In this document: in pieces, positions 1 through 5,037 of the stretch
How positions within the stretch are numbered: position 1 is the first letter of the stretch
Layout: each line of letters opens with the position of its first letter
Source: a virus
Lineage: Duplodnaviria > Heunggongvirae > Uroviricota > Caudoviricetes
DNA length: 5,037 bases
IMG/VR virus record: IMGVR_UViG_2548877009_000019
Reading direction: 5' to 3' (one strand)
The notes under the pieces: generated by a model
The model's input: the letters and a program-made list of their open reading frames with translations, nothing else
Database searches by the model: none
Told to the model about the DNA's origin: nothing
Made by a program: the position numbers and the translations under genes

Positions 1-1230
1 ATGAGCAGAGCACTTAACAAACTGAGCGATACACAGCTGAGGAAAATCAACGGCACACCCGCCCAAAAAACAGCCTTTCTTAATGACGGTGGAAACCTGA
101 GCGTCAGGCATTCAACCAGTGGCCTTTTAACCTGGTATTTCACTTACAGGGCCGGAACGGGAAGGGGGGCACCACCGGAACGCATTAAGCTGGGAAATTA
201 TCCTGATCTGAGCCTGAAATCAGCCAGGGAAAAAGCCGCCCAGTGTCGCGCATGGCTGGCAGAGGGGAAAAATCCACGTCATGAAATGAATTACACCGTA
301 CAGGAAGCGTTAAAGCCGGTAACGGTTGGCGATGCGCTCACCTACTGGCTTGAGTCGTACGCAAAGGAAAACCGTGTGGATTATGACCCACTGAAAAAGC
401 GGCTAAATAATCACGTAATACAGCACATTGGCCCTATGCCGCTGGATAAATGCGAGCTACGGCACTGGCTGGCCTGTTTTGATCGGGTGGCAAAGAAAGT
501 CCCTGTTTCCGCCGGGTTCCTGCTACAGACATGCAAGCAGGCGCTTAAGTTTTGCAGGAAGCGGCGCTATGCAATCAGCAACGTTCTTGATGATATGAGT
601 GTGGCGGACGTTGGGAAAAAACCGGATATAAGTGAGCGTGTCTTAAGTAACAAAGAACTTGGCGAATTATTGCAGGCACTGGACAAAAAAATATTTTCCC
701 CTTACTACGTCGCACTAATCCGCCTCCTGATTGTTTTCGGATGCCGGACAGTAGAACTGAGGTTATCGGAGATCGGCGAGTGGGATTTTACCGAAATGCT
801 CTGGACCGTTCCGAAGGAGCACAGCAAAACGAAGGTAGCCATATTCCGGCCCATACCGGAAGCGATACTGCCGTTCGTCACGCAGCTGGTGGAGCAGAAC
901 AGGCACACGGGCTTATTGCTGGGGGAAGTGAAACAGGAAACCAGCGTATCGCAGTACGGCAGATTGGTGCACAGGAGGCTTAAACACCCTCACTGGTCAC
1001 TGCATGACATCCGGCGCACCTTTACAACCATGCTGAACGATTTAGGCGTTGATCCTCACGTCGTGGAGCAGCTTACAGGCCACCAGATGCCAGGAATGCA
1101 ACGCGTGTACAACCATTCCCGCTATATTGATGCGAAACGCAATGCGCTTGATATGTGGGTGGAGCGGTTGGAGATACTGGCGGGAACACATGAAAACGTA
1201 ACCACGCTACCAGTAACCAGAATAAAATAA
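1..1230 (+). CDS. int: Tyrosine-type site-specific integrase, P4-like phage integrase family
   Basis: 409-aa ORF starting at the first base of the window. C-terminal region carries the tyrosine-recombinase signature (LHDIRRTF, then HQMPGMQRVYNHSRY with a candidate catalytic Tyr). Size and N-terminal arm-binding-like region fit P4-type integrases. Internal ORFs on other frames (705-908 minus, 741-983 plus) are overlapping artefacts. Confidence 0.9.
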   Translation: MSRALNKLSDTQLRKINGTPAQKTAFLNDGGNLSVRHSTSGLLTWYFTYRAGTGRGAPPERIKLGNYPDLSLKSAREKAAQCRAWLAEGKNPRHEMNYTVQEALKPVTVGDALTYWLESYAKENRVDYDPLKKRLNNHVIQHIGPMPLDKCELRHWLACFDRVAKKVPVSAGFLLQTCKQALKFCRKRRYAISNVLDDMSVADVGKKPDISERVLSNKELGELLQALDKKIFSPYYVALIRLLIVFGCRTVELRLSEIGEWDFTEMLWTVPKEHSKTKVAIFRPIPEAILPFVTQLVEQNRHTGLLLGEVKQETSVSQYGRLVHRRLKHPHWSLHDIRRTFTTMLNDLGVDPHVVEQLTGHQMPGMQRVYNHSRYIDAKRNALDMWVERLEILAGTHENVTTLPVTRIK

Positions 1231-1247
1231 TTTTTTTCGTGTTTTTT

Positions 1248-1263
1248 CAGTATGCGCATACTG
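1248..1263. promoter_or_regulatory. Perfect 16-bp palindrome CAGTATGCGCATACTG just downstream of the int stop codon; candidate protein-binding site
   Basis: Read directly: the sequence equals its own reverse complement. The T-runs lie 5' of it on the plus strand and A-runs 3' of it on the minus strand, so it is not an intrinsic terminator on either strand. Confidence 0.3.
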
Positions 1264-1278
1264 GATAAGTGCACAGAT

Positions 1279-1313
1279 ACAACGTGAAACAATGTGCAAC
1301 AACGTGACACAAT
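1279..1313 (+). repeat. Two 15-bp direct repeats ACAACGTGA(A/C)ACAAT, 20 bp start to start; candidate recombinase or AlpA binding sites
   Basis: Copies at 1279-1293 and 1299-1313 differ at one position. The overlapping motif TGACACAATCA (1305-1315) recurs at 1535-1545 in the alpA upstream region. Confidence 0.5.
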
Positions 1314-1410
1314 CACGAACAAGAGGCCAAAAAGAATACAGATTTGTAAGTTACTGATTTTTAATGCTCAGCTGGTTTTTTATACATTAGTGAATTACGC
1401 GTTAAAGCGT

Positions 1411-1450
1411 GCGAAAAAAGGCATAAAACAAGATTTTATGCCTTTGTATT
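1411..1450. terminator. Bidirectional intrinsic-terminator-like hairpin between int and alpA
   Basis: Perfect 9-bp stem GGCATAAAA / TTTTATGCC (1420-1428 and 1434-1442) with 5-nt loop. Followed by TTTGTATT on the plus strand and by TTTTTTCGC on the minus strand (complement of 1411-1419). Stem is AT-rich, so strength is uncertain. Confidence 0.45.
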
Positions 1451-1514
1451 AACATGAATTTAAATGATTTTATCCTGATTGTTCCTCTTTCTGTAAACCA
1501 TGCGACACCAACAT

Positions 1515-1543
1515 TTGCCAACTCTGAATCATCCTGACACAAT
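1515..1543 (+). promoter_or_regulatory. Candidate sigma70 promoter for alpA (TTGCCA, 17-bp spacer, CACAAT)
   Basis: Hexamers read from the sequence about 60 bp upstream of the alpA start. The -10 matches consensus at only 4 of 6 positions and overlaps the TGACACAATCA repeat. Confidence 0.25.
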
Positions 1544-1604
1544 CAGACACATCCCAACGCAATAGAACACGAAATAACTCTTTAAGAAACGAAAGGGGGC
1601 AATA

Positions 1605-1793
1605 GTGTTAAGCACTGATCGGTTTATACGTGAAAAAGAATGCGAAAAGCTAACAGGCCTTAGCCGCTCATGCCGCTACCGCCTGGAAAAGGCCGGACAA
1701 TTCCCATCACGTCGTAAACTTGGTGGGCGTTCTGTTGGCTGGTCTTTATCTGAGGTTTTGGCCTGGAAGGATAGCTGCAAGGCAGTTCACTAA
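1605..1793 (+). CDS. alpA: AlpA-family phage regulatory protein (small DNA-binding transcriptional regulator)
   Basis: 62 codons from a GTG start at 1605, preceded by AGGGGG (1594-1599) with a 5-nt spacer. The translation contains the AlpA-type pattern (TGLSRS..YRL...G.FP...KLG.RSVGW..SEV..W). Sits immediately after int in the same orientation, as is typical. Confidence 0.85.
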   Translation: MLSTDRFIREKECEKLTGLSRSCRYRLEKAGQFPSRRKLGGRSVGWSLSEVLAWKDSCKAVH

Positions 1794-1934
1794 AAAGACT
1801 GGCGGCACACAGTCGCCACACATCCACTAATACAGAGATATAACTATGAAGATTGAATATGCGCCCGAACGTGGGCGGGGATTCGTTCGCCCTGGTGAAA
1901 CTGAAAAACAACAAAATTGGGGTTTTTCAGGCAT

Positions 1935-1962
1935 AAAAAAAGCGGCCCCGATATGGAGCCGC
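1935..1962 (-). terminator. Minus-strand intrinsic terminator downstream of the 2037-2240 minus-strand sORF
   Basis: Hairpin GCGGCCCC / GGAGCCGC (1942-1949 and 1955-1962; 8-bp stem with one mismatch, 5-nt loop GATAT). On the minus strand it is followed by seven U (complement of A-run 1935-1941). On the plus strand only a weak CTTTCT follows. Confidence 0.5.
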
Positions 1963-2036
1963 CTTTCTGAACAATTAACCTGCTGCGCCTTATGTGTATG
2001 TGATCCCAAACATAAGCACGGGAATGATAGCCGCTA

Positions 2037-2240
2037 TCAGGCTGGTGGGCAATTACCTTGCTTGTTGGGGCCGTATTGTGCTGCCATTTTCATCCGTTCA
2101 GAACGTGAATATTTTTTTAGAAACTCATCAAGGACAAAAGCGCATGGAGCGAATCTTTCTGATTCATGCTCGAGCGCCATATTTTCGTGCTCTCTGTTCG
2201 TTTTTTGCGATGGTGTATTGGTTGATTCTTTATTGGTCAT
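2037..2240 (-). CDS. Hypothetical small protein (67 aa, starts MTN); paralogous in position and 5' sequence to the 2698-2925 ORF
   Basis: Minus-strand ORF whose start is preceded by the conserved 45-bp leader repeat. Shares ATGACCAA and CACCAATACA with the 2698-2925 ORF at the DNA level. Has a downstream minus-strand terminator. The Shine-Dalgarno is weak (AGG about 9 nt upstream), so translation is uncertain. Confidence 0.3.
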   Translation of the reverse strand: MTNKESTNTPSQKTNREHENMALEHESERFAPCAFVLDEFLKKYSRSERMKMAAQYGPNKQGNCPPA

Positions 2241-2248
2241 TGTGTGTA

Positions 2249-2293
2249 CCTGTAAAGCAATGCGCCGGAGTTCCTCACGCCACGGCGCTGATG
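2249..2293. repeat. 45-bp repeat, copy A (CCTGTAAAGCAATGCGCCGGAGTTCCTCACGCCACGGCGCTGATG), forming the leader of the 2037-2240 sORF
   Basis: Matches copy B at 2934-2979 with 2 mismatches over 45 bp. On the minus strand it contains an inverted repeat GCGCCG-N15-CGGCGC. Flanking homology extends about 50 bp to the right (ATTCTTTGG...). Confidence 0.8.
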
Positions 2294-2297
2294 TTTT

Positions 2298-2402
2298 TTA
2301 TTCTTTGGGTTCAATACCGCGTTGCTGTAATTCTTTTCGGATTATTCGTTTTATCCAAGCTGCTAAAGAGTCATCACCGTCTTGTTGTTGTGCTTTTTCC
2401 AT
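2298..2402 (-). pseudogene. Possible truncated/diverged paralog (34 codons) of the 2983-3162 small basic protein
   Basis: Hand translation of the minus strand gives MEKAQQQDGDDSLAAWIKRIIRKELQQRGIEPKE. Its 3' end and the following DNA are homologous to the 3' end of the 2983-3162 gene (...CCCAAAGAATAA versus ...ACCAAAGAATCAGAATAA). The N-terminal two-thirds is missing. Confidence 0.25.
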
Positions 2403-2470
2403 CTTTTCCCGTAAGTCAGGATCTAAACGGAACTGGAAAGGAGGATTACCACGCCTTTCATTTTTGTGTG

Positions 2471-2498
2471 TTGACATGTCAATTACACCCCATATAAT
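2471..2498 (+). promoter_or_regulatory. Near-consensus sigma70 promoter (TTGACA, 16-bp spacer, TATAAT), plus strand
   Basis: TTGACA at 2471-2476 and TATAAT at 2493-2498, read directly. A perfect 12-bp palindrome GTGTATATACAC lies just downstream at 2507-2518 (candidate operator). Predicted start site near 2505. Confidence 0.6.
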
Positions 2499-2530
2499 GT
2501 GTTTATGTGTATATACACATTACACACAAC

Positions 2531-2577
2531 TAGCACAAAAAACAACGCCCCGCAGTGATGGGAACACATACGGGGCG
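2531..2577 (-). terminator. Minus-strand intrinsic terminator for the minus-strand sORF operon; same hairpin as module copy 1
   Basis: Stem CGCCCCG / CGGGGCG (2546-2552 and 2571-2577) with 18-nt loop. On the minus strand it is followed by UUGUUUUUUGUG (complement of 2531-2545). Confidence 0.5.
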
Positions 2578-2611
2578 TCTAACCAAACCATTAATTGAGG
2601 TAACGATTATG
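2545..2611 (+). repeat. Leader module copy 1: GC-stem hairpin (18-nt loop), TCTAACCAA, Shine-Dalgarno GAGGT, ATG (2609)
   Basis: Aligns with copy 2 (3291-3356) and, in architecture, with copy 3 (3658-3725). The ORF that starts here (MAIKEHSLLFIHTQT...) matches the P2/P3 N-termini only to HTQT and then diverges, so it looks like a degenerate copy. Confidence 0.6.
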
Positions 2612-2655
2612 GCTATAAAAGAGCATAGCTTACTCTTTATACACACACAAACGCC

Positions 2656-2695
2656 CCGGAAACGGAATAATCCGTTTCATAGTTCGGTTTTGTGT
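2656..2695 (+). terminator. Weak plus-strand terminator-like hairpin ending the short transcript from the 2471-2498 promoter
   Basis: Inner stem GAAACGGA / TCCGTTTC (2659-2666 and 2671-2678, loop ATAA), outer CCG/CGG closure, then UUUUGUGU (2688-2695). The U-run is separated from the main stem by an internal loop. Confidence 0.3.
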
Positions 2696-2697
2696 AC

Positions 2698-2925
2698 TCA
2701 TCCTGGCGGGCGATTCTTACGGGACTTTAGCCGCCGTGGGCAGCTTGCTAAAAATGCCTCCAACGCGAATAGTCCAGGTTTCATTTCTATCGGTATTAGT
2801 TGGATATTCAGAGGATTAGCCAGTTCGGCTTCAAGGCGAGCACAGGTTTCTAACTGCCTTTGCCGAATGATTTCATCTTCTTGCGTCTGCGTGTCTTGTA
2901 TTGGTGATAGTGTGTTGTTGGTCAT
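2698..2925 (-). CDS. Hypothetical small protein (75 aa, starts MTN)
   Basis: Minus-strand ORF immediately downstream of the 2983-3162 gene, separated from it by the 45-bp repeat copy B. Followed on the minus strand by the 2531-2577 terminator. Paralogous start to the 2037-2240 ORF. Weak Shine-Dalgarno. Confidence 0.35.
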   Translation of the reverse strand: MTNNTLSPIQDTQTQEDEIIRQRQLETCARLEAELANPLNIQLIPIEMKPGLFALEAFLASCPRRLKSRKNRPPG

Positions 2926-2933
2926 GGTACTGC

Positions 2934-2979
2934 CCTGTAAAGCAATGCGCCGTAGTACCTCACGCCACGGCGCTGATGG
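2934..2979. repeat. 45-bp repeat, copy B, in the 57-bp spacer between the 2983-3162 and 2698-2925 minus-strand genes
   Basis: Matches copy A (2249-2293) with 2 mismatches. Forms GCGCCG-N15-CGGCGC on the minus strand. Confidence 0.8.
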
Positions 2980-2982
2980 TGA

Positions 2983-3162
2983 TTATTCTGATTCTTTGGT
3001 CTTGCGGCGCTGGCGGCGTTTGATTTCGCCGCGCATGGCTGCGTTTATAAACTGCCCCGTGCTTTCACCTTCTTCTTTCACGTTCTCCATGCCTTCAATA
3101 ATTTCATGGGCAATACGTGCAGTTACAGATTGTGATTTTGCATTCTTTGGACCCGTTGCCAT
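2983..3162 (-). CDS. Small basic protein (59 aa, MATGPKNAKSQSVTARIAHEIIEGMENVKEEGESTGQFINAAMRGEIKRRQRRKTKESE); candidate regulator
   Basis: Start placed at the internal ATG (plus 3160-3162) because it has a strong Shine-Dalgarno GAGGGG with 6-nt spacer; the longer track ORF to 3201 has none. Divergent from the plus-strand operon across an operator-like region. Lys/Arg-rich C-terminal tail. Regulatory role is inference. Confidence 0.55.
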   Translation of the reverse strand: MATGPKNAKSQSVTARIAHEIIEGMENVKEEGESTGQFINAAMRGEIKRRQRRKTKESE

Positions 3163-3182
3163 GTTTAACCCCTCATGTTTTT

Positions 3183-3264
3183 GGTGTAAGACAATATACA
3201 CGAAAAAAAAATATTTTGAAGGGTTGACGTGTAAGACACCGTTATTTTACATTGTGTCTTACAC
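3183..3264. promoter_or_regulatory. Divergent promoter/operator region with GTGT-N3-ACAC palindromic motifs
   Basis: GTGTAAGACA (3184-3193), GTGTAAGACAC (3229-3239) and its exact inverted copy GTGTCTTACAC (3254-3264). A -35-like TTGACG at 3224-3229 overlaps the second motif; the -10 is poor (TTACAT/TACATT). Confidence 0.5.
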
Positions 3265-3290
3265 CTTGTTAATGCAAGGTACAGAAAAGA

Positions 3291-3356
3291 CGAAACCCCG
3301 CAGTGCTGGAACACATACGGGCTTCTAACCAACAACGTAAACTAGGAGCCGTTATG
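3291..3356 (+). repeat. Leader module copy 2: hairpin AACCCCG / CGGGCTT (17-nt loop), CTAACCAA, Shine-Dalgarno AGGAG, ATG (3354)
   Basis: About 90% identical to copy 1 over roughly 40 bp. Outer stem positions differ from copy 1 in a way that keeps pairing (A-U pairs replacing G-C pairs) with one internal mismatch. Confidence 0.7.
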
Positions 3357-3537
3357 GTTGCTGTAAATCATATACCACACCTTGTACACACACAAACTGC
3401 CTTTGTGTGGCGTTTTCTGGCACTGAATATCGGAGAAAAAAACCAGTTGATCGCCAGTGTCGAAAATAGCTATGATTCCCGCGCACCTCATAAAACGGGT
3501 GCCGGGATTGGCGTCCTGGGCAAAACTGAAGCGCATA
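3354..3537 (+). other. P3-paralogous short ORF (MVAVNHIPHLVHTQTAFVWRF...) with no in-frame stop before the 3538-3560 terminator; leader peptide or decayed paralog
   Basis: Good Shine-Dalgarno (AGGAG). N-terminal roughly 30 codons are paralogous to the 3723-3911 ORF with several synonymous differences. The frame runs without a stop through the terminator to 3911, so the 202-aa track ORF is unlikely to be one real protein. Confidence 0.3.
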
Positions 3538-3560
3538 ACACGCGCCCCGCGTGTTTTTTT
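3538..3560 (+). terminator. Strong Rho-independent terminator (ACACGCG-CCC-CGCGTGT followed by a T-run)
   Basis: Perfect 7-bp GC-rich stem (3538-3544 and 3548-3554), 3-nt loop, T-tract through 3560. Plus-strand specific. Lies inside the 3303-3911 track ORF and upstream of the small-ORF operon. Confidence 0.75.
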
Positions 3561-3657
3561 GTGCCGCATAGTCACACCTTATCAATGGTGGGCTGTACGG
3601 GGGCGGAGCAATCCGCGCCGGTTTCTTCAGTGTCCGGTTACGCCAACCCTGTACAGT

Positions 3658-3725
3658 CCGCCACCAGCGAAATTGGCGTTTCCGGTGGCGGTTATCTTAA
3701 CCACACTGAGGAGGCTGCCAACATG
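3658..3725 (+). repeat. Leader module copy 3: hairpin CCGCCACC / GGTGGCGG (18-nt loop), TCTTAACCAC, Shine-Dalgarno GAGGAGG, ATG (3723)
   Basis: Perfect 8-bp stem at 3658-3665 and 3684-3691. Same architecture and spacing as copies 1 and 2 but with a completely different stem sequence. Confidence 0.6.
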
Positions 3726-3911
3726 GCTACTATCCCTACCCTTGTACATTCTCAAACCGCCTTTCTCTGGCGCTTTATCATCTTTGGCGCGTCAGAACAT
3801 CAAATCATCCACGTAACCGCCTGGACGGAACGCGAAGCGCGTAGCCGTTGCCCGTCAGGTTGTGTTGCTGTATTTGCCGCCCGTATTCGTCAGGAGGTGC
3901 GCCATGATTAA
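3723..3911 (+). CDS. Hypothetical small protein (62 aa, MATIPTLVHSQTAFLWRF...); first gene of the small-ORF operon
   Basis: Strong Shine-Dalgarno GAGGAGG (3708-3714) with 8-nt spacer. Stop overlaps the next start (ATGATTAA). Paralogous N-terminus to the 3354 ORF with synonymous third-position differences. Confidence 0.6.
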   Translation: MATIPTLVHSQTAFLWRFIIFGASEHQIIHVTAWTEREARSRCPSGCVAVFAARIRQEVRHD

Positions 3912-4116
3912 TCTGTCACTTACTGACCTTAACCGCATTCAGTTTCGTGAGAAATTCACAGGGCAGCTACTGGTCAATGTGGATAAAGGTCGCGTGGTGT
4001 GTAATTACCACTTACCAGATGAAGCAATTGTCGCCACAAGGGAATCATTACAGGAAATCACAAAACGTGCCGGAATGATTAACACGAATATTCAGGGGAT
4101 GCTTTATGCACAATAA
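3904..4116 (+). CDS. Hypothetical small protein (70 aa, MINLSLTDLNRIQFREKF...)
   Basis: ATG at 3904 preceded by GGAGG (3893-3897, 6-nt spacer). Translationally coupled to the genes on both sides. The track's upstream extension to 3862 has no ribosome-binding site. Confidence 0.65.
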   Translation: MINLSLTDLNRIQFREKFTGQLLVNVDKGRVVCNYHLPDEAIVATRESLQEITKRAGMINTNIQGMLYAQ

Positions 4117-4366
4117 AACCACACCGGACGCAGCCGCCGAAGCCATCAAAACGCTGATGCACGCGCTGATTGATATTTCTGTTATCGCGGACAGGGCACA
4201 TAAGCACGCCACCAGCGAAACAGAATATGCCGGGGCTTTCGTTCCTCACTCACTGGCTGTTATGCAATTTAGTGCTGATATGGCACTGAATGAGGCTAAA
4301 ACCATCCTGATTACTGATTGTGAAAATGGGGGGGGGTTATGCTTGATGATCGTTTTAATTCCCTGA
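4106..4366 (+). CDS. Hypothetical small protein (86 aa) whose C-terminus runs through a G9 tract
   Basis: ATG at 4106 preceded by AGGGGA (6-nt spacer); overlaps the upstream stop. The 3' end depends on the G9 tract at 4328-4336, so its true C-terminus is uncertain. Confidence 0.55.
   Translation: MHNKTTPDAAAEAIKTLMHALIDISVIADRAHKHATSETEYAGAFVPHSLAVMQFSADMALNEAKTILITDCENGGGLCLMIVLIP
4328..4336. repeat. Homopolymeric G9 tract at the junction of the 4106 and 4339 ORFs
   Basis: Nine consecutive G counted directly. One extra G would fuse the two ORFs in frame; one fewer would truncate the upstream ORF just before the downstream ATG. Confidence 0.9.
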
Positions 4367-4572
4367 AACAGGAATTTTCCGGCGTTCCTGATGATGCGGC
4401 TGATGCGCTTTCGTCAATGCCAGAACTTATTAGAGCGGCTTTTTTCTTACTTTCCACGAGAGAATATAAATCAACGGGGCTTGATGTACTGAATATCGCC
4501 GCCGATTATGCGGAATATGTGGCAGAGGCTCGTTACAGAAGAAAATTTCCTGAGGATGTAAACCATGCGTGA
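4339..4572 (+). CDS. Hypothetical small protein (77 aa, MLDDRFNSLKQEF...)
   Basis: ATG at 4339 immediately after the G-run, which can act as a Shine-Dalgarno. Stop overlaps the next start (ATGCGTGA). May be the C-terminal part of a fusion with the upstream ORF if the G tract is really G10. Confidence 0.55.
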   Translation: MLDDRFNSLKQEFSGVPDDAADALSSMPELIRAAFFLLSTREYKSTGLDVLNIAADYAEYVAEARYRRKFPEDVNHA

Positions 4573-4798
4573 TATTTACCACGAAACAACAGATCGCGTA
4601 TTTCTTGCACTTTCTCACAGTGAAAATATGATGGAAATATTGCGCATATGGCTTGAAACACTTGGCGACAATGAACGCGACAAACAAAAATCAAGAATTG
4701 CCACGGCATTAATAACGCTTCTTGAGCCTGTAATAAATGAGTTGCAGGAAATAGAGACATTACACGACCAGTATAAAGCGCCCCACACCGGAGAATAA
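4565..4798 (+). CDS. Hypothetical small protein (77 aa, MRDIYHETTDRVF...)
   Basis: ATG at 4565 preceded by GAGGA (4552-4556, 8-nt spacer); 8-nt overlap with the upstream gene. Antisense ORFs in this region (4430-4687, 4533-4844 minus) have no such signals. Confidence 0.6.
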   Translation: MRDIYHETTDRVFLALSHSENMMEILRIWLETLGDNERDKQKSRIATALITLLEPVINELQEIETLHDQYKAPHTGE

Positions 4799-4803
4799 AA
4801 ATA

Positions 4804-5037
4804 ATGAAACTTAAATATTCTGGCTTAACTGCCAGTGGCAACACTCACCCTAAATTTACGCGCGGTGATATTTACCGCGACCAGTACGGCGGTACGGTAA
4901 TGATTAAGGGCGTGGCGGGACGGTGCGTAACTTACCGCCGTGAAGGTTACGAATATGATTGCGTGATGCCTGTTTATCAGTTCCGGCGTGATTTTTCTCT
5001 GGTACAGACCGCGCCGCATAACGTGCCCACCAGCAAC
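4804..5037 (+). CDS. Hypothetical protein, 3'-truncated by the window edge (first 78 codons, MKLKYSGLTASGNTHPKFTRGDIYRDQYGG...)
   Basis: ATG at 4804 preceded by GGAGA (4790-4794). Open to the end of the window in frame 1; not in the ORF track because no stop is reached. Hand-translated. Confidence 0.55.
   Translation, partial: MKLKYSGLTASGNTHPKFTRGDIYRDQYGGTVMIKGVAGRCVTYRREGYEYDCVMPVYQFRRDFSLVQTAPHNVPTSN

Follow-up and report, generated by a model that had tools for sequence, protein, structure and literature searches.

Introduction

Excisionases typically bind tandem direct repeats placed one helical turn apart, and several of them also act at promoters (PMC7498355, PMC11963761), as is the case for Apl, Cox, RdfS and Vis (PMC7498355, PMC11963761, PMC7286903). 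In the operators of 186 Apl and P2 Cox, several direct repeats with a spacing of 10–11 bp form an array, found at the att site and at promoters, and a small DNA-bending protein of relaxed specificity binds them cooperatively in a head-to-tail manner (PMC7498355). The X1-X1.5-X2 sites of lambda Xis are also phased and head-to-tail, and they lie beside an Int arm-type site, where a bent microfilament is formed (PMC7498355). RdfS of ICEMlSymR7A is a winged-helix excisionase that binds attP as well as its own promoter, linking excision with transcription (PMC11963761).

AlpA is the master switch of Gram-negative PICIs. In EcCICFT073, EcCIEDL933 and EcCIMP1, which belong to the same element family as the island described here, AlpA stimulates its own expression, and induction and excision depend on it. 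For EcCICFT073 it was reported that AlpA turns on the promoter of its own gene and sets off both excision and replication (PMC6092414), and excision of EcCIMP1 and of the Vibrio PICMI also needs AlpA (PMC11773190, PMC10803314). A Pint-lacZ fusion of EcCICFT073 gave no response to AlpA (PMC6092414), and transcription in the Vibrio PICMI was unchanged by it (PMC10803314). The literature searched maps no DNA-binding site for AlpA, whereas the array presented below is a predicted one.

Phage P4 has the integrase family and the AlpA/Vis family in common with this island. Int and Vis of P4 both act on Pint (PMC7286903), Vis being described as a repressor of Pint and of the late promoters. In the P4 genome record, the 'attP arm sequence repeats' are annotated as tandem 12-mers in both arms.

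The DNA analyzed here, referred to as the window, is a stretch of 5037 nucleotides from a virus of the class Caudoviricetes (IMG/VR record IMGVR_UViG_2548877009_000019). In the initial annotation, the repeats between int and alpA were said to resemble arm-type or regulatory binding sites for integrase, excision or AlpA-type proteins. As shown in the following sections, they have the features of protein-binding sites of a recombination and regulation system, for which an excisionase of the AlpA type fits best, but the integrase arm-type part of that reading was not supported.

Island Context and Boundaries

The left end of the window is the int gene from its first codon, followed by a 374-bp spacer and then alpA. 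The int gene (1–1230, + strand) encodes a P4-family tyrosine integrase of 409 aa with Pfam matches to Arm-DNA-bind_3 (7.5e-18), which identifies the N-terminal part as an arm-DNA-binding domain, and to Phage_integrase (4.7e-17). On the 3' side of alpA, small divergent genes, isrK/C4-type RNA genes and Icd-like genes are found. The genome of E. coli JNE120442, where int is also annotated as an integrase, matches the window at 99.9% identity, and the window sequence is there the left end of a ~15.7-kb island located between roxA and phoQ. According to the JNE120442 annotation, the island carries repA, ssb, perC, major capsid, protease, portal, connectors, HNH, terS and terL genes, and tail genes are absent from it. 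The element is a capsid-forming PICI: int and alpA point in the same direction at its left end, it has modules for replication and for capsid/packaging, and att repeats flank it. Its gene layout is the same as that described for EcCIEDL933 (bioRxiv 10.1101/2022.09.08.507074).

The att core was expected upstream of the window, and it was found there. In the matching genome, the core, GGACATATTT, precedes the start codon of int by ~180 bp, and a second copy is present at the right end of the island. The empty junction rebuilt from the two flanks was recovered at full length in 4823 of 5426 complete E. coli genomes, with 100% identity in the best-matching records, confirming the island boundaries.

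A 10-bp-Phased Array in the int–alpA Spacer

Two 15-bp direct repeats had been noted in the spacer, and both are real: ACAACGTGAAACAAT at 1279–1293 and ACAACGTGACACAAT at 1299–1313 are identical at 14 of 15 positions, and their starts are 20 bp apart. The description was nevertheless incomplete, since both repeats belong to a five-unit array at 1273–1322 (+ strand), which reads ACAGATACAA / CGTGAAACAA / TGTGCAACAA / CGTGACACAA / TCACGAACAA and has the consensus CGTGRAACAA. The ACAA core recurs at 1279, 1289, 1299, 1309 and 1319, giving five units at exact 10-bp spacing, and Tandem Repeats Finder reported a period-10 array at 1279–1312/1322. Besides the two 15-bp repeats, the array contains the first copy of the 11-mer TGACACAATCA. 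Runs of at least four units were not obtained in 300 dinucleotide shuffles of the window, and the shuffle mean for runs of at least three units was 0.003. An excisionase operator array is expected to have at least three direct repeats about one helical turn (10–11 bp) apart, and this is the arrangement found at 1273–1322. The array is situated on the 3' side of int, ~190 bp upstream of the alpA −35 hexamer.

A coding origin of the array was considered and rejected. The two ORFs that overlap it (1294–1452 on the + strand and 1122–1322 on the − strand) cannot be conserved, because 10- and 11-bp indels occur among relatives. The spacer array is real, functional-looking and conserved.

Conservation among Related Islands

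A search of 5426 E. coli genomes recovered the int–alpA spacer in 878 of them, with identities of 70–100%. Since a scan of species-representative genomes with AlpA led to three loci, only one of them close, an IMG/VR scan with an AlpA alignment was used instead; the set of relatives comprised 72 loci with this AlpA type, containing 54 distinct spacers. Conservation of the repeats in related islands, which the initial annotation had proposed as a check, was clear: the array, with three to six units, is kept in 71 of the 72 loci and in 53 of the 54 distinct spacers. In the class with a gap-free alignment, variation affects 2 of 20 columns of the ACAA cores versus 13 of 24 columns between the cores (Fisher p = 0.003). 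The number of units differs by whole 10-bp steps, with one variant carrying exactly one extra 10-bp unit, and the spacers of the EcCICFT073 type have six units. The array is kept between spacer classes that are only ~70–80% identical. Spacers of CFT073 and of the O157:H7 island with the EcCIEDL933 gene layout can be aligned to the window, and the array is present in them.

At greater distance, divergent islands (AlpA 50% identical, spacer not alignable) have a looser CGAAC-type phased run located 120–160 bp upstream of alpA. When the unit subtype (TTGTTYCAC versus TTGTTCGNN) was compared with the AlpA type in three lineages, covariation was weak, since AlpA variants only 50–55% identical are still found beside TTGTTC-type arrays. 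No comparable array precedes alpA in islands of the L011 and L087 types, which have an extra gene or a Xis gene before alpA.

Two of these arrangements deserve description. Where an additional DUF6387 gene separates int from alpA (L011, 13940–13970; L092, 2040–2085), a hairpin with a GC stem and a T-run stands directly before the alpA start codon; the promoter-like spacer is absent before alpA, which suggests that the gene is reached by read-through. In L087 (2100–2240), which has an unrelated 475-aa integrase, a separate Xis-like gene overlaps the alpA start, and a different repeat, AATCCAGWTTT / AACCAGATAT, is found upstream of alpA in place of the ACAA array.

Arrays Elsewhere in the Island and Putative Integrase Sites

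The 14-mer ACAACGTGAAACAA, allowing up to one mismatch, gave five matches in the 29-kb locus, all of them non-coding and within the island: one in the attL arm, two in the int–alpA spacer, one in the perC–capsid spacer and one in the attR arm. Runs of at least three TTGT/ACAA cores at 9–11 bp spacing occur at the same four places and nowhere else in the 29 kb, compared with 0.047 runs expected. The spacer array and the one before the capsid gene have five units each, while attL has four and attR three, and the spacer array has the opposite orientation to the other three. The capsid-side array begins directly after the perC terminator. In the stretch from this array to the capsid gene, the promoter scan gave no consensus sigma-70 promoter, in keeping with a promoter that depends on an activator.

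Both att arms have the same module, composed of a 10-bp-phased array and two tandem 12-mers, GGTGTAGTTAAT GGTGTAGTYAAT. In attL, the four-unit array is directly upstream of the 12-mers, while in attR the three-unit array is 13 bp from them. Array units within an att site, next to the arm-type sites of the integrase, are also a property of excisionase arrays, and the arms of this island present it. The comparison with the att sites that had been suggested initially placed the unit in both arms; together with the array upstream of the capsid operon, its retention in nearly all relatives and the contrast between core and non-core positions, this supports the part of the first reading that concerns protein-binding sites for recombination and regulation.

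The 12-mers GGTGTAGTTAAT are confined to the two arms and none is found in the int–alpA spacer, the sole other match in the locus being one with two mismatches inside int. They are unchanged in islands whose Int N-terminus is 78–99% identical, they are of the GGTGTAGTCAC type at 77% identity, and in an island where the N-terminal 100 residues of Int are 59% identical, they become GTGTGGTCAGTT, also in two copies. Since the 12-mers track the Int N-terminus and mirror the arm repeats of P4, they are putative integrase arm-type sites, and the 10-bp arrays would be left for a second protein. In addition, a TTGTTC array is retained upstream of the capsid gene in an island whose 475-aa integrase is unrelated and which has a Xis-like gene of its own, indicating that the array is not tied to the integrase.

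For these reasons the integrase arm-type part of the initial annotation is not supported. The motif that follows the arm-binding domain of Int is the 12-mer, and its absence from the int–alpA spacer argues that the spacer repeats are not integrase arm-type sites. Moreover, such sites are expected within ~200 bp of the core, whereas the attL core is at 11820 and the spacer array at 13273 of locus L001, a distance of ~1.45 kb.

Replication-origin iterons were also rejected as an explanation of the array, since the repeats after repA are of the AAAAGTGAG type and unrelated to CGTGRAACAA. These iteron-like repeats, AAAAGTGAG(G/T)AG, are present three to five times in the interval that follows the helicase gene, downstream of repA (L001, 18507–18720), and this region is probably the replication origin of the island. 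Another repeat was observed at the right island end (L001, 27005–27045), with four GTGAC units at 10–11 bp spacing: CGTGACGGAGA GTGACAACCA GTGACACACC GTGACAAAAA. They are located ~110 bp past the last island gene and ~15 kb beyond the window start, and are also found in L004 and L010, though not in all relatives. These units have the GTGA half of the array unit in common, without ACAA, and could be a pac/cos site or a site for another protein.

The alpA Promoter, the Hairpin and the Palindrome

A sigma-70 promoter for alpA is predicted at 1515–1543 (+ strand), with a −35 hexamer TTGCCA (1515–1520), a 17-bp spacer and an extended −10 element TG-n-CACAAT (1535–1543). The −35 hexamer is invariant in all relatives, the −10 hexamer is CACAAT in one promoter class and AACAAT in the other, and the spacer is always 17 bp. 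Recognizable hexamers separated by 16–18 bp and conserved in relatives are expected of a sigma-70 promoter, and the predicted alpA promoter has them.

As initially described, the 11-mer TGACACAATCA is exactly repeated at 1305–1315 and 1535–1545, and its second copy overlaps the predicted −10 (CACAAT at 1538–1543, TG at 1535–1536). No other 11-mer of the 374-bp spacer is repeated, and at least one repeated 11-mer is present in ~4% of shuffled spacers. The −10 hexamer forms the 3' end of a unit-like motif in both promoter classes (CCTGACACAAT or GGGAACAAT), with more degenerate units at 10-bp steps. In the window, these promoter-proximal unit-like repeats extend over 1533–1572 (+ strand) in a 10-bp register and read CCTGACACAA / TCAGACACAT / CCCAACGCAA / TAGAACACGA, where CCTGACACAA contains the second TGACACAATCA copy and the −10. 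In the other class, GGGAACAAT ends in AACAAT and is followed 10 bp later by CGACACAAT. Since the −10 ends a unit-like motif in both classes, the second copy is most simply read from its sequence as primarily the extended −10 element of the predicted promoter. It resembles unit 4 of the array, and weak occupancy by the same protein may also occur.

About 20 bp upstream of the −35, the TTCTGTAAA box (1489–1497, + strand) is invariant in 23 aligned spacers and in every listed variant. It is a candidate site for the helper-phage inducer or for a host factor.

A hairpin is located between the array and the alpA promoter (1417–1452, + strand), with a 12-bp stem formed by arms at 1417–1428 and 1434–1445 and followed by the tail TTTGTATT. 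The stem is kept in 66 loci, where nearly all substitutions in the arms still allow pairing of the + strand when G-U pairs are counted, and in most variants folding of the − strand is clearly weaker. The tail is a weak U-tract, and the scan for consensus terminators made no call. The only Rfam match in the spacer was a sub-threshold one to BSnc120 (27 bits versus a threshold of 114), which corresponds to the hairpin. The structure is probably the terminator of the int transcript, in which case the array would be in the int 3' UTR, with a terminator between the array and the alpA promoter.

The perfect 16-bp palindrome CAGTATGCGCATACTG at 1248–1263 was confirmed. Two perfect palindromes of this length are present in the window (1248–1263 and 2505–2520), versus 0.07 expected. 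The palindrome at 1248–1263 is perfect in 43 of the 72 related loci, the variants being single uncompensated substitutions. It is absent from all class-2 spacers (EcCICFT073 and islands at abgR-smrA), which do not have its right half because the array begins there. With 2 of ~16 columns variable compared with 5 of 15 in the adjacent spacer, it is not clearly more conserved than its surroundings. Its absence from a whole class of related spacers, that of EcCICFT073 included, weakens the initial view that it is part of a binding-site arrangement; it is lineage-specific and seemingly dispensable, and may be a site of this lineage or an RNA stem. The second perfect palindrome, ATGTGTATATACACAT at 2505–2520, lies just upstream of a minus-strand YlcI/YnfO-like gene (2298–2477) and is a plausible operator of the immunity/regulatory region of the island.

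AlpA as the Proposed Binder

The alpA gene (1605–1793, + strand) encodes a 62-aa winged-helix protein of the regulator/excisionase family (Pfam Phage_AlpA, PF05930, 5e-18). A comparison with PDB sequences gave a match to 8c3t, annotated as 'GIsul2 transposon excisionase', which was also the best fold match of a single-sequence AF2 model with pLDDT 87 (TM 0.79, 39% identity). A literature search on this PDB entry returned nothing relevant. The other fold matches were RdfS, Pukovnik Xis, TorI and MerR-type winged helices. An excisionase array is further expected in an element that encodes a small winged-helix protein of the excisionase type; AlpA is such a protein, and no other Xis-like family was found among the island proteins.

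The Pseudomonas AlpA antiterminator was rejected as a model. That protein is larger, with a C-terminal HTH at ~residues 128–142 and a ring-forming N-terminal segment, whereas the AlpA of the window has only 62 residues and belongs to Phage_AlpA, so that the name alone is common. The ABE element GGGACG, a 6-bp sequence placed between −35 and −10 for the Pseudomonas protein, was not found in the spacer.

On balance, we lean towards the array at 1273–1322 being an excisionase-style operator array with AlpA as its binder, and AlpA binding is the most economical reading of the data. What the analysis shows is the array itself, the non-random way in which it is distributed, the pattern of its conservation and the class of fold to which AlpA belongs; from them we infer the identity of the binder and a transcriptional effect of its binding. 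AlpA monomers would bind the five head-to-tail 10-bp units cooperatively, one per helical turn, and would bend the DNA. At the arrays beside the integrase arm-type sites in both att arms, AlpA would work as an excision factor, and at the array that follows the terminator ahead of the capsid/packaging operon, it would be an activator. The spacer array, together with the weaker unit-like sites over the −10, would mediate the positive autoregulation reported for alpA after the helper-phage trigger.

Several observations stand against this assignment to AlpA. The distance of ~190 bp between the array and the −35, with a probable terminator in between, is unusual for a simple activator site. Covariation of the array with AlpA is weak, and islands of the L011 and L087 types do not have an array before alpA. 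Finally, neither the EcCICFT073 Pint fusion nor transcription in the Vibrio PICMI was affected by AlpA, and an array is present just upstream of int in EcCICFT073, the island whose Pint fusion ignored AlpA.

The proposed operator can be compared with the described ones in more than its phasing. Apl and Cox do not belong to the AlpA family, and their promoter arrays occupy the region between lytic and lysogenic promoters that face each other, with repression as the effect. Here, the array is ~190 bp before the promoter of the regulator itself, activation is what has been published for the regulator, and arrays flank the Int sites in both arms. The Xis sites of lambda are in one arm only, and they have not been described as acting on a remote promoter from which the excisionase is expressed. 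RdfS binds without a clear consensus motif, as pre-formed oligomers held through an extra N-terminal helix, whereas a clear 10-bp unit is present here. P4 has a similar layout, in which its only four-unit, exactly 10-bp-phased TCC run adjoins the int-proximal 12-mers, but the TCC-based units are unrelated to the ACAA units of this island, vis is far from int, and no array is annotated downstream of int. The TCC run (L093, 3974–4006) is the only one of its kind in the P4 genome and is a candidate Vis site.

The general picture of excisionase-type proteins is unchanged by these results. The array is a further case of a well-known type of element, which makes it a useful prediction for PICIs and not a surprising one. 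It predicts a dual role of AlpA as excision factor and activator of the capsid operon, and the occurrence of CGTGRAACAA at four defined places provides concrete sites to mutate and footprint. The array also helps to delimit the att arms of P4-family islands in genome annotation.

Alternative Explanations

The arm sites P'1–P'3 of lambda are also tandem and phased, and the 10-bp units of the island could be arm-type sites for the N-terminal domain of Int in the same way, with the spacer array used for regulation of Int itself or of alpA. Int has an arm-DNA-binding domain, each att arm contains an array, and the Int protein of P4 is a repressor of the promoter from which it is expressed (PMC7286903). 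However, the 12-mers are the better candidates for Int arm sites, being restricted to the arms, following the Int N-terminus and mirroring the annotated arm repeats of P4, while the capsid-side array persists with an unrelated integrase and the spacer array is 1.45 kb away from the core; this role of Int is improbable. It is unlikely that the binder is some other protein, whether a helper-phage factor, another island protein (PerC, YlcI/YnfO or Ash/Icd-like) or a host nucleoid protein. The example of a helper factor would be the helper's own Xis/Cox-type protein, by analogy with P2 Cox, which acts on phased boxes at the late promoter of P4. The region near this P4 promoter contains three phased 10-bp repeats that agree with the Cox-box consensus in reverse complement. 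It is a helper function that switches on alpA (PMC6092414), and cross-talk of excisionases between elements has been reported (PMC11773190). On the other hand, arrays in both att arms beside Int sites point to an excision factor of the element itself, these islands use a variety of helpers (lambda, phi80 and others) while conservation of the unit goes with the island, and no host-factor consensus is evident in the array. A combined scheme by analogy, itself improbable, would make the array, possibly with the TTCTGTAAA box, the cis element through which helper phages switch on alpA, a Cox-type protein of the helper nucleating on it and AlpA then autoactivating. If true, one family of repeats would link the sensing of a helper to excision and to the expression of capsid genes in capsid-forming PICIs.

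Action of the array as RNA, for example as a CA-rich element of the int 3' UTR for mRNA stability or translation or for binding of an RNA chaperone, is very improbable. The array does lie between the int stop codon and the terminator-like hairpin of the + strand, but its units have the opposite orientation in the att arms and in the capsid spacer, where the array follows a terminator, and the strict 10-bp phasing and the whole-unit indels are features of the DNA helix. Lack of any function would mean that the array is either a degenerating duplicate of an att arm or a repeat produced by slippage, and that the palindrome and the 11-mer repeat arose by chance. The 11-mer repeat is indeed only marginally unusual (p ~0.04) and the palindrome was lost in many relatives without compensation; the array, however, is found in 71 of 72 loci with conserved cores and varying inter-core bases, across spacer classes that are ~70–80% identical, and we give an origin without function hardly any credence. 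The operator array for AlpA is the reading we retain.

Other Features of the Window

A 75-bp direct repeat, 84% identical, is present at 2230–2304 and 2915–2989, and a 28-bp direct repeat at 2534–2561 and 3282–3309. From these repeats, a block containing a small minus-strand YlcI/YnfO-type gene and its leader is seen as a tandem duplication, the copies being ~685–750 bp apart.

Rfam matches above the gathering score were obtained for isrK (66 bits) at 3483–3559 and for C4 antisense RNA (77.6 bits) at 3581–3668, and a weak match to the a1/b1 target was found at 3470–3522. The isrK and C4 matches correspond to a P1/P4-style antisense RNA immunity module, located upstream of an Icd-like gene. Between ~3322 and ~4328, the window shows an apparent one-base shift relative to the 99.9% identical genome, which points to paired single-base indels, the second of them within a G-run, and may alter the calls of the Ash/Icd-like ORFs. 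The Ash gene is marked as a pseudogene in the JNE120442 genome record.

Follow-up and report, generated by a model that had tools for sequence, protein, structure and literature searches.

On balance, positions 2037–3450 of the window (the complete 5,037-nucleotide stretch analysed here) probably represent two heterologous regulatory cassettes in tandem, located antisense within a zone that resembles the eta region of P4 and forming a double lock on rightward transcription. Each cassette consists of a leftward mini-operon, comprising a promoter, a 59-aa ribbon-helix-helix (RHH) regulator, a hairpin element (E), a small ORF, and a terminator, and has as its divergent counterpart a rightward promoter with a palindrome specific to the cassette, a leader hairpin, and an icd-type SD-ATG start. 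The imperfect tandem repeat of ~700 bp described in the original prediction holds as far as two collinear bidirectional units are concerned, but not as a recent duplication with one decayed copy, since divergence is very uneven.

The window corresponds to the int-alpA-icd end of a capsid-forming PICI, a phage-satellite island of E. coli inserted at roxA/phoQ. According to the RefSeq annotation, the identical locus L001, located between roxA and phoQ, harbors int, alpA, an Icd-like gene, and a RepA helicase, and also encodes its own capsid, protease, portal, connector, HNH, TerS, and TerL. The characteristics of a capsid-forming PICI are present, namely int, alpA, and rep together with own capsid-packaging genes, a size of ~15 kb, and a PICI att site. 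The upstream neighbour of the units is alpA (1605–1793, plus strand; Pfam PF05930, E = 5e-18; RefSeq), which encodes an AlpA-family regulator. Both units appear to lie within a P4-eta-like 'Bro/immunity' zone, between alpA and the early operon that extends from icd to rep.

In unit I, the first gene of the minus-strand operon is the regulator RHH-I (2298–2477, minus strand), an intact 59-aa ORF with an ATG start (RefSeq WP_000103621.1). It had been described as truncated (2298–2402), and the coding parts of unit I as decayed; in fact, the genes are intact, and the regulator is 80–98% conserved across Enterobacterales. The regulator is followed by E copy I (2249–2293, minus strand), whose stem-loop (2262–2288) precedes AUUGCUUUACAGG, and by the 67-aa ORF67 (2037–2240, minus strand; MTNKEST...), which is found in the ORF list and as a RefSeq CDS and matches phrog_21027 (E = 2.2e-12). 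The operon ends in a strong intrinsic terminator (1930–1957, minus strand), an 8-bp G+C stem followed by U7, with a fold energy of -22.4 kcal/mol (z = -3.2, 0 of 200 shuffles equally stable). On the plus strand, the promoter P_I (TTGACA-16-TATAAT, 2471–2498) matches the consensus in 12 of 12 positions and overlaps a palindrome (2495–2522, the two together covering 2471–2522) with the core ATGTGTAT/ATACACAT at 2505–2520. Leader I (2545–2611, plus strand) consists of a hairpin (2545–2578), the SD GAGG (2597–2600), and the ATG at 2609, aligned with unit II and with relatives. The ATG opens an icd remnant of ~20 codons (MAIKEHSLLFIHTQT..., 2609–2668, plus strand), identified by motif scan and alignment.

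Unit II contains the same parts. RHH-II (2983–3162, minus strand, 59 aa) is a member of the YlcI/YnfO family and is followed by E copy II (2934–2978, minus strand; stem-loop 2947–2973), recognized by its match to copy I, by the 75-aa ORF75 (2698–2925, minus strand; MTNNTLS...; ORF list, and WP_012601535.1 in L010 and L011), and by a terminator-like hairpin downstream of ORF75 (2654–2690, minus strand; terminator scan, -21.7 kcal/mol, z = -3.2). The control region (3183–3265) groups palindrome copies, P_II, and leftward promoter-like sites: GTGTAAGACA(C) occurs three times, at 3183–3193, 3229–3239, and inverted at 3254–3265, the latter two copies building the palindrome GTGTAAGACAC-N14-GTGTCTTACAC at 3229–3264. 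P_II (TTGACG-18-TACATT, 3224–3253) matches 9 of 12 consensus positions, and leftward promoter-like sites are located at 3220–3193 and 3272–3244; all promoters named here are consensus matches only. The palindromes of the two units are unlike each other and overlap promoters in both. Leader II (3296–3356, plus strand), defined by repeat blocks and alignment, comprises a hairpin (3296–3321), the SD AGGAG (3344–3348), and the ATG at 3354. An MTN-initiated minus-strand sORF, a plus-strand promoter with palindromes, and a hairpin-SD-ATG leader had been proposed for each unit, and all three are found in both.

The collinear blocks shared by the units are statistically real. The best direct 45-mer match of the whole window pairs 2249–2293 with 2934–2978 (43/45, offset 685), and 20 shuffles yield at most 30/45; the 45-bp leader repeat with two mismatches is thereby recovered, except that its second copy ends at 2978 and not at 2979. 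The E match can be extended to 75 nt with 84% identity (2230–2304 versus 2915–2989). Further blocks keep the same order, from 2300 to 2991 (+691), from 2548–2586 to 3296–3332 (+746 to +748), and, as the last, from 2640–2652 to 3385–3397 (+745). As predicted, the repeats are collinear and not isolated short matches: homologous parts recur in two adjacent segments, as in a tandem duplication, and the list of parts is equal in both units. Outside the conserved blocks no DNA similarity is detectable between the units, and a gapped global alignment gives ~40–60% identity, near background. The uniform divergence expected of a duplication in situ is absent, with 96% identity in E, ~80% in the leader blocks, and RHH genes that cannot be aligned.

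The predicted structures of RHH-I and RHH-II (pLDDT 85.8 and 78.7) consist of an extended segment and two helices, in agreement with the beta-alpha-alpha fold of ~45 residues of ribbon-helix-helix (Arc/MetJ/CopG) proteins. RHH-II scores 64.7 bits against the YlcI/YnfO model NF041551 (curated cutoff 30), and RHH-I scores 20 bits (E = 5e-4), under the cutoff of 30 bits. A comparison of the two sequences gives no BLASTP match and an hhalign probability of 1.2%. The regulators are not demonstrably homologous and share a predicted fold; the notion of two copies of one cassette therefore rests on architecture and fold. The minus-strand genes encode conserved proteins, with 92 and 117 homologues across Enterobacterales. 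dN/dS is 0.26 in the sense (minus-strand) frame versus 0.45 in the antisense frame, and amino-acid identity shows only a small difference (0.61 sense versus 0.56 antisense). ORF75 is joined to the ORF62/67 family via the variant in L010 (E = 3e-4). RHH proteins act as dimers or tetramers on short repeats, inverted or direct, within the promoter region of their own gene, and the cassette-specific palindromes that overlap the promoters are candidate operators of RHH-I and RHH-II.

The element E is placed between the RHH stop codon and the start of the small ORF in 48 of the 80 IMG/VR loci. Across 27 variants, 95% of the cells of its 9-bp stem are paired on the minus strand, and 18 one-sided changes of G-U type retain pairing only in minus-strand RNA. 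No two-sided compensatory changes occur across the 27 variants, and the covariation score is not above shuffle controls. The stem is followed by weak U tracts, AUUGCUUUAC on the minus strand and, in unit I only, UGAUGUUUUUU on the plus strand; E is not called in the terminator scan of the window.

The cassettes meet at ~2668/2669, where codon ~20 of an icd gene (2609–2668) is fused to the 3' flank of unit II. The tandem is present in 107 of 5426 E. coli genomes and the junction sequence in 111–119, at the roxA, tRNA-Pro, and tqsA sites and with 77–100% identity; across these sites the tandem is accompanied by different replication genes, with identity down to 77–89%. The same junction in ~110 complete E. 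coli genomes and at three sites contradicts the view that the duplication is recent. Among related islands the tandem recurs, and there are also relatives with one cassette of either type (type I in L004, type II in L005 and L006) or with a chimera. The latter (L003) equals the window minus 685 bp, a clean deletion with the crossover inside E. Other tandem combinations are found in the IMG/VR loci L062, L077, L072, and L083. Unit I of L010 has neither E nor the small ORF, hence not every tandem retains two complete cassettes. These comparisons show that a single old recombination fused the 3' flank of another cassette to codon ~20 of an icd gene, and that the composite has since been retained and moved among islands. 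Parts of the cassettes reassort around E, and E × E recombination restores single chimeric cassettes. The suggestion of nested immunity or regulatory modules, or of a record of recombination, thus comes close to the evidence.

We note that the main feature of the region, a long plus-strand frame that runs antisense through both units, had been overlooked. The plus strand over the cassettes is open: relatives have one ORF of 314–602 codons that ends in Icd, and the window has three tiled ORFs. ORF-A (1846–2598, plus strand, 250 codons) crosses the whole of unit I in antisense and terminates just past leader hairpin I; it has no protein-family match, and its N-terminus MKIEY.PERGRGFVRPGE is kept in L004, L010, and L006. 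ORF-B (2609–3328, plus strand, 239 codons) begins at the icd remnant, covers the full length of unit II in antisense, and has its stop codon within leader II. The ORF list starts it at an alternative GTG at 2555, and in L009 it is joined in frame to its neighbours. In L004, L005, and L009, one plus-strand frame of 334–587 codons has a terminal stop only, and in L006 this frame has two stops and an open run of 435 codons; the other frames contain 9–45 stops. None of 2000 randomisations that preserve the minus-strand proteins reaches the observed run lengths. The run of the window alone is weaker (264 codons, attained by 5–12 of 2000 randomisations), and its frame is interrupted at two points. 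Across the YlcI gene, the median open run is 336 codons, 72 of 79 satellite loci have a run of at least 250 codons, the longest plus-strand open frame counts 765 codons, and the long frame and the YlcI gene use a common wobble position in 78 of the 79 loci. The antisense frame is likewise open over RHH-I homologues in Xenorhabdus, Proteus, and Mannheimia. A CAN codon after a T-ending codon, which would give an antisense TGA, occurs in 0 of 22 cases in four window genes, and openness over the genes is partly expected from amino-acid composition (per-gene P = 0.06–0.88). Taken together, the open frame appears to be under strong selection.

An isrK-C4-icd module of P4/P1 type, likewise overlooked, is located directly to the right of the units. 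The eta-like ORF-C (3354–3911, plus strand, 185 codons) crosses both RNA genes, isrK and C4, before ending as Icd; it matches phrog_29966 over its full length (E = 8.4e-110), and a Pfam Phage_ASH match in ORF-C falls on the RNA-gene region. On the same strand, the module consists of an isrK-type RNA (3483–3559; Rfam RF01394, 66 bits, gathering score 50) with a terminator (3537–3555), a C4/CI-type antisense immunity RNA (3581–3668; Rfam RF01695, 77.6 bits, gathering score 45), which is complementary to the icd start region at 3723 only, and the icd-like gene (3723–3911; NF033153, 57.2 bits, cutoff 25; RefSeq), which corresponds to kil of P4 and is nested in the terminal part of ORF-C. A promoter-like site (3447–3476) lies inside ORF-C. 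Two marks of a P4-type region are thus found: an early-operon leader with a CI/C4 RNA and its seqA/isrK partner, at 3483–3668 and just beyond the two units, and a long ORF that covers the RNA gene and ends as kil/icd, with icd in frame within 3354–3911.

For two heterologous cassettes in tandem, the following mechanism can be proposed. Each RHH dimer would bind its own palindromes and repress its own promoter pair; rightward entry into the replication operon would therefore be locked twice, by two consecutive specificities. Transcription proceeding rightward from alpA, P_I, or P_II would yield RNAs translated via the long ORFs 1846–2598, 2609–3328, and 3354–3911, and this translation may, as in P4 eta, shield read-through transcripts against termination and the C4-type immunity RNA. 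Convergent transcription would at once hamper the leftward expression of the repressors.

Other explanations account for parts of these data. A recent tandem duplication of ~700 bp in situ, followed by decay of unit I, would explain collinear blocks ~685–748 bp apart and a near-identical 45-mer, and is highly improbable: it is contradicted by an E of 96% identity beside RHH genes without detectable similarity, by intact and highly conserved genes in unit I, by a junction that islands at three att sites have in common, with identity as low as 77%, and by the occurrence of each cassette type alone. We also regard it as rather unlikely that the tandem is a neutral leftover of recombination, in which only unit II beside icd still regulates. 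The tandem is indeed found in ~2% of genomes versus 31% for E, unit I is partly deleted in L010, and deletion between the E copies occurs (L003); however, the proteins of unit I are intact in every E-bearing tandem examined (L002, L009, L011, L012–L014), L009, L062, L077, and L072 keep the tandem with unit I exchanged for other intact cassette types, and P_I is a perfect consensus promoter.

The RHH protein of each unit might instead be the antitoxin, and the small ORF the toxin, of a type II toxin-antitoxin or addiction module that serves island stabilisation or abortive infection, the two modules being adjacent by chance. The gene order, RHH first and small ORF second, the palindromes suited to autoregulation, and weak VapB and HicB-like signals in RHH-I (NF050799, E = 0.012; JGI names) agree with such a module. 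We nevertheless consider it unlikely: the small ORFs (62–75 aa), ORF67 and ORF75 among them, have no match among the toxin and defence families of Pfam, NCBIfam, or PADLOC, a structured intercistronic element of 45 nt is unusual in toxin-antitoxin pairs, 32 of 80 YlcI loci have neither E nor a following small ORF, and the units, divergent from the early operon, stand where the master regulator of a satellite does. That only the plus strand codes, for one Bro/eta-type gene with minus-strand shadow ORFs and repeats internal to its protein, would fit a frame open for up to 765 codons, the fact that such ORFs are called genes and included in PHROGs (phrog_29966), and the plus-strand 'Icd-like' or 'BRO-N' pseudogenes that RefSeq annotates in L004–L006. 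This is very unlikely, given that the middle of the long ORFs is rich in Cys, Ser, and Arg and matches no protein family, that the frame is broken twice in the window with the minus-strand proteins intact, and that the latter yield confident RHH models. The lower dN/dS in the minus-strand frame, the G-U pattern of E, which suits minus-strand RNA, and the terminator after each leftward operon likewise argue for coding on the minus strand.

Beyond the reading as two tandem cassettes, we tentatively raise a wider one that we hold to be possible, if doubtful: repressor operons of AlpA-type satellites in Enterobacterales and Pasteurellaceae might be deliberately embedded antisense in a translation-competent frame that ends in Icd. 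The long frame (up to ~765 codons) would then be unconstrained in sequence and selected only for openness; read-through under ribosome cover, starting at a helper-activated promoter further upstream, would have two effects, silencing of the RHH repressors through convergent transcription and shielding of the early transcript from termination and C4 immunity. Two stacked heterologous cassettes would form a two-key lock. If true, this would be a widespread and strongly selected full overlap of antisense genes, one partner of which is selected only for openness.

The RHH cassettes occupy the position of a master regulator, with exchangeable specificities that are sometimes stacked, and provide concrete candidates and putative operator sites for the silence and helper choice of these clinically common islands; E occurs in 31% of complete E. 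coli genomes. The conserved antisense frame is a clean and statistically strong system in which translation as an anti-termination device can be tested outside P4, as can co-constraint of two strands via the shared wobble position. It also explains recurrent misannotations as 'ash family', partial 'Icd-like', and 'BRO-N' pseudogenes.

Among known systems, EcCIEDL933 and other AlpA-type GN-PICIs have the integration site roxA, int, alpA, rep, and the packaging module in common with the window's island, and L004, from an O157:H7 strain, is the single-cassette version. According to its published description, induction of EcCIEDL933 requires alpA. In contrast to the present proposal, published work gives AlpA dependence and names no island repressor: in the searchable literature, induction of Gram-negative PICIs is given as AlpA-dependent only, and we found no description of the RHH cassettes, E, or the tandem variant for AlpA-type GN-PICIs.

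The P4 immunity and early control region comprises a vis/alpA homologue, the promoters PLL and PLE, eta/kil, and the CI RNA with seqA/seqC. The window resembles it in an AlpA-type gene upstream, in a long ORF whose last part is a small gene of cell division or killing (icd ~ kil) and which also covers an RNA gene of C4/CI type together with an isrK/seqA-type element, and in several rightward promoters, where translation after the upstream ones covers downstream control elements. It differs in one or two complete leftward operons (RHH, E, small ORF) with own promoters and putative operators, antisense in the long ORF; we know of no such antisense genes in P4 eta. Moreover, the ORF of the window is tiled in three pieces with SD-ATG restarts, and translation-dependent antitermination, shown for P4 eta, is only inferred here. 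In P4, eta and kil are nested, the CI RNA lies inside eta, and translation of eta prevents termination (PMC10111431). That 'Bro zones' of GN-PICIs carry homologues of CI (C4) and seqA (isrK) has already been stated (PMC10111431).

The immI region of P1/P7 (c4 RNA, icd, ant) shares the strong C4 match and an icd directly downstream, whose start is complementary to C4, and tblastn of ORF-C finds matches in immI regions of the P1-like phages D6, RCS47, and JL22. Unlike in P1/P7, no ant gene follows icd, and the icd operon leads into replication genes; to our knowledge, the upstream RHH cassettes have no counterpart in P1. The switches stl/str of SaPIs and arc-mnt/ant of P22 likewise have a small DNA-binding protein divergent from the early operon and operators in a shared control region, and in P22 immI, Arc and Mnt are RHH proteins that control the antirepressor operon. 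There is no sequence relationship beyond the fold, and here two switches stand in series, with the repressor operon inside an antisense reading frame. Finally, as in the mosaic immunity regions of lambdoid phages, highly diverged regulator and operator alleles that reassort are bordered by short conserved non-coding blocks (the leader, E, and the 5' end of icd), but here a single element retains two alleles in tandem, with no replacement of one by the other.

The two cassettes, unit I and unit II, lie in tandem, with alpA (1605-1793) to their left and the icd-like gene (3723-3911) to their right, and this region of the window is an immunity zone of the P4/PICI type with antisense ribbon-helix-helix (RHH) cassettes, of which there can be one or, here, two. 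The list of parts and its order are shared by both units. The minus strand of each carries the gene for a 59-aa protein (RHH-I, 2298-2477; RHH-II, 2983-3162), the conserved element E, a small ORF starting with MTN (ORF67, 2037-2240; ORF75, 2698-2925) and a hairpin or terminator (1930-1957 and 2654-2690, respectively). On the plus strand, each has a sigma-70-like promoter (P_I, 2471-2498, 12/12; P_II, 3224-3253, 9/12) and palindromes in the control region (2505-2520; 3183-3265); an icd-type N-terminus begins at an SD-ATG (ATG at 2609 and 3354), preceded by a leader hairpin (2545-2578; 3296-3321). The original prediction of an imperfect tandem duplication of roughly 700 bp is largely confirmed as an observation, and only in part as an interpretation. 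The top 45-mer direct match of the window (43/45, 2249-2293 versus 2934-2978; shuffles reach at most 30/45) is the hairpin element E and grows to 75 nt at 84%, and self-comparison places further blocks in collinear order at offsets of +691, +748 to +746, and +745. The unit I protein, previously described as truncated at 2298-2402, is encoded by an intact ORF, which RefSeq annotates and which is as long as that of RHH-II. A search of Rfam returned nothing for E or the leader hairpins at E <= 1. The unit I leader hairpin block (2534-2586) is present, unannotated, at 96% identity in many O157:H7 genomes, and reads ...KT(K/T)PRS(A/D)G... when translated in the long ORFs.

Identity between the units is very uneven: it reaches about 93% in E and about 80% in the leader, and lies close to background outside them. 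The RHH-I and RHH-II models are confident (pLDDT 85.8 and 78.7), each with an extended segment and two helices. The best structural matches of RHH-II are mostly ribbon-helix-helix repressors and antitoxins (AmrZ, HicB, omega, Arc), those of RHH-I are two TCP domains followed by NikR, VapB12, AmrZ and Arc. RHH-II is a member of the YlcI/YnfO family (64.7 bits, cutoff 30); RHH-I stays below this cutoff (20 bits) and instead matches an Arc-like PHROG. A sequence search of the PDB gave no significant match for either family. Homology between RHH-I and RHH-II was considered and rejected: there is no BLASTP alignment, the hhalign probability of the family profiles is 1.2%, and only fold and architecture are shared. 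ORF67 and ORF75 are connected only via an intermediate variant (E = 3e-4 and 0.009). Since the RHH proteins cannot be aligned yet are similarly modelled, and divergence is uneven, what the units have in common as copies is their architecture and fold, and they did not arise by recent duplication. A tblastn search of 50,697 deposited phage genomes with the YlcI-type regulator (2983-3162) gave no match; relatives are common in satellites and islands.

Exact-pattern scans for E returned one locus (Shigella) in genome contigs and none in viral contigs; the patterns were too strict, and diversity was therefore sampled through the YlcI protein. E lies between the regulator stop codon and the small-ORF start in 48 of the 80 loci so recovered; where E is missing, so is the small ORF. 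Across 27 distinct variants, 95% of the cells of its 9-bp stem are paired on the minus-strand RNA, and 18 one-sided changes (G-C to G-U, U-A to U-G) would be mismatches if read on the opposite strand; two-sided compensatory changes are absent among these variants, and the covariation score does not exceed shuffles. In the leftward mRNA, E is probably a hairpin between the two cistrons that serves as a partial terminator, 3' stabiliser or translational leader of the small ORF, and it may double as a homology patch for recombination. A relationship of E to C4 RNA was also considered and rejected: with both read in one direction, the local alignment to 3461-3730 is marginal (12/500 and 81/500 shuffles are equally good). 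E was likewise rejected as a C4 target, as the complementary orientation gives nothing and C4-E duplex energies are no different from those of shuffles.

Unit I terminates in about 20 icd codons (MAIKEHSLLFIHTQT...), fused at ~2668/2669 to sequence 3' of ORF75. Of 5426 complete E. coli genomes, 111-119 contain this junction, 107 the whole tandem and 1672 (31%) E. Islands with the junction sit at roxA, tRNA-Pro/yejM and tqsA; their integrases and replication genes differ and their identity falls to 89% and 77%. As even the 77% relative (L010) has the same junction, one old event accounts for all of them. Single-cassette relatives comprise a type I unit in an O157:H7 strain (L004) and YlcI-type units with a different small ORF (L005, L006). 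A further relative, L003, differs from the window by the loss of exactly 685 bp, changes from unit I to unit II sequence within E (L003 3257-3310 versus window 2257-2995) and has a chimeric unit of ORF67 and RHH-II. Judged from its sequence, L003 is a deletion through recombination between both E copies and direct evidence that these copies recombine. Other tandems among the IMG/VR loci consist of two YlcI-type units, or have a YlcI-type unit in the alpA-proximal place. The distribution of the junction, the single-cassette and chimeric relatives and these other combinations thus indicate that the tandem, though carried by a minority, is an established arrangement, and that its parts are reshuffled at conserved joints.

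The icd 5' end is present a third time, at 3371-3416 (versus 3731-3776, 76% identity, spacing 360). Precisely these 360 bp, the isrK-C4 cassette, are missing from L002 and similar relatives, in which leader II is followed at once by the only icd; the icd 5' repeats thus delimit an immunity RNA module that is itself present in some islands and absent from others. In L007 (E. coli O104:H4), two E-like sequences (3020-3056 and 3305-3341, 285 bp apart) flank a 62-aa minus-strand gene; this island is degraded and adjoins a transposase fragment, and its arrangement is unlike that of the window.

The cassettes lie antisense to a conserved open reading frame. In L004, L005 and L009, one plus-strand frame, followed from alpA through icd, is free of stops apart from the terminal one over 334-587 codons; in L006 the same frame has two stops and an open run of 435 codons. 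The remaining five frames of these loci have 9-45 stops. The resulting ORFs of 314 (L004), 430 (L006) and 602 (L009) codons all end as Icd, and none of 2000 randomisations, which keep the minus-strand proteins and shuffle the rest, attains the observed run lengths. In the window, the frame is tiled as three plus-strand ORFs (1846-2598, 2609-3328, 3354-3911), the second and third of which restart at an SD-ATG 11 and 26 nt past the preceding stop. In 79 IMG/VR loci, a frame stays open over the YlcI gene for a median of 336 codons (250 or more in 72 loci, maximum 765). This run usually finishes in an Icd-type C-terminus and has a common wobble position with the YlcI gene in 78 of 79 cases; this spanning-run measure replaces stop counts in a fixed 1380-nt region around YlcI, which overruns ORF ends and is uninformative. 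Antisense open runs of the RHH-I family span 135-138 (Xenorhabdus), 261 (Proteus) and 496 codons (Mannheimia), the other antisense frames merely 5-28. In the four minus-strand genes of the window, 0 of 22 CAN codons are preceded by a codon ending in T, a combination that would read as TGA on the antisense strand. The mid-portion of the long ORFs has no protein family match. Selection seems to act on the openness of the plus-strand frame and not on its protein sequence. By dN/dS, the minus-strand genes are the better-constrained proteins (0.26 versus 0.45 for the antisense frame), the difference being modest. RefSeq places partial plus-strand 'Icd-like' or 'BRO-N' pseudogenes over the antisense cassettes (L004 2626-3219, L005 2704-3183, L006 2566-3093), and in L004 leaves out both minus-strand genes.

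We note that other readings of the region can be weighed against these data. A recent duplication with subsequent decay of unit I is barely credible: divergence is uneven, unit I is intact and the junction is widely distributed, all of which contradict it. Coding by the plus strand alone is very unlikely: the window has terminators and breaks in the frame, and the RHH models and dN/dS values also speak against it. Each unit might instead be a toxin-antitoxin module, which the gene order and some weak antitoxin signals would fit; the small ORFs, however, have no toxin family match and are often missing, and we regard this as unlikely. Libraries of defence systems gave no meaningful match. Somewhat less improbable, if still doubtful, is that the tandem is a neutral fossil: its frequency is low and unit I is partly deleted in L010, but the tandem is retained while other intact cassettes have replaced unit I.

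An E. coli chromosomal island between roxA and phoQ matches the window at 99.9% identity; besides a complete module for capsid formation and packaging, it harbors an integrase, alpA, the Icd-like gene and a RepA-type helicase. Its organisation is that of EcCIEDL933, a capsid-forming PICI in which alpA is required for induction by the helper phage. Between int and alpA, direct repeats (1275-1315 and 1525-1560; motif type GTGACACAATCA / CTGACACAATCA) may be arm-type or AlpA binding sites. A perfect 12-bp palindrome after int (1417-1445, AAAGGCATAAAA/TTTTATGCCTTT) is the source of a sub-threshold Rfam match to BSnc120 and looks like a bidirectional terminator.

The alpA-to-icd interval corresponds to the 'Bro zone' of Gram-negative PICIs, which Williams and co-workers likened to the eta/kil/CI region of phage P4 (PMC10111431). 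The general idea of Bro zones working like P4 eta has already been published; the searched literature yielded no description of the cassettes, E, the tandem form or the conserved antisense frame. Just to the right of 2037-3450, Rfam identifies an isrK-type RNA (3483-3559, 66 bits) and a C4/CI-type RNA (3581-3668, 77.6 bits). The latter is complementary to the icd start region at 3723 (3700-3725, duplex z = -3.0), and has no complementarity to E or to the other start regions (1846, 2609, 3354). A Pfam Phage_ASH match and a RefSeq 'ash family protein' pseudogene (window 3354-3722; 15355-15693 in L001, the identical chromosomal locus) overlie both RNA genes; going by this overlap, the 'ash' family is here largely translated RNA genes inside an eta-like ORF.

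Because the right-hand end of the window is P4-like, we propose a scheme of RHH repression and translated read-through. Each RHH protein would repress its own divergent promoter pair via its own palindromes, translation of the tiled ORFs would keep read-through from alpA, P_I or P_II alive, and convergent rightward traffic would interfere with the leftward repressor operons; two cassettes in series would then lock the region twice, each with its own specificity. Of the worked examples, P4 comes closest: from a start upstream of the constitutive promoter, its long ORF eta runs across the CI RNA gene to finish as kil, and eta translation from the upstream promoter blocks termination and renders the transcript insensitive to immunity (PMC10111431). 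In the window, ORF 3354-3911 likewise covers the isrK and C4 RNAs and ends as icd, with a promoter-like site (3447-3476) inside it.

Follow-up and report, generated by a model that had tools for sequence, protein, structure and literature searches.

Why should a non-coding spacer of 45 nt be far better conserved than the small genes that it separates? The question is raised by a stretch of DNA of 5,037 nt (hereafter the window, meaning the whole stretch that was analysed) in which the same element stands twice, each time between two short genes read leftwards. The window comes from Escherichia coli, where it forms the left end of a phage satellite, a phage-inducible chromosomal island (PICI) of the capsid-forming type. 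It is 99.9% identical to an E. coli chromosome, in which it lies at the left edge of an island with int, alpA, a gene for a RepA helicase and genes for capsid, protease, portal and terminase, the set that makes up the gene content of capsid-forming PICIs (10.1101/2022.09.08.507074). About one in three complete E. coli genomes carries PICI/P4-like satellites, which influence the spread of phages, the transfer of genes and virulence. The element marks a hitherto unremarked two-gene leftward operon of such islands, coding for a ribbon-helix-helix (RHH) regulator and a small protein with a FALE motif, and offers a precise handle for dissecting this operon by mutations of its stem, loop and tail.

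Two Copies of One Spacer

In a repeat search of the window, the two copies (Table 1) are identical at 43/45 positions (95.6%, two differences), in agreement with the identity of about 96% over 45 bp given by an initial annotation of the sequence, which had let the second copy run to 2979, one base beyond its correct end at 2978. They form the core of a wider repeat of 75 nt, in which 2230-2304 aligns with 2915-2989 at 84% identity; the rest of modules A and B shows no meaningful alignment, the two modules being unrelated except in two short islands. The minus-strand fold GCGCCG-N15-CGGCGC proposed in that annotation is found in both copies, and the motif has two matches in the window against 0.02 expected, with 0/200 shuffles giving two.

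Table 1. Coordinates of the features discussed, in positions of the window.
Feature	Coordinates	Strand	Basis or remark
Conserved 45-mer, copy 1	2249..2293	-	Hairpin arms GCGCCG/CGGCGC span 2262-2288
Conserved 45-mer, copy 2	2934..2978	-	Hairpin 2947-2973; between YlcI/YnfO-type gene and ORF75
ORF59, Arc-like RHH protein, upstream cistron of module A	2298..2477	-	PHROG 228 Arc-like repressor, E = 1.5e-6
YlcI/YnfO-family protein, 59 aa, MATGPK..., upstream cistron of module B	2983..3162	-	NCBIfam NF041551, E = 5.5e-18; RefSeq
ORF67 (MTNKESTN...ERFAPCAFVLDEFLKKY), downstream cistron of module A	2037..2240	-	PHROG 21027, E = 2e-12; family variants
ORF75 (MTNNTLSP...LFALEAFLASCPRRLK), downstream cistron of module B	2698..2925	-	ORF list; absent from RefSeq annotation
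GC-rich hairpin GCGGCCCC-GATAT-GGAGCCGC, then seven T on minus strand	1942..1962		Read from sequence
Promoter-like TTAACA-17-TAAAAT (10/12), upstream of YlcI-type gene	3244..3272	-	Promoter scan
Perfect consensus sigma-70 promoter TTGACA-16-TATAAT, rightward, overlapping ORF59 start codon	2471..2498	+	Scan
isrK-like RNA (3483-3559) and C4 RNA (3581-3668)	3483..3668	+	RNA-immunity genes, rightward operon
Eta/Ash-like near-stop-free frame	1846..3911	+	Three overlapping ORFs: 1846-2598, 2555-3328, 3303-3911

The position of the element is fixed on both sides. On the minus strand, each copy begins 4 nt past the stop codon of a small RHH gene, Arc-like in the case of copy 1 (ORF59) and of YlcI/YnfO type in the case of copy 2, and ends 8 nt before the ATG of a small ORF (sORF). 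The distance from RHH stop codon to sORF ATG is a constant 57 nt, in frame, and the hairpin itself ends 21 nt before the ATG of ORF67 (2240) as well as that of ORF75 (2925), close to the 20 nt or so estimated at first. The upstream RHH gene had gone unmentioned in the initial annotation; in RefSeq, ORF59 is annotated as a hypothetical protein.

The coding sequences are another matter. ORF67 and ORF75 match in BLASTP with E = 0.30 and the two upstream RHH proteins return no BLASTP alignment at all, so that the spacer is indeed far better conserved than the neighbouring genes, as had been claimed. The divergence of the sORFs, real as it is, does not make them unrelated, since both belong to small-protein families sharing the motif (ERFAPC)AFALExFL; ORF75 represents a conserved family of 75 aa that is present in other loci. 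A PADLOC search with the four small proteins gave no credible defence-system match.

Distribution and Gene Context

Of 5426 complete E. coli genomes, 1664 contain the element, at 2717 places in all (one to seven per genome). Every inspected locus, as well as every annotated row among those listed, lies in a satellite and adjoins YlcI/YnfO-type or sORF genes. A generic REP/IS repeat, the outcome that the initial annotation had said would speak against it, is thus not what these loci contain, and a REP/BIME or other dispersed repeat can be rejected on the same ground. E. coli REP/BIME sequences are likewise GC-rich imperfect palindromes located past stop codons, with many copies per species; unlike them, the element is found only by YlcI/Arc-like satellite genes and is not scattered over unrelated intergenic regions, and its sequence is, we assume, unrelated to the REP consensus.

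In viral contigs, an ORF ends at most 25 nt upstream of the element in 112 of 113 instances and an ORF of at least 30 aa starts at most 60 nt downstream in 97. Loci picked solely via the sORF protein carry the element in 67/67 cases; those picked solely via YlcI carry it in 57/79, and a same-strand ORF follows in all 57. Mean pairwise identity is 0.835 within the element versus about 0.52 in the flanks. In loci of the L006 type, the element is kept at the 3' end of YlcI though about 300 nt downstream are free of ORFs. Because of this persistence, and because the element is also a recombination joint and lies inside a near-stop-free frame of the opposite strand (both discussed below), its original description as a leader of the sORFs is too narrow: it is tied at least as tightly to the 3' end of the RHH gene.

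In K-12, neither ylcI nor ynfO has the element; neither the element 60-mer nor the YlcI protein had a match in a phage collection; and a contig scan run with a YlcI alignment returned only four loci (Escherichia ruysiae, Dryocola, Citrobacter and Edwardsiella), with the element in 0/4. No description of it was found in the literature on capsid-forming PICIs, YlcI/YnfO and isrK/C4 in satellites; the element is previously undescribed, but of a familiar kind.

Folding and Strand Bias

In the commonest variants, a stem of 11 bp closes a loop of 5 nt (-19.3 kcal/mol, z = -3.1) and is followed by AUUGCUUU. Common variants across the family have 11-12 pairs and loops of 3-5 nt, where 3-8 nt would be expected of an intrinsic terminator. 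On the operon strand, a simple scan classes the commonest variants as terminator-like, with 12 pairs and the tails ATTGCTTTAC and ATTGTTTTAA. The window's own two copies fold weakly and are not called terminator-like. Their hairpins have stems of 6-9 bp and loops of 9-15 nt, with energies of -13.7 (z = -0.6) and -16.4 kcal/mol (z = -1.8); folding is no more than moderate in 60-nt contexts, at -14.2 (z = -0.7) and -21.4 kcal/mol (z = -2.2), and their tail ATTGCTTT holds 5 T in 8 nt. At least 5 T in 8 nt are found in the sense tails of 38/66 contexts, and at least 4 T in 56/66, versus 13/66 on the other strand. The U-tract is interrupted by GC; the tail of the most abundant variant (AUUGCUAU; ATTGCTAT) has U at 4 of 8 positions, and a few divergent variants have just 1-3 of 8.

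The initial annotation had placed the fold on the minus strand, and this is the better-folding and more terminator-like of the two. Median hairpin energy is -14.6 kcal/mol in the sense orientation versus -11.7 in antisense; among 38 distinct variants, 91.3% of stem cells are paired in minus-sense RNA versus 79.7% in plus sense, with 55 G·U against 11 A·C. This strand comparison uses explicit pair counts, because RNAalifold on the 38 variants returned a trivial 4-pair helix and not the hairpin as consensus. Substitutions in the stem are for the most part compatible with G·U pairing on the minus strand. Those inside the stem replace C by U, which preserves the pair on the minus-sense RNA only (loci L005, L084, L136, L138 and L220), and in the second copy of L275 a G-C pair of the stem is replaced by A-U.

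Is the conserved object an RNA structure? The proposal of an intercistronic RNA element stands as far as location is concerned, the element being non-coding and lying between two minus-strand cistrons. As to RNA function, covariation is not significant: the 91.3% pairing compares with 91.0% in shuffles, 124/500 of which reach the observed value, and double-sided changes occupy two cells only in the stem alignment. Controls at slid positions are paired at 23-56%. A recognition site read by sequence, or homogenisation by recombination, could just as well account for very high conservation with so few compensatory changes. An Rfam cmscan of the window at E <= 1 gave C4, isrK, BSnc120 and c4-a1b1 only, none of them at 2249-2293 or 2934-2978.

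A Putative Leaky Terminator and Its Rivals

The explanation that we favour, tentatively and from sequence features, is that the 45-mer acts as a leaky terminator combined with a 3' stabiliser, setting the expression ratio of RHH gene to small ORF. It would act in cis, as a stem-loop in the minus-strand RNA of a leftward operon of two genes, arranged in the order small RHH regulator gene, stem-loop, small ORF, within the regulatory zone of E. coli PICI/P4-like satellites. The stem begins about 9 nt past the stop codon of the RHH gene and the U-rich tail follows it, an arrangement that suggests factor-independent termination. Part of the transcripts would stop at the stem-loop, yielding a short mRNA of the RHH gene whose 3' end the hairpin protects, and the remainder would read through to the small ORF. 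The sequence, its fixed position, conservation and capacity to fold, its terminator-like form and its strand bias are established; that the element is transcribed within this operon, that it stops or stabilises the RNA and that the ratio of the two products matters is what we infer. The sORF leaves no room for a promoter of its own, so any termination must be partial. The operon probably ends at the GC-rich hairpin between ORF67 and the convergent alpA, to judge from its stem and T-run, although the promoter/terminator scan did not flag it.

This predicted behaviour has precedents in leaky intrinsic terminators and intercistronic stem-loops by which gene ratios are set inside operons, such as the REP-stabilised malE-malF junction and the attenuators that follow the first gene of phage early operons, which share the GC-rich stem-loop after the stop codon of the first cistron and the U-rich tail; here too, the setting would be the regulatory operon of a mobile element, with a downstream gene expressed only by read-through. 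Unlike in those systems, the element is a specific, highly conserved unit of 35-45 nt that, in the phage satellites of E. coli, is restricted to a single gene junction, its U-tract is interrupted, and its terminator role is predicted. The arc-ant region of phage P22 (immI), which also has the sar antisense RNA, is similar in layout: in this phage regulatory operon, too, a small gene for an RHH repressor is separated from a second gene by a short intercistronic stretch. The RHH gene, short spacer and second gene are common to both; a sar-like antisense unit was rejected here, as there is no plus-strand promoter-like site at 2180-2260 or 2870-2940.

The same structural and positional evidence would serve a sense-strand hairpin that acts post-transcriptionally and not as a terminator, which is possible though rather unlikely. 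Such a hairpin could block 3'-to-5' exonucleases after cleavage in the AU-rich tail, where GC|AUU presumably fits the preference of RNase E; it could stabilise or insulate the sORF ribosome-binding site from the 5' side; or it could provide a ribosome standby site by displaying a Shine-Dalgarno-like loop (UGAGG/UAAGG). In the loop, G19, A22 and G23 are retained, and most variants have UGAGG, UAAGG or UGAGU there; the Shine-Dalgarno sequence of the sORF itself is weak (CAGG), and the U-poor tail of some variants disfavours termination, not processing. However, some variants depart from the loop motif (GCGGUGA, UUGAGGA and AGAGU also occur), the Shine-Dalgarno-like loop lies about 32 nt from the AUG, too distant for normal initiation, and L006-type loci have no ORF after the element.

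Recombination could also keep a short sequence uniform. As it is conserved between otherwise unrelated gene alleles, the element is a homologous joint for swapping RHH and sORF modules: 23 upstream and 26 downstream classes flank it, with 48 pairings observed; in nine quartets of alleles all four combinations exist across it, and there are more such quartets between each flank and the loop variant. The two modules of the window, unrelated beyond their two short islands, tell the same story, and the zone is described as dynamic and domain-swapping in Gram-negative PICIs (PMC10111431). That the 45-mer is nothing but a shared linker for exchange of RHH/sORF (or eta/Bro-segment) modules, devoid of function and homogenised by repeated exchange, is nevertheless unlikely, as this leaves unexplained the GC-rich palindrome, the strand-biased substitutions, the fixed spacing to stop codon and ATG, and the absence of the element wherever a YlcI-type gene lacks a downstream partner. 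Recombination and the functional readings are mutually compatible.

An inverted repeat could also be bound as double-stranded DNA by a dimeric protein of the satellite, the helper phage or the host (AlpA or an RHH protein, for example), acting as operator or roadblock. The half-sites are 21 bp apart and therefore on the same face of the helix, and a spacing of two helical turns between half-sites is typical of sites that bind dimers; the arms of six bases hardly vary, the spacer between them varies at 9/15 positions, and very high conservation with little covariation is what a recognition site would give. We nonetheless consider it improbable. Promoter regions, the expected place of an RHH operator, contain no further GCGCCG/CGGCGC pairs; the stem variants are asymmetric, GUGCCG/CGGUGC and GCGCUG/UGGCGC destroying the palindrome of the DNA and yet leaving the RNA of one strand paired; and the flanks CA...AUUGCU are conserved one-sidedly, not symmetrically.

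Several further candidates were rejected. A lambda-type nut site consists of boxA beside a short boxB stem with a GNRA-like pentaloop; the element has a 10-11 bp stem, a UGAGG loop and a partial boxA-like UGCUUUA, in place of which the most abundant variant has UGCUAUG. A target of the C4/CI immunity RNAs (of a/b or seqA/seqC type) would rest on a match of 6 nt (UGGCGU to ACGCCA), and 13/20 element-bearing loci have neither C4 nor isrK at gathering score; the isrK-like and C4 RNAs of the window are context only and are not targets of the 45-mer. A read-through or fusion linker joining RHH protein and sORF is contradicted by the variants GUGAGUAAC and CCGUGAUG, which place an in-frame TAA or TGA in the linker, and the stem is too short for an RNase III site.

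A Leftward Operon Nested in an Eta-Like Frame

The leaky-terminator reading deals with the minus strand. On the plus strand, a near-stop-free frame runs antisense through both RHH-hairpin-sORF modules and continues into an Icd-like domain. It crosses the element in 96/96 distinct loci, remaining open there for 179-653 codons (median 332), and has 2.4 stops per 844 nt versus 15-19 in the two other plus-strand frames; opposite 42 distinct YlcI alleles, it has no stops at all. Spanning the whole operon, it resembles eta of the satellite phage P4; there, immunity-dependent termination is prevented when eta is translated from a promoter further upstream (PMC10111431).

Like the eta/kil region of P4 with its RNA immunity (CI, seqA, timm), this is a satellite regulatory zone located after an alpA homologue, and both contain a long ORF of the Pfam family Phage_ASH within which a constitutive promoter and C4/isrK-type RNAs lie (PMC10111431). 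The 45-mer falls outside the P4 scheme; unlike P4, these islands have a leftward RHH-hairpin-sORF operon nested antisense inside the eta-like frame, and only 7/20 element-bearing loci carry C4/isrK.

Could the hairpin belong to the rightward transcript of the alpA side, pausing or blocking polymerase or ribosomes within the eta-like frame, or terminating untranslated transcripts? The open frame and the P4 precedent invite the idea, and in copy 1 TTTTTTATTCTTT lies 5 nt beyond the plus-strand hairpin. It is very improbable all the same: on this strand the hairpin is weaker and its G·U pairs are lost, as the energies and pair counts given above indicate, and the tail, being the coding end of the RHH gene, is T-rich in only 9-13/66 contexts. 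Plus-strand coding was rejected as the cause of conservation, since the variable sites do not favour any codon position of the plus frame; with no third-position bias, the plus-frame peptide is not the conserved thing.

A more elaborate possibility would have the palindrome read on both strands as the crossing point of two overlapping expression units, a convergent switch deciding satellite induction, which seems a long shot. It would attenuate the leftward RHH-sORF mRNA, and rightward translation and transcription would melt the hairpin and silence the repressor operon, a sequence of events that we hold equally improbable; that the element would in addition be a joint for the exchange of immunity modules is, as a part of this scheme, no less speculative.

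The hairpin alone is an ordinary kind of cis-element, and the architecture that surrounds it, a repressor-type operon lying antisense within a stop-free eta-like frame, may matter more; such nesting suggests a possible route for these islands between silence and helper-induced expression. The perfect rightward promoter at the start codon of ORF59 has a plus-strand counterpart in module B, at 3224-3253 (9/12).

Genomic Setting of the Element

In a sequence search the window is 99.9% identical to NZ_AP027254, which identifies it as E. coli DNA; in that genome it forms the left end of an island whose insertion site adjoins roxA. [quoted passage not shown] Between alpA and the isrK-like/C4 RNAs lie two tandem modules on the minus strand, each composed of a ribbon-helix-helix (RHH) gene, a 45-mer and a small ORF (sORF); such two-module loci are rare (5/111). 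ORF75, the sORF of module B, has no RefSeq annotation in the identical genome; its relatives in other satellites form some 10 sequence variants, each of exactly 75 aa and each with the conserved C-terminus FALE.F...PRRLK..KNRPPG.

Features of the window, in order of position
Feature	Position	Strand	Remarks
int	1-1230	+	
Palindrome AAAGGCATAAAA/TTTTATGCCTTT	1417-1445	+	Perfect, 12 bp; between int and alpA; weak, sub-threshold Rfam BSnc120 match
alpA	1605-1793	+	Pfam Phage_AlpA, E = 5e-18
Stop-poor frame	1846-3911	+	Split into three overlapping ORFs: 1846-2598, 2555-3328, 3303-3911
Hairpin	1942-1962		GC-rich, bidirectional terminator-like; between convergent alpA and ORF67
ORF67 (module A)	2037-2240	-	sORF downstream of copy 1
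45-mer, copy 1	2249-2293	-	
ORF59 (module A)	2298-2477	-	PHROG Arc-like repressor, E = 1.5e-6; followed by copy 1
Promoter	2471-2498	+	Perfect consensus sigma-70, TTGACA-16-TATAAT
Second island	2534-2586, 3282-3332	+	Common to both modules
Icd-like N-terminal motif	2609-2660, 3354-3416, 3724-3776	+	MAIKEHSLLFIHTQT, ...HIPHLVHTQTAFVWRF, MATIPTLVHSQTAFLWRF
ORF75 (module B)	2698-2925	-	sORF downstream of copy 2
45-mer, copy 2	2934-2978	-	
YlcI/YnfO-family gene (module B)	2983-3162	-	NCBIfam, E = 5.5e-18; followed by copy 2
Phage_ASH match	3471-3752	+	Pfam, E = 6e-17; RefSeq 'ash family protein' pseudogene
isrK-like RNA	3483-3559	+	Rfam scan
C4 RNA	3581-3668	+	Rfam scan
Icd-like ORF		+	

The Element Marks a Two-Gene Junction

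A repeat search of the window aligns 2230-2304 with 2915-2989 (75 nt, 84% identity); the 45-mer cores are identical at 43/45 positions and share GCGCCG-N15-CGGCGC, a pattern matched twice against 0.02 times expected by chance, so that the repeat reported upstream of both sORFs in the initial annotation is real. Apart from this island and a second short one, modules A and B do not align, and neither the RHH pair nor the sORF pair shows significant similarity. In both modules, 4 nt separate the RHH stop codon from the 45-mer and 21 nt the hairpin end from the sORF ATG; from stop codon to ATG the distance is exactly 57 nt, in frame and free of indels, in the window (2240-2300 and 2925-2985, minus strand) and in every related locus seen.

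Among 5426 complete E. coli genomes, a 60-nt query detects the element in 1664, at 2717 places in total, up to 7 per genome and chromosomal in almost all cases; it has no match among 50,697 phage records. A pattern scan of IMG/VR yields more than 100 satellite instances, the other matches being chance occurrences in GC-rich DNA; an ORF ends at most 25 nt upstream in 112/113 instances, and one of at least 30 aa starts within 60 nt downstream in 97/113. Loci were also fetched through the flanking proteins, so that selection was not on the element itself: it is present in 67/67 sORF-selected loci and in 57 of the 79 usable YlcI-selected ones, where a same-strand ORF comes next in 57/57, while the 22 that lack it differ in what lies downstream. 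ORFs following the element form a diverse set, most of them with an (ERFAPC)AFALExFL motif in common; in a minority of loci, exemplified by satellite locus L006, the element is kept after YlcI, yet no ORF follows for about 300 nt. The concern that it might be a widespread generic repeat unrelated to the sORFs was checked: every locus opened has the same layout, with int, alpA, then an opposite-strand YlcI/YnfO-type gene leading into the element, which is absent from the K-12 genes ylcI and ynfO and from four YlcI homologues of other genera. The element is therefore no generic repeat and belongs to the RHH-sORF junction. This context is also too specific for a REP-like repeat. No Rfam family matches at the element in the window, and a C4 target is ruled out, as C4 or isrK occurs in only 7/20 element-bearing loci.

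Folding and Proposed Function

Pairwise identity averages 0.835 within the element and about 0.52 in the flanks (98 distinct protein-selected segments). The commonest variants (GCGCCGUGGUG-UGAGG-UACUACGGCGC) form an 11-bp stem with a 5-nt loop (-19.3 kcal/mol, z = -3.1); the window copies, with C at position 18 and, in copy 1, an additional U·C mismatch in the inner stem, fold less well (-13.7 and -16.4 kcal/mol). On the minus-sense RNA, 91.3% of the stem cells in 38 distinct variants are paired, versus 79.7% on the plus sense, and sliding the partner by 1-3 columns reduces pairing to 23-56%; shuffles, however, also give 91.0%, and there is thus no statistical covariation. Stem substitutions, read as minus sense, comprise 55 G·U against 11 A·C cells; the internal changes in satellite loci L005, L084, L136, L138 and L220 are C-to-U transitions, and one divergent copy changes G-C to A-U and G·U to G-C. 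This pattern is suggestive, though not decisive, of a minus-sense RNA. The initial annotation's reading as an intercistronic RNA element is partly supported.

Directly 3' of the stem, the operon strand continues with AUUGCUUU or AUUGCUAU. In a simple terminator scan the common variants qualify as terminator-like (12 pairs, tails ATTGCTTTAC and ATTGTTTTAA), but the window copies do not, since their loops exceed its limit. At least four T occur in the 8-nt tail of 56/66 contexts on the sense strand versus 13/66 on the other, with median hairpin energies of -14.6 and -11.7 kcal/mol (sense and antisense). The sequence 3' of ORF67 also contains, at 1942-1962, a stronger hairpin with seven consecutive T that would end the leftward operon. 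We tentatively favor, at somewhat less than even likelihood, a stem-loop on the sense RNA at the RHH-sORF junction: as an intrinsic but leaky terminator that also protects the 3' end, it would set how much of each product is made relative to the other, and its conservation would additionally turn it into a recombination joint. A purely post-transcriptional role for the same minus-strand fold, in processing, stability or ribosome standby, is a less likely alternative.

Across the element, 23 upstream classes are combined with 26 downstream ones in 48 pairings. All four combinations are seen in nine allele quartets, and further quartets link each flank with the loop variant, which implies recombination within or adjacent to the element. 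The window itself joins two unrelated modules having the element in common. A role as recombination linker and nothing else is rather improbable. A DNA binding site is a poor candidate, since stem variants break the palindrome yet preserve RNA pairing and no similar half-sites occur in promoter regions; function on the plus-strand transcript, which the substitution pattern disfavors, is the least credible. Nut-like and sar-like sites are ruled out by variant sequences and promoter scan, and a read-through linker, despite the in-frame spacing, by in-frame stops within some variants.

An Operon Nested in a Stop-Poor Frame

Over the entire leftward operon, promoter region included, one plus-strand frame has hardly any stops in each of the distinct loci examined. 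The open stretch across the element spans 179-653 codons (median 332; 96 distinct loci), with 2.4 stops per 844 nt around the element versus 15-19 in the other two plus frames, and the depletion reaches into the divergent promoter region. In 42 distinct YlcI alleles, with a mean nucleotide identity of 71% among themselves, this antisense frame contains no stop, versus 118 and 126 in the other two. Variable sites of the element have no codon-position bias in that frame, ruling out plus-strand coding as the cause of the element's conservation. In many loci the frame runs on through the rightward promoter and the isrK/C4 region, where Pfam Phage_ASH matches, into the Icd-like domain. In P4, the long ORF eta encloses seqA, CI and the constitutive promoter; its translation is coupled to that of the alpA homologue and keeps immunity-dependent termination from occurring (PMC10111431). 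The stop-poor frame here is best read as an eta/Ash-like ORF and looks like a P4 eta-type one that is translated to prevent termination. Within it the repressor-type RHH-hairpin-sORF operon would then be nested in antisense orientation, the two strands sharing third codon positions; no description of such nesting was found in the literature reviewed. The element would be a previously undescribed example of a familiar cis-element type, its setting being of more interest than the element.

The Phage_ASH match and the 'ash family protein' pseudogene coincide with the isrK-like/C4 RNA genes; some part of the 'Ash protein' family, at minimum, is therefore translated RNA-immunity sequence. The -35 hexamer of the consensus promoter overlaps the ORF59 start codon, and its transcripts would run antisense to ORF75, copy 2 and the YlcI gene in the two-module island. 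The second island lies in the ash/icd operon's 5' leader, about 40-50 nt 3' of each rightward promoter. It is a hairpin, CCCCGCAGTG(A/C)TGG(G)AACACATACGGGG followed by CTAACC (also written CCCCGCAGTG...ACGGGG), and the frame breaks of the plus-strand ORFs in the window coincide with it. Of the three Icd-like motif copies, two are aligned by repeat D2 at 76% across 46 nt; the first of the three, which belongs to module A, is a truncated remnant.

What the first reader, a model, noticed from the sequence alone, without database searches (positions are those of the whole stretch)
2471..2695. Near-consensus sigma70 promoter driving a short transcript that would be antisense to the minus-strand genes if it reads through
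TTGACA-16-TATAAT is among the best promoter matches in the window, yet no convincing protein-coding gene follows it. The ORF at 2609 is a degenerate copy and the frame has no stop for over 700 nt. The predicted transcript contains hairpin module 1 and ends at a weak terminator near 2695. Read-through would run antisense across the 2698-2925 and 2983-3162 minus-strand genes. This fits a small regulatory RNA or a transcriptional-interference arrangement.
Basis: partly seen in the sequence, partly recalled or inferred. Interest (0 to 1): 0.6.

Follow-up and report, generated by a model that had tools for sequence, protein, structure and literature searches.

The report
Orphaned early promoter of satellite switch
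The perfect promoter is real, but it is the rightward early promoter of one of two stacked repressor-operator modules of an E. coli phage satellite; the hairpin after it is a terminator on the opposite strand, probably the 3' end of an undescribed small antisense RNA.

Summary
TTGACA-16-TATAAT at 2471-2498 is the only perfect sigma-70 match in the window (0 of 200 shuffles). The ORF at 2609 is a truncated icd-like start, and its frame stays open to 3328.

The interpretation as a short plus-strand sRNA is not supported. The window is the regulatory region of a capsid-forming PICI-like island of E. coli. It holds two tandem modules of about 700 bp. Each module has a leftward ribbon-helix-helix repressor operon facing a rightward promoter that carries operator repeats.

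In islands with one module, the homologous promoter drives a complete icd-like gene and the replication operon. Here module stacking has cut it off from that gene.

The hairpin at 2545-2578 folds on the minus strand: 122 G.U pairs against 6, covariation in two independent locus sets, and a U-tract on the minus strand. A minus-strand -10 motif sits at a fixed distance from this structure. Together they predict an antisense RNA of about 78 nt (2615 to 2538) covering the icd-like ribosome-binding site. Rfam has no match.

No plus-strand terminator lies near 2695. Read-through into module 2 is plausible, because a plus-strand frame kept free of stops across the leftward genes is a family-wide property. 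Nothing has been tested experimentally.

The parts
2471..2498 (+). Rightward early promoter of module 1 (P_R1). The -35 TTGACA is at 2471-2476 and the -10 TATAAT at 2493-2498. An overlapping TAATGT at 2495-2500 has an 18-nt spacer. The predicted start is near 2505. The -35 overlaps the first codons of the leftward repressor gene.
   Evidence: Searches show a unique perfect match. Searches show TTGACA in 39 of 42 distinct homologues, TAATGT in 37 of 42 and TATAAT in only 4 of 42.
2482..2525 (.). Operator-like repeats: ATTACAC at 2482-2488 and 2519-2525, an inverted TAATGTG at 2495-2501, and a perfect 16-bp palindrome ATGTGTATATACACAT at 2505-2520. The palindrome covers both predicted transcription starts.
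   Evidence: One search lists the repeats. Searches show the half-sites are conserved in homologues.
2298..2477 (-). 59-aa ribbon-helix-helix (Arc-like) protein, the presumed repressor of module 1 (RHH1).
   Evidence: phrog_228 Arc-like repressor, E 1.5e-6; weak YlcI_YnfO_N match; two-helix model whose best fold matches are all RHH proteins, with non-significant E-values; 117 homologues in Enterobacterales, Pasteurellaceae and Orbaceae.
2037..2240 (-). Second leftward gene of module 1, 67 aa, function unknown.
   Evidence: annotated as WP_000182306.1; phrog_21027.
2517..2545 (-). Predicted leftward promoter for RHH1 (P_L1). The -35 TTGTTT is at 2545-2540 and the -10 TAATGT at 2522-2517, with a start near 2510. 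It faces P_R1.
   Evidence: TTGnnn-17-TAATGT sits at the same place in nearly all homologues. This is a prediction only.
2533..2619 (-). Predicted cis-antisense RNA, about 78 nt, running from about 2615 to about 2538. It has a 5' helix GCCA/UGGU, a stem-loop at 2589-2605 with the anti-Shine-Dalgarno sequence in its loop, and an intrinsic terminator with stem at about 2544-2579 followed by the U-tract UGUUUUUUG. It is complementary to the SD and the ATG 2609 of the icd-like ORF.
   Evidence: 93-96% of cells are paired against 34-55% in slid controls. There are 46 and 93 compensatory cells. G.U pairs number 122 on the minus reading and 6 on the plus. The minus strand folds better in 36 of 36 distinct hairpins. 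The covariance model hit scores 93 bits.
2622..2650 (-). Predicted promoter of the antisense RNA. The -10 TATGCT is at 2627-2622 and the -35 TTGTGT at 2650-2645.
   Evidence: TAnnnT lies at ATG+13..18 in 36 of 41 distinct sequences. In the other 5 it moves with the RNA structure rather than with the start codon. The -35 is weak and variable.
2609..3328 (+). Truncated icd-like start (homology up to about 2655) fused to a stop-free frame. The frame runs antisense through both module 2 leftward genes and ends 26 nt before the next icd-like ATG at 3354.
   Evidence: One search finds no family match for its product.
2656..2675 (.). Palindromic hairpin GAAACGGA-ATAA-TCCGTTTC in the 3' flank of the module 2 leftward operon, just right of the recombination joint. 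It is not a canonical terminator on either strand.
   Evidence: The same joint occurs in L007-L010, L016-L018, L020, L153 and L164.
2698..3162 (-). Module 2 leftward operon: a YlcI/YnfO-family RHH gene at 2983-3162 and a 75-aa gene at 2698-2925.
   Evidence: YlcI_YnfO_N, E 5.5e-18. Searches give the annotation.
3184..3272 (.). Module 2 switch. It has three copies of the operator GTGTAAGACA(C) at 3184-3193, 3229-3239 and inverted at 3254-3264. P_R2 is TTGACG-18-TACATT at 3224-3253. The facing leftward promoter is TTAACA-17-TAAAAT at 3272-3244.
   Evidence: One search shows the operator sequence changing with the repressor family.
3281..3364 (-). Second copy of the antisense RNA and terminator motif, in the 5' UTR of the module 2 icd-like ORF.
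   Evidence: 54 bits, E 5e-9; repeat D10.
3470..3911 (+). P1 immI-like part of module 2: an isrK / c4-a1b1-like segment with terminator at 3470-3559, C4 antisense RNA at 3581-3668, and an icd-like gene at 3723-3911.
   Evidence: C4 at 77.6 bits and isrK at 66 bits, both above the gathering score; phage_ICD_like.

Best explanation
The 2471 promoter is the rightward early promoter (P_R type) of a compact immunity module of a phage satellite, a capsid-forming PICI-like island beside roxA in E. coli.

Each module has these parts:
- a leftward operon that starts with a small ribbon-helix-helix repressor;
- a leftward promoter and a rightward promoter that face each other, with operator repeats over both start sites;
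- a rightward 5' UTR leading to an icd-like gene and, beyond it, the replication operon.

Inside that 5' UTR the opposite strand encodes a structured RNA of about 78 nt. It has its own -10 element, an anti-Shine-Dalgarno loop and an intrinsic terminator. By inference, the RNA blocks translation of the icd-like leader ORF and so makes the rightward transcript prone to Rho-dependent termination. The c4 RNA of phage P1 does this at icd-ant.

The window holds two such modules of different operator specificity, stacked in tandem. Module 1 has lost all but about 15 codons of its icd-like gene at the joint near 2655. Its promoter now points into the leftward operon of module 2.

The truncated ORF continues in a frame that is kept free of stops up to 26 nt before the module 2 icd-like start. 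When RHH1 repression is lifted, P_R1 transcripts are therefore likely to be translated across module 2. They would collide with and be antisense to the RHH2 operon, and would feed into the same icd/replication operon.

Shown:
- homology and conservation of the promoter;
- the strand, structure and covariation of the RNA element;
- the conserved -10;
- the operator repeats;
- the stacking of modules;
- stop avoidance in the plus frame.

Inferred:
- repression by RHH1;
- existence and action of the antisense RNA;
- read-through and its effect.
For: Context:
- int, alpA, icd-like, DUF4222, RepA helicase, SSB, PerC, then capsid, protease, portal and terminase genes lie beside roxA.
- The same island is present in O157:H7.

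Module duplication:
- One search aligns the two modules, and searches list the repeats.

Relatives with one module:
- The same promoter and hairpin lie in front of a full Icd-like gene and the replication genes.

Promoter:
- It is unique in the window.
- It is conserved across 42 distinct sequences.
- In YlcI-type modules the equivalent TTGAC(G) is intergenic and flanked by operators.

Repressor:
- Arc-like PHROG and YlcI/YnfO family matches.
- RHH-like model and fold matches.
- Operator sequences change together with beta-strand residues across families.

Minus-strand RNA:
- Searches give the structure and strand asymmetry.
- The covariance model finds one copy per module, always on the repressor strand: 87 of 87 hits in loci not used to build it.
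- Covariation in that second set: 96.2% of cells paired, 93 compensatory cells, 0 of 500 shuffles reach it.
- A fixed TAnnnT sits upstream.

Read-through:
- No + strand terminator before 3389.
- Stop-free relay frames at 1831-2596, 2534-3326 and 3273-3909.
- The median stop-free plus frame is 329 codons in 146 distinct loci, against fewer than 60 in the other frames.
- 93% of RHH genes are stop-free in that antisense frame, against 31% expected from synonymous resampling. All 8 families below 70% identity are stop-free.

Precedent:
- C4 RNA and Icd control ant expression in P1 (PMC8201110).
Against: - There are no transcript data of any kind. All three transcription starts are predictions.
- The -35 of the antisense promoter is weak and variable. 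The leftward promoter scores only moderately.
- The fold matches for RHH1 have E-values above 1. RHH1 and RHH2 show no detectable pairwise similarity.
- The sequences compared are related by descent, so the covariation and stop-avoidance statistics overstate independence.
- Module 1 proteins are identical in many E. coli strains. That fits recent spread as well as selection, so module 1 could be a silent relic.
- Bound RHH2 or the facing promoter could block read-through.
Confidence: 0.72

Rival explanations
1. Relic reading. Module 1 is a leftover of recombination between islands of different immunity type. P_R1 is kept shut by RHH1 and its transcript has no role. The module persists only because RHH1, and perhaps the antisense RNA, gives immunity against incoming related satellites, or because the arrangement is young.
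For: - The icd-like gene is truncated at a joint shared by many arrays.
- Arrays of one, two and three modules coexist.
- Module 1 proteins are identical across strains whose module 2 differs by about 9%.
Against: - Here the promoter is stronger than in most relatives: TATAAT occurs in only 4 of 42 distinct sequences.
- The truncated ORF keeps an SD, an ATG and a 720-nt open frame that ends just before the next icd-like start.
- Stop avoidance in this frame is family-wide.
Confidence: 0.2
2. First reader's reading. P_R1 makes a discrete plus-strand regulatory RNA of 150-200 nt that contains the hairpin and stops near 2695.
For: - The promoter is strong.
- The plus-strand RNA 2505-2700 folds better than shuffles, z = -4.2.
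- No recognisable complete gene follows.
Against: - The hairpin is selected on the other strand: 122 G.U pairs against 6, and 93.4% against 78.5% of cells paired. The minus strand has the lower energy in 36 of 36 hairpins.
- The minus-strand RNA folds better, z = -6.1.
- No + terminator is found.
- The segment is homologous to the 5' UTR and start of protein-coding icd-like genes.
- Rfam has no match on either strand at E up to 1.
Confidence: 0.04
3. The minus-strand hairpin is only a terminator, ending the module 2 leftward operon or stray antisense transcription before it enters the RHH1 promoter. No dedicated small RNA exists.
For: - In the tandem arrangement it lies 120 nt downstream of the stop of the 75-aa gene, and no better terminator lies between them.
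- The antisense -35 is weak.
Against: - The element is present in single-module islands where nothing is encoded upstream on that strand.
- Two further helices upstream of the terminator are conserved, and the inner stem-loop shows compensatory changes.
- A TAnnnT motif stays at a fixed distance from the structure even where the start codon has moved.
Confidence: 0.15

Closest known systems
Phage P1/P7 immI operon: c4 antisense RNA, icd, ant. Rfam RF01695 C4 and RF03163 c4-a1b1.
   Same: - An icd-type leader gene heads an operon, and a small RNA occludes its ribosome-binding site. In P1, Ant expression depends on C4 RNA and Icd (PMC8201110). From memory, P1 does this through Rho-dependent polarity (Biere et al. 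1992).
- Module 2 of this window carries a true C4 RNA and its target segment.
   Different: - In 2471-2695 there is no C4 or target match.
- The predicted RNA is encoded on the opposite strand of its target (cis-antisense). C4 is processed from the same transcript and acts through short loops.
Phage P22 immI: the Arc and Mnt ribbon-helix-helix repressors plus the sar antisense RNA (description from memory).
   Same: - Small RHH repressors act on overlapping opposed promoters.
- A short cis-antisense RNA, made from a promoter inside the target's leader, ends at an intrinsic terminator and covers the ribosome-binding site of the downstream gene.
   Different: - The target here is an icd-like gene heading a replication operon, not an antirepressor.
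- The repressor is transcribed away from the controlled operon rather than within it.
- There is no detectable sequence relationship.
Satellite phage P4 immunity: CI RNA, with leader ORFs whose translation prevents premature termination (from memory, Forti et al. 1999). Pfam PF10554 Phage_ASH.
   Same: - It is a satellite with a P4-type integrase and AlpA.
- It has an RNA-based block of leader translation coupled to transcription termination.
- The 'ash family' annotation hits module 2.
   Different: - The P4 CI RNA is processed from the sense transcript.
- No RHH repressor and no facing-promoter switch is known there.
- The Phage_ASH match lies over 3470-3750, not in the finding.
P2 and 186 developmental switches with face-to-face promoters (from memory).
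   Same: Two opposed promoters have start sites a few bases apart, so the transcripts overlap and RNA polymerases exclude each other. A repressor binds between them.
   Different: - The repressors there are helix-turn-helix proteins.
- The arrangement here is only predicted from consensus matches.
Master repressors of Gram-positive PICIs (Stl/Rpr).
   Same: A divergently transcribed repressor gene sits next to the rightward replication operon of a phage-inducible island (PMC6092414).
   Different: - That paper states that Gram-negative PICIs are transcribed only rightward and that a global repressor is unclear, with AlpA as the activator.
- The RHH modules seen here are small, leftward and often unannotated. 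They have not been tied to induction.

Membership tests
Sigma-70 promoter | -35 and -10 hexamers with a 16-18 nt spacer | tested here: met
   12 of 12 matches at 2471-2498. 0 of 200 shuffles contain an exact match.
Sigma-70 promoter | Conservation of the elements at the same place in homologous loci | tested here: met
   TTGACA in 39 of 42 distinct sequences and TAATGT or TATAAT in 41 of 42. The equivalent site in YlcI-type modules is intergenic.
Sigma-70 promoter | Mapped transcription start | not testable with these tools
   No transcript data are available.
Intrinsic (Rho-independent) terminator, minus strand | G+C-rich stem followed directly by a U-tract on the transcribed strand | tested here: met
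   Stem of about 14 pairs at 2544-2579, then UGUUUUUUG on the minus strand. The plus strand has an A-tract before the stem and no U-tract after it.
Intrinsic (Rho-independent) terminator, minus strand | Stem maintained by compensatory changes, with wobble pairs only on the functional strand | tested here: met
   6 to 7 stem pairs show double changes. G.U pairs number 122 on the minus reading and 6 on the plus.
Cis-encoded antisense sRNA (Sar / OOP type) | Own promoter on the strand opposite the target, inside its 5' region | tested here: inconclusive
   TAnnnT lies at a fixed distance from the RNA structure in all 41 distinct sequences, but the -35 is weak and no start site has been mapped.
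Cis-encoded antisense sRNA (Sar / OOP type) | Conserved secondary structure with a loop complementary to the target's ribosome-binding site | tested here: met
   The stem-loop at 2589-2605 carries CCUC in its loop. Its pairs covary.
Cis-encoded antisense sRNA (Sar / OOP type) | Detectable short transcript that represses the target | not testable with these tools
   Needs a Northern blot, dRNA-seq and reporter assays.
Rfam C4 / isrK / c4-a1b1 | Match to the covariance model within 2471-2695 | tested here: not met
   No hit on either strand at E up to 1. The hits lie at 3470-3668 only.
Ribbon-helix-helix repressor (Arc/MetJ/CopG superfamily) with operator | Beta-alpha-alpha fold | tested here: inconclusive
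   The model has helices at 20-33 and 38-52 after an extended N-terminal segment, mean pLDDT 79. All top Foldseek matches are RHH proteins, but with E from 2.5 to 10. phrog_228 Arc-like repressor matches at E 1.5e-6.
Ribbon-helix-helix repressor (Arc/MetJ/CopG superfamily) with operator | Repeated operator sites overlapping the controlled promoter, specific to the repressor variant | tested here: met
   Repeats and a palindrome lie at 2482-2525. O157:H7 has a different repressor and a different palindrome, GGTAATTACC twice. YlcI-type families each have their own GTG-xxxxx-CAC triplet.
Ribbon-helix-helix repressor (Arc/MetJ/CopG superfamily) with operator | DNA binding and repression | not testable with these tools
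   Needs EMSA, footprinting and reporter assays.
Icd-like cell division inhibitor gene (NF033153) | Match of the ORF at 2609 to the family profile | tested here: not met
   No Pfam match for the product of 2609-2800. Only about 15 N-terminal codons align with icd-like genes. The true copy is at 3723-3911.
Capsid-forming PICI (EcCIEDL933 type) | int, alpA, replication module and own capsid/portal/terminase genes at a fixed chromosomal site | tested here: met
   The flanks of the identical region in strain ST130 carry these genes. The same site and layout occur in O157:H7. The family is described in bioRxiv 10.1101/2022.09.08.507074.
Face-to-face promoter switch (P2/186 type) | Two convergent promoters with overlapping 5' ends | tested here: inconclusive
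   Predicted starts are near 2505 (+) and 2510 (-) in module 1, and near 3260 (+) and 3237 (-) in module 2. These are consensus matches only.

The most novel reading that the evidence does not exclude
The stacked modules and the stop-free plus-strand 'relay' frames (1831-2596, 2534-3326, 3273-3909) may form a translation-protected read-through path. Rightward transcription from the alpA promoter or from any derepressed P_R could cross the leftward repressor operons without Rho termination. It would silence them by collision and antisense pairing, and reach the icd/replication operon.

On this reading the antisense-overlapping ORFs are selected to stay open rather than to encode a protein. Each module's cis-antisense RNA gates the relay at its hand-off point. 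Stacking modules would then make an OR-gate that widens the range of inducing helpers.

This would also supply the missing repressor layer of Gram-negative PICIs.
Probability: 0.22. Interest if true: 0.8.

Novelty: new variant of a known kind. Interest (0 to 1): 0.55.

Why it matters
Gram-negative PICIs and capsid-forming PICIs are described as transcribed only rightward. AlpA is their only known regulator and no repressor has been identified (PMC6092414).

The region around this promoter shows a conserved, specificity-diversifying repressor-operator switch. It also shows an uncurated structured antisense RNA at the head of the replication operon, present in about a fifth of complete E. coli genomes in some form. 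If these elements act as predicted, they give direct handles on three questions:
- how these satellites stay silent;
- how they sense helpers;
- how they exclude one another.

The analysis also explains recurrent mis-annotation in this region: long 'Icd-like' or 'ash' pseudogenes are called on the plus strand, and the small leftward genes go unannotated.

For the finding itself, the practical message is that a perfect promoter followed by 'no gene' is a by-product of module stacking, not a free-standing sRNA gene.

Tried and rejected
- **Rfam, both strands, E up to 1.** Nothing in 2471-2695.
- **tRNA/tmRNA scan.** None.
- **INPHARED phages, distant blastn.** Only the isrK/C4/icd part of the query matches. 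The promoter, hairpin and RHH part has no phage match.
- **Pfam on the small proteins.** No significant hits apart from AlpA and Phage_ASH.
- **PDB sequence search with RHH1 and RHH2.** Nothing significant. The best is ArtA at E 0.98.
- **BLASTP between the two repressors and between the two second genes.** No similarity. The modules are therefore analogous in layout, with homology visible only in the non-coding parts and in the intergenic element.
- **Literature on EcCIEDL933, YlcI/YnfO, Icd-like antisense, and AlpA antitermination in PICIs.** No description of these elements.
- **TGTAAT as the family -10.** I rejected it in favour of the overlapping TAATGT, because TGTAAT lacks the A at position 2.
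- **A real long plus-strand protein (1846-2598, 2555-3328).** I rejected it as the primary reading. The frames switch at each module joint, the products are Cys-rich and cross terminators and promoters, and the opposite-strand RHH genes have family and fold support. The openness of those frames is nevertheless not explained by chance.
- **Minus-strand -35 elements.** They are weak, so the antisense promoter rests mainly on the -10.
Full report
**1. What the window is**

The window begins with a tyrosine integrase (1-1230) and an AlpA-family gene (1605-1793; Pfam PF05930). A region 99.9% identical to positions 1800-3950 lies in the chromosome of E. coli ST130, next to roxA/pepT. There it is followed by icd-like, DUF4222, RepA helicase, SSB, PerC, major capsid, prohead protease, portal, head-tail and small terminase genes. 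This is the layout of the capsid-forming PICIs, whose prototype is EcCIEDL933 (bioRxiv 10.1101/2022.09.08.507074). O157:H7 carries a related island at the same site. Parts of window 1800-3950 occur in 1895 of 5426 complete E. coli genomes.

**2. Check of the observation**

- TTGACA-16-TATAAT at 2471-2498 is confirmed. It is the only exact match in the window, and none occurs in 200 shuffles.
- ATG 2609 has a GAGG 8 nt upstream. Its first 15 or so codons align with the icd-like starts at 3354 and 3723.
- The frame is free of stops from 2534 to 3326.
- The hairpin exists.
- No plus-strand terminator is found between 2500 and 3380. The stem at 2656-2675 is not followed directly by a U-run.

**3. 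Two stacked modules**

Aligning 2030-2700 with 2690-3430 shows two modules with the same layout.

| Part | Module 1 | Module 2 |
|---|---|---|
| Second leftward gene | 2037-2240 | 2698-2925 |
| Conserved intergenic element (75 nt, 84% identical) | 2230-2304 | 2915-2989 |
| Small leftward repressor gene | 2298-2477 | 2983-3162 |
| Rightward promoter | 2471-2498 | 3224-3253 |
| Hairpin | 2545-2578 | about 3297-3325 |
| icd-like start | 2609 | 3354 |

Module 2 continues with an isrK/c4-a1b1-like segment, a C4 antisense RNA and an icd-like gene. The RNA hits are above the Rfam gathering scores.

Relatives with a single module have the same promoter and hairpin directly in front of a complete Icd-like gene, followed by primase or helicase genes (L003, L004, L005). 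Relatives with three modules also exist (L002).

In module 1 the homology of the icd-like ORF ends at about 2655. There the 3' flank of the module 2 leftward operon begins. The identical joint is found in several IMG/VR contigs, and also downstream of a different repressor type (L153, L164). The promoter therefore lacks a gene because modules were stacked by recombination.

**4. The promoter and its switch**

Eighty IMG/VR loci encoding homologues of the 59-aa protein gave 42 distinct promoter-region sequences.
- TTGACA is kept in 39 of them.
- TAATGT with an 18-nt spacer is kept in 37.
- The perfect TATAAT of the window occurs in only 4.

The -35 overlaps the first codons of the leftward gene, so coding constraint could contribute to its conservation. 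In the YlcI/YnfO-type modules, however, the equivalent TTGAC(G) is intergenic and still conserved.

On the minus strand, TTGnnn-17-TAATGT recurs at the same position in nearly all homologues. In the window it lies at 2545-2540 and 2522-2517. This predicts a leftward start near 2510, facing the rightward start near 2505. Module 2 shows the same geometry: TTGACG-18-TACATT faces TTAACA-17-TAAAAT.

Between and around the starts lie repeats. Module 1 has ATTACAC twice, TAATGTG, and a perfect 16-bp palindrome at 2505-2520. Module 2 has three copies of GTGTAAGACA(C).

The 59-aa proteins look like ribbon-helix-helix repressors.
- RHH1 matches the PHROG 'Arc-like repressor' family, E 1.5e-6.
- RHH2 matches NCBIfam YlcI_YnfO_N, E 5.5e-18.
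- An AlphaFold model of RHH1 has two confident helices after an extended N-terminal segment.
- All of its best PDB fold matches are RHH proteins (NikR, Arc, CopG, ParD), but with non-significant E-values.

Across families the operator sequence changes together with the residues of the presumed DNA-reading strand. O157:H7 has PPYQMRL with GGTAATTACC. The YlcI-type families each have their own GTG-xxxxx-CAC triplet. This is the pattern expected for repressor-operator pairs of different immunity specificity.

Binding and repression themselves are inferred.

**5. The hairpin belongs to the other strand**

In an alignment of 50 leader sequences, the stem has 92 C.A or A.C cells when read on the plus strand. 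These are G.U pairs on the minus strand. Only 1 cell is a G.U on the plus strand. The minus-strand RNA has the lower folding energy in all 36 distinct hairpins, with means of -22.3 and -17.0 kcal/mol. On the minus strand the stem is followed by a conserved U-tract.

RNAalifold on the minus strand adds an outer helix, GCCA/UGGU. Inside it I placed a small stem-loop by inspection. Its loop carries CCUC, the complement of the Shine-Dalgarno sequence. The pair counts support it.

For this three-helix structure:
- 93.4% of cells are standard pairs, against 34-49% when partners are slid;
- there are 46 compensatory cells;
- no shuffle of 500 reaches the observed values for cells paired, compensatory cells, pair types or covariation score;
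- read on the plus strand, only 78.5% pair.

A covariance model built from it finds one copy per module, always on the repressor strand. The window has 2533-2619 at 93 bits and 3281-3364 at 54 bits. It also finds 87 of 87 hits on that strand in 80 loci retrieved independently with the YlcI-type repressor. Their alignment shows 96.2% pairing and 93 compensatory cells in 11 pairs. That alignment is fitted to the model, which favours the structure.

The element is thus a structured minus-strand RNA ending in an intrinsic terminator.

**6. A promoter for that RNA**

Single-module islands have nothing encoded upstream on that strand, so the RNA needs its own promoter.

A TAnnnT motif on the minus strand lies at ATG+13 to +18 in 36 of 41 distinct sequences, despite different codons there: Q-H-T, K-S-T, K-C-T, N-H-I, K-F-T and N-D-T. 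In every case a wobble T supplies the A at position 2 of the -10. In the five sequences where the start codon is displaced, the motif keeps its distance from the RNA structure, not from the ATG.

In the window this motif is TATGCT at 2627-2622, with TTGTGT 17 nt upstream. The predicted start is at AGCCAU, about 2614-2616, which gives an RNA of about 78 nt. The -35 elements are weak, so I regard the RNA as well predicted but not shown.

Rfam 15 has no family matching it.

**7. How it most likely works**

By analogy with P1, the antisense RNA would pair with the icd-like translation initiation region. In P1, C4 RNA and translation of icd govern expression of the downstream ant gene (PMC8201110). 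From memory, this works through Rho-dependent polarity, and P4 uses a related principle with its CI RNA and leader ORFs. Here the antisense RNA and the target mRNA would present complementary loops. Pairing would stop translation and expose the rightward transcript to termination.

RHH1 would shut P_R1 at the DNA level.

In this window the P_R1 transcript has no icd-like gene of its own, and it meets no intrinsic terminator before 3389. Its ORF stays open to 3328, 26 nt before the next icd-like start.

**8. The open frame is not an accident**

On the plus strand three stop-free intervals overlap end to end: 1831-2596, 2534-3326 and 3273-3909. Each hand-off lies in an icd-like 5' UTR. The first frame ends in a TGA that overlaps the SD of ATG 2609.

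- In 146 distinct related loci, the longest stop-free plus frame across the repressor gene has a median of 329 codons. The other two frames are usually under 60.
- In O157:H7 the frame runs 314 codons, straight into icd.
- Within the repressor ORFs, 93% are stop-free in the antisense frame that shares wobble positions. Synonymous resampling predicts 31%.
- All 8 families below 70% identity are open.

These sequences share ancestry, so the figures are indicative only.

A plausible reason is that rightward transcripts must be translated while they cross the leftward operons to escape Rho. Such transcripts could come from the alpA promoter, which AlpA activates (PMC6092414), or from an upstream P_R. 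This is inference. It does make read-through from P_R1, and hence interference with the RHH2 operon, more credible than a short transcript.

**9. Comparison with what is known**

The ingredients are classical:
- RHH repressors on opposed promoters plus a short cis-antisense RNA, as in P22 immI;
- an icd leader gated by RNA, as in P1 immI;
- face-to-face promoters, as in P2 and 186.

The combination, its place in Gram-negative PICIs and the stacking of modules are not described in the papers I could read. Fillol-Salom et al. 2018 state that these islands are transcribed rightward only and that a global repressor is unclear. The cf-PICI paper does not mention repressor, promoter or icd.

I therefore rate it a new variant of known kinds of control, resting on comparative evidence only.

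**10. Verdict**

The promoter is real and conserved, but it is not the start of a free-standing sRNA gene. It is the orphaned early promoter of the int-proximal module in a two-module array. The hairpin is the terminator of a predicted antisense RNA on the other strand.

Noticed in passing
window 1831-3909, + strand; also L087 2328-3272 and most of L007-L172: Three overlapping stop-free plus-strand frames relay across both leftward operons, their promoters and terminators. In 146 related loci the median open frame is 329 codons. Repressor genes avoid antisense stops far more often than synonymous resampling predicts (93% against 31%).
   Followed up: partly
window 3470-3668: An isrK / c4-a1b1-like segment with a terminator (3470-3559) and a C4 antisense RNA (3581-3668) both score above Rfam gathering thresholds. 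GenBank annotates this stretch as an 'ash family protein' pseudogene, which is a translation of RNA genes (Pfam Phage_ASH matches the same stretch).
   Followed up: partly
window 3371-3416 and 3731-3776; L092 1856-2053: The icd-like N-terminal coding segment is duplicated 360 nt apart and flanks the isrK/C4 block. Some strains lack exactly this block and have one uninterrupted icd-like gene. This suggests gain or loss by recombination between the repeats.
   Followed up: partly
window 2230-2304 and 2915-2989; L087 about 2700-2775: A 75-nt element between the repressor gene and the second leftward gene is 84% identical between modules whose proteins show no similarity. It contains a GCGCCG...CGGCGC hairpin and the start of the second gene. 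Its function is unknown.
   Followed up: no
L093-L172, upstream of the repressor gene; window 3184-3264: YlcI/YnfO-type modules carry three operator copies of the form GTG-xxxxx-CAC. The centre differs between families (TAAGA, GGCCA, GCTGA, TCCGA, TATTT, GAATC, CTAAG) and varies together with the residues of the predicted beta-strand of the repressor.
   Followed up: partly
L002 4623-6173; L143, L153, L164: Arrays of two or three modules occur with different combinations of repressor types. The same truncated-icd joint sequence follows unrelated modules. Stacking is therefore recurrent rather than a single event.
   Followed up: partly
L001 9679-10183 (window 2698-2925); L087 2328-2944: Annotation is inconsistent between records. 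The 75-aa leftward gene is unannotated in strain ST130 but annotated in others. In O157:H7 the two leftward genes are not annotated at all, and the antisense plus frame is called an Icd-like pseudogene.
   Followed up: no
window 1275-1315 and 1525-1545: Three copies of a 21-nt direct repeat (consensus about CAACGTGACACAATCA) lie between int and alpA. They are possible binding sites for AlpA, integrase or another regulator of the alpA promoter.
   Followed up: no
window 1381-1462 and 1935-1965: Terminator-like hairpins: one lies after int (a weak, sub-threshold Rfam BSnc120 match) and one lies on the minus strand after the module 1 leftward operon (GGCGGCTCC...GGGGCCGC followed by TTTTTT).
   Followed up: no

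Follow-up and report, generated by a model that had tools for sequence, protein, structure and literature searches.

A hairpin in the early leader of an enterobacterial satellite reads as a minus-strand terminator and may end a short cis-antisense RNA

The hairpin that lies just ahead of the first early gene of this element appears to be built for the minus strand. Comparison of related loci strongly supports reading it as an intrinsic (Rho-independent) terminator of that strand, a conclusion drawn from sequence. We also believe, with more confidence than doubt, that it would form the 3' end of a cis-antisense RNA of about 80 nt that blocks translation of the first early gene. The original prediction gave the hairpin two roles, a terminator of a minus-strand operon of short ORFs and a structure of the plus-strand leader. 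The first of these survives in an altered form and the second does not.

The window, by which we mean the whole stretch of 5,037 nucleotides analysed here, is up to 99.9% identical to E. coli chromosomes, and in NZ_AP027254.1 it forms the left end of an island of about 15 kb with roxA on one flank and phoQ on the other. This island encodes an integrase, an AlpA-type regulator, small ORFs, a RepA-like helicase, SSB and PerC, and also capsid, protease, portal, HNH and terminase proteins. By this gene set it is a capsid-forming PICI-type satellite. 'Prophage Sp7' of O157:H7 Sakai occupies the same site.

Two diverged modules stand in tandem in the window, with an overall identity of about 71%. 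Each has a minus-strand pair, a repressor-like ORF followed by an ORF of 67 or 75 amino acids, and a divergent plus-strand promoter. The plus side of each runs in the same order: promoter, hairpin, conserved leader (UCUAACCAA...), Shine-Dalgarno (SD) sequence and the first icd-like codons. Downstream of module B come isrK, the C4 RNA and an intact icd-like gene at 3723; the icd-like N-terminus that starts at 2609 is a decayed copy of this gene and the one that starts at 3354 is a truncated copy. The genes and promoters are as follows.

1-1230, integrase
1605-1793, AlpA-type regulator
2298-2477, minus strand, small repressor-like ORF of module A, 59 aa, ribbon-helix-helix (RHH) by homology to L067
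2471-2498, plus strand, early promoter of module A (TTGACA, 16 nt, TATAAT; start near 2505)
2545-2517, minus strand, predicted repressor promoter of module A, abutting the terminator tail, with its -35 TTGTTT at 2545-2540
2698-2925, minus strand, 75-aa ORF, second in the module-B operon; transcription that continues beyond it arrives at the copy-1 terminator
2983-3162, minus strand, repressor-like ORF of module B (RHH), named 'YlcI/YnfO family protein' by PGAP
3224-3253, plus strand, early promoter of module B (TTGACG, 18 nt, TACATT; start near 3260)
3272-3244, minus strand, repressor promoter of module B (TTAACA, 17 nt, TAAAAT)
3483-3559, plus strand, isrK, by Rfam cmscan
3581-3668, plus strand, C4 antisense RNA (RF01695), which controls the third icd-like start at 3723
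3723-3911, plus strand, intact icd-like gene, the third icd-like start

C4 and isrK score 77.6 and 66 bits, both above their gathering thresholds, and cmscan at E<=1 adds a weak match to a1b1 (RF03163) at 3470-3522. A sigma-70 matrix places an isrK promoter at 3447-3476 (TTGATC-18-TATGAT), and its predicted start, 3483, is the Rfam 5' end of isrK. Among the small ORFs of the window Pfam matched only AlpA, and for the Klebsiella homologue it gave a weak RHH/Arc signal. The palindrome ATGTGTATATACACAT, just past the early promoter of module A, is likely an operator. The disrupted icd-like copy is annotated by PGAP as an 'ash family' pseudogene.

Some further features of the modules deserve a record of their own. 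The intergenic stretch of 75 nt between the repressor-like ORF and the next minus-strand ORF (2230-2304 and 2915-2989) is 84% identical between the modules. It recurs in the relative L009 and in Sakai, and holds a GCGCCG...CGGCGC hairpin with an unremarkable z (-0.4 to -1.7). At 1793-1819 on the minus strand, just past the alpA stop, is a terminator-like hairpin with a T-run, which probably ends the minus-strand operon of module A, convergent with alpA. Plus-strand transcripts of module A must cross module B head-on. An open frame of 240 codons runs from the copy-1 start across 2609-3328 on the plus strand, antisense to the whole minus-strand operon of module B, and is probably not a gene.

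The window also contains a complete P1-type immunity set, made up of isrK, the C4 RNA and its targets (3483-3559, 3581-3668, 3674-3680 and 3706-3717). UUGGCGU, the complement of the single-stranded ACGCCAA of C4, occurs at 3507-3513 and again at 3674-3680. Over the SD of the icd-like gene that starts at 3723 stands ACACUGAGGAGG (3706-3717), the complement of the C4 loop UUUCUUCAGUGU. The segment of 360 nt that carries isrK and C4 lies between direct repeats of the icd-like N-terminus (3371-3416 and 3731-3776). It is missing from most relatives, where the copy-2 N-terminus is fused to the copy-3 C-terminus, as in L009 and in the database matches H7-H20, which align to 94% of the window as two separate segments. 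Over the SD of the intact icd-like gene there is also a minus-strand sigma-70-like site of 11.2 bits (3694-3721, TTGGCA-16-TAAGAT), which would drive transcription antisense to C4 and isrK.

The hairpin itself occurs twice, once in each module.

2544-2579, minus strand, terminator stem-loop of copy 1 (SL2), GACGCCCCGUA-U-GUG[UUCCCAU]CAC-UGCGGGGCGUU, 13 consensus pairs
2534-2543, minus strand, U-rich tail of copy 1, with U6 at 2537-2542, overlapping the predicted -35 of the module-A repressor promoter
3292-3325, minus strand, terminator stem-loop of copy 2, arms 3292-3300 and 3318-3325
3282-3291, minus strand, U-rich tail of copy 2, GUCUUUUCUG, by sequence and U-count

Read from the sequence, the 5' arm of copy 1 is ACGCCCCG (2545-2552) and its 3' arm is CGGGGCGT (2571-2578). 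The span first proposed for it, 2531-2577, was in the right place but ended one base short, since the 3' arm ends at 2578. A plus-strand A-run (2537-2542) lies just upstream of the hairpin, so the minus strand reads ...CGGGGCGU-UGUUUUUUGUG, and the U-tract directly 3' of the stem on that strand is UGUUUUUUG. On the plus strand the hairpin of copy 1 is followed by UCUAACCAA and no U-run, which confirms that the U-run is found on the minus strand only. The folding energy of copy 1, over 61 nt, exceeds chance on both strands (plus -18.4 kcal/mol, z -3.3; minus -23.8, z -4.2). What appears on the plus strand to be a loop of 18 nt is mostly paired on the minus strand through G-U, and the minus-strand stem has 14-16 pairs with a loop of 3-7 nt. 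A simple terminator scan of the window did not list the hairpin, probably because the bulged stem falls outside the scan criteria.

Copy 2 is weaker. It had been said to keep a lesser U-rich tail on the minus strand, and it does: the tail GUCUUUUCUGU is the complement of 3281-3291, and the minus fold is -18.1 kcal/mol (z -2.4) vs -23.8 in copy 1, the plus fold of copy 2 being -8.8 (z -0.1). Its 3' arm (3318-3325) lacks one G found in L001, a 99.9% identical strain, and the minus-strand stability of the hairpin is -16.2 kcal/mol here vs -23.3 in L001. The missing G thus explains part of the weakness of copy 2, and its loss may be the decay of one of two redundant copies. The third leader, near 3690-3722, has neither such a hairpin nor a match to the covariance model described below. 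Its start is under the control of another RNA, C4 at 3581-3668, which accounts for the missing hairpin.

To gather related loci, we scanned viral contigs and species-representative genomes for sequence patterns, at first with the loop as anchor and later, to guard against bias, with the conserved leader. This gave 84 distinct region variants with about 40 distinct hairpins. The covariation alignment used 32 distinct hairpins and the energy comparison used 41 unique ones. RNAalifold found 13 pairs in the 32 hairpins, with compensatory double changes in 7 of them. Paired cells make up 98% of the total, as against 39-56% when the partner columns are slid, and none of 500 shuffles reached the observed values. 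The lower stem is conserved, and the upper part is hypervariable yet paired (GUG/CAC, ACUG/CAGU, GGUG/CACC, AAGUGU/ACACUU and others).

It is the wobble pairs that tell the strands apart. Over these 13 pairs in 32 variants the minus strand has 338 Watson-Crick cells, 60 G-U and 8 mismatches, and the plus strand has the same 338, no G-U and 68 mismatches, 60 of them A-C; the variants share ancestry, so such counts overstate the number of independent events. The minus fold is the more stable in 39 of 41 hairpins (means -23.4 vs -17.3 kcal/mol on the plus strand). The C4 RNA, which is known to act on the plus strand and served as the control, gave the reverse result, -46.9 on plus and -35.6 on minus. 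The 9 nt past the stem on the minus strand contain 5.4 U on average and at least 4 U in 31 of the 32 variants, and the sequence there is unconserved. On the plus side the sequence past the stem is always (C)UAACCAA-like in the 32 variants, with no U-tract. The hairpin does not look like a bidirectional terminator either, given the missing plus-strand U-tract and the A-C mismatches in the plus stem. The one-way wobble asymmetry and the U-tail therefore lead us to a minus-strand intrinsic terminator.

Could the hairpin also be a structure of the plus-strand leader, for example one that stabilises the mRNA, marks a site of processing or serves as a regulatory stem of the C4 kind? This half of the original prediction drew on real features, because the plus strand of copy 1 still folds better than chance, the hairpin is only about 40 nt past a consensus promoter, and the adjoining leader (UCUAACCAA...) is highly conserved. 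We nevertheless consider it improbable. The 60 wobble cells are all A-C on the plus strand, where there is not a single G-U, and the plus fold is weaker by about 6 kcal/mol on average. Copy 2 on the plus strand folds at the level of shuffled sequence, and no Rfam family matches, with C4 and its targets among those searched. The conservation of the leader is accounted for by pairing on the minus strand in a second hairpin, to which we return. No selection for a plus-strand leader structure was detected in the covariation of the stem.

A still weaker case is that the inverted repeat works as DNA, either as the operator of a protein or as a cruciform. The regulatory region does hold other operator-like palindromes, but those that flank the hairpin differ between immunity types, and the arms of the hairpin covary freely. 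An element of this kind needs Watson-Crick symmetry, yet 15% of the stem cells are G-T and always in one orientation. Neither a DNA palindrome nor a selected plus-strand structure would tolerate 60 one-way wobbles, and we give the DNA reading very little credence. The asymmetry of G-U and A-C is thus a test that can assign a strand without expression data, and a 'hairpin in the leader' such as this one belongs, for annotation, on the opposite strand.

The next question is what the terminator ends. Copy 1 lies 120 nt downstream of the minus-strand ORFs of module B (RHH 3162->2983, ORF 2925->2698) with no other convincing terminator in between. As the first strong terminator past these genes it plausibly ends their operon. 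The duplicated unit is the whole module, with its repressor, divergent promoters, terminator, second hairpin, ribosome-binding site (RBS) and first codons, and the tandem arrangement would therefore make copy 1 also terminate the repressor operon of module B. Here the original prediction needs to be split. A minus-strand terminator is supported comparatively and the end of the module-B operon is plausible in this window, but the operon-ending role is not ancestral: most relatives have a single module, with no real minus-strand gene upstream of the terminator. In the same way, the module was indeed duplicated as proposed, but its operon-ending role came as a by-product of this, so that the idea of re-purposing is half right.

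The single-module relatives are the more instructive case. In L009, in the Klebsiella record L067 and in Sakai Sp7 the minus strand upstream of the terminator has no real gene, and all of it is antisense to the icd-like early operon. The terminator has been retained there, so something must be transcribed antisense. In L009, as in the window, the terminator U-tract also overlaps the predicted -35 of the repressor promoter (TTGATT in L009), and through this overlap the terminator would insulate the repressor promoter as well.

A second hairpin, SL1, forms on the minus strand in the interval that separates the terminator from the start codon. Its two copies, and the promoters predicted behind them, are these.

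2580-2615, minus strand, SL1 of copy 1, 13 pairs, 7-nt loop CCUCAAU (2594-2600)
2622-2650, minus strand, predicted antisense promoter of copy 1, TTGTGT (2650-2645), 17 nt, TATGCT (2627-2622), start near 2615, 8.9 bits
3326-3360, minus strand, SL1 of copy 2, 10 pairs, 12-nt loop GCUCCUAGUUUA (3338-3349)
3367-3395, minus strand, predicted antisense promoter of copy 2, TTGTGT, 17 nt, TATGAT, start near 3360, 10.5 bits

In copy 1 the SL1 loop is complementary to the SD GAGG (2597-2600) and the 5' arm covers the start codon (2609-2611); in copy 2 the loop is complementary to the SD AGGAG (3344-3348) and the 5' arm again covers the start codon (3354-3356). All 17 unique versions of SL1 are more stable on the minus strand. 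An anti-SD (CCUC or CUCCU) lies inside the apical loop in 16 of the 17, for example in CCUCAAU, CCUCACU, GCUCCUA and GCUCCUAGUUUA, and in the seventeenth CUCCU spans the boundary of stem and loop. The conserved plus-strand leader UCUAACCAA is explained as the complement of the SL1 3' arm.

The pairing of SL1 is also biased toward the minus strand. In the largest class there are 126 Watson-Crick cells, 26 G-U and 4 mismatches on minus, and 126, 1 and 29 on plus; the p2 and Limnobaculum classes add 9 further minus-strand G-U cells that are mismatched on plus. The changes in the largest class are only one-sided switches between G-C and G-U, with no double compensations. When the whole 85-nt RNA was aligned with MAFFT and passed to RNAalifold, only the base of SL1 was recovered. 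The classes use different registers, which is why the whole-RNA alignment is poor and why SL1 was counted per class.

A promoter for this RNA was sought with the sigma-70 weight matrix in the 200 nt downstream of every distinct variant. The minus-strand site that scores highest in most families places its -10 hexamer (TATGAT, TATGCT, TAGACT or TATCAT) at +13 to +18 of the icd-like ORF. The pattern A...TA (TAnnnT on the minus strand) is found at +13 to +18, codons 5-7, in all 30 distinct N-terminal sequences, an invariance that may be partly a protein constraint since these positions fall inside a conserved protein motif (..HTQT..). The residues encoded there vary (N/Q/E/K/H, H/S/D/L, I/T/S/N), as do the preceding codons. 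The predicted start, at about +6, is the first paired base of SL1. In copy 3, read from the sequence, the hexamer at the corresponding place departs from TAnnnT. Poor -35 hexamers (TTGTGT, TGTAAA) go with the predicted promoters, other sites outscore the antisense promoter in some families, and the copy-2 promoter ranks ninth by score among the sigma-70-like sites of the window. The promoter call, a prediction only, is the weakest link in the antisense-RNA model. A different minus-strand promoter, running through the hairpin itself, was rejected because its spacing, read from the sequences, is inconsistent between variants.

The predicted RNAs of 78-83 nt fold into two clean hairpins. Their z ranges from -2.5 to -6.3, and folding the plus strand of these stretches gives only -1.3 to -3.5. 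We built a covariance model of both hairpins, with 26 pairs and 96% of cells paired. It finds 30 copies in 25 sources, and 10 of the 25 sources have two copies. Every copy that was checked is antisense to an icd-like start. In the window the model matches 2534-2615 on the minus strand (96.8 bits) and 3282-3360 on the minus strand (42.3 bits) and nothing else. Rfam 15 cmscan at E<=1 gave nothing at either place, with C4 (RF01695) and the a1b1 targets (RF03163) included in the search.

One could accept the terminator and stop there. On this account the hairpin only stops stray antisense transcription or read-through before the repressor promoter, there is no antisense RNA gene, and where the module is duplicated the hairpin closes the repressor operon upstream of it as well. 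Any terminator on the minus strand could account for the G-U asymmetry and the U-tail. The tail reaches into the -35 predicted for the repressor promoter, modules often occur in tandem (two copies in 10 of the 25 sources), and the antisense promoter is a prediction with weak -35 hexamers. What this account leaves unexplained is SL1, a minus-selected structure that sits over the RBS with an anti-SD in its loop. The TAnnnT hexamer, invariant at a fixed distance, also stands against it. We regard a pure terminator or insulator as unlikely, though less so than any other alternative considered here.

Under the preferred reading, an antisense RNA of 78-82 nt would start about 6 nt inside the icd-like gene, be transcribed back over the start codon and the SD, and end at the terminator hairpin. 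Its 5' hairpin would display the anti-SD in a loop, and pairing with the early leader would probably begin there. Once on the leader of the early operon, the RNA would occlude the RBS of the first gene. By analogy with c4/icd/ant of P1, transcription of the genes behind the icd-like gene would probably be reduced too. The terminator, directly against the promoter of the divergent repressor gene, would shield that promoter, and in the duplicated window copy 1 (2534-2615) would additionally end the repressor operon that the downstream module carries on the minus strand. Three RNA locks would then stand in series in the window, on three icd-like starts: antisense RNA 1, antisense RNA 2 and C4. 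The structure, its covariation and its U-tail are observed on the minus strand; we infer from them, and from the sequence around them, the RNA, its promoter and its effect on translation.

The searchable literature gave no description of an antisense RNA in PICIs or at icd-like genes. In the Hfq-crosslinking (CRAC) catalogue of Sakai no sRNA falls within Sp7, and the EcOnc table is likewise empty around 1.595-1.598 Mb. This absence is weak evidence because cis-antisense RNAs are often Hfq-free and the element may be silent. Term-seq data for strain Sakai are public (GSE143631; PMC7547250). The known sRNA Esr41/EcOnc14 was considered and rejected, as it is located in SpLE1, outside this element, and the paper on the Pas sRNA does not mention icd-like, AlpA or satellite contexts.

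One class of the leader and hairpin is found in 687 of 5,426 complete E. coli genomes, among them the O157:H7 prophage Sp7, which carries pchE. Related copies are found in Limnobaculum, in one Klebsiella phage record and on 106 plasmids of Klebsiella, E. coli and Salmonella. On the IncY plasmid pECO-6dfa (NZ_CP026200.1, 2763-5700) the cassette is directly upstream of the BREX genes brxR (WYL), brxA, brxB and brxC, and consists of a repressor-like ORF, a divergent promoter, the terminator hairpin, SL1 and an icd-like N-terminus.

We tentatively suggest a broader view, in which capsid-forming PICI/P4-like satellites of Enterobacteria would share an undescribed layer of immunity: a family of cis-antisense RNAs of about 80 nt that comes in classes, can be stacked and has been recruited by plasmids. 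If this is true, the family would be defined by a hairpin with an anti-SD loop and a terminator, would have several specificity classes, and would move with the repressor/operator cassette. The cassette would also have been recruited on about 100 plasmids, at least once directly upstream of a brxR-BREX defence operon. Such satellites are very common and shape phage defence and gene transfer, and their switch has so far been described as a matter of proteins (AlpA and repressors). If a cis-antisense RNA also covers the first early gene, it would be a second, fast-acting lock. It would explain a conserved leader beside a mosaic operator region, and mutations in the -10 or the loop would give a handle with which to de-repress or silence the islands.

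The loop of the terminator hairpin needs separate comment, since it first seemed to be universal. A conserved loop CAGUG(N)UGG(G)AACACAUA was rejected once the leader-anchored scans revealed a hypervariable upper stem in the enteric elements, and the ideas that depended on it (a nut-like site, CsrA binding, a tail pseudoknot, a small peptide) were dropped with it. The loop matches in GTDB genomes are mostly chance or lie in YmdB-like genes that code for AVxGTHTH. The exact matches L056, L058, L060, L061 and L064, for instance, come from unrelated bacteria and fall in ..AVxGTHTH.. genes, a YmdB-like metallophosphoesterase motif. With 19-20 specified bases about a dozen chance matches would arise in 600 Gb.

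The same loop pattern occurs in human-gut phage and prophage contigs of 27-29% GC with Lactobacillus-phage-like proteins (L006 at 3515-3560, L036 and L133-L136), which carry an exact copy of the copy-2 21-mer CGCAGTGCTGGAACACATACG. There it lies inside a short ORF with a strong SD (MRVNKKSRSAGTHTT..); its short stem is a different one (AGTCG/CGACT), and the opposite strand has a run of U7. One of the low-GC types shares CTAAC and AACGTAAA with the E. coli leader, and L136 does not. When the low-GC version was compared with phage genomes by BLAST, nothing better than noise at E~6 came up. The shared 21-mer may be due to chance, transfer or convergence. It is also the one point that favours a gene for a small peptide on the plus strand, such as MQGTEKTKPRSAGTHTG.. 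(copy 2) or MRVNKKSRSAGTHTT.. (low-GC gut phages), because in these contigs the 21 nt belong to a short ORF that has a strong SD. Among the enteric elements the frame shifts between variants through 1-nt differences in the loop, the upper stem is hypervariable and no SD is present, and the covariance model does not match the low-GC contigs. We find the peptide the least credible of all the readings.

Of known structures, the hairpin most obviously resembles ordinary Rho-independent terminators in its GC-rich stem of 14-16 pairs and its U-tract on one strand. It differs from them in having no protein-coding gene before it in the ancestral single-module arrangement. The OOP RNA of lambda is a short antisense RNA that starts in the next gene and ends at a strong intrinsic terminator inside the early operon. 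The predicted RNA would share all three features: a start in the next gene, a strong intrinsic terminator and a place in the early operon. OOP differs in covering the 3' end of cII and in acting through RNase III cleavage and not on an RBS.

The c4 RNA of P1 and P7 and the CI RNA of P4 (RF01695) are closer in function, since their target is also the RBS of icd or an icd-like gene and the RNA is the immunity factor. In P1 and P7 the block of icd translation by c4 is said to shut off the downstream ant by polarity as well. C4, however, is processed from the sense (plus) leader and uses two short loops on separate sites. The element described here is on the opposite strand, is fully complementary to its target and gives no match to the C4 model.

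The closest functional analogue is the sar RNA of P22, which has reportedly been described in earlier studies. No relationship to it was found in sequence or in Rfam, and here the RNA is predicted only. Both are short cis-antisense RNAs of about 70-80 nt. Each has its promoter within the 5' end of the gene it targets, or close to it, and runs back over the RBS to an intrinsic terminator. In the immI region of P22 the sar RNA lies over the RBS of ant, and Arc and Mnt are ribbon-helix-helix repressors (PMC2629481). Small ribbon-helix-helix repressors are likewise encoded in the same region of the element studied here. The target of sar is ant, and the target here would be the icd-like gene that heads the early operon of the satellite.

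Follow-up and report, generated by a model that had tools for sequence, protein, structure and literature searches.

In phage P22, the immI region carries the ribbon-helix-helix (RHH) repressors Arc and Mnt at the overlapping divergent promoters Pant and Pmnt. Several of its features recur, in part as predictions, at the locus we describe here: small RHH repressors, operators between the -35 and -10 elements and over the start of the 'anti-immunity' operon promoter, a divergent promoter under autoregulation, and antisense RNA as an extra layer of control. The immI region of P1 and P7 (a C1-controlled promoter, the c4 antisense RNA, icd and ant) offers a further comparison, as isrK/a1b1-like, C4 and icd-like elements stand here in the P1 order. 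In the Stl/Rpr systems of the SaPIs, the gene for the repressor lies next to int and is transcribed away from the replication and packaging operon, an arrangement shared by the present locus, and the role we propose is likewise that of keeping the island quiescent. The lambdoid CI/Cro switch with its operators OR1-3 combines tripartite operators between divergent promoters, a cassette exchanged between conserved flanks, and repressor and operator specificities which co-diversify into many heteroimmune types, all of which appear to have counterparts here. In fold and logic the switch set out below is Arc/Mnt-, CopG- or omega-like; its placement is that of lambdoid and P22 immunity, and its functional position that of Stl.

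Induction of Gram-negative PICIs requires AlpA, a DNA-binding regulator that activates PICI genes; alpA is switched on by helper phages, over-expressed AlpA is sufficient for induction, and the existence of a repressor in these islands was called unclear in the 2018 description (PMC6092414). We analysed a stretch of 5037 bases (the window, meaning the whole of this stretch), which is the left end of an island of ~15 kb in E. coli, inserted between roxA and phoQ. Its chromosomal site is that of EcCICFT073, the classical Gram-negative PICI prototype. Judged from its gene layout, the island is a capsid-forming PICI satellite (cf-PICI, Gram-negative), a class with such a layout that is typified by EcCIEDL933 (bioRxiv 10.1101/2022.09.08.507074). 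Read from the left, the island begins with the integrase gene (1-1230) and alpA, continues with two pairs of small leftward genes and then enters a long rightward operon, which encodes in its first part an Icd-like protein, small ORFs, DUF4222, RepA helicase, SSB and PerC (L001 annotation), and in its later part the major capsid protein, protease, portal, connectors, HNH, TerS and TerL. The order int, alpA, RHH on the minus strand, and P_R with icd-like, RepA, SSB and capsid genes is seen in the window and also in EcCICFT073. The elements on which the argument turns are as follows:

1605 to 1793, plus strand: alpA (Pfam PF05930, E 5e-18), activator of Gram-negative PICIs (PMC6092414)
2983 to 3162, minus strand: gene of RHH-II, the proposed repressor, 59 aa (WP_000190551.1; YlcI/YnfO family)
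3183 to 3194, minus strand: O1, candidate operator, TTG-TCTTA-CACC, directly after the P_L -10 and over the expected RHH transcript start
3193 to 3220, minus strand: P_L, predicted RHH gene promoter, -35 TTCAAA at 3220-3215 and -10 TATATT at 3198-3193 (promoter scan)
3224 to 3253, plus strand: P_R, predicted early promoter, TTGACG at 3224-3229, 18-nt spacer, -10 TACATT at 3248-3253 (promoter scan)
3229 to 3240, plus strand: O2, candidate operator, GTG-TAAGA-CACC, in the P_R spacer, with one base in common with the -35
3254 to 3267, plus strand: O3, candidate operator in inverted orientation, GTG-TCTTA-CACCTT, directly after the P_R -10 and over the expected start
3723 to 3911, plus strand: Icd-like gene (NCBIfam NF033153, 57 bits), the earliest gene in the P_R operon that clearly encodes a protein

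alpA is co-oriented with P_R, and the convergent RHH genes stand between the two. The spacer between int and alpA (1231-1604) holds three direct repeats whose core is ACGTGACACAATCA (1275-1295, 1295-1315 and 1525-1545), together with an inverted repeat (1417-1428 and 1434-1445), perfect over 12 nt, that is terminator-like in appearance; the Rfam int-alpA RNA (RF02996), present in 6 of 12 related loci, was not found in the window. Towards the right end, a run of nine Gs (4328-4336) separates the ORFs 4106-4366 and 4339-4572, which match positions 1-77 and 78-154 of phrog_2512, that is, the two halves of a single PHROG, where related islands have one annotated gene of 465 nt. The run could reflect a frameshift, phase variation or a homopolymer sequencing error.

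The 59-aa product of the divergent gene matches NCBIfam NF041551 (YlcI/YnfO) over residues 9-50 at 64.7 bits against a cut-off of 30, in agreement with its RefSeq name, and belongs to PHROG 949 (function unknown). It is modelled as an RHH protein, with the expected strand-helix-helix topology of ~45 residues: strand positions 12, 14 and 16 are polar or Arg (Arg16 being invariant) and 13, 15 and 17 hydrophobic, the inter-helix turn G-x-S/T/N is nearly invariant (G32-E-S-T35), and the protein ends in a basic helix, without a C-terminal toxin-binding extension. Pfam returned no family for either 59-aa protein of the window at E ≤ 1, noise aside, and homology of RHH-II to Arc or Mnt was not detected. 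The K-12 namesake YlcI is RHH-like by sequence but has a different context, the DLP12 late region, and no comparable set of three sites was seen upstream of ylcI. Of 5426 complete E. coli genomes, 1714 contain DNA that matches the module, and BLASTN of the region and TBLASTN of RHH-II against 50,697 phage genomes gave no matches, from which we read the RHH-II subfamily as restricted to satellites.

The original prediction held that GTGT-N3/4-ACAC palindromes are candidate operators for this 59-aa protein, and it placed three copies correctly in the divergent promoter region. The 10-mer GTGTAAGACA occurs there exactly at 3184-3193 (plus), 3229-3238 (plus) and 3255-3264 (minus), three copies within 81 bp; at up to two mismatches there are five matches in the window, the two further ones lying elsewhere with two mismatches each. 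GTGT-N3/4-ACAC itself has three matches in the window (2507-2518, 3229-3239 and 3254-3264) against 0.17 expected, a count reached in 0 of 200 shuffles. The leftmost copy of the divergent region, 3184-3194, reads GTGTAAGACAA and ends in A, not C, so that the final C is missing and the full GTGT..ACAC is not formed. An overlap of one copy with the -35 had also been claimed and is borne out by a single shared base, the G that is first in 3229-3239 and last in the hexamer TTGACG. A motif equally frequent elsewhere in the genome would have spoken against the prediction; within the 29-kb locus L001, the 11-mer at up to one mismatch is limited to the three sites at 3184-3264. The copies are thus real, but to describe them as simple palindromes is wrong: the conserved unit exceeds GTGT/ACAC and takes the form AAGGTG-N5-CACCTT, with palindromic arms around an asymmetric 5-bp core in which the specificity appears to lie. 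A second leftward promoter-like match in this region (3272-3244) was dropped, being not conserved in L002, the sole locus compared by eye.

To place these sites in a comparative context, we scanned one genome per species, which gave 48 Enterobacterales loci with relatives at 47-85% identity, and used 80 IMG/VR loci as an independent set (~130 loci together). The three sites occupy fixed places relative to both promoters throughout these ~130 related loci, and the 100-bp layout upstream of the RHH gene is common to all Enterobacterales loci of the first set. The distance between O1 and O2 is 44-46 bp in 49/49 loci, with O1 at a constant distance from the ATG; a -10 hexamer of the TATAMT type adjoins O1 at the same position in 45/49, and a TTGAnn hexamer on the opposite strand, the P_R -35, adjoins O2 in 47/49. 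O3 lies at the P_R start site or shortly downstream, 25 bp from O2 in the window and 22-26 or 35-36 bp from it in other loci, in either orientation. The first position of O1 is T, C or A, not the G of GTG, in nearly all loci. The 80 IMG/VR loci give the same picture and contribute one further type, the exception being L181, where the start was misplaced by the script. Among ~25 distinct sequences of the window's own type, the O2 11-mer is invariant and three adjacent bases vary freely.

The arms of the sites are constant between loci; the central 5 bp differs between loci and agrees among the three sites of any one locus. When O1 is compared with its own upstream region it finds its two partners at a mean of 1.3 mismatches, against 5.5 for O1 taken from loci with a different core. 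Out of 50 RHH alignment columns, column 12 says most about the core (adjusted mutual information 0.63), followed by 14 (0.58) and 5 (0.57), whereas helix and loop columns, though more variable, reach only 0.1-0.2. Residues 12 and 14 are predicted to face the DNA from the strand, and an equal pair at these positions goes with an equal core in otherwise unrelated backgrounds (S/A with K, TGGCC; R with D, TCGGA; S with T, TCTTA). The pairings of strand and core are:

strand SQSVTARI: core TCTTA
strand SQMTTVRI: core AAATA or ACATA
strand SQLTTVRV: core AAACA
strands SQSLKSRV and SQALKARV: core TGGCC
strand SQK(L/V)QARA: core GACTC or GATTC
strands SKRFDVRV and SKRIDARV: core TCGGA
strand SKKLEARV: core TCAGC
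strand SQQLNARF: core AATCG
strand SQQIVSRV: core CATGC
strand SLQVSVRL: core AACAC
strand STQIASRV: core CTAAC

Overall, the RHH protein and its sites have co-diversified into at least 15 matching specificity types. An alignment of four Pectobacterium and Samsonia loci indicates how types may change hands: near-identical flanks, formed by alpA and the C-terminal tail of the RHH protein on one side and by the beginning of the first early gene on the other, enclose a replaced block that comprises the operators, the hairpin of the leader and some 45 N-terminal residues of the RHH protein, the signature of an immunity-type cassette. Where a genome carries two or three modules (L015/L031, L016/L045, L021/L039, L035/L040, L024/L033/L046, L137/L168 and L205/L206), these are of differing types in 6/7 cases, as expected if the types behaved as immunity groups. 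A rule that co-resident modules always differ in type is broken by IMG genome 2617271340, which has the same type twice, and we retain the pattern as a tendency only.

The window contains two tandem regulatory units (2037-2697 and 2698-3360), the sites treated so far being those of Unit II. Both consist of a small ORF and an RHH gene, followed by operator, promoter and leader and by the first part of an icd-like gene. The two units share a conserved 75-nt repeat (2230-2304 and 2915-2989) at 84% identity, downstream of the RHH gene in each; it folds no better than shuffles on the plus strand (z -1.3 and -0.4) and at most marginally better on the minus strand (z -0.7 and -2.0), and we do not class it as a terminator. 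Among relatives, L051 has a single unit and L050 has both. The elements of Unit I that bear on the regulatory question are:

2298 to 2477, minus strand: gene of RHH-I, Arc-like, 59 aa (WP_000103621.1; PHROG 228 'Arc-like repressor', E 1.5e-6)
2471 to 2498, plus strand: predicted Unit I rightward promoter, TTGACA-16-TATAAT, 12/12 consensus matches (promoter scan)
2505 to 2520, no strand assigned: candidate Unit I operator, a 16-bp perfect palindrome, ATGTGTATATACACAT, which contains 2507-2518

RHH-I matches NF041551 weakly (E 5e-4), and hhalign of the RHH-I and RHH-II families puts them in register at a low score (probability 13%, P 0.002), so that by sequence the two are probably distant relatives at best. 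The Unit I icd-like ORF is truncated, and its perfect-consensus promoter consequently fires into the antisense of the Unit II RHH gene; the form TTGACA-16-TGTAAT, read from the sequences, is conserved in loci related to Unit I. A further palindrome, TTGACATGTCAA at 2471-2482, supplies a consensus -35 hexamer on both strands and lies across the RHH-I start codon, whence the Unit I promoter begins within the first codons of RHH-I, its -35 in codons 1-3.

The sequence GTGTATATACAC at 2507-2518 had been proposed as an additional site of the divergently encoded 59-aa protein. A palindrome is indeed present there, a single occurrence in the 29-kb locus L001, and it is really 16 bp long (2505-2520); RHH-II is an improbable ligand for it. 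The spacing between GTG and CAC is N6, not N5, the arms differ from those of the RHH-II sites, and the palindrome adjoins RHH-I: 2507-2518 lies ~30 nt upstream of the RHH-I start, and ATGTGTATATACACAT has the -10 of Unit I's rightward promoter on one side and, on the other, the hexamer presumed to be the -10 for RHH-I. In 80 related IMG/VR loci the RHH-I strand GNPPFQFRL is invariant and the arms ATGTGT/ACACAT are essentially so (a handful of single-base variants), with the central 4 bp free. From these comparisons, 2505-2520 is best read as an operator of RHH-I and not as a fourth RHH-II site.

Between P_R and the Icd-like gene, the operon carries predicted RNA elements:

3296 to 3356, plus strand: structured P_R leader, with hairpin P1, UCUAACC, hairpin P2 with the Shine-Dalgarno in its loop, and a start codon
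3483 to 3559, plus strand: isrK-like RNA (Rfam, 66 bits against a gathering score of 50)
3581 to 3668, plus strand: C4 antisense RNA (Rfam, 77.6 bits against a gathering score of 45)

In the leader, a single-stranded UCUAACC(A/G)C is conserved and the P1 hairpin is bipartite. Over 38 distinct loci, pairing holds in 92% of cells, against 28-42% in slid controls, and 11/15 pairs have compensatory changes; no Rfam family matches 3296-3356. Possible roles include control of translation, or service as the target of an RNA or of AlpA. Unit I has a copy of the leader at ~2546-2611. The isrK-like and C4 segment stands upstream of the icd-like gene, which is the arrangement of P1 immI, and a c4-a1b1 match reaches 21 bits, below its own gathering score. 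This segment is missing from L050, an otherwise near-identical island, and a scan of 12 other loci gave zero C4 or isrK matches at gathering level; on both counts it is a second, RNA-based layer of control that islands can do without. The isrK-like and C4 RNAs coincide with an ORF (3354-3722) annotated as a pseudogene for an 'ash family protein' (Pfam Phage_ASH, E 2e-14), and because of this overlap the assignment to a protein family may in fact stem from conservation of the RNA genes. Just upstream of isrK there is a promoter-like TTGATC-18-TATGAT (3447-3476), from which RHH-independent RNA synthesis would be possible.

We regard as probable, at roughly three chances in four, the reading in which RHH-II is an Arc/CopG-type PICI repressor that uses O1-O3, with 2505-2520 as the equivalent single operator of RHH-I. 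The part of the original prediction that concerned a repressor/operator switch at the three divergent sites is accordingly kept, being strongly supported by comparative sequence evidence (the RHH fold, the promoter-locked layout and the co-variation of the core), and the extension to Unit I is given up. RHH-II, most likely as a dimer, would bind three sites of 11-17 bp (AAGGTG-N5-CACCTT; for example AAGGTGTCTTACACCTT) in the 100-bp intergenic region. The constant arms would be read by the invariant Arg16 and the N-terminal arm MATG.KN.KS, and the variable 5-bp core by strand residues 12 and 14. As O2 lies in the P_R spacer and O3 on the start, their occupancy should block RNA polymerase, and with P_R blocked the Icd-like gene, the replication genes and, further downstream, the capsid and packaging genes would be silent. 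O1 lies on the P_L start and has a systematically imperfect left arm, which suggests negative autoregulation at higher repressor levels; from the repression positions of all three sites, we propose that the early operon is shut off by RHH dimers, which would also limit their own synthesis through the weaker O1. The specificity types would act like immunity types, cassette-exchanged between otherwise near-identical islands. For induction, we favour either AlpA-dependent transcription from upstream or a helper-encoded antirepressor; since alpA points at P_R across the convergent RHH gene, AlpA read-through is an attractive, if speculative, means of flipping the switch. The fold, the architecture of the sites, their promoter linkage and the co-variation are the directly supported parts of this reading; binding, stoichiometry, the sign of regulation and the route of induction are what we infer.

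Were the RHH gene a mere neighbour, the sites might instead be bound by AlpA, by the Icd-like protein or by a host factor. AlpA binds DNA and is a known activator of PICI genes (PMC6092414), and two PHROGs families matching the Icd-like protein are labelled 'transcriptional repressor', yet the core tracks the RHH strand residues and neither AlpA nor the Icd-like protein. An identical AlpA segment accompanies three different cores (L021, L032/L048 and L035), one core is found with both AlpA families, and Icd-like proteins that are 92-98% identical carry three different cores, while a host factor is unable to account for at least 15 cores inside one species group; we consider such a binder very improbable. 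The same holds, to our mind, for a type II antitoxin whose toxin would be encoded by the next small ORF (2698-2925, with 2037-2240 as its Unit I equivalent), for which the repeats would autoregulate the pair and nothing more. These downstream ORFs have no toxin family match in Pfam or NCBIfam, and in PHROGs the 75-aa ORF has no match, while the sole match of the 67-aa ORF is to a family without an assigned function. In L021, L032, L035 and L048, alpA begins ~110 bp after the RHH gene and leaves little space for a partner ORF. The lack of a toxin-binding extension in the 59-aa protein also speaks against an antitoxin, as does the position of 2/3 of the sites on the divergent early promoter and not on that of the RHH gene.

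RHH-II could also bind the sites in another capacity, whether to activate transcription or to serve in DNA architecture, partition or the replication origin, which we judge improbable. In every locus O2 is inside the spacer and O3 on or just past the start, the classic positions for repression, and none of the sites lies upstream of the -35, where class I and II activators bind; the replication genes of the island are several kb downstream, which also tells against this reading. That the repeats arose by chance or are structural features, with no protein bound, of a divergent promoter region rich in AT is suggested by nothing except the small size of the sites. With the observed count absent from all 200 shuffles, and with positions and within-locus identity kept in ~130 loci while adjacent bases vary, we give this reading almost no credence.

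Read as an RHH-II repressor switch, the locus also departs from each of its models. Relative to P22, RHH-II is without detectable Arc/Mnt homology, only the Unit I protein matching the PHROG 'Arc-like repressor'; the sites are isolated and three in number, where P22 has a single 21-bp operator to which a tetramer binds; and the element is a satellite and not a phage, with constant arms, a hypervariable core and many specificity types. Relative to P1 and P7, P_R carries RHH sites and not C1 operators (the 17-bp P1 C1 operator consensus gave no match at up to three mismatches), no ant gene is evident, and the RNA segment is optional. Stl is large and unrelated to the 59-aa RHH protein, and derepression by helper proteins has been demonstrated for Stl, whereas induction of Gram-negative PICIs is known only to need AlpA (PMC6092414). 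The lambdoid repressors have a helix-turn-helix and not an RHH fold; no Cro-like antagonist is evident here, and specificity seems to be set by two strand residues and a 5-bp core. The contiguous 7-bp heptads of omega (pSM19035) and the one 13-bp pseudo-palindrome of CopG (pMV158) likewise differ from the single sites, 22-45 bp apart, of the present locus.

The module is also found in EcCICFT073 (L214 6243-7053; NC_004431.1 1380242-1381052), with an RHH protein of the SQALKARV type and sites that read GTG-TGGCC-CAC twice and CTG-TCCCC-CAC once. Between the window and EcCICFT073, AlpA is 95% and Int 94% identical and RHH residues 1-45 only 64%, and the cores differ (TCTTA in the window, TGGCC in EcCICFT073), a further argument against AlpA as the partner that sets the core. 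The EcCICFT073 genes for the RHH protein, the Icd-like protein and a 57-aa protein have late-issued locus tags (C_RS30120, C_RS30125 and C_RS30800), and were therefore probably not part of the original annotation. A literature search of incomplete coverage returned no paper tying PICIs to an RHH protein and none giving a function for YlcI/YnfO proteins; given that coverage, the missing papers are not proof of novelty. With the module in the experimental prototype, the hypothesis is testable using existing strains.

Both Gram-negative PICIs and cf-PICIs, which form capsids, occur widely and carry virulence and defence genes between bacteria. RHH-II, a new and functionally unassigned protein, belongs to a well-known kind of switch, and that switch points to the repressor which these islands were thought to be without, filling a gap in satellite biology on the repressor side of PICI control. 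The at least 15 matched pairs of protein and operator, with their constant arms and 5-bp core, form an unusually clean system in which to study how RHH proteins recognise DNA, and orthogonal mini-repressors might be drawn from them. A bolder extension, in which RHH proteins are the master repressors of Gram-negative PICIs and cf-PICIs, fall into at least 15 immunity groups under a two-residue/5-bp code and are overcome by read-through that helper-induced AlpA drives across the convergent repressor gene into the early operon, is one we advance tentatively and at somewhat short of even odds. If it is true, the RHH protein would be the functional counterpart of Stl, and its types would be satellite immunity (incompatibility) groups.

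Follow-up and report, generated by a model that had tools for sequence, protein, structure and literature searches.

The window analysed here is a stretch of 5,037 nucleotides from a caudoviral record (IMG/VR IMGVR_UViG_2548877009_000019). It is the left end of a capsid-forming PICI satellite carrying int, alpA and an Icd-like gene, like Sp7/EcCIEDL933 of O157, and E. coli JNE120442 has a near-identical genome (99.9% identity). The original prediction, made from the sequence alone, placed three arrangements of a hairpin, a short box, a Shine-Dalgarno sequence and an ATG at 2545-2611, 3291-3356 and 3658-3725 (hereafter copies 1, 2 and 3), and all three were found there. Copies 1 and 2 sit inside a diverged tandem duplication with a spacing of 685-748 bp, whose repeats are 79% (D10) and 84% (D1) identical. 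The genes and promoters around the three copies are as follows.

2298..2477, minus strand: small divergent gene of module 1, with a weak YlcI/YnfO-like match (NF041551, 20 bits; cut-off 30); hypothetical in the near-identical genome
2471..2498, plus strand: consensus sigma-70 promoter of the remnant module 1 (TTGACA, 16 nt, TATAAT; 12 of 12 consensus matches)
2609..2654, plus strand: truncated start of an Icd-like ORF (MAIKEHSLLFIHTQT), from protein alignment A1 and leader comparison
2983..3162, minus strand: small divergent gene of module 2, YlcI/YnfO family (NF041551, 64.7 bits; PGAP agrees)
3224..3253, plus strand: promoter-like site of the module 2 rightward operon (TTGACG, 18 nt, TACATT), from a promoter scan and the sequence
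3229-3239 and 3254-3264: inverted repeat GTGTAAGACAC / GTGTCTTACAC, overlapping the promoter-like site, read from the sequence
3354..3722, plus strand: incomplete pseudogene, 'ash family protein' (PGAP, near-identical genome), with PF10554 at residues 40-122
3723..3911, plus strand: Icd-like gene, first of the rightward replication operon (NF033153; PGAP)

Homology of the ORF at 2609..2654 to full-length Icd-like genes stops past CACACACAAAC. The ORF at 3354..3722 has an Icd-like N-terminus, after which its frame crosses the isrK and C4 RNA genes, as judged from PGAP, Pfam and Rfam; the Pfam 'Ash' match in the window overlies RNA genes.

Copy 3 in a C4 antisense RNA system

Copy 3 (3658-3725) belongs to a described system, that of the C4/P4-CI antisense RNA, and is the a2/b2 target of that RNA. 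The elements of this system, all on the plus strand, are listed below.

3483..3559, plus strand: isrK-like RNA (RF01394, 66 bits; gathering score 50)
3507-3514 and 3525-3531, plus strand: candidate a1 target ATTGGCGT and candidate b1 ACTGAAG, in the isrK-like RNA (motif positions)
3537-3555, plus strand: intrinsic terminator of the isrK-like RNA (terminator scan)
3581..3668, plus strand: C4/P4-CI-type antisense RNA, with the b' loop at 3622-3633 and a' at 3640-3646 (RF01695, 77.6 bits; gathering score 45; E = 1.5e-14)
3658..3691, plus strand: copy 3 hairpin, whose loop presents a2 (ATTGGCGT, 3672-3679), from Rfam, folding and duplex prediction
3703..3714, plus strand: b2 target ACACUGAGGAGG, which includes the Shine-Dalgarno sequence of the Icd-like gene and is complementary, with G.U pairs, to the C4 loop UUUCUUCAGUGU

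The 5' arm of the copy 3 hairpin, CCGCCACC, doubles as the 3' end of the C4 closing stem, and the gene downstream is icd-like (NF033153, 57.2 bits). Predicted duplexes had energies of -15.0 kcal/mol for a'/a2 and -26.5 kcal/mol for the b' region with 3697-3718. The C4 RNA and its target change together in four loci (L095, L171, L201 and L213): the a'/a2 pair reads ACGCCAA/UUGGCGU in the window, AAGGCUAA/UUAGCCUU in L171 and GUGGUAA/UUACCAC in L095 and L201, while b'/b2 shifts jointly in L201 and L213. At the isrK-like region the c4-a1b1 model (RF03163) scored 21.2 bits, under its gathering score of 46.7. Phage P4 carries the same pair of isrK and C4.

These results separate copy 3 from the other two copies, which had been taken together with it as one module. 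A covariance model, R1, built from 35 relatives of copies 1 and 2, gave scores of 71.4 and 60.9 bits to these copies and only 4.1 bits (E = 6.4) to copy 3. Nor is the CTAACCA-like box common to the three: the motif YCTRACCA occurs in the window only at copies 1 and 2, the box of copy 3 reads CTTAACCA, and other C4-type leaders are without the box. In related islands a P4-type isrK-C4-a2b2 cassette lies before icd, in the place of R1, so that either type of leader can precede icd. Pairing of the C4 RNA with the leaders of copies 1 and 2 was considered separately and set aside, since the duplexes (-10 to -18 kcal/mol) do not stand out and owe their energy to GC-rich stems.

A strand-specific hairpin at copies 1 and 2

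The first two copies are diverged paralogs. They represent a structured element of E. coli phage satellites that has apparently not been described before and is here called R1; the model detected both on the minus strand.

2532..2586, minus strand: R1 copy 1, comprising the box complement UUGGUUAGA, the hairpin SL2 (2544-2579) and the tail UUGUUUUUUG (71.4 bits, E = 1.6e-15)
3280..3332, minus strand: R1 copy 2, comprising the box complement, the hairpin SL2 (3292-3325) and the tail GUCUUUUCU (60.9 bits, E = 4.5e-13)

No Rfam 15 family matched 2532-2617, 3280-3362 or the O157 copy on either strand at E values up to 1; the earlier failure to place the element in a described family thus stands for copies 1 and 2, and falls for copy 3, which belongs to the C4 system. 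A description of R1 was not found in the literature by searching for the hairpin sequence, the locus tags ECs1576/ECs1577, or PICI together with antisense or sRNA.

The element is common. The copy 1 region had a blastn match in 1035 of 5426 complete E. coli genomes, about one fifth, and in the islands examined R1 was always just upstream of Icd-like genes in int-alpA islands, about 25 nt 5' of their start codons. In single-module islands there was no minus-strand gene to the right of R1. Only three of the phage records searched carried it, it was looked for and not found in phage P4, and a search for homologous proteins gave matches in Escherichia and Shigella only. Allele diversity was collected by retrieving leaders from IMG/VR through protein anchors; an exact loop pattern returned from viral contigs mostly chance matches and near-identical E. 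coli copies, and a search of genome contigs with an Icd-like alignment returned only two loci.

Several details of the hairpin as first drawn required revision. It had been described as conserved in shape and not in sequence, yet copies 1 and 2 are sequence paralogs with nearly identical loops; the supposed loop of 17-18 nt contains an inner stem; and the stem quoted for copy 2, AACCCCG/CGGGCTT, holds a C.C mismatch. Folded on the plus strand, copy 1 (-18.4 kcal/mol, z = -3.28, none of 200 shuffles as good) and copy 3 (-18.9 kcal/mol, z = -3.27, 1 of 200) surpassed their shuffles, whereas copy 2 was at chance (-8.1 kcal/mol, z = -0.07, 85 of 200). In the window copy 2 lacks one G (GGG at 3319-3321) present in JNE120442 and all other alleles, and its hairpin is weaker because of this 1-nt deletion (minus-strand fold of -16.2 kcal/mol versus -23.3 kcal/mol in the four-G allele).

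Comparison of homologous loci showed that the pairing at copies 1 and 2 is kept and that stem changes are compensated. Among 35 alleles, 94.5% of 488 cells of the R1 helix are standard pairs on the minus strand, and 7 of the 14 pairs are altered on both sides. The covariation score was 0.377 versus 0.168 in shuffles, with none of 500 shuffles reaching 0.377, figures that are not probabilities, since the R1 alleles are mosaic and related to one another. Pairing dropped to 42-52% in slid-partner controls, and RNAalifold recovered the helix independently. The proposal of selection on secondary structure rather than primary sequence is thus borne out for copies 1 and 2, on the strand opposite to that proposed.

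The strand is indicated by the wobble positions. All 66 wobble cells of the helix are G.U when read on the minus strand, and they involve 10 of the 14 pairs; none is G.U on the plus strand, where they would be A.C mismatches in the mRNA and only 80.9% of the cells are standard pairs. The minus-strand fold was the more stable in 38 of 40 R1 alleles (for example, -27.3 versus -16.3 kcal/mol; copy 1, -23.3 versus -18.4 kcal/mol), and the G+C-rich stem-loop ranged from -16 to -29 kcal/mol on this strand across the 40 alleles. That the hairpin works in the mRNA leader, on the plus strand, as a site of processing, of protein binding or of nut-like antitermination is quite improbable in our judgement: it lies between promoter and Shine-Dalgarno sequence, and the mirror hairpin can form in the mRNA at the pairing and copy 1 stability just given, but every wobble position is a mismatch there, the fold is weaker in nearly all alleles and in copy 2 no better than shuffles, and there is no U-tract on the plus strand. 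The boxB/boxA-like reading fares no better, as the boxA consensus has no match within three mismatches at any of the three boxes, and its two matches elsewhere are at chance level. Readings of the locus as a plus-strand 'leader' are therefore misleading.

The same asymmetry bears on whether the inverted repeat could be an operator in double-stranded DNA whose co-evolving half-sites would mimic covariation, bound by a dimeric regulator such as the divergent YlcI/YnfO-like protein or AlpA. Its nearness to divergent promoters and the discreteness of the hairpin alleles would suit an operator. An operator gives no reason, however, for mismatches that are solely G.T on one strand or for the one-sided, conserved bulge of the hairpin; the hairpin alleles reassort freely with upstream promoter and operator types, and the promoters have separate inverted repeats of their own. 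We regard an operator as very improbable.

Of 35 alleles, 33 have a T-rich tail beyond the minus-strand hairpin, with at least four T among the first 9 nt past the stem; L176 and L193 lack it. The last stem pairs contribute further U's. SL2 thus has a stem of 14-16 bp with one bulge, a loop of 4-7 nt and a U-rich tail on the minus strand; a simple terminator scan misses it because the loop is capped at 8 nt. The G.U asymmetry of 66 to 0 and the T-rich tail indicate that the selected structure at copies 1 and 2 is a predicted intrinsic-terminator hairpin of the minus strand, and not a plus-strand leader. Strand-specific pairing would also fit a structure in single-stranded DNA of the minus strand, for instance a signal for priming or replicating the satellite, and the islands encode primase or helicase genes. 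Such a signal would not be expected to have a T-rich tail or to cover the ribosome-binding site of an operon's first gene, and R1 persists in IS-flanked plasmid fragments with no island primase or helicase gene annotated in the stretch examined; we give it hardly any weight.

A putative antisense RNA over the icd ribosome-binding site

In leftward reading, a second structure and promoter-like hexamers lie upstream of the predicted terminator.

2580..2615, minus strand: putative SL1 of copy 1, in which the start-codon complement pairs with the box complement and the loop holds the anti-Shine-Dalgarno CCUC (folding)
2622..2650, minus strand: candidate promoter of copy 1, -10 TATGCT (2622-2627), -35 TTGTGT (2645-2650), 17-nt spacer (7 of 12 consensus matches, below the scan threshold)
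3327..3359, minus strand: putative SL1 of copy 2, in which AACCAUAACG pairs with CGUUG.UUGGUU and the loop is CUCCU (folding)
3367..3395, minus strand: candidate promoter of copy 2, -10 TATGAT (3367-3372), -35 TTGTGT (3390-3395), 17-nt spacer (8 of 12)

The loop CUCCU in copy 2 is complementary to the Shine-Dalgarno sequence AGGAG at 3344-3348. Minus-strand folds covering SL1 and SL2 reached -33.5 kcal/mol at 2533-2617 (z = -5.23, none of 200 shuffles as good) and -24.9 kcal/mol at 3283-3362 (z = -2.35). For 23 of 24 leader variants the minus-strand fold of the SL1 region was better than its plus-strand fold, and wobble cells in the SL1 core numbered 44 on the minus strand to 3 on the plus. 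Covariation in SL1 is weak, a control slid by +1 scoring as high as the structure itself, and was set aside as unconvincing stand-alone support. From these folds the conserved 'box' is better explained as an arm of a predicted second minus-strand hairpin, pairing with the complement of the start codon.

Both candidate promoters are weak, with 7-8 of 12 consensus positions, a poor -35 (TTGTGT) and no extended -10. A TAnnnT hexamer is nevertheless found at the identical offset in 58 of 58 distinct leaders, in three divergent coding contexts that are related by descent and so amount to few independent observations. Its position puts the start at the base of SL1 (near 3360 in copy 2), and no stronger conserved minus-strand promoter was found within 900 nt. 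In the predicted geometry the terminator is 25-30 nt upstream of the Shine-Dalgarno sequence and the candidate -10 lies inside codons 5-7. The R1 hairpin would then end a putative antisense RNA, some 80 nt long, that covers the ribosome-binding site of icd; the overlap of this RNA with the Shine-Dalgarno sequence and start codon holds only if the candidate promoter is real. An RNA-level regulatory role beside the ribosome-binding site, exerted through an antisense RNA, is plausible.

The top of SL2 is hypervariable. In 25 leaders whose 45 nt downstream of the hairpin agree except at one site, about 14 of some 20 columns in the hairpin top are variable (for example, GUAUGUGUUCCCAGCACUGC versus UUACUGCUCCUACAGUG), and this top could set specificity.

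A simpler account has no dedicated antisense regulatory RNA: the hairpin would serve on the minus strand only as a terminator or insulator, keeping pervasive or read-in leftward transcription from reaching the divergent promoter region and the small leftward gene. Its terminator features are solid, as against an antisense promoter of only 7-8 of 12 matches. Moreover, the minus-strand ORFs 2698-2925 and 2983-3162 lie upstream of the copy 1 element in leftward reading, so that copy 1 could also terminate a leftward operon. The table of sRNAs from Hfq crosslinking (CRAC) in O157 Sakai (Tree 2014 supplement) lists nothing in prophage Sp7 or near 1,597,4xx, which is only mild negative evidence, as a cis-antisense RNA need not bind Hfq; in that genome the R1 tail lies at about 1,597,417-1,597,423 and the predicted start of the RNA at about 1,597,505. 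Against a plain terminator, most islands are without a minus-strand gene or a strong minus-strand promoter to the right of R1, and this account leaves unexplained the hypervariable hairpin top within near-identical sequence, the minus-biased second hairpin with its anti-Shine-Dalgarno loop, and the C4 antisense cassette substituting before icd. We consider it unlikely.

The model that we favour by a modest degree is that two different antisense-RNA devices guard the ribosome-binding sites of Icd-like genes, a putative R1 RNA at copies 1 and 2 and the C4 RNA at copy 3. The DNA of copies 1 and 2 would encode a minus-strand RNA hairpin serving as a Rho-independent terminator when read leftward. 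Transcription from a weak promoter with its -10 at ATG+14 to +19 would begin about 6 nt into the Icd-like ORF and yield a cis-antisense RNA of some 80 nt, which would cross the start codon and the Shine-Dalgarno sequence and form SL1 and SL2. SL1 would present the anti-Shine-Dalgarno in its loop, with the 'CTAACCA box' as one arm of its stem, and SL2 would terminate the antisense RNA, its hypervariable top serving as a recognition loop specific to each allele. By pairing with the icd mRNA leader, the antisense RNA would prevent the replication operon's first gene from being translated, and probably also destabilise the icd mRNA or make it polar. At copy 3 the C4 RNA, encoded just upstream on the same strand, would mask the Shine-Dalgarno sequence of the second Icd-like gene.

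Related antisense systems and satellite control

Copy 3 is a member of the family of P1/P7 c4 and P4 CI (RF01695, RF03163 and RF01394): a C4-family RNA is encoded upstream on the same strand, its a' is complementary to the loop a2 and its b' to a b2 segment spanning the Shine-Dalgarno sequence, and candidate a1/b1 copies lie further upstream. Copies 1 and 2 have only the logic in common with this family, namely a (putative) RNA masking the ribosome-binding site of an icd-like first gene; neither sequence comparison nor covariance models relate them to C4 or its targets. Unlike C4, their RNA would come from the opposite strand, be fully complementary in cis and not be processed from the same transcript.

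The sar RNA of phage P22 (immI) is a short cis-antisense RNA that spans the ribosome-binding site of ant. Like the proposed R1 RNA, it is a small antisense RNA that arises in or near the start of its target, ends at an intrinsic terminator and controls the first gene of a phage regulatory operon. The two differ in that there is no sequence relationship, the R1 target is an Icd-like gene of a satellite, and the R1 RNA itself is putative. CopA of plasmid R1 and RNAI of IncB/IncI-alpha plasmids have a 5' segment and a long interrupted stem-loop that doubles as terminator; their upper stem and loop fix specificity, and alleles define compatibility groups. This specificity loop is paralleled by the hypervariable SL2 top of the R1 element, which differs in having no Rfam match, to CopA, RNAI or any other family, at E values up to 1 and in belonging to a satellite operon rather than to the leader of a rep gene. 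The likeness to lambda nut or rrn boxB-boxA is that of a hairpin beside a short conserved box in a promoter-proximal leader; the differences are that boxA is unmatched, the pairing is selected on the other strand and the box would be an arm of SL1.

Whether a global repressor exists in Gram-negative PICIs has been described as unclear (PMC6092414, a PICI paper of 2018), and the known activator of Gram-negative PICIs and capsid-forming PICIs, including O157:H7 Sp7/EcCIEDL933, is AlpA. A bolder and more tentative possibility, which we think less likely than not, is that R1 is a family of allele-specific cis-antisense 'immunity' RNAs that silence translation of the PICI and capsid-forming PICI replication operon until AlpA-driven induction, with the terminator loop defining immunity or exclusion groups. 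If this were true, R1 would correspond in function to the CI RNA of P4 and would be relevant to the question of a missing repressor in Gram-negative PICIs (PMC6092414). R1 is conserved, strand-specific, structured and common, it overlaps the ribosome-binding site of the replication operon's first gene, and related islands have a C4 cassette in its place; together these features make it a concrete, testable candidate for controlling satellite induction after transcription and, possibly, exclusion between satellites.

Gene layout of the satellite

After the integrase and AlpA-family genes, the window has small genes read leftward and then an operon read rightward, and a remnant module of the R1 element family (with hairpin copy 1), a second R1 module (with copy 2) and a C4 cassette (with copy 3) lie in series. 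The following features were assigned.

1-1230: tyrosine integrase gene, at the start of the window
1605-1793: AlpA-family gene (PF05930, 65 bits)
3483-3559, plus strand: isrK-like RNA (Rfam, 66 bits)
3581-3668, plus strand: C4 antisense RNA (Rfam, 77.6 bits)
3723-3911: Icd-like gene, first in the rightward operon (NF033153, 57 bits)

Escherichia coli JNE120442 has a 99.9% identical stretch, adjoining roxA/pepT, which runs on into RepA helicase, SSB, PerC, capsid, protease, portal and terminase genes, a gene order that is the layout of a capsid-forming PICI such as EcCIEDL933 (preprint 10.1101/2022.09.08.507074). In O157:H7, a simpler relative occupies the same site and is annotated in Sakai as prophage Sp7.

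Several further sequence elements were observed. A direct repeat of ∼21 nt (containing AACGTGACACAATCA) occurs three times between int and alpA (1275-1315 and 1525-1545); these are candidate sites that may bind integrase (arm-type) or AlpA. Some ∼140 nt beyond the downstream end of alpA, at 1941-1962, is a plus-strand hairpin that looks like a terminator (GCGGC...GCCGC followed by CTTTCTG, with an A-run in front; fold of 1925-1972, z −2.37), and O157 conserves it in its element. A Pseudomonas protein named AlpA acts on readthrough (PMC7969949); the hairpin may be relevant if the satellite AlpA, which shares that name, does so too. On the minus strand, a 75-nt block (84% conserved; 2230-2304 and 2915-2989) follows the stop of each small YlcI-like leftward gene and precedes the next leftward ORF start; it holds a GCGCCG...CGGCGC hairpin whose fold beats shuffles only marginally (z −0.53 and −1.74). 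The motif GTGTAAGACAC is found at 3183-3193, 3229-3239 and 3254-3264, and two of these copies, in inverted orientation, flank the −10 and spacer of the rightward promoter. All three resemble operators at which the divergent YlcI/YnfO-family protein could act; at this position the repeats of other islands differ, GGTAATTACC in O157 being one example. Finally, a Cys/Ser/Arg-rich open frame of 240 codons (2609-3328), which carries on from module 1's truncated Icd-like start over opposite-strand genes and is unannotated in the near-identical genome, is probably spurious.

Two kinds of hairpin

The original prediction described three copies of one leader module (2545-2611, 3291-3356 and 3658-3725), with a hairpin conserved in shape but not in sequence. 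All three hairpins are present at these places. Folded on the plus strand, copies 1 and 3 do better than shuffles (−18.4 kcal/mol, z −3.28, and −18.9 kcal/mol, z −3.27), whereas copy 2, whose quoted stem contains a C.C mismatch, does not (−8.1 kcal/mol, z −0.07; 85 of 200 shuffles equal or better). Copy 2 reads GGG at 3319-3321, versus GGGG in JNE120442 and all other alleles. This 1-nt deletion weakens its minus-strand hairpin from −23.3 to −16.2 kcal/mol. It may be genuine, or it may stem from a sequencing error in the homopolymer.

An entire module has been duplicated in tandem and has diverged (repeats D1 and D10; alignment A1), and copies 1 and 2 are sequence paralogues within this duplication. 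The module comprises a small leftward gene, divergent promoters, the hairpin and an Icd-like ORF start; for this reason 'shape but not sequence' is inapt for them. Nor do the three copies form one module: the R1 covariance model, built from relatives of copies 1 and 2, gives these 71.4 and 60.9 bits, respectively, and copy 3 only 4.1 bits.

Copy 3 belongs instead with the C4 RNA. The immunity region of phage P4 carries a matching isrK and C4 pair. The C4 loop UUUCUUCAGUGU pairs with ACACUGAGGAGG (3703-3714), the Shine-Dalgarno of the Icd-like gene (b' region duplex, −26.5 kcal/mol), and the C4 segment ACGCCAA is complementary to UUGGCGU (3672-3679), part of the copy 3 hairpin loop (duplex, −15.0 kcal/mol); putative duplicates of the C4 targets lie upstream, at 3507 and 3525. 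C4 RNA and target covary, both partners being altered jointly in relatives, and the C4 closing stem shares its 3' end with the 5' arm of the hairpin. Together, the C4 match, the pairing, the joint changes and the shared arm identify copy 3 as the a2/b2 target of a C4/CI-type RNA, an already known element. Its counterpart in the P4 literature is seqC. The nut-like role proposed for the hairpins was not upheld.

The Pfam 'Ash protein family' (PF10554) matches residues 40-122 of ORF 3354-3722, in the stretch of DNA with the isrK-like and C4 RNA genes, and one uninterrupted reading frame (3354-3911) connects the first Icd-like start with the second Icd-like gene by way of both RNA genes. The protein family may in part be an RNA locus read as protein, and the isrK-C4 cassette looks, from the sequence, to have been inserted at a conserved HTQTAF(V/L)WRF coding stretch.

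Strand and distribution of R1

IMG/VR and E. coli loci yielded 40 hairpin alleles and 58 distinct copy 1/2-type leaders, and we tested covariation on 35 alleles aligned as the minus strand. The 14-pair helix has 94.5% standard pairs, compared with 42-52% in partner-slid controls; both sides are altered in seven pairs, and RNAalifold independently gives the same helix. The covariation score (0.377 versus 0.168 in shuffles) was reached by 0 of 500 shuffles, counts that are not probabilities since the alleles are kin and mosaic. The decisive test is strand asymmetry. G.U cells number 66 on the minus strand (10 of 14 pairs) and 0 on the plus strand; in the mRNA sense these cells become A.C mismatches and standard pairs fall to 80.9%. 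In 38 of 40 alleles folding energy favours the minus strand, the margin often being 6-11 kcal/mol. The R1 structure is thus real and on the minus strand: selection on structure, as originally proposed, stands for copies 1 and 2, but the strand was wrong. A double-stranded DNA operator would not yield a one-strand wobble bias or a one-sided bulge. A T-rich tail, seen on the plus strand as the A-rich tract opening the conserved block, directly follows the minus-strand stem in 33 of 35 alleles, and this anatomy is that of a Rho-independent terminator read leftward.

The 151-nt copy 1 region has blastn matches in 1,035 of 5,426 complete E. coli genomes (core common to sampled rows, 2534-2586) and R1 occurs in ∼109 plasmid records. 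It is almost absent from phage records, absent from P4, and without a family match in Rfam on either strand (E up to 1). R1 lies between the divergent promoter region and the Icd-like start codon in every island inspected; other islands, including those of the commonest Icd-like protein cluster, lack R1 and have an isrK-C4-a2b2 cassette before icd.

Small leftward gene, promoter, R1 hairpin and Icd-like N-terminus also occur together on Klebsiella, E. coli and Salmonella resistance plasmids. In both plasmids inspected the unit is within an IS-flanked fragment, and in one it heads a WYL/BREX defence cluster.

L091, 2299-5127: plasmid locus of the R1 unit
L214, 2264-2927: plasmid locus of the R1 unit

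An AT-rich, Firmicute-like phage contig (IMG/VR 3300045988_166024; loci L022, 3512-3560, and L077) has an identical 21-nt hairpin top, CGCAGTGCTGGAACACATACG, on another lower stem (GTCG/CGAC), with an upstream A-run that is a perfect minus-strand T-run; CTAAC..ACGTAAA and then a replication-like ORF follow. This could be chance or a distant relative.

A putative antisense RNA

Single-module islands have no leftward genes right of the hairpin, and no conserved strong leftward promoter was found within 900 nt of it. The sole positionally conserved candidate is weak and inside the Icd-like ORF: a −10 (TATGAT, TATGCT or TACACT) at ATG+14 to +19 in 58 of 58 leaders, across three divergent coding contexts, with a −35 of TTGTGT or TTGATC (7-8 of 12 consensus matches). 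Transcription from it would begin ∼6 nt into the ORF, and the ∼80-nt product would be complementary to the start codon, the Shine-Dalgarno and the greater part of the 5' UTR. The putative RNA folds as two hairpins (z −5.23 for copy 1 and −2.35 for copy 2). In the first, SL1, the complement of the start-codon region would pair with UGGUU, the complement of the 'CTAACCA box' of the original prediction, and the loop would hold an anti-Shine-Dalgarno (CUCCU or CCUC); the second, SL2, would be the terminator. Of 24 leader variants, 23 give a stabler SL1 on the minus strand, and wobbles in the SL1 core are biased towards that strand by 44 to 3; the covariation of SL1 is unconvincing. The Hfq-crosslinking sRNA table of O157 Sakai holds no entries in Sp7, and no RNA at the R1 locus is described within the searchable papers.

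The chief alternative is that the hairpin is a plain insulator terminator read leftward, which would share the terminator anatomy but for which local hypervariability of the hairpin top is unexpected. Among 25 leaders whose 45 nt downstream of the hairpin agree but for one variable site, ∼14 of ∼20 hairpin-top columns vary, and some inner-stem pairs are swapped from G-C to C-G. Hairpin allele, promoter/operator type and leader type are mixed freely from one locus to the next. In plasmid copy-control RNAs and phage immunity RNAs the recognition loops show local hypervariability of this kind, and the R1 hairpin top resembles them in this respect, which hints at recognition specificity.

The best reading of copies 1 and 2 is that they form the terminator stem-loop of a candidate cis-antisense RNA, in what would be a new family from E. 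coli phage satellites. If true, the R1 antisense RNA would be a post-transcriptional brake on the first operon gene of the satellite, which is of interest because a global repressor of Gram-negative PICIs, in which AlpA is an activator, has been called unclear (PMC6092414).

Follow-up and report, generated by a model that had tools for sequence, protein, structure and literature searches.

Organization of the locus

The window, meaning the whole stretch of DNA analysed here (5,037 nucleotides from the IMG/VR virus record IMGVR_UViG_2548877009_000019), shares 99.9% identity with E. coli chromosome segments adjoining roxA. Matches occur in 1,639 E. coli genomes, and one strain that carries the island is JNE120442 (NZ_AP027254, 1265850-1266601). 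The locus under study, positions 3354-3911, belongs to an island of the phage-satellite type (PICI-like) that lies next to roxA. The following features surround and make up the locus:

1-1230: integrase, island gene
1605-1793: AlpA, island gene
2298-2477, leftward: small repressor-like gene, Arc-like
2983-3162, minus strand: small repressor-like gene, YlcI/YnfO family (NF041551, 64.7 bits)
3224-3264, plus strand: predicted early rightward promoter (consensus scan; -35 TTGACG at 3224-3229, -10 TACATT at 3248-3253)
3229-3239 and 3254-3264: inverted repeat around this promoter (GTGTAAGACAC / GTGTCTTACAC), with an extra half-site at 3184-3193
3296-3321, plus strand: leader RNA hairpin (CCCCGCAGTG...CACATACGGG, then TCTAACCAA); a second copy lies at 2548-2574
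3354-3437, plus strand: copy 1 of the peptide start, with Shine-Dalgarno AGGAG at 3344-3348, ATG at 3354 and the first 28 icd codons (MVAVNHIPHLVHTQTAFVWRFLALNIGE)
3723-3911, plus strand: intact Icd-like gene of 62 aa (NF033153), whose first ~26 codons (3723-3800) are copy 2; its stop overlaps the next ATG (3904)
3904-4116, 4106-4366, 4339-4572 and 4565-4798, plus strand: genes 3' of icd, hypothetical proteins in RefSeq

A rightward operon follows the minus-strand gene at 2983-3162, and the RefSeq record extends it to RepA helicase, SSB, PerC and a capsid gene. Judging from the sequence, the inverted repeat at 3229-3264 is likely the operator for the divergent YlcI/YnfO-family gene. In an alignment of 52 unique leaders, GUG/CAC in the inner stem of the leader hairpin is swapped for CUG/CAG. 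The genes downstream of icd are connected by ATGA-type overlaps at 3904 and 4106. None of the four genes from 3904-4116 to 4565-4798 gave an antirepressor match; the Pfam search covered the first two and returned nothing significant.

Two related peptide starts share one open frame

The preliminary description of this DNA had noticed look-alike peptide starts in the ORFs at 3354 and 3723. This likeness is real. Positions 3371-3416 and 3731-3776 form a direct repeat with 76% nucleotide identity and a period of exactly 360 nt, and the 16-codon segments at 3372-3419 and 3732-3779 encode IPHLVHTQTAFVWRFL and IPTLVHSQTAFLWRFI, respectively. The two peptides align over 27 residues, of which 15 are identical and 20 positive (BLASTP E=2e-9 in a single comparison). 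The two had been treated as separate ORFs, but both copies lie in the same reading frame, which contains no stop from 3303 to 3911, and the ORF started by ATG 3354 spans 3354-3911, or 185 codons.

To describe the divergence of the copies, we counted differences by codon position. The 16 codons differ at 13 sites, distributed 4/1/8 over codon positions 1/2/3 (binomial P=0.035), and the Nei-Gojobori method gave a pS of 0.64, a pN of 0.15 and a dN/dS of ~0.12. Over 23 codons, dN/dS was 0.24 and the binomial P for third positions 0.10. The synonymous changes listed earlier (CAC/CAT, ACT/ACC and CGT/CGC) are all correct, and ATA/ATC and CCA/CCT are two more. The proposal that this pattern reflects constraint at the amino-acid level is borne out. 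With a dS of ~1.5, copies 1 and 2 are therefore old alleles and not the products of a recent duplication.

Copy 2 heads an Icd-like gene

The ORF 3723-3911 matches the family model NF033153 with 57.2 bits (cut-off 25) over profile positions 1-48 of 48, and RefSeq lists it as WP_235176115.1, 'host cell division inhibitor Icd-like protein'. By sequence, the product is a member of the Icd-like family, and by family it would be a cell-division inhibitor. The preliminary description had taken the ORF to be translated and had not recognised the family; 3723-3911 is indeed a real protein gene, and its family is a known one. RefSeq and other databases also label the region Ash or Icd-like.

As related loci, we used the 97 IMG/VR matches to a degenerate DNA pattern for HTQTAFxWRF. 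In intact relatives of the 3723 gene, variable sites in codons 22-57 are distributed 8/9/20 by codon position, with a pN/pS of 0.24, and values for icd among relatives range from 0.24 to 0.34. These values support a real protein gene and point to purifying selection on icd in the relatives. For motif codons 12-21, pN/pS was 0.06; this value was set aside as evidence, since the retrieval pattern fixes those amino acids and so biases it downward.

An AlphaFold2 model of the Icd-like protein shows a beta-beta-alpha-beta unit (mean pLDDT 72.7), in which AFLWRFIIF is modelled as the first strand. A Foldseek search of this model against BFVD found no significant match (best E=0.07). The Icd protein of phage P1 is reported to be a soluble FtsZ binder with an active core of residues 12-51 (PMC11897509); FtsZ binding and inhibition of division are known for P1 Icd only. 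The preliminary description had considered the hydrophobic, aromatic-rich motif as a possible membrane segment; a membrane role is unlikely, because AFLWRFIIF is modelled as a beta strand and P1 Icd binds FtsZ.

Copy 1 on its own is a truncated fragment. This 42-43-aa piece gave no match to the NF033153 HMM, and it holds only strand 1 of the Icd model. In 202-aa relatives, a longer upstream fragment (...WRFIALSTAQPRVITIEATSEQEARQ|KNQLIA...) matches positions 1-32 of the 48 of the Icd HMM with 31-39 bits. In RefSeq, the 3354 ORF appears as a pseudogene of an 'ash family protein' with the remark 'missing C-terminus', and the Icd-like protein comes next.

An isrK-C4 cassette separates the two copies

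While the two peptide starts had been seen correctly, the material between them had been missed. It holds a predicted promoter and two RNA genes:

3447-3476, plus strand: predicted internal isrK/C4 promoter, sigma-70-like (consensus scan; -35 TTGATC, 18-nt spacer, -10 TATGAT)
3483-3559, plus strand: isrK-type sRNA (match to the Hfq-binding sRNA model Rfam RF01394; 66 bits, gathering score 50, E=5e-13, positions 1-77 of 77)
3504-3514 and 3523-3531, plus strand, within isrK: upstream C4 target sites a1 and b1
3538-3560, plus strand: isrK intrinsic terminator (terminator scan)
3581-3668, plus strand: C4 antisense RNA (match to Rfam RF01695; 77.6 bits, gathering score 45, E=1.5e-14, positions 1-87 of 87)
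3585, plus strand: orf45-like ATG, in the same frame as 3354 and 3723
3622-3633 and 3640-3649, plus strand: C4 b' loop (TTTCTTCAGTGT) and a' segment (ACGCCAACCC)
3672-3714, plus strand: downstream C4 target sites a2 (3672-3681) and b2 (3703-3714)

The predicted transcription start at ~3483 coincides with position 1 of isrK, and cassettes that are otherwise unrelated carry a -35/-10 pair in the same position. A weak Rfam match to c4-a1b1 overlaps isrK. The minimum free energy fold of C4 was calculated at -46.9 kcal/mol. The b2 site includes the icd Shine-Dalgarno sequence GAGGAGG (3708-3714), and the cassette also supplies its own icd start, MATIPTLVHSQTAFLWRFIIFGASEH. A start of the type MAT(I/V)PT is common to cassettes that lie ahead of other, non-Icd proteins, indicating that the first codons travel with the cassette. 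Some of the proteins after other C4 cassettes are presumably Rha- or antirepressor-like, as we recognised them by sequence.

Pairing between C4 and its targets was computed with short-oligonucleotide duplexes and 500 shuffles, as full-length RNAduplex gave uninterpretable long-loop structures. The b' loop pairs with b2 through 14 consecutive pairs over the icd Shine-Dalgarno sequence (-20.1 kcal/mol, a value reached by 0 of 500 shuffles). The duplexes of a' with a1 and a2 reached -17.8 and -15.0 kcal/mol, respectively. Pairing of b' with b1 is weak in the window (-11.8 kcal/mol, reached by 38 of 500 shuffles).

When 33 distinct b' loops from IMG/VR were compared, each paired better with the b2 site of its own cassette (mean -14.6 kcal/mol) than with foreign b2 sites (-6.7 kcal/mol; Wilcoxon p=2e-10) as judged by these means, and the own b2 site ranked first for 26 of the 33. 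In the window, too, the own b2 is the best partner among the 33 cassette types. The own b1 sites showed the same tendency (mean -11.0 against -6.7 kcal/mol for foreign sites, p=1e-6). This covariation of loop and target is strong evidence for functional pairing.

The cassette probably lies inside an icd gene

In 85 of the 97 related loci, the 3354-type start continues directly into ...SAGESQIIHVTAWTEREARSRCPSGCVAVFAARIRQ and forms one icd gene of 65 aa. These uninterrupted loci keep the 3354-type leader, the Shine-Dalgarno sequence and the start MVAVNHIPHLVHTQTAFVWRFLAL... The remaining 12 are interrupted and arranged as in the window. In a MAFFT alignment, the window differs from the uninterrupted locus L142 by a gap of exactly 360 nt; the two are 96.6% identical over the following 1200 nt and 89% identical over the leader and codons 1-27. 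Because most loci are uninterrupted and the difference amounts to exactly 360 nt, copy 1 represents the first 28 codons of an icd allele.

Taken together, the segment 3354-3911 is probably an antisense-RNA control module of the P1 immI type that lies inside an icd gene, so that the two starts are two icd 5' ends. Copy 2 heads the intact gene, and copy 1 would be what remains of the 5' end of another icd allele that diverged long ago. The 360-nt cassette comprises the predicted internal promoter, isrK with a1 and b1, the terminator, C4, the a2 and b2 sites with the Shine-Dalgarno sequence, the ATG and ~26 icd codons. The repeat exists because the RNA-gene cassette separates the two 5' ends, and the synonymous excess between the copies is attributed to a time when each allele evolved as a real icd gene, before the two were juxtaposed by recombination. 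A 'mere DNA repeat', which the preliminary description had set against protein constraint, was therefore the wrong alternative to exclude. Its cautious wording of an ancestral 3354 ORF was apt, since 3354 starts an icd allele that is contiguous in the 85 uninterrupted loci; present selection on this ORF, by contrast, does not follow from the bias. The synonymous bias records past purifying selection on each icd allele.

As to the direction of the event, the cassette could have been inserted, or it could be lost by recombination between the two icd 5' ends. Two uninterrupted alleles, in L143 and L180 (FVWRF|IAFGASDHQII), resemble chimeras of copy 1 and copy 2, which would fit cassette loss by recombination between the repeats. 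Copy 1 occurs in the interrupted loci as 6 unique sequences with 6 variable sites, all of which are also polymorphic in intact alleles. It shows no visible decay: the Shine-Dalgarno sequence, 5 nt upstream of ATG 3354, is strong, the start codon is retained, the length of the insert is divisible by three and no stop interrupts the frame. This lack of decay would also fit a functional read-through ORF.

Three other explanations of the repeat were weighed. One of them holds that the repeat is retained for a function at the nucleic-acid level, such as an RNA- or protein-binding site, a hairpin or an attenuator, with the peptide likeness being secondary. Copy 1 indeed contains a perfect, terminator-like 8-bp hairpin (3389-3409, plus strand; CACACAAA-CTGCC-TTTGTGTG, then GCGTTTT, i.e., GCGUUUU in the RNA). 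Its stem is constant in 35 of 36 unique alleles, all synonymous sites included (L126 has one G-to-A change), and both third positions in the loop vary; this contrast between stem and loop amounts to 5 versus 2 sites in closely related sequences. Furthermore, a stretch at 3415-3432 resembles a b site and matches the C4 loop over 7-9 nt, with -13.4 kcal/mol, a value that 1 of 500 shuffles attained. On the other hand, copy 2 lacks the hairpin, as both arms are altered with no compensation, and apart from the match at 3415-3432 the duplex screen found no strong or convincing pairing of C4 or IsrK with either copy. The differences between the copies also concentrate at third codon positions, which is the signature of a protein. 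We consider a nucleic-acid function of the repeat improbable.

A recent local tandem duplication under neutral drift, with the third-position excess arising by chance, would agree with a direct repeat of 360-nt period and with the modest binomial P values for 16 and 23 codons. It was rejected as very improbable, given that synonymous divergence is near saturation while pN is low, that copy 1 and copy 2 allele types occur separately in other elements, and that the copies are separated by a self-contained cassette that is also found beside unrelated genes elsewhere. The same verdict was reached for an unrecognised family of small membrane-associated proteins. The AFLWRFIIF motif is hydrophobic and aromatic, but the run of ~11 residues is too short for a membrane span and is modelled as a beta strand; with the match to the curated family NF033153 and the binding of FtsZ by P1 Icd (PMC11897509), a new family of membrane peptides is hardly credible and was rejected as well.

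Comparison with known immunity modules

The antisense-RNA control module has a counterpart in phage P1, in whose c4-icd-ant operon the C4 RNA prevents expression of ant (PMC8198154). The order of parts in the immI region of P1 and P7 (a1 b1 - c4 - a2 b2 - icd - ant) is the same as in the window. In both cases, the downstream sites lie over the icd ribosome-binding site, overlapping genes follow icd, and an outer, repressor-controlled promoter is combined with an inner one, both of them predicted in the window; the C4 covariance model is matched in the window, and so is the Icd-like HMM. The window differs from immI in that it belongs to a satellite-like island (int, alpA, RepA helicase, capsid gene), whereas P1 is a plasmid prophage; moreover, it has no ant gene after icd, its a1/b1 region is an isrK-type terminated sRNA, and its cassette comes after an in-frame icd 5' stump that has a separate ribosome-binding site.

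The isrK-orf45-anrP region of Salmonella Gifsy-1 resembles the window in its terminated isrK sRNA, in read-through into a C4-like RNA (STnc1160) and in a same-frame ORF from an AUG at the 5' end of C4 (Hershko-Shalev et al. 2016, PMC4825925). There, orf45 starts inside the C4 element, is translated and is required for downstream translation, although its amino-acid sequence is not conserved (PMC4825925). It stops at the start of anrP (AUGA), and the downstream gene is an antirepressor (PMC4825925); in the window, by contrast, the frame runs into icd without a stop and extends upstream to ATG 3354. The immunity system of satellite P4 (CI RNA, seqA/seqC) is similar in that a processed antisense RNA targets repeated complementary sites, which lie up- and downstream of it within one transcript. 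The authors of the IsrK study cite P4 CI as a structural analogue; P4 CI acts by premature transcription termination (PMC4825925).

By analogy with P1 and Gifsy-1, C4 would be cut from read-through transcripts that begin at the internal promoter. Through the b' loop and the a' segment, it would then pair with b2 and a2 and mask the icd ribosome-binding site, and the masked site would keep icd and the overlapping downstream genes off. Decoy copies of a1 and b1 in IsrK could titrate C4. Transcripts from the putatively repressor-controlled promoter at 3224 would in addition include copy 1 together with the strong ribosome-binding site in front of it. In this scheme, the promoters are predicted from consensus matches, and RNA processing and translational coupling are suggested by the P1 and Gifsy-1 systems.

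The locus is therefore to be assigned to a known kind of regulatory module, P1 immI / isrK antisense control ahead of an Icd-like gene, and not to a new family. Its local peculiarity is that the module lies in frame inside another icd allele.

The open Ash frame and the question of read-through

The 3354 ORF matches the Pfam family PF10554 (Phage_ASH) with 63.4 bits (gathering 26). The matched residues 40-133 correspond to nt 3471-3752 and thus to the -10 box, isrK, C4, a2/b2 and the first ten icd codons. Because these residues translate the isrK/C4 region, the match is no proof of a functional protein domain. The conserved 'QLIA' and 'YD' of Ash are the translated -35 and -10 hexamers, and conservation of the 'Ash' family is mostly explained by RNA and promoter constraints. 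Among the papers that were searched, none deals with Ash as a protein with a function.

The fusion itself is widespread in databases, which list it as an 'Ash-like/Icd-like' protein; a 186-aa protein is 99% identical (P0001), phrog_29966 spans the whole of 3354-3911, and many database proteins are the same in-frame Ash-Icd fusion. A contig search with the 185-aa fusion yielded a single Shigella locus. In a sample of C4 loci collected without regard to ORFs, the Ash frame is stop-free over ~82 codons in 23 of 45 clusters, compared to 5 and 6 for the other forward frames and 0-4 for those of the reverse strand. Upstream of the orf45-type AUG, it is stop-free across the isrK segment in 21 of 30 clusters, compared to 8 and 8.

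These observations raise the possibility of a working pass-through ORF at 3354: ribosomes starting there on transcripts of the 3224 promoter would translate in frame through the cassette into icd. Acting in cis, such translation would keep the terminator from working and C4 from folding; icd would escape the C4 block, and the product would be an Ash-Icd fusion of 185 aa. The proposal is about present function and does not conflict with an origin as a split gene. It is favoured by AGGAG ahead of ATG 3354 and the 185 codons without a stop, by an insert of exactly 120 codons, and by junction variants in relatives that are all in frame (for instance, L074 lacks 12 nt, and the 202-aa forms have 16 additional codons). 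The open Ash frame agrees with it, as does Gifsy-1, in which orf45 is translated across a C4-like RNA and needed for translation downstream (PMC4825925). However, the fused proteins were gathered with a fused query, which favours in-frame junctions, and the cluster counts are not independent, since clusters share ancestry. Across all clusters, the stretch preceding orf45 occurs in 15 distinct lengths, and 6 of them are multiples of three, which is near chance. The amino acids across the cassette vary freely and the conserved 'residues' fall on promoter hexamers and RNA stems. The 3354 ORF also contains an intrinsic terminator, and most relatives lack the interrupted arrangement. On balance, we regard a working pass-through ORF as rather unlikely.

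It is likewise unlikely that the in-frame chain from ATG 3354 through the stump, isrK, the terminator, C4 and a2/b2 into icd has been selected as a 'translational override'. If this were true, ribosomes from 3354 would melt the terminator and the C4 fold once the repressor is lifted, and icd expression would become independent of the C4-blocked ribosome-binding site. An antisense-RNA lock and a bypass driven by ribosomes would then be united at a single locus, and the open 'Ash' frame across two RNA genes in many enterobacterial elements would be explained.

A portable cassette in a region of repeated recombination

The isrK-C4 immunity cassette behaves like a portable unit and takes the first codons of its target gene along; gain or loss is therefore possible by recombination inside icd. 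Pfam 'Ash' is largely a translated promoter and two RNA genes, yet its frame is open more often than the others. The at least 33 loop/target specificity types offer a collection in which RNA-based heteroimmunity between satellites and prophages could be tested.

Further upstream, the window contains another trace of icd:

2534-2655, plus strand: third, shorter remnant of the leader and icd start, with leader hairpin, Shine-Dalgarno sequence, ATG at 2609 and ~15 icd codons

Its peptide start is MAIKEHSLLFIHTQT, and the remnant breaks off after CACACACAAAC. The translation of 2534-2655 gave no match when searched against families. At the nucleotide level, the remnant is 73% identical to 3282-3401 and 78% identical to the leader and icd start of L143. 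In addition, a 75-nt repeat (2230-2304 and 2915-2989) marks a duplicated regulatory module. Taken together, the remnant and the 75-nt repeat show that this region was built by repeated recombination.

The Ash family match covers the cassette between the icd copies

The Pfam Phage_ASH match spans 3471-3752: it begins at the internal promoter's -10 box, takes in the isrK sRNA, the C4 antisense RNA and the a2/b2 sites, and extends over icd codons 1-10. Two conserved 'residue' motifs of Ash proteins, QLIA and YD, correspond to the -35 (TTGATC) and -10 (TATGAT) hexamers. The family looks to be in large part translated non-coding elements. The Ash frame, which is that of the 3354 ORF, was stop-free across isrK and C4 in 23 of 45 clusters (window 3440-3722 plus IMG/VR loci L003-L122), compared with 0-6 for each of the remaining five frames. 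In the majority of enterobacterial loci among L003-L122, this frame and the downstream gene form one in-frame fusion. In distant loci, all that remains of the Ash frame is an ORF of 45-68 codons similar to orf45, which lies across the C4-like RNA of Gifsy-1.

C4 loops and their target sites

In the same IMG/VR loci (L003-L122), at least 33 distinct sequences of the C4 loop (b') were found, every one paired with its own b2 and b1 target sites. This implies that RNA-based immunity specificities are numerous in enterobacterial prophages and satellites. Copy 1, the first 28 codons of an icd allele, ends with an additional site complementary to the b' loop, GCACUGAAU (3415-3432, -13.4 kcal/mol; 1 of 500 shuffles was as good). 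At the same position, the uninterrupted alleles, in which a 3354-type start runs straight into the icd 3' half, carry GCACTGAGT, which is similar to b2 (CACACTGAGG). These matches could be due to chance.

The regulatory module and its hairpins

The regulatory module, consisting of repressor, divergent promoters, leader and icd start, occurs twice in the window. The following elements were recognized in this part of the window:

2534-2655: third icd 5' remnant, with its own leader in front (ATG 2609)
3296-3321 and 2548-2574: leader hairpin CCCCGCAGTG...CACATACGGG, then UCUAACCAA; conserved
3389-3409: perfect 8-bp hairpin followed by GCGUUUU, within the 5' part of the icd coding sequence in alleles of the copy-1 type

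A 75-nt repeat with 84% identity (2230-2304 versus 2915-2989) covers the 3' ends of both small leftward repressor-like genes. The inner stem of the leader hairpin shows a compensatory change from GUG/CAC to CUG/CAG among 52 unique relatives, and neither occurrence (3296-3321, 2548-2574) has an Rfam match. In 35 of 36 unique alleles the stem at 3389-3409 is identical, five synonymous positions included, the exception being a single G-to-A change in L126; both third positions in the loop are variable. Copy 2, the start of the intact Icd-like gene, does not have this hairpin. Attenuation is one possible role for the hairpin; another is that of a structure sensitive to translation.

The motif GTGTAAGACA(C) occurs three times in 3184-3264, and two of the occurrences form an inverted repeat around both hexamers of the early promoter (-35 and -10). 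These sites are the probable operator set for the product of the divergent gene at 2983-3162 (minus strand), a protein of the YlcI/YnfO family.

Possible loss of the cassette, and tandem cassettes

Two uninterrupted icd alleles (L143, L180) encode HTQTAFVWRF|IAFGASD(H/R)QII, which resembles a chimera of copy 1 and copy 2 of the window. Such a chimera is what would be expected if the two icd 5' repeats had recombined and the cassette had been lost. Elsewhere, cassettes are repeated: L019 (IMGVR_UViG_2671181028_000005) contains three tandem C4 cassettes with differing loops at a spacing of 656 nt (9728-11072), each followed by a gene whose product is putatively Rha-like, and L100 has two at a spacing of 847 nt.

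Flanking regions

The AT-rich spacer 3' of int (1381-1462) gave a weak match to the Rfam model of the Brucella sRNA BSnc120, with 27 bits (E=0.0035) where the gathering score is 114. It folds into a hairpin plus U, and the match most likely reflects a terminator or chance. Downstream of icd, neighbouring genes overlap or directly adjoin one another, with an ATGA-type overlap at 3904 and further overlaps at 4106, 4339 and 4565, an arrangement that fits translational coupling of the entire early operon to icd.

Follow-up and report, generated by a model that had tools for sequence, protein, structure and literature searches.

The hairpin at positions 3537-3560 of the window (the whole 5,037-nt stretch of viral DNA that was analyzed) is a genuine transcription terminator, the counterpart of both the P4 t1 terminator and the IsrK terminator, and it almost certainly belongs, as an isrK/seqA-t1-type terminator, to an RNA immunity module of the P4 type. 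By its gene set, the element is a capsid-forming PICI, of which the window covers the regulatory end. There the module leads the replication operon, and it would operate by the P4-type mechanism as a whole (also described as P1 immI / Gifsy-1 IsrK-type), a reading that we consider probable and in which every functional step is taken over by homology from P4, P1, and Gifsy-1. The positions of the module and of its neighbors are collected in Table 1.

Table 1. Positions of the RNA module, its promoters, and the overlapping genes in the window.
Feature	Positions	Strand	Sequence or basis
Upstream promoter-like site	3224-3253	+	TTGACG-18-TACATT; 9/12 consensus matches only
Long ORF, 185 aa	3354-3911	+	Shine-Dalgarno AGGAG at 3344-3348; open frame 3303-3911
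Immunity cassette, approximate extent	3427-3799	+	Alignment with sister island L125
Internal sigma-70 promoter (predicted)	3447-3476	+	TTGATC-18-TATGAT, then 6 nt to G3483
isrK-family / seqA-type leader RNA	3483-3560	+	Rfam RF01394
Candidate anti-terminator	3531-3545	+	GCGC 3531-3534 with GCGC 3542-3545
Intrinsic terminator	3537-3560	+	AACACGCG-CCC-CGCGUGUU; T-run 3554-3560
C4/CI-type antisense RNA	3581-3668	+	Rfam RF01695
C4 a' loop	3622-3633	+	UUUCUUCAGUGU
C4 b' segment	3641-3646	+	CGCCAA
b2 target	3673-3678	+	UUGGCG
a2 target	3703-3714	+	ACACUGAGGAGG; includes icd-like Shine-Dalgarno GAGGAGG
Icd/Kil-like gene, 62 aa	3723-3911	+	NCBIfam NF033153 phage_ICD_like, 57 bits; PGAP (L001)

Conservation of the terminator hairpin

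In the pattern scan, the terminator has an 8-bp stem (3537-3544 paired with 3548-3555) with five G-C pairs and a 3-nt loop, and TTTTTGTGCC lies directly 3' of the stem at 3537-3555; seven T residues occupy 3554-3560. The inverted repeat itself, AACACGCG-CCC-CGCGTGTT, is G+C-rich, and its final two T residues begin the T7 run. This site ranks first among all terminator-like sites in the window, and the local fold of the region (-16.1 kcal/mol, z = -2.65) was equalled by 2 of 200 shuffled sequences. Terminator-like sites are not enriched as a class in the window, however (9, vs. 6.0 ± 2.1 in the shuffles); the pattern by itself is therefore weak, and the case for this hairpin rests on homology.

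In the Rfam isrK match (E = 5e-13), this hairpin forms the terminal helix. An exact scan of IMG/VR with a 16-mer from the leader returned 120 stretches, which together with earlier loci gave 116 modules (70 unique), and a hairpin followed by five to eight T residues is found at the same position in all 116, in 25 distinct terminator variants. Three stem sequences occur among these variants (ACACGCG, GACGC, and AACCGC); because the stem sequences differ and the hairpin is nevertheless kept, the helix has been preserved by compensatory change. In a MAFFT alignment of 21 leader variants the terminator arms fell out of register between stem types, and each sequence was therefore folded singly. With 8 bp and -10.2 kcal/mol locally, the terminator of the window is stronger than the family norm of about -8 kcal/mol. 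The earlier note had described a textbook Rho-independent terminator at 3538-3560, and this is borne out by the pattern scan, by the isrK terminal helix, and by the complete set of homologs; the distances that it gave are also right (184 nt after the ATG at 3354 and 163 nt before the ATG at 3723).

An IsrK-type leader RNA and its promoters

The isrK match (RF01394) covers 3483-3559 and model positions 1-77, scoring 66.0 bits (cut-off 50, E = 5.4e-13). The leader has two 5' hairpins, followed by a single-stranded spacer and then the terminator. Two short segments of this leader are complementary to the downstream C4 RNA: b1 (UUGGCG, 3508-3513), within the loop of the second hairpin, and a1 (ACUGAAG, 3525-3531), in the single-stranded spacer, 5 nt before the terminator stem. 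Two other Rfam matches in the window fell under their cut-offs, namely a c4-a1b1 match overlapping the isrK match (21 bits, cut-off 46.7) and a BSnc120 match at 1381-1462 (27 bits, cut-off 114).

In five unrelated upstream contexts, and in P4, a -35/-10 pair precedes isrK position 1 at constant spacing. The predicted internal promoter in the window is the counterpart of P4 PLE and P1 P51b, and a transcription start near 3483 is predicted to be set by this conserved element. Given that start, termination is predicted to yield mainly an RNA of about 77 nt, in place of the transcript of roughly 300 nt that had been expected from the layout. Downstream of this promoter, the pattern scan found no promoter-like site on the + strand at 3477-3722, including the interval between the terminator and C4, in keeping with the earlier report of no sigma70 promoter at 3560-3723. 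Since there is no promoter-like site between the terminator and either C4 or the icd-like gene, both need read-through. The proposal that the operon is expressed by regulated read-through was thus broadly right, in that no promoter of its own is predicted and homologous systems depend on read-through, but it had missed the internal promoter.

Farther upstream, the promoter-like site at 3224-3253 lies in a divergent region and is a putative second promoter. Operator-like repeats surround it (GTGTAAGACA at 3184-3193 and 3229-3238, with the inverted form TGTCTTACAC at 3255-3264), and the sister island L125 has an identical region, placed directly 5' of its icd-like gene. Transcripts starting there would include the ribosome-binding site of the long ORF.

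A C4 antisense RNA and its two target sites

The stretch of about 160 nt between the terminator and the operon is not empty and holds a C4 RNA gene as well as an a2/b2 target over the ribosome-binding site. The C4 match (RF01695) scores 77.6 bits against a cut-off of 45 (model positions 1-87, E = 1.5e-14); it begins 21 nt after the isrK match, and the two RNAs are co-oriented. A CCA follows the C4 closing stem in both the fold and the covariance match, and the mature RNA is predicted to span approximately 3586-3666 with this CCA at its 3' end, the processing sites being placed by analogy with P1 and P4, whose C4-type RNAs are cut from a longer transcript with RNase P acting at the 5' end.

The a' loop of C4 can form a 12-bp helix with a2 (-17.2 kcal/mol) and a 7-bp helix with a1 (-9.5 kcal/mol), the latter being the weakest a1 helix of the family (mean 9.1 bp), while the b' segment is complementary to the identical b1 and b2 sites. 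Across 15 C4 loop classes, a', a1, and a2 covary three ways: cognate helices have contiguous mean lengths of 9.1 bp (a1) and 10.5 bp (a2), and non-cognate helices have means of 4.7 and 6.4 bp, respectively. The b sites covary as well, with CGCCAA/UUGGCG pairs, GGCCAA/UUGGCC in the P1-like phage, and GGCUAA/UUAGCC in two further loci (L126 and L145). When the read-through RNA (3483-3730) was folded, the leader b1/a1 was paired in cis to C4 (z = -4.5).

Exact scans of IMG/VR with the a' hairpin and the a2 site found no helper phage sharing this C4 specificity, and true matches occurred only in the same icd-like satellite module; three extra a2 matches (L141, L142, and L144) lie inside unrelated coding sequence and are due to chance. 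Among 5426 E. coli genomes, this specificity is present in 148, with a median of one copy. The scans of IMG/VR and of the E. coli genomes accordingly give no support to cross-talk with a helper phage that shares the specificity.

A long reading frame through the RNA genes

The long ORF starts upstream of the internal promoter and continues in frame through that promoter, the leader, the terminator (which encodes Cys-Phe-Phe-Val), C4, and the a2/b2 sites, and then through the icd-like gene, which opens the rightward operon and lies nested at the 3' end of the ORF. The frame from 3354 indeed has no stop before the terminator, as was noted previously. Two readings had been offered for it, a non-stop leader peptide or an untranslated RNA; the frame in fact crosses both the terminator and C4 and continues as the icd-like gene, so that there is no non-stop leader peptide, nor is the stretch simply untranslated, and the ORF is instead the counterpart of P4 eta. 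Its product matches P4 Eta (BLASTP, E = 1e-7), and the frame is the same as that of P4 eta.

This frame is open in 61 of the 61 unique C4-bearing modules that are not P1-like and in 2/7 of the unique P1-like modules, whose copies lose it because the length of the T-run varies from 6 to 8. Nucleotide conservation of the RNA genes could in part account for the open frame. In two modules (L038 and L114) the frame extends very far upstream; these extensions are low-complexity translations antisense to other genes, and for that reason were not taken as real N-termini.

Protein families also cover the region: phrog_29966 spans residues 1-184 of the long ORF, and Pfam Phage_ASH matches residues 40-122, corresponding to nt 3471-3719, a stretch that PGAP labels as an 'ash family protein' pseudogene. 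Both the Phage_ASH match and the 'ash family protein' call coincide exactly with the two RNA genes. Following the icd-like gene, the annotation contains small hypothetical genes, DUF4222, and a RepA-family helicase, and the antirepressor gene (ant) is absent from this position.

The host element and the immunity cassette

E. coli JNE120442 matches the window at 99.9% identity, and in that genome the window forms the left end of an island of approximately 15 kb between roxA and phoQ. The island encodes int, alpA, a RepA-family helicase, SSB, PerC, TerS, and TerL, along with the major capsid protein, prohead protease, portal, head-tail connectors, and HNH; the AlpA protein of the element matches Pfam PF05930. 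Such a gene set is that of a capsid-forming PICI of the EcCIEDL933 type (preprint 10.1101/2022.09.08.507074), and the likeness extends to the int-alpA-replication arrangement, to the capsid, portal, protease, and terminase genes, and to the length of about 15 kb. In the literature on PICIs and capsid-forming PICIs that was searched, AlpA is the sole regulator discussed, and the words antisense and Icd are absent.

In sister islands of this PICI the cassette is entirely absent. Compared with one of these (L125), the window carries a net insertion of 360 bp (120 codons), in frame, within the 5' part of the icd-like gene. The flanks in L125, which is without the RNA module, are 98.6% identical, and a 65-aa Icd-like gene begins there at the place where the ATG at 3354 stands. 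Carried on the cassette are the promoter, leader, terminator, C4, and a2/b2, together with the 5' end of a second allele of icd. Another island, located at tRNA-Pro, has this cassette with 100% identity over 291 nt, immediately 3' of alpA.

Related modules are common beyond these islands. The 260 nt at 3483-3743 match about 320 phage records at 67-75% identity, including the 'immunity region' of SfV, many Stx phages, and a P1-like Punavirus. SfV has both an isrK match (64.2 bits) and a C4 match above their cut-offs and in the same order, and the P1-like phage has a C4 match above the cut-off and an isrK match of 49.5 bits, just under 50. One or more such modules occur in approximately 3,000 of 5,426 complete E. 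coli genomes (median two).

Comparison with P4, P1, and Gifsy-1

The earlier note saw a parallel with P4 in principle, which holds, and added that the sequences were not recognizably P4, which does not: P4 matches both Rfam families in the same order, and the proteins are related, as given above. In the P4 genome (NC_001609), isrK is matched at 8692-8615 (60.8 bits) and C4 at 8507-8420 (74.9 bits), both above the cut-offs. A promoter (TTGCCT-18-TATAGT) stands directly upstream of the leader, and the P4 a1 site (UUCACAGG) lies 7 nt before a hairpin of GACGCG-CCA-CGCGUC-U7. The P4 long ORF (8812-8168) spans the promoter, leader, hairpin, and C4 and ends MATTLTPSHPE...; the C-terminus of Eta is Kil, with an NF033153 match of 73 bits. 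These P4 parts correspond to PLE, seqA, terminator t1, CI RNA, and the nested eta and kil genes; in the P4 immunity region, seqC stands between the CI RNA and kil. P4 also has timm, a Rho-dependent terminator. In P4, Kil is made upon occasional read-through, and Eta is translated solely from an upstream late promoter, this translation blocking termination (PMC10111431).

The window and P4 thus share the order of parts, with a promoter, an isrK-type RNA carrying b1 and a1, a hairpin and U-run 5-7 nt farther on, and a C4-type RNA, as well as a target over the Shine-Dalgarno sequence of a Kil/Icd-family gene of about 62-65 aa that ends an ORF of about 185-214 aa in the same frame. They differ in the gap between terminator and C4 (about 107 nt in P4, 21 nt in the window), in their loop specificities, and in the placement of the module, since eta follows directly after an alpA homolog whereas two leftward repressor-like modules intervene in the window. 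Furthermore, the host element of the window is a capsid-forming PICI by gene set, and not a P4-like satellite. Rfam C4 and isrK profiles have previously been found to match several Gram-negative PICIs (PMC10111431).

The P1/P7 immI operon (P51b - a1b1 - c4 - a2b2 - icd - ant) is similar in that C4 is flanked by a1/b1 and a2/b2, a2 lies over the icd Shine-Dalgarno sequence, and icd starts 55 nt after C4; additionally, the P1-like phage has an isrK-like leader with a terminator. There are also two differences, in that the window has no antirepressor gene after icd, whereas immI has ant in translational coupling to icd, and that the P1-like copies lose the long frame. Because ant does not follow the icd-like gene, the module is immI-like in its working and is not an immI operon.

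In Gifsy-1 of Salmonella, the isrK promoter drives anrP only via read-through of the IsrK terminator, and STnc1160 is processed out of the read-through transcript (PMC4825925). The window has the same isrK family, with its own promoter, a Rho-independent terminator that would be partly read through, a C4-like RNA, and cis pairing between leader and C4. This predicted cis fold corresponds to IsrK 'structure A', which was translationally silent in the Gifsy-1 study. The two differ in what follows: in Gifsy-1, orf45 inside the C4 region and then an antirepressor; in the window, replication genes preceded by the icd/kil-like gene. Only in Gifsy-1 has the short RNA been shown to activate expression.

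Proposed mechanism and alternative explanations

In the mechanism that we favor, the internal promoter would give rise to an untranslated leader that starts near 3483 and runs to the terminator, where most transcripts would end as the 77-nt IsrK-like RNA. The share that reads through would be processed to C4, which, acting on a2/b2, would stop translation of the icd-like gene and thereby shut operon expression. By pairing with b1/a1 of the nascent leader, C4 would also raise termination and so render the circuit self-limiting, and the short terminated RNA, which retains b1/a1, may titrate C4. Transcripts from the upstream promoter-like site would be translated from 3354, and their ribosomes would override both the terminator and C4, in the manner of P4 eta. 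Two points weigh against this reading. With a terminator that is stronger and an a1 helix that is weaker than usual in the family, termination in the window may depend little on C4 and be largely constitutive. In Gifsy-1, moreover, constitutive STnc1160 failed to lower the IsrK effect, contrary to a P4-style model (PMC4825925).

With regard to the effect of C4 on termination, Briani and colleagues are said to have found in 2000 that the P4 CI RNA increases termination at t1 in vitro, with t1 reportedly serving CI autoregulation. A candidate anti-terminator in the leader offers a way in which this may come about. It pairs the region of the last a1 base with the top of the terminator 5' arm and the first loop base, and in the nascent leader, before the 3' arm is made, this fold has a predicted energy of -5.7 kcal/mol. 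Nearly all variants, and P4 too, can form an equivalent helix from other base pairs (GGCG:CGCC, GAGC:GCUC, and UUGGUGC:GCGCCAA). Mean energies are -5.5 kcal/mol for cognate combinations and -4.5 kcal/mol for chimeras, a value as good as that observed being reached in 0.3% of permutations; with a helix of only 4 bp and modest statistics from related sequences, these figures are suggestive only. C4 bound at a1 would prevent the anti-terminator hairpin and hence favor the terminator, which makes a C4-blocked anti-terminator a likely, if hypothetical, route to raised termination.

A different role for the terminator, for which we see a limited chance, is that it mainly frees a stable 77-nt trans-acting RNA, an activator of the IsrK type, which would pair with C4, either free or as part of the read-through mRNA, and so open the ribosome-binding site and turn on the operon, as happens in Gifsy-1, with C4-enhanced attenuation playing no role. 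Such a role would fit the isrK family match, the retention of the C4-complementary b1/a1 on the short RNA, and the cis leader:C4 helix of the read-through RNA as the equivalent of the silent 'structure A', and it is backed by the Gifsy-1 experiments (PMC4825925). The gene content argues the other way: Gifsy-1 has orf45 within the C4 region and then an antirepressor, but no antirepressor is found in the window, where the first gene is icd/kil-like and a2 lies over its Shine-Dalgarno sequence, as in P1 and P4. An activator of this kind is compatible with the P4-type explanation and partly contained in it.

It is unlikely, in our estimation, that the terminator is simply constitutive, fixing the ratio of short RNA to C4 precursor and insulating the operon from the internal promoter, with all control exerted at translation, by C4 on a2/b2, and at the upstream promoter. 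The strong 8-bp hairpin with its T7 run and the weak 7-bp a1 complementarity speak for it, and the classical P1 immI model requires a2/b2 only. However, in each of the 15 classes a1 and the C4 loop covary, and a1 always lies 5-8 nt before the stem, in P4 as well; covariation at such a constant position argues that contact between C4 and a1 has been selected there.

Finally, it is highly improbable that the hairpin is incidental to a true protein gene of the 'Ash family' and has no role at the RNA level: the open 185-aa frame has a good Shine-Dalgarno sequence and is annotated by Phage_ASH, phrog_29966, and PGAP, but Phage_ASH coincides precisely with the stretch of the two RNA genes (nt 3471-3719), two covariance models give scores far over their cut-offs, the stems change by compensatory substitution, a conserved promoter lies inside the ORF, and IsrK and P4 CI are experimentally established RNAs (PMC4825925, PMC10111431).

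Implications for satellite immunity

The terminator, its neighbors, and the logic of regulated read-through are already known from P4, P1, and Gifsy-1, as are C4 and isrK homologs in PICIs (PMC10111431), and specialists in P1, P4, or small RNAs are not expected to find a surprise here. The assignment to a capsid-forming PICI, the in-frame presence or absence of the cassette, and the candidate anti-terminator go beyond the literature that was read. A capsid-forming PICI bears an RNA switch of the P4/P1 type ahead of its replication operon. There is also a value for annotation, in that the 'ash family protein' pseudogene and Phage_ASH match at this location coincide with two RNA genes, whose predicted transcripts are of 77 nt and about 80 nt.

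The islands that are 98-99% identical, with and without the 360-bp cassette, are a natural comparison for the contribution of the RNA layer to satellite control, and the alternative hairpin adjacent to a1 is a testable account of how CI/C4-type RNAs raise termination. More tentatively, and as a possibility that we hold to be open to considerable doubt, isrK, terminator, and C4 may together act as a portable 'immunity cartridge', kept in frame and passed between satellites by recombination within the conserved 5' end of icd/kil, in which C4 would flip the terminator through the anti-terminator. If this is true, insertion of the cartridge would give a PICI replication operon that had been simply transcribed a P4-type switch with two promoters, and the 15 or more loop specificities would represent mutually independent immunity groups of co-resident satellites and phages.

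Tandem Duplication of the Divergent Regulatory Unit

The divergent regulatory unit is present twice in the window, in tandem (copies 1 and 2), and each unit combines a short gene facing leftward (YlcI/YnfO- or Arc-like) with a promoter that reads rightward, a hairpin in the 5' UTR, a Shine-Dalgarno sequence, and an icd-like start. Two pairs of segments correspond between the copies: the first (2230-2304 and 2915-2989) has an 84% match, and the second pairs 2534-2586 with 3282-3332. In copy 1, the icd-like start is present only in truncated form (ATG at 2609, MAIKEHSLLFIHTQT...), and the transcript from its promoter would be antisense to a 75-aa ORF (2698-2925) and to the YlcI/YnfO gene (2983-3162).

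The 5' UTR hairpin, for which no match was found in Rfam, is conserved in both copies. That of copy 1 has a good predicted fold (z = -2.7). That of copy 2 has lost 1 nt (GGGC versus GGGGC) relative to L125, a sister island that lacks the leader-terminator-C4 cassette, and this deletion weakens it. The promoter-like site upstream of the cassette (3224-3253) has its -35 and -10 elements flanked by the GTGTAAGACA repeats, which resemble operators for the YlcI/YnfO-family protein encoded divergently at 2983-3162.

A separate hairpin between int and alpA, which probably serves either in termination or as a site for protein binding, underlies a match to the Rfam family BSnc120 that falls below threshold (27 bits versus a cut-off of 114).

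Repeats, hairpins, and promoter in the window
Feature	Position	Description
A+T-rich hairpin	1413-1447	Between int and alpA; perfect 11-bp, AAGGCATAAAA-N-TTTTATGCCTT
Duplicated unit, copy 1	2230-2660	
Copy 1 promoter	2471-2498	Rightward; perfect consensus, TTGACA-16-TATAAT
5' UTR hairpin, copy 1	2546-2578	CGCCCCGCAGUGAUGGGAACACAUACGGGGCG
Duplicated unit, copy 2	2915-3420	
5' UTR hairpin, copy 2	3297-3322	CGCCCCGCAGUGAUGGGAACACAUACGGGGCG
GTGTAAGACA	3184-3193, 3229-3238, 3255-3264	Third copy inverted

The Cassette and Its Variants in Other Loci

An identical cassette is carried by a different PICI, the tRNA-Pro island of E. coli E2865 (L146, 7859-9309), where it lies directly 3' of alpA. The genes there run alpA, icd-like fragment, ash, icd-like, an arrangement more similar to the orf88-eta layout of P4 than is that of the window. 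In one module class (L012 and L030), a 39-nt insertion separates the terminator from C4; here the downstream start codon is one base off the long frame that runs through the module (distance 281 versus 243), and the frame is nevertheless open for 670 nt. One viral contig (L057) has two "orphan" isrK-like leaders in tandem (8752-8830 and 8990-9070), each with the C4-complementary site a1 and a terminator and neither with C4 downstream; they might act as decoys that bind a C4 RNA from another locus.

In the window, a match to the Pfam "Ash protein family" (PF10554; 3471-3719) overlaps exactly with the isrK and C4 RNA genes, as does an "ash family protein" pseudogene annotated by PGAP. Rather than an independent protein domain, PF10554 may largely represent translated conserved RNA genes (or the middle region of P4 Eta).

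Follow-up and report, generated by a model that had tools for sequence, protein, structure and literature searches.

The window, by which we mean the whole 5,037-nucleotide stretch of viral DNA that was analysed, closes with a run of six small open reading frames on the + strand, the last of which is interrupted by the window end.

3723-3911, + strand: ORF1, 62 aa
3904-4116, + strand: ORF2, 70 aa
4106-4366, + strand: ORF3, 86 aa
4328-4336, + strand: variable G run at the ORF3/ORF4 junction, G9 in the window, doubling as the Shine-Dalgarno-like stretch of ORF4
4339-4572, + strand: ORF4, 77 aa
4565-4798, + strand: ORF5, 77 aa
4804 to beyond 5037, + strand: ORF6, 78 codons in the window

These frames are tightly packed. 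ORF1 and ORF2 overlap by 8 nt (ATGATTAA), ORF2 and ORF3 by 11 nt (ATGCACAATAA), ORF3 and ORF4 by 28 nt, and ORF4 and ORF5 by 8 nt (ATGCGTGA), and a gap of 5 nt separates ORF5 from ORF6. Shine-Dalgarno-like motifs precede all six starts (from ORF1 to ORF6: GAGGAGG, CAGGAGG, CAGGGGA, G9, GAGGA and GGAGA), and a scan of the + strand of 3723-5037 for promoter-like and terminator-like sites saw none. The spacing is repeated in related loci, about 85 in all: 81 of 87 enter ORF3 through a -11 junction, 62 of 64 have +5 between ORF5 and the DUF4222 gene (ORF6), and 72 of 73 have -4 between DUF4222 and the replicase. Comparison with four relatives (79-95% identical) gave dN/dS values of 0.15-0.58 for ORF1, ORF3, ORF4, ORF5 and ORF6, with 0.21-0.40 for ORF5; ORF2 falls outside this comparison, its sole orthologue among the four loci being identical. 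Selection and conserved spacing thus bear out the claim of an earlier note, made from the letters of the window, that these are real, coupled, same-strand frames with genuine Shine-Dalgarno sites. We infer that the small genes of the chain are translationally coupled and, because each ORF has its own Shine-Dalgarno site, that this coupling need not be obligatory. The same note saw six proteins of no nameable family. Six ORFs there are, but the protein count is too high, since ORF3 and ORF4 are halves of phrog_2512; and families can be named, as all six fall in PHROG families, ORF1 matches the Icd-like NCBIfam family NF033153 and ORF6 matches Pfam DUF4222.

The operon extends past the window. 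An island of about 15 kb in NZ_AP027254 (locus L001) is 99.8% identical to the window; here ORF6 is 99 aa in full length (the window covers residues 1-78), its stop overlaps the start of a RepA-family helicase, the replicase, by 4 nt, and SSB, PerC and the capsid module follow. The genes of this island comprise int, alpA, replicase, SSB, PerC, capsid, protease, portal, connector, HNH, TerS and TerL, and tail and lysis genes are absent from it. The combination of int and alpA, an own replicase, capsid, portal and terminase genes, no tail or lysis genes and a size of 10-15 kb is that of a capsid-forming PICI; the window itself contains only int, alpA and the operon start out of this set. Judged by gene content, the element is a satellite, an E. 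coli capsid-forming PICI. The earlier note had placed the genes in a satellite and in an early position, and both placements hold. Three regulatory genes lie to the left of the operon:

1605-1793, + strand: alpA, AlpA-family regulator (Pfam PF05930, 65 bits)
2298-2477, - strand: second, weaker copy of the YlcI/YnfO family
2983-3162, - strand: small divergent gene of the YlcI/YnfO family (NCBIfam NF041551, 64.7 bits; cut-off 30)

AlpA is the activator required for induction of Gram-negative PICIs, and alpA is needed in both EcCICFT073 and EcCIEDL933 (PMC6092414; bioRxiv 10.1101/2022.09.08.507074). The repressor of Gram-negative PICIs has not been identified so far (PMC6092414). A YlcI/YnfO-type gene stands directly 5' of icd in nearly all related loci, and we regard the divergent copy at 2983-3162 as a candidate regulator of the rightward promoters. 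The capsid-forming PICI prototype, EcCIEDL933, is a related element, and the operon of the window is present in O157:H7 genomes at 95% identity. EcCIEDL933 is induced and transferred by the helpers HK106 and HK446, and its published characterisation concerns the packaging module and alpA, differing in this from the focus on small genes here (bioRxiv 10.1101/2022.09.08.507074).

Between the divergent gene and ORF1 lies a compact RNA module, enclosed by a long reading frame.

3224-3253, + strand: upstream promoter-like site, TTGACG-18-TACATT, 5' of the long ORF (consensus scan only)
3354-3911, + strand: long in-frame ORF, 185 aa, 'Ash-Icd', eta-like (Pfam Phage_ASH and NF033153)
3447-3476, + strand: promoter-like site, TTGATC-18-TATGAT (consensus match only)
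3483-3559, + strand: isrK or seqA-like element (Rfam RF01394, 66 bits; gathering score 50)
3506-3513 and 3524-3530, + strand: upstream targets b1 and a1 within the isrK element
3581-3668, + strand: C4/CI-type antisense RNA (Rfam RF01695, 77.6 bits; gathering score 45)
3622-3633 and about 3640-3647: loop a' and single-stranded b' of the C4/CI-type RNA
3672-3715, + strand: downstream target region, with b2 at 3672-3679 and a2 at 3702-3715

The -10 hexamer of the site at 3447-3476 ends 7 nt 5' of the isrK 5' end, and both of its hexamers are kept in the other C4-carrying loci. We propose that this site is the analogue of P4 PLE and that the site at 3224-3253 would function as the analogue of P4 PLL. 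The isrK element ends in an intrinsic terminator found by a terminator scan (stem 3537-3555 followed by a T run). The C4/CI-type RNA has a predicted fold energy of -46.9 kcal/mol, and its target a2 covers the ORF1 Shine-Dalgarno sequence GAGGAGG (3708-3714). The predicted duplex of a' with 3702-3715 (-15.0 kcal/mol) is the best target anywhere in 3200-5037. When window and P4 sequences are compared, the cognate duplexes reach -15.0 and -14.0 kcal/mol, whereas the crossed ones reach -6.6 and -6.1 kcal/mol. Five island variants show compensatory changes, three-way among a1, a' and a2 and pairwise between b' and b2, with a1 covarying with the C4 loop. The predicted pairing of a' with the ORF1 ribosome-binding site is thus maintained by compensatory changes in the five variants and in P4. 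Rfam matches to C4 and isrK were previously noted in Gram-negative PICIs (PMC10111431).

ORF1 is the first translated gene 3' of this module and forms the final 62 codons of the long ORF, which spans both RNA elements. It matches NF033153 with 57.2 bits (cut-off 25) and shares 49% identity with icd from D6, a P1-like phage. By sequence, then, ORF1 is Icd-like, and by position it is the homologue of Kil in phage P4. It may also act as a cell-division inhibitor, and we treat it in what follows as a putative gate peptide. The long ORF is 31% identical to the cI/kil ORF of P4; its sequence at 3354-3911 occurs as an exact copy on 99 contigs, and a 186-aa variant occurs on at least 1000. Sequence searches of the PDB gave no meaningful match for ORF1, ORF2, ORF5 or ORF6.

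The closest parallel is the left operon of satellite phage P4, which runs PLL/PLE, seqA, CI RNA, seqC, kil nested in eta, epsilon, orf151, cnr and alpha. In P4 the covariance-model matches to isrK/seqA and then C4/CI come in the same order as in the window, and in both the first ATG lies 54 nt beyond the C4 3' end. Kil lies inside a long ORF extending over the RNA genes, as ORF1 does in 3354-3911; the stretch from the Shine-Dalgarno sequence through ATG to Met-Ala-Thr is conserved between kil and ORF1 (AGGAGGCTGCCA(A/T)CATGGCTAC); kil and epsilon overlap by 8 nt at stop and start, like ORF1 and ORF2; and in both elements the chain of small genes leads to a replicase. The two systems also differ. 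Homology is limited to the Ash/Icd-Kil part, P4 has the replicase alpha where the island has a RepA-family helicase, and the gene before the replicase is DUF5375/Cnr in P4 but DUF4222 here. The window's element, going by its genes, makes its own capsids, and most relatives of the island are without any RNA module. We also considered ORF2 to ORF6 and the alternative cassette ORFs as homologues of P4 epsilon, orf151 and cnr, and found no similarity.

Two further systems share the arrangement. In the P1 immI operon (c4 RNA, icd, ant1/ant2), a C4-family RNA is likewise followed by an Icd-family ORF; the output there is an antirepressor, whereas here it is a set of small ORFs, DUF4222 and a replicase. 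Work by Heinrich, Riedel and Schuster is said to have shown that P1 c4 RNA targets the icd ribosome-binding site and that the downstream genes are translationally coupled to icd. The isrK-orf45-anrP locus of Salmonella Gifsy-1 has an isrK with a leaky intrinsic terminator, a processed downstream RNA at the position of the C4 family, and downstream gene expression that needs translation of a short leading ORF; it differs in that the short RNA activates translation and in that the output is an antirepressor (PMC4825925).

Based on these structural parallels and on the covariation, we consider it likely that 3723-5037 covers the 5' portion of an early rightward operon belonging to an E. coli capsid-forming PICI, and that this operon is organised like the P4 left operon and gated at ORF1. 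In the mechanism we propose, transcripts from about 3483 would yield a short isrK-like RNA and, where they read through, also the C4-like RNA, which would pair with 3672-3715 and block translation of ORF1. Each downstream gene would rely on ribosomes coming from the preceding gene, so that an untranslated ORF1 should silence the entire chain, probably with Rho-dependent termination in the C-rich ORF1 start. With the replicase off, the island would be quiescent. Upon induction, for which AlpA and the helper phage are required, transcription from the upstream promoter should allow the eta-like ORF 3354-3911 to be translated straight through the RNA module, which would override the block and switch on ORF1 to ORF6 and replication. 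Both promoters in this scheme are consensus matches, and the suggested Rho dependence comes from base composition, specifically a C-rich, G-poor peak at 3713-3816 with a C/G ratio of 2.1-2.3. The rules for kil, eta and timm in P4 reportedly go back to Forti et al. 1999. If the proposal is correct, an anonymous block of small ORFs becomes a defined module, a capsid-forming PICI early operon whose first gene carries a P4-type RNA gate, and the gate offers a concrete candidate for the silencing of some Gram-negative PICIs. Current ideas are not overturned; the value lies in annotation and in testable constructs.

ORF2 to ORF5 are probably small accessory proteins that act together. ORF2 belongs to phrog_340 and is an optional member of the chain, present in some loci and elsewhere absent or replaced by an unrelated 77-aa ORF; its variants include tandem forms of 121 aa and a fusion with ORF4 of 196 aa. 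The AlphaFold2 model of ORF2 (pLDDT 52, alignment of 25 sequences) suggests a fold that can be described as a hairpin plus helix. The name 'DUF4242', which some records give to ORF2, has no Pfam match at E ≤ 1, and a HicB-like fold was a mere impression from the sequence and was dropped. ORF5, an acidic 77-aa protein of phrog_2196, is found in most relatives. It has 494 close relatives, and among the 120 matches listed nearly all are 77 aa long. Foldseek, a structural search that the earlier note had suggested, returned nothing below E = 1 in the PDB for the models of ORF2 and fused ORF3-ORF4, both of which are poor (mean pLDDT 52 and 61). Pfam gave no matches for nine other small ORFs taken from equivalent slots of related islands.

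Conceivably, the products of ORF2 to ORF5, or of all six ORFs, serve as effectors, whether helper-directed, defence or anti-defence, and do not belong to the island's replication switch. P4 places epsilon, which derepresses the helper, and orf151 in equivalent slots, likewise with 8-nt overlaps; the slots are variable in related islands (the ORF2 slot holds ORF2, 'ORF2alt', which is unrelated, or nothing; about 15 loci have a replacement for ORF5; OI-51-like islands have other triplets); ORF3, ORF4 and ORF5 are small acidic helical proteins; and the alternative cassette ORFs all lack a Pfam family. However, no ORF resembles P4 epsilon, orf151 or cnr, and the defence or anti-defence role at which the earlier note had guessed drew no supporting match, as PADLOC models gave none at E ≤ 0.1 for any of the six ORFs, ORF2 to ORF5 included. 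The related capsid-forming PICI EcCIEDL933 does not interfere with its helpers (bioRxiv 10.1101/2022.09.08.507074). ORF3 and ORF4 are kept in every locus, an argument that is partly circular since the loci were chosen via the ORF3/ORF4 junction. On balance we regard an effector role as unlikely.

A further question is whether the RNA module controls the operon at all. It is present in only 11 of about 90 related islands, icd elsewhere following the divergent YlcI/YnfO gene directly, and it looks inserted, the 5' end of icd being duplicated at its flanks. Together with the requirement for alpA in EcCICFT073 and EcCIEDL933, this would fit control by AlpA and the divergent YlcI/YnfO-type regulator only, with the isrK/C4 module as a passenger or relic. 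Covariation of a1/a'/a2 and b'/b2 over five variants, by contrast, shows that the pairing is under ongoing selection, and the geometry of the module is identical to that of P4. The two modes of control are, moreover, not mutually exclusive, and we find the passenger reading quite improbable. Because only this minority of islands carries the module, we propose that RNA gating at ORF1 is an optional layer and not the general control of the operon.

At the centre of the chain, ORF3 aligns to positions 1-77 of phrog_2512 and ORF4 to positions 78-154. According to this alignment they are two halves of one protein, which is a single 154-aa product in O157:H7. ORF3 is an acidic helical protein (pI 5.3), with the G9 run setting the frame of its last 9 residues, and ORF4, also acidic and helical, has standalone relatives of 71-77 aa at 35-50% identity. 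The AlphaFold2 model of the fused protein (mean pLDDT 61, pTM 0.36, 37-sequence alignment) allows its fold to be called helical. Paralogy among ORF3, ORF4 and ORF5, all of about 77 aa, was considered and rejected at hhalign probabilities below 1%.

The G run at this junction varies in length. Among 83 tracts we counted 23 with G7, 34 with G8, 20 with G9, 4 with G10 and 2 with G11, and lengths are mixed in 6 of 11 groups with identical flanks. O55:H7 (G8) and O157:H7 (G7) differ by run length and by just 3 other changes in 1971 nt. As in contingency loci, this is a homopolymer in a coding region with a length that varies between otherwise identical sequences, and in these comparisons its length (G7 to G11) evolves faster than point mutations. 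Judging from annotated gene counts, the run seems to keep one length within the O157:H7 group and another within the O55:H7 group. Because ORF4 remains translatable in all three frames, the change in run length may be neutral.

The break sits exactly in a G run, and fused 150-161-aa forms are abundant and diverse (77-99% identity), so one could suppose that the split reflects a frameshift that disables the gene, or an error in sequencing the homopolymer, and that the true product is the fused 154-aa protein. We judge this to be very improbable. The exact 86-aa product of the G9 type is carried by 152 contigs, that of the G8 type, with 79 aa, by 277; the near-identity of the O55:H7 and O157:H7 alleles, and gene counts which suggest that each state is common to its genome group, speak against it as well. 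In split alleles both ORF3 and ORF4 are under purifying selection, at 35-50% identity the halves mostly occur as separate proteins, and an in-frame ATG right after the run makes ORF4 translatable in three frames. It is more improbable still that the run is a programmed recoding site, yielding some fused protein from split alleles by frameshifting (-1 on G9) or transcriptional slippage: a -1 shift inside the G9 run does bring ORF4 in frame, and fusion is clearly tolerated, but all three frames are comparably frequent, which fits neutral DNA-level slippage better than a conserved recoding signal.

A more ambitious extension of our reading, which we hold to be doubtful, is that the G7-G11 run is a genuine switch between one fused protein and two, altering how early satellite proteins act on replication or on the helper and creating population heterogeneity, with ORF2-ORF5 an undescribed early complex of Gram-negative PICIs and the RNA module the 'missing repressor' for a subset of them. 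At the least, a hypermutable G run that rewires two early proteins is flagged by these data.

The last gene of the window connects the operon to virulence regulation. ORF6 matches DUF4222 (PF13973) with 82.9 bits against 27, has a pI of 10.2, is 78% identical to annotated RgdR and keeps its R20-G21-D22 motif. RgdR (ECs1581), encoded on O-island 51 / CP-933C of O157:H7, regulates type III secretion and motility; LEE1/T3S activation and motility repression have been reported for ECs1581 and C1493, and a commensal variant with 94% similarity is inactive (PMC3378721, PMC10877973). Like ORF6, the RgdR of O-island 51 is a 99-aa DUF4222 protein with RGD at residues 20-22 in the slot directly 5' of a replicase, and OI-51-type islands share the roxA-side integration site of the window's island. 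The parallel differs in one respect, in that effects on LEE and motility are known for the O157 protein only and close variants vary in activity. One 90% cluster of mixed membership hinted at a fusion of DUF4222 with the replicase; the RepA sequences are without a DUF4222 segment, and the hint was a clustering artefact. A genome-wide locus search by DUF4222 yielded one locus only. We propose for ORF6 the role of a basic accessory protein that binds DNA, is co-translated with the replicase and may also perturb host regulons. RgdR, known only as a virulence regulator, is thereby placed at a fixed position in a satellite replication operon, and genes of its family are co-translated with three different replicase types.

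The six consecutive, coupled ORFs with Shine-Dalgarno sites that the earlier note had described from 3723 onward are real genes, and that description of them is accurate.

3723-3911, + strand: ORF1, 62 aa
3904-4116, + strand: ORF2, 70 aa
4106-4366, + strand: ORF3, 86 aa
4339-4572, + strand: ORF4, 77 aa
4565-4798, + strand: ORF5, 77 aa
4804 to beyond 5037, + strand: ORF6, running past the window end

Successive junctions are overlaps of 8, 11, 28 and 8 nt followed by a 5-nt gap, and a Shine-Dalgarno-like purine-rich stretch lies 5-10 nt ahead of every start. A scan found no promoter-like or terminator-like sites on the + strand inside the block. Compared with orthologues from four E. coli islands (79-95% identical), a set without any diverged ORF2 orthologue, ORF1 and ORF3 to ORF6 have dN/dS ratios of 0.15-0.58, with the differences clustered at third codon positions.

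The same note had found no nameable family among the products, which holds for the function of ORF2 to ORF5 and fails for ORF1 and ORF6. ORF1 matches the NCBIfam family 'host cell division inhibitor Icd-like' (57 bits, cut-off 25) and shares 49% identity with the icd gene of P1-like phage D6. ORF6 matches Pfam DUF4222 (83 bits vs 27); its full-length protein (99 aa) is 78% identical to annotated RgdR and keeps R20-G21-D22. RgdR (ECs1581, O-island 51) activates LEE1 and type III secretion and represses motility; its DNA binding is non-specific and its activity varies among close variants (PMC3378721, PMC10877973). ORF2 and ORF5 match phrog_340 and phrog_2196, both without annotation, and ORF3 and ORF4 correspond to positions 1-77 and 78-154 of phrog_2512, being a single 154-aa CDS in O157:H7. 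PDB sequence searches gave no meaningful match for ORF1, ORF2, ORF5 or ORF6, and Foldseek gave none with AlphaFold2 models of fused ORF3-4 (helical, pLDDT 61) and ORF2 (pLDDT 52), both too poor for use. The idea that these are defence candidates was not borne out by PADLOC, whose models match none of the six. With pI 4.6-5.3, ORF3, ORF4 and ORF5 are acidic proteins; ORF6, at pI 10.2, is highly basic. Two natural fusions, P0168 (196 aa, 131 contigs; ORF4 joined to a tandem ORF2-like protein) and P0412 (135 aa; an Icd-like and an ORF3-like protein), hint that the small early proteins may act together.

E. coli JNE120442 matches the region at 99.8% identity, and some 2000 of the 5426 complete E. 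coli genomes contain parts of it. The JNE120442 island, ~15 kb between roxA and phoQ, has no tail or lysis genes and reads as follows.

First part: int, alpA, three small leftward genes
Next: 'ash'/icd pair, four hypothetical genes, DUF4222 gene
Replicase: RepA-family helicase, its start overlapping the DUF4222 stop by 4 nt
After the replicase: SSB, PerC
Capsid module: major capsid, prohead protease, portal, head closure, connector, HNH, TerS, TerL

This gene set is that of the capsid-forming PICIs (phage-inducible chromosomal islands) around EcCIEDL933 (bioRxiv 10.1101/2022.09.08.507074), and the same operon occurs in O157:H7 genomes at 95% identity. We consider it probable that ORF1-ORF6 belong to the P4-like early operon of a capsid-forming PICI; the note's reading is upheld in part, its placement of the genes in a satellite's early region being right. 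An OI-51-type, RgdR-bearing island (NZ_CM167685) and the JNE120442 island (NZ_AP027254) both have int beside roxA and differ in small-ORF cassettes and replicases, so a single attachment site is contested by several types of satellite.

An RNA module precedes ORF1; C4 and isrK matches in Gram-negative PICIs were noted earlier by Mageeney et al. (PMC10111431).

3224-3253: promoter-like site TTGACG-18-TACATT, further upstream
Ending 7 nt ahead of the isrK start: promoter-like site TTGATC-18-TATGAT
3483-3559: isrK element (Rfam, 66 bits vs gathering score 50), ending in an intrinsic terminator
3581-3668: C4 antisense RNA (Rfam, 77.6 bits vs 45)

Within 3200-5037, the best duplex of the 12-nt C4 hairpin loop (3622-3633) is with 3702-3715 (-15.0 kcal/mol), which takes in ORF1's GAGGAGG. 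For the single-stranded ACGCCAA beside the loop, the matching ATTGGCGT occurs at two places, 3672-3679 and, within isrK, 3506-3513. The 11 C4-carrying islands represent five sequence variants.

Window-type variant: loop a' TTTCTTCAGTGT, target a2 ACACTGAGGAGG, upstream a1 ACTGAAG
Two variants: loop a' GTTCTTCGTTAA, target a2 TAACGAAGAGG, upstream a1 TTAACGAAG
Another variant: loop a' TTCCCTTTGACG, target a2 GTCAAAGGAGG, upstream a1 GTCAAAGG

A further variant has b', the single-stranded segment beside the loop, changed to AAGGCTAA along with a change of b2 to TTAGCCTT. These co-changes are direct covariation evidence that C4 RNA pairs with the ORF1 ribosome-binding site. Most relatives lack the module, and their icd begins with MVAVNHIPHLVHTQTAFVWRF..., the peptide that starts a long ORF here (3354-3911, in frame and ending as ORF1); in the window, two copies of the icd 5' end therefore flank an inserted module, and the RNA gate is an add-on layer. 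Annotation pipelines call an 'ash family protein' across the isrK and C4 genes (3483-3668), and much of the Pfam Phage_ASH match (~3471-3752) consists of these genes and their target sites.

P4 and the window share the order isrK then C4, the 54 nt from the C4 3' end to the first ATG, and a conserved AGGAGGCTGCCA(A/T)CATGGCTAC stretch; P4's first gene (65 aa, MATTLTPSH...) is likewise the tail of a longer ORF, of 214 codons, spanning both RNA elements. Cognate loop/target duplexes reach -15.0 and -14.0 kcal/mol vs -6.6 and -6.1 for crossed P4/window pairs, so the loops and targets differ compensatorily. P4 kil is reportedly the first gene translated after PLE and nested in eta; immunity is said to stop its translation, whereupon Rho terminates at timm within kil, and eta translation from the upstream PLL promoter is said to override the block. 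P1 immI (c4-icd-ant) follows the same principle, with a gated leader ORF and coupled downstream genes. Gifsy-1 isrK-orf45-anrP works likewise (PMC4825925).

The elements in the sequence, their geometry, the covariation and the architecture of coupling are observed here; use of the promoters, a part for Rho, the target of AlpA and all protein functions beyond those published for RgdR are inferred. We propose that the long ORF plays the role of eta and ORF1 that of kil. A rut site would be expected at 3713-3816, at a C-rich, G-poor peak, and the unbroken overlap chain would pass the ORF1 decision down to the replicase. The upstream promoter may be driven by AlpA, the known activator of Gram-negative PICIs, which is required in EcCIEDL933 (PMC6092414; bioRxiv 10.1101/2022.09.08.507074).

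Gene order is fixed across the ~90 related loci compared.

Position 1: int and alpA
Position 2: one or two leftward YlcI/YnfO or RHH-type genes
Position 3: isrK and C4, in 11 loci only
Position 4: icd
Position 5: ORF2, an unrelated 77-aa ORF, or nothing
Position 6: ORF3 and ORF4
Position 7: ORF5, usually
Position 8: DUF4222/RgdR
Position 9: RepA helicase, DNA primase family protein or DUF927 protein
Position 10: SSB and PerC

Junction distances are as well conserved as the genes: -4, -8 or -11 from icd to the next gene, -11 into ORF3 (81/87), -8 (41) or +1 (26) from ORF4 to ORF5, +5 from ORF5 to DUF4222 (62/64), and -4 from DUF4222 to the replicase (72/73, for every replicase family). The operon's fixed bookends are icd and DUF4222, with ORF2 and ORF5 optional; ORF3/4 occur in every locus, which is partly circular, as the IMG/VR loci were picked through the ORF3/ORF4 junction.

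That junction reads GAAAAT-G9-TTATGC, with the run at 4328-4336. With the window's G9, ORF3 acquires nine out-of-frame residues at its end and the 28-nt overlap arises; with G8 or G11, ORF3 ends in ...GGGYA and overlaps ORF4 by 8 nt, and with G7 or G10 the two are fused. Among 83 IMG/VR tracts, 23 have G7, 34 G8, 20 G9, 4 G10 and 2 G11. Run lengths are mixed in 6 of 11 groups with identical 465-nt flanks, O55:H7 RM12579 has G8 vs G7 in O157:H7 PV15-279 (other differences, 3 of 1971 positions), and the window's exact 86-aa ORF3 product occurs in 152 contigs. These data show genuine, recurrent variation and no read error in the window, and the run, G7 to G11 in relatives, varies in length more quickly than point substitutions accumulate. 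From the numbers of annotated genes, each state seems to be common to its own genome group. At the level of 35-50% identity, the two halves exist mostly as separate ~75-aa proteins. Because an ATG directly follows the run, which doubles as a Shine-Dalgarno-like stretch, ORF4 is translatable in all frames. In our reading, two proteins that probably work together meet here at a junction that tolerates frameshifts.

The upstream regulatory region is a tandem mosaic, in which a leftward pair of small genes with its leader occurs twice (repeats 84% and 79% identical) and the icd 5' end is duplicated (repeat pairs 2230-2304/2915-2989, 2534-2561/3282-3309 and 3371-3416/3731-3776); an additional, degenerate icd-like start lies at ~2609. 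A conserved hairpin-like motif, GCCCCG-N18-CGGGGC (2546-2580; degenerate copy 3294-3326), precedes every icd-type start, within the leader, and could be an operator or leader RNA structure. Two leftward ORFs beginning MTN..., 2698-2925 (- strand, 75 aa, without annotation in the near-identical RefSeq record) and 2037-2240 (- strand, 67 aa), sit downstream of two YlcI/RHH-type genes and look like paralogous partners of these. Between int and alpA, an AT-rich hairpin (1381-1462) with a sub-threshold Rfam match to BSnc120 (27 bits vs gathering score 114) is probably just terminator-like.

What the first reader, a model, noticed from the sequence alone, without database searches (positions are those of the whole stretch)
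4328..4336. G9 homopolymer positioned so that a single-base slip fuses or splits two genes
With 9 G the 4106 ORF overlaps the 4339 ORF by 28 nt in a different frame. With 10 G the two merge into one in-frame protein of about 163 aa. With 8 G the first ORF stops immediately before the second ATG. Long poly-G tracts are classic sites of slipped-strand mispairing (phase variation), transcriptional slippage, and homopolymer sequencing error.
Basis: seen in the sequence. Interest (0 to 1): 0.6.

Follow-up and report, generated by a model that had tools for sequence, protein, structure and literature searches.

The report
Slippery poly-G joins two satellite genes
A run of nine G's sits at the boundary of two small genes of unknown function in an E. 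coli phage-satellite island; its length differs between otherwise near-identical islands, so the two genes are separate in some strains and fused in others, which is a clear but fairly ordinary case of a slippage-prone repeat.

Summary
The G9 run at 4328-4336 is real, and the frame arithmetic is essentially right. Two details need correcting: the fused protein is 155 aa, not 163, and with G8 the first ORF overlaps the second by 8 nt rather than stopping before it.

The window is the left third of a capsid-forming PICI (cf-PICI) phage satellite of E. coli.

- **Tract length in relatives.** It is G7 (25 loci), G8 (19), G9 (13), G10 (5) and G11 (2), plus G4 and T-interrupted forms. That needs at least 32 changes among 71 loci. 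26 of 47 near-identical pairs differ in tract length.
- **Not one-off errors.** Each allele recurs in tens to thousands of assemblies. The window's exact 86-aa product is on 152 contigs.
- **The two halves are independent genes.** Distant homologs are stand-alone ~75-84-aa proteins. The second half starts at this ATG with an ordinary Shine-Dalgarno site.

**Best reading:** replication slippage in a G run that serves both as the glycine tail of gene 1 and as the ribosome-binding site of gene 2. It toggles three tolerated states: 8-nt overlap, 28-nt overlap (this window) and fusion.

Programmed recoding and sequencing error are disfavoured. Adaptive phase variation remains possible but untested. 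The function of both genes is unknown.

The parts
4328..4336 (+). G9 homopolymer: the hypermutable tract. It encodes the Gly-Gly-Gly end of the upstream gene and lies 2 nt upstream of the downstream gene's ATG, where it is a predicted strong Shine-Dalgarno-like element.
   Evidence: Sequence. Expected 0.03 per window. Lengths in relatives are 4, 7, 8, 9, 10 and 11, plus interrupted forms. Predicted anti-SD duplex is -11.6 kcal/mol and saturates at G7.
4106..4366 (+). Upstream gene ('N module'), 86 aa in the G9 state: a 77-aa conserved helical body (4106-4336) followed by a 9-residue out-of-frame tail, LCLMIVLIP.
   Evidence: ORF list. It matches phrog_5146 (N module only, profile length 74) and the first half of phrog_2512. 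Stand-alone distant homologs of 73-84 aa exist. dN/dS is 0.25. The exact 86-aa protein is on 152 contigs. The AF2 model shows a helical hairpin, H9-37 and H39-73.
4339..4572 (+). Downstream gene ('C module'), 77 aa, with its own ATG.
   Evidence: ORF list. It matches phrog_24341 (C module only, 77/77) and the second half of phrog_2512. Distant homologs of 75-77 aa begin exactly at this Met. L091 and L092 have ordinary SD sites, GGAGGG and AGGAGG. The module also occurs behind a different upstream gene in L055-L069. dN/dS is 0.27.
4339..4366 (+). The 28-nt overlap of the two ORFs that is specific to the G9 (and G6, G12) frame.
4339..4346 (+). ATGCTTGA: the start of the C module and, in the G8/G11 frame, the TGA stop of the N module. 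This is the 8-nt overlap junction (ATGCGTGA in most relatives).
   Evidence: The same ATGCGTGA stop/start overlap is used at the next gene boundary, 4565-4572.
4565..4798 (+). The next small gene of the same overlapping-gene chain (77 aa, phrog_2196). It shows the operon's usual 8-nt stop/start overlap.

Best explanation
The G run is a genuine, heritable, slippage-prone homopolymer. It lies at the boundary between two independent small genes in the early (alpA-to-rep) operon of a capsid-forming PICI satellite of E. coli.

The run does two jobs. It supplies the glycine codons at the C-terminus of the upstream gene, and it is the G-rich ribosome-binding site of the downstream gene, whose ATG follows 2 nt later.

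The upstream gene's stop codon lies beyond the run. Gain or loss of one G during DNA replication therefore rotates its last codons through three frames:
- **G8/G11:** ...GGGYA-stop, with an 8-nt ATGCKTGA overlap. This is the operon's usual junction type and is probably ancestral.
- **G6/G9/G12:** a 9-residue foreign tail and a 28-nt overlap. This is the state in the window.
- **G4/G7/G10:** no stop, so the two genes are read as one 153-155-aa protein joined by a Gly linker.

All three states are common, and the length distribution falls smoothly with no 3-nt periodicity. The states therefore appear to be tolerated about equally, probably because both modules are made in every state.

**Shown:** the tract, the frame geometry, recurrent length change among near-identical elements, the independence of the two modules, and purifying selection on both.

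**Inferred:** replication slippage as the cause, the SD role of the run, near-neutrality, and G8 as the ancestral frame.
For: **Tract variation**
- Verified in DNA in annotated genomes: G7 (OkiPb01682, O157:H7 PV15-279), G8 (JNE120442, O55:H7 CB9615), G9 (RM6927), G10 (strain 042) and G11 (ST130).
- Among 71 loci: G7 25, G8 19, G9 13, G10 5, G11 2, G4 3, GGGGGTGG 3, GGGGTGGG 1. Parsimony needs at least 32 allele changes and at least 25 frame changes.
- 26 of 47 pairs with 0.3% or less flank divergence differ in tract length.
- The nearest full-length relative (99.9% over all 5037 nt) has G8.

**Alleles recur in many assemblies**
- Window-type haplotype: G7 on 262 contigs, G8 on 277, G9 on 152, G11 on 56.
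- Second haplotype: G6 on 70, G7 on at least 1000, G8 on 912, G9 on 140, G10 on 41.

**The two modules are independent**
- An HMMER scan of 1.84 billion representatives finds only 50 relatives. The distant ones are stand-alone N or C modules, and the C modules start at this Met.
- PHROGs holds separate N-only, C-only and fused families.
- The N module occurs before a different gene with a non-homopolymeric junction, GGCGGGGGCGATTATGCG, ending ENGGGDYAK*.
- The C module occurs after a different gene with the junction CAGGGGGGTAAACATG.
- Distant C modules have ordinary SD sites and 4- to 8-nt overlaps.

**Other support**
- dN/dS is about 0.25 for both modules in every frame class.
- The AF2 model shows two helical domains joined by a low-confidence linker at the Gly run.
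- The G run pairs with the anti-SD at -11.6 kcal/mol.
Against: - No read-level or experimental data exist. The switching rate, protein products and phenotype are all unknown.
- The sample of 71 loci is the best 80 of 181 tblastn hits plus hand-picked genomes. It is not corrected for clonal relatedness.
- The NJ tree rests on about 690 nt of mosaic flank, so the parsimony count is approximate.
- The tract looks stable within large clones (O157:H7 G7, O55:H7 G8). Its rate is therefore not extreme, and 'hypermutable' is relative to ordinary sites.
- Near-neutrality is inferred from allele frequencies only. The dN/dS figures cannot be assigned to one state, because states interconvert faster than substitutions accumulate.
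- Tracts shorter than G7 are scarce, which hints at some selection on the tract itself.
Confidence: 0.58

Rival explanations
1. Adaptive phase variation (a contingency locus). The tract is maintained because stochastic, reversible switching between fused and separate forms, or between tail variants of the N protein, changes satellite behaviour such as induction, replication or interference with the helper phage. This would give a bet-hedging advantage.
For: - There are many independent length changes, and all three frames are at appreciable frequency.
- The tract is kept at 7 G's or more in most lineages although interruption is easy. Only 4 of 71 loci are T-interrupted and 3 of 71 are shortened to G4.
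- A second junction involving the same C module also toggles: G6 split versus G5 fused, the latter a 196-aa protein on 131 contigs.
- Other variable G runs exist in related islands.
Against: - No phenotype or function is known for either module. Pfam has no hit, the PHROGs families are of unknown function, and the fold search found no match.
- The downstream gene has its own start, so there is no simple ON/OFF switch.
- Tract length looks fixed across large clones such as O157:H7 and O55:H7, which argues against very fast switching.
- The length distribution decays monotonically, as expected from mutation alone.
- E. coli has intact mismatch repair and few known repeat-based contingency loci (my own knowledge).
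Confidence: 0.2
2. There is one gene, broken here. The functional product is the fused 154/155-aa protein, and G8, G9 and G11 alleles, including this window, are loss-of-function frameshifts (incipient pseudogenes) that persist because the gene is dispensable.
For: - Fused forms are the most numerous class: G7 in 25 of 71 loci, and all 120 top hits of the fused query are full-length at 77-99% identity.
- PHROGs has a fused family, phrog_2512.
Against: - Distant homologs are stand-alone modules, and fused forms are confined to the close E. coli clade that carries the G run.
- The C module starts at this Met in relatives with different upstream genes and ordinary SD sites.
- The G8 frame reproduces the operon's standard 8-nt overlap and a C-terminus (GGGYA*) like that of the non-homopolymeric relative (GGGDYAK*).
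- For the window's haplotype, out-of-frame alleles (485 contigs) outnumber the only in-frame allele looked up, G7 (262 contigs); G10 was not queried.
- Stabilised, T-interrupted alleles exist in the split frame.
- The C module stays under purifying selection in split lineages.
Confidence: 0.1
3. Programmed recoding. In the G9 state, a -1 ribosomal frameshift on G_GGG_GGG, or insertion of one G by RNA polymerase, yields some fused protein alongside the separate ones.
For: - The downstream ORF is in the -1 frame relative to the upstream ORF.
- G GGG GGG formally fits the X XXY YYZ slippery pattern (sequence).
Against: - There is no stimulatory structure downstream: the fold of 4320-4440 has z = +0.47, and 132 of 200 shuffles fold at least as well.
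- The out-of-frame configuration is not conserved. Relatives occupy all three frames, unlike dnaX or IS-element recoding sites.
- In E. coli, all transcriptional insertions within homopolymers were in A/T runs, and the authors conclude that G/C runs are not prone to slippage (PMC5574713).
Confidence: 0.05
4. Sequencing or assembly error. The true tract in the source of this window is G8 or G10, and G9 is a homopolymer miscall.
For: - Homopolymers of 9 or more are error-prone on several platforms.
- The nearest complete genome (99.9%) has G8, and it also differs from the window by a G3/G4 indel at 3318.
- The window's exact C-module protein is known from only 2 contigs.
Against: - The exact 86-aa product of the G9 allele on this haplotype is on 152 contigs.
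- G9 is also present in the complete genome RM6927. Two other near-identical complete genomes (HY220605, JNE141411) have match lengths that imply G9.
- Alleles appear lineage-consistent across genomes from different projects.
Confidence: 0.06

Closest known systems
Homopolymer contingency loci (poly-G/poly-C tracts in Neisseria, Haemophilus and Campylobacter genes; Bordetella pertussis homopolymeric tracts, PMC1891110; the general survey PMC2831843)
   Same: A mononucleotide run of 7 or more inside or at the edge of coding sequence. Its length differs by one or two bases between close relatives, and each change shifts the reading frame. The presumed cause is slipped-strand mispairing.
   Different: - The host is E. 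coli with intact mismatch repair, and the locus is on a phage satellite.
- The outcome is not ON/OFF. It is a three-way choice among fusion, an 8-nt overlap and a 28-nt overlap with a foreign tail, and the downstream gene keeps its own start.
- No switching rate or phenotype is known.
- The gene products are small cytoplasmic-looking helical proteins, not surface or restriction-modification proteins.
Programmed frameshifting or transcriptional slippage sites (dnaX, IS3-family transposases; PMC1088944, PMC5009743)
   Same: Two overlapping ORFs in a -1 relationship, with a slippery run at the junction that could in principle give a fusion product.
   Different: - The frame relationship is not conserved among homologs.
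- There is no downstream stimulator.
- The run is G rather than A/T.
- The polymorphism is in the DNA.
Gene fusion and fission ('Rosetta stone') between adjacent, translationally coupled genes
   Same: Two independently occurring modules that are adjacent and overlapping are read as one polypeptide once the stop codon is lost. A Gly linker lies between two predicted helical domains.
   Different: Here fusion and fission are recurrent and reversible, driven by a single hypermutable site. They are not rare fixed events.
cf-PICI satellites, prototype EcCIEDL933 (10.1101/2022.09.08.507074; 10.1101/2025.02.11.637232)
   Same: This is the genomic context. The order is int, alpA, small genes, DUF4222 and RepA helicase, then capsid, protease, portal, connectors, HNH, terS and terL, with no tail genes. 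This is seen in the 99.9% relative.
   Different: The papers read or searched here do not mention these two small genes or the tract. One notes only that the region downstream of alpA is variable and of unknown function.

Membership tests
Simple-sequence-repeat phase-variable (contingency) locus | A homopolymer or short repeat within or next to coding sequence, long enough to slip (about 7 or more) | tested here: met
   G9 at 4328-4336.
Simple-sequence-repeat phase-variable (contingency) locus | Repeat number differs among closely related strains, with recurrent independent changes | tested here: met
   G4-G11 in DNA and G6/G12 inferred from proteins. At least 32 changes among 71 loci. 26 of 47 near-identical pairs differ.
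Simple-sequence-repeat phase-variable (contingency) locus | The length change alters the expressed product | tested here: inconclusive
   At the ORF level it does: three states. Both modules are probably still made in every state, and no protein data exist.
Simple-sequence-repeat phase-variable (contingency) locus | High-frequency, reversible switching within a clonal population | not testable with these tools
   This needs read pileups or fluctuation assays. Apparent stability within the O157:H7 and O55:H7 clones argues against very high rates at G7-G8.
Simple-sequence-repeat phase-variable (contingency) locus | A selectable phenotype linked to the switch | not testable with these tools
   Function is unknown.
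Programmed -1 ribosomal frameshift site | A slippery heptamer X XXY YYZ in the zero frame | tested here: inconclusive
   G GGG GGG fits formally. All-G heptamers are not among the efficient bacterial sites (my own knowledge).
Programmed -1 ribosomal frameshift site | A downstream stimulatory RNA structure, or an upstream SD at the appropriate spacing | tested here: not met
   The fold of 4320-4440 has z = +0.47.
Programmed -1 ribosomal frameshift site | The two-frame arrangement is conserved among homologs | tested here: not met
   Homologs occupy all three frames.
Programmed transcriptional slippage site | A run of about 9 or more A or T on which RNA polymerase slips | tested here: not met
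   The run is G. In E. coli transcriptomes all homopolymer insertions were in A/T runs (PMC5574713).
Capsid-forming PICI (context of the window) | The PICI-type int, alpA and rep module | tested here: met
   Integrase and AlpA are in the window. The RepA helicase lies just downstream in relatives.
Capsid-forming PICI (context of the window) | Its own capsid, protease, portal and head-tail connectors plus HNH, terS and terL, with no tail genes | tested here: met
   Seen in L090, which is 99.9% identical over the whole window, and in L001/L089. These genes lie outside the window itself.
Capsid-forming PICI (context of the window) | Induction by a helper phage and transfer in its own small capsids with helper tails | not testable with these tools
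   This is experimental (10.1101/2022.09.08.507074).

The most novel reading that the evidence does not exclude
The tract is a true contingency locus of a phage satellite. By slipping between frames, it sets whether two early-operon proteins are made as separate chains, as a tailed variant or as a single fused chain. That diversifies how individual cells' islands respond to, or interfere with, helper phages. It would be bet-hedging encoded by a mobile element in a mismatch-repair-proficient enterobacterium. The same logic may operate at several G-run ribosome-binding sites of these islands.
Probability: 0.15. Interest if true: 0.65.

Novelty: new member of a known kind. Interest (0 to 1): 0.35.

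Why it matters
This is a well-documented natural example, in E. coli, of a homopolymer that repeatedly fuses and splits two adjacent genes. All three reading-frame states are common.

**For annotation.** The 154/155-aa 'hypothetical protein', the 79-, 80- and 86-aa proteins and the 77-aa protein found in thousands of E. coli genomes are one locus in different tract states. PHROGs splits them into three families.

**For satellite biology.** It marks two uncharacterised early genes of cf-PICIs whose linkage state varies between strains, including between O55:H7 (split) and O157:H7 (fused). These islands also appear to use G-run ribosome-binding sites that are themselves length-variable. If the states differ in function, this would be a rare repeat-based switch in E. 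coli and the first on a PICI. If they do not, it is a clean case of tolerated, reversible gene fusion and fission.

Tried and rejected
- **Pfam.** A scan of the small ORFs gave no hit for either module.
- **PHROGs.** Only families of unknown function matched.
- **Structure.** The AF2 model of the fused protein has mean pLDDT 66 and pTM 0.45. A Foldseek search of the PDB gave no match below E = 2, so no function could be assigned.
- **Paralogy.** A BLAST test of whether the ~77-aa genes of the chain are paralogs found no convincing similarity. The best was N versus C at E = 0.025 over 54 residues.
- **Frameshift stimulator.** The fold downstream of the tract is no more stable than shuffles.
- **Other species.** The genome-contig scan (one genome per species) found only one relative, in Shigella flexneri with G8. 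The fused or G-run form is therefore essentially confined to E. coli and Shigella.
- **Tract census.** I tried to census all 5426 complete E. coli genomes, but only listed rows can be read. Match lengths are dominated by the over-sampled O157:H7 clone (G7). I relied instead on IMG/VR loci and exact-protein contig counts.
- **Literature.** Searches for this tract or these genes in PICI papers found no mention.
- **Rejected reading.** I considered 'a single gene interrupted by a frameshift' as the main explanation and rejected it, because the distant homologs are stand-alone modules.

Full report
**1. The observation**

Bases 4328-4336 are nine consecutive G's in the context GAAAAT-G9-TTATG. In 200 dinucleotide-preserving shuffles of the window, a G9 is expected 0.03 times, and 3 shuffles contained one.

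ORF 4106-4366 (86 aa) and ORF 4339-4572 (77 aa) overlap by 28 nt in different frames. I rebuilt the window with 4 to 13 G's:

| Tract length | Result |
|---|---|
| G4, G7, G10, G13 | one ORF of 153, 154, 155, 156 aa |
| G5, G8, G11 | first ORF ends ...GG(G)YA*, 8-nt overlap (ATGCTTGA) with the second |
| G6, G9, G12 | first ORF ends ...LCLMIVLIP*, 28-nt overlap |

Two details are wrong. The fusion is 155 aa, not about 163. With G8 the first ORF does not stop before the ATG but 8 nt into the second gene.

**2. Context**

- The window carries a tyrosine integrase (1-1230), AlpA (1605-1793) and Ash/Icd-like sequence (3354-3911). A chain of small overlapping ORFs follows.
- The whole window is 99.9% identical to E. 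coli JNE120442. There it is the left third of an island of roughly 15 kb between roxA and phoQ.
- That island continues with DUF4222, RepA helicase, SSB, PerC, major capsid, prohead protease, portal, head closure, head-tail connector, HNH, terS and terL. It has no tail genes.
- RM6927 carries the same organisation at another site, between cspD and clpS.
- This is the gene content that defines capsid-forming PICIs, whose prototype is EcCIEDL933 (10.1101/2022.09.08.507074). A later paper notes only that the region downstream of alpA is variable and of unknown function (10.1101/2025.02.11.637232).

**3. The tract in relatives**

*Annotated genomes.* All of the following were verified in the DNA:

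| Genome | Tract | Annotation |
|---|---|---|
| OkiPb01682 | G7 | one 154-aa CDS |
| O157:H7 PV15-279 | G7 | one 154-aa CDS |
| JNE120442 | G8 | 79 + 77 aa |
| O55:H7 CB9615 | G8 | 79 + 77 aa |
| RM6927 | G9 | 86 + 77 aa |
| 042 | G10 | one 155-aa CDS |
| ST130 | G11 | 80 + 77 aa |

*A wider sample.* 80 IMG/VR loci, the Shigella locus and the loci fetched from complete E. coli genomes gave 71 sequences with complete flanks. The counts are G7 25, G8 19, G9 13, G10 5, G11 2, G4 3, GGGGGTGG 3 and GGGGTGGG 1.

*How often it changed.*
- On a neighbour-joining tree of about 690 nt of flank, the states are scattered. Fitch parsimony needs at least 32 allele changes and at least 25 frame changes.
- The tree is approximate because the flanks are mosaic. 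A tree-free count says the same: of 47 pairs with 0.3% or less flank divergence, 26 differ in tract length.
- The window differs from its nearest full-length relative by four SNPs, a G3/G4 indel at 3318 and this G9/G8 difference.

**4. Real alleles or errors?**

Exact-sequence look-ups in the 15-billion-protein collection give these contig counts:

| Haplotype | G6 | G7 | G8 | G9 | G10 | G11 |
|---|---|---|---|---|---|---|
| Window type | – | 262 | 277 | 152 (the window's exact 86-aa product) | – | 56 |
| Second type | 70 | ≥1000 | 912 | 140 | 41 | – |

A G12 form also exists.

Alleles are consistent within clones:
- Six O55:H7 complete genomes all show the G8 match length (one verified in DNA).
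- Every O157:H7-labelled genome listed shows the G7 match length (one verified in DNA).

The polymorphism is therefore in the DNA and heritable. The tract is much more mutable than ordinary sites, but it is not so unstable that clones are heterogeneous at G7-G8. A miscall in this particular window cannot be excluded without reads, but it is unlikely.

**5. One gene or two?**

- A full HMMER scan of 1.84 billion representatives found only 50 relatives.
- Relatives below about 65% identity are mostly stand-alone proteins of 73-84 aa covering residues 1-78 (for example P0139, P0141, P0148, P0154, P0155, and P0140 ending ENGGGYA).
- The others are stand-alone proteins of 75-77 aa whose residue 1 aligns with Met79 of the fusion (P0130, P0137, P0149, P0168).
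- Two of those distant C modules were inspected in their contigs. They follow other genes and have ordinary SD sites: GGAGGG with an 8-nt ATGTATGA overlap, and AGGAGG with an ATGA overlap.
- PHROGs holds three families: fused (phrog_2512, 154 positions), N only (phrog_5146) and C only (phrog_24341).
- Within E. coli, the N module also occurs before a different gene, with a non-homopolymeric junction GGCGGGGGCGATTATGCG that ends ENGGGDYAK* (L071-L076).
- The C module also occurs behind a different gene, with the junction CAGGGGGGTAAACATGCGTGA (L055-L069). That second junction toggles too: its G5 version is a fused 196-aa protein on 131 contigs.
- The G8 frame gives the same 8-nt stop/start overlap that the operon uses at 4565-4572 (ATGCGTGA). 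Its C-terminus also resembles the non-homopolymeric relative.

I conclude that these are two independent genes, that the ATG at 4339 is a genuine start, and that the separate, 8-nt-overlap arrangement is probably ancestral. The last point is an inference.

**6. Selection**

- Nei-Gojobori dN/dS is 0.25 for the N module and 0.27 for the C module. It lies between 0.22 and 0.29 in each frame class, so both are coding.
- These values cannot be tied to a state, because states change faster than substitutions accumulate.
- Counts fall monotonically from G7 to G11, with no excess of in-frame lengths.
- For the window's haplotype, out-of-frame alleles (485 contigs) outnumber the only in-frame allele looked up, G7 (262 contigs).
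- Interrupted, stabilised alleles exist in the split frame (GGGGGTGG, GGGGTGGG). Stabilised alleles also exist in the fused frame (G4 in DNA; ENGRGV and ENGWV among the fused proteins).

This pattern fits tolerated, near-neutral switching better than selection for one state. Tracts shorter than G7 are scarce. That may reflect the predicted anti-SD pairing, which saturates at G7 (-11.6 to -11.8 kcal/mol, against -5.9 at G4). This last point is speculative.

**7. Recoding**

- In the G9 state the second ORF is in the -1 frame, and G GGG GGG is formally slippery.
- However, 4320-4440 folds no better than shuffles (z = +0.47).
- The frame relationship is not conserved among homologs.
- Transcriptome-wide data for E. 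coli found homopolymer insertions only in A/T runs (PMC5574713).

I rate programmed frameshifting or transcriptional slippage at about 5%.

**8. Function**

Function is unknown. Pfam has no hit. The AF2 model of the fused form (mean pLDDT 66) shows an N-terminal helical hairpin and a helical C-terminal half. They are joined by a low-confidence linker at residues 74-80, the Gly run. Foldseek against the PDB found nothing below E = 2.

**9. Verdict**

The finding is confirmed as a real, recurrently slipping poly-G tract that fuses or splits two genes. The most likely mechanism is replication slippage at a run that doubles as the Gly tail of gene 1 and the ribosome-binding site of gene 2, with all three frame states tolerated (about 0.58).

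| Rival | Probability |
|---|---|
| Adaptive phase variation | ~0.20 |
| Broken single gene | ~0.10 |
| Sequencing error in this window | ~0.06 |
| Programmed recoding | ~0.05 |

In kind, this is a new member of the known class of hypermutable homopolymer loci. It is notable for its host (E. coli), its carrier (a cf-PICI satellite) and its fuse/split outcome rather than ON/OFF. Interest is moderate to low (0.35).

Noticed in passing
window 2230-2304 vs 2915-2989; 2534-2561 vs 3282-3309; 3371-3416 vs 3731-3776: Three pairs of diverged direct repeats (76-84% identity, spacings of 685, 748 and 360 nt). They indicate that the regulatory region between alpA and the small-gene chain carries a duplicated module: the end of a minus-strand small repressor-like gene, a promoter region and an Icd/Ash-like start. 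Relatives annotate part of it as a truncated 'ash family' pseudogene.
   Followed up: partly
window 3316-3318 (GGG): The window has G3 where its 99.9% relative JNE120442 has G4. This is the only other indel between them, so short G runs elsewhere in the island also vary, or are miscalled.
   Followed up: no
L055-L069 junction (e.g. L055:2990-3017); proteins P0188, P0192: A second junction type places a different upstream gene before the same C module: CAGGGGGGTAAACATGCGTGA. With G6 the genes are separate, with an 8-nt overlap. A G5 version gives a fused 196-aa protein seen on 131 contigs. The fuse/split toggle therefore follows the C module's G-rich ribosome-binding site.
   Followed up: partly
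L018:3517, L026:3565 (G7) vs L079:3566 (G9): In islands with an alternative allele of the next small gene, another G run near its 3' end varies. G7 gives a 47-aa protein ending ...GGIYFLLSALC*, and G9 gives a 52-aa protein ending ...GGGFIFCFQHSVNPGY*.
   Followed up: partly
window 1594-1598 (G5 before the alpA GTG at 1605) vs L049:1534 (G7); also L015:3176, L031:5966 (G7) and L055/L057:5761 (G8): Further G runs in related islands differ in length. One is the Shine-Dalgarno-like run in front of alpA. G-run ribosome-binding sites seem to be a habit of this island family.
   Followed up: no
window 4565-4572, 3904-3911, 4106-4116: Every junction in the small-gene chain is a stop/start overlap of 8-11 nt: ATGATTAA, ATGCACAATAA and ATGCGTGA. 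The motif ATGCGTGA with flanking ...[H/Y]A* / MRD... recurs at two boundaries. This suggests conserved module-exchange points.
   Followed up: partly
L001 vs L090 (island insertion sites): Near-identical small-gene regions sit in islands integrated at different chromosomal sites, with different integrase and alpA regions: between cspD and clpS in RM6927, and between roxA and phoQ in JNE120442. Some genomes carry up to 5-7 matching places. This shows extensive modular recombination among these satellites.
   Followed up: no
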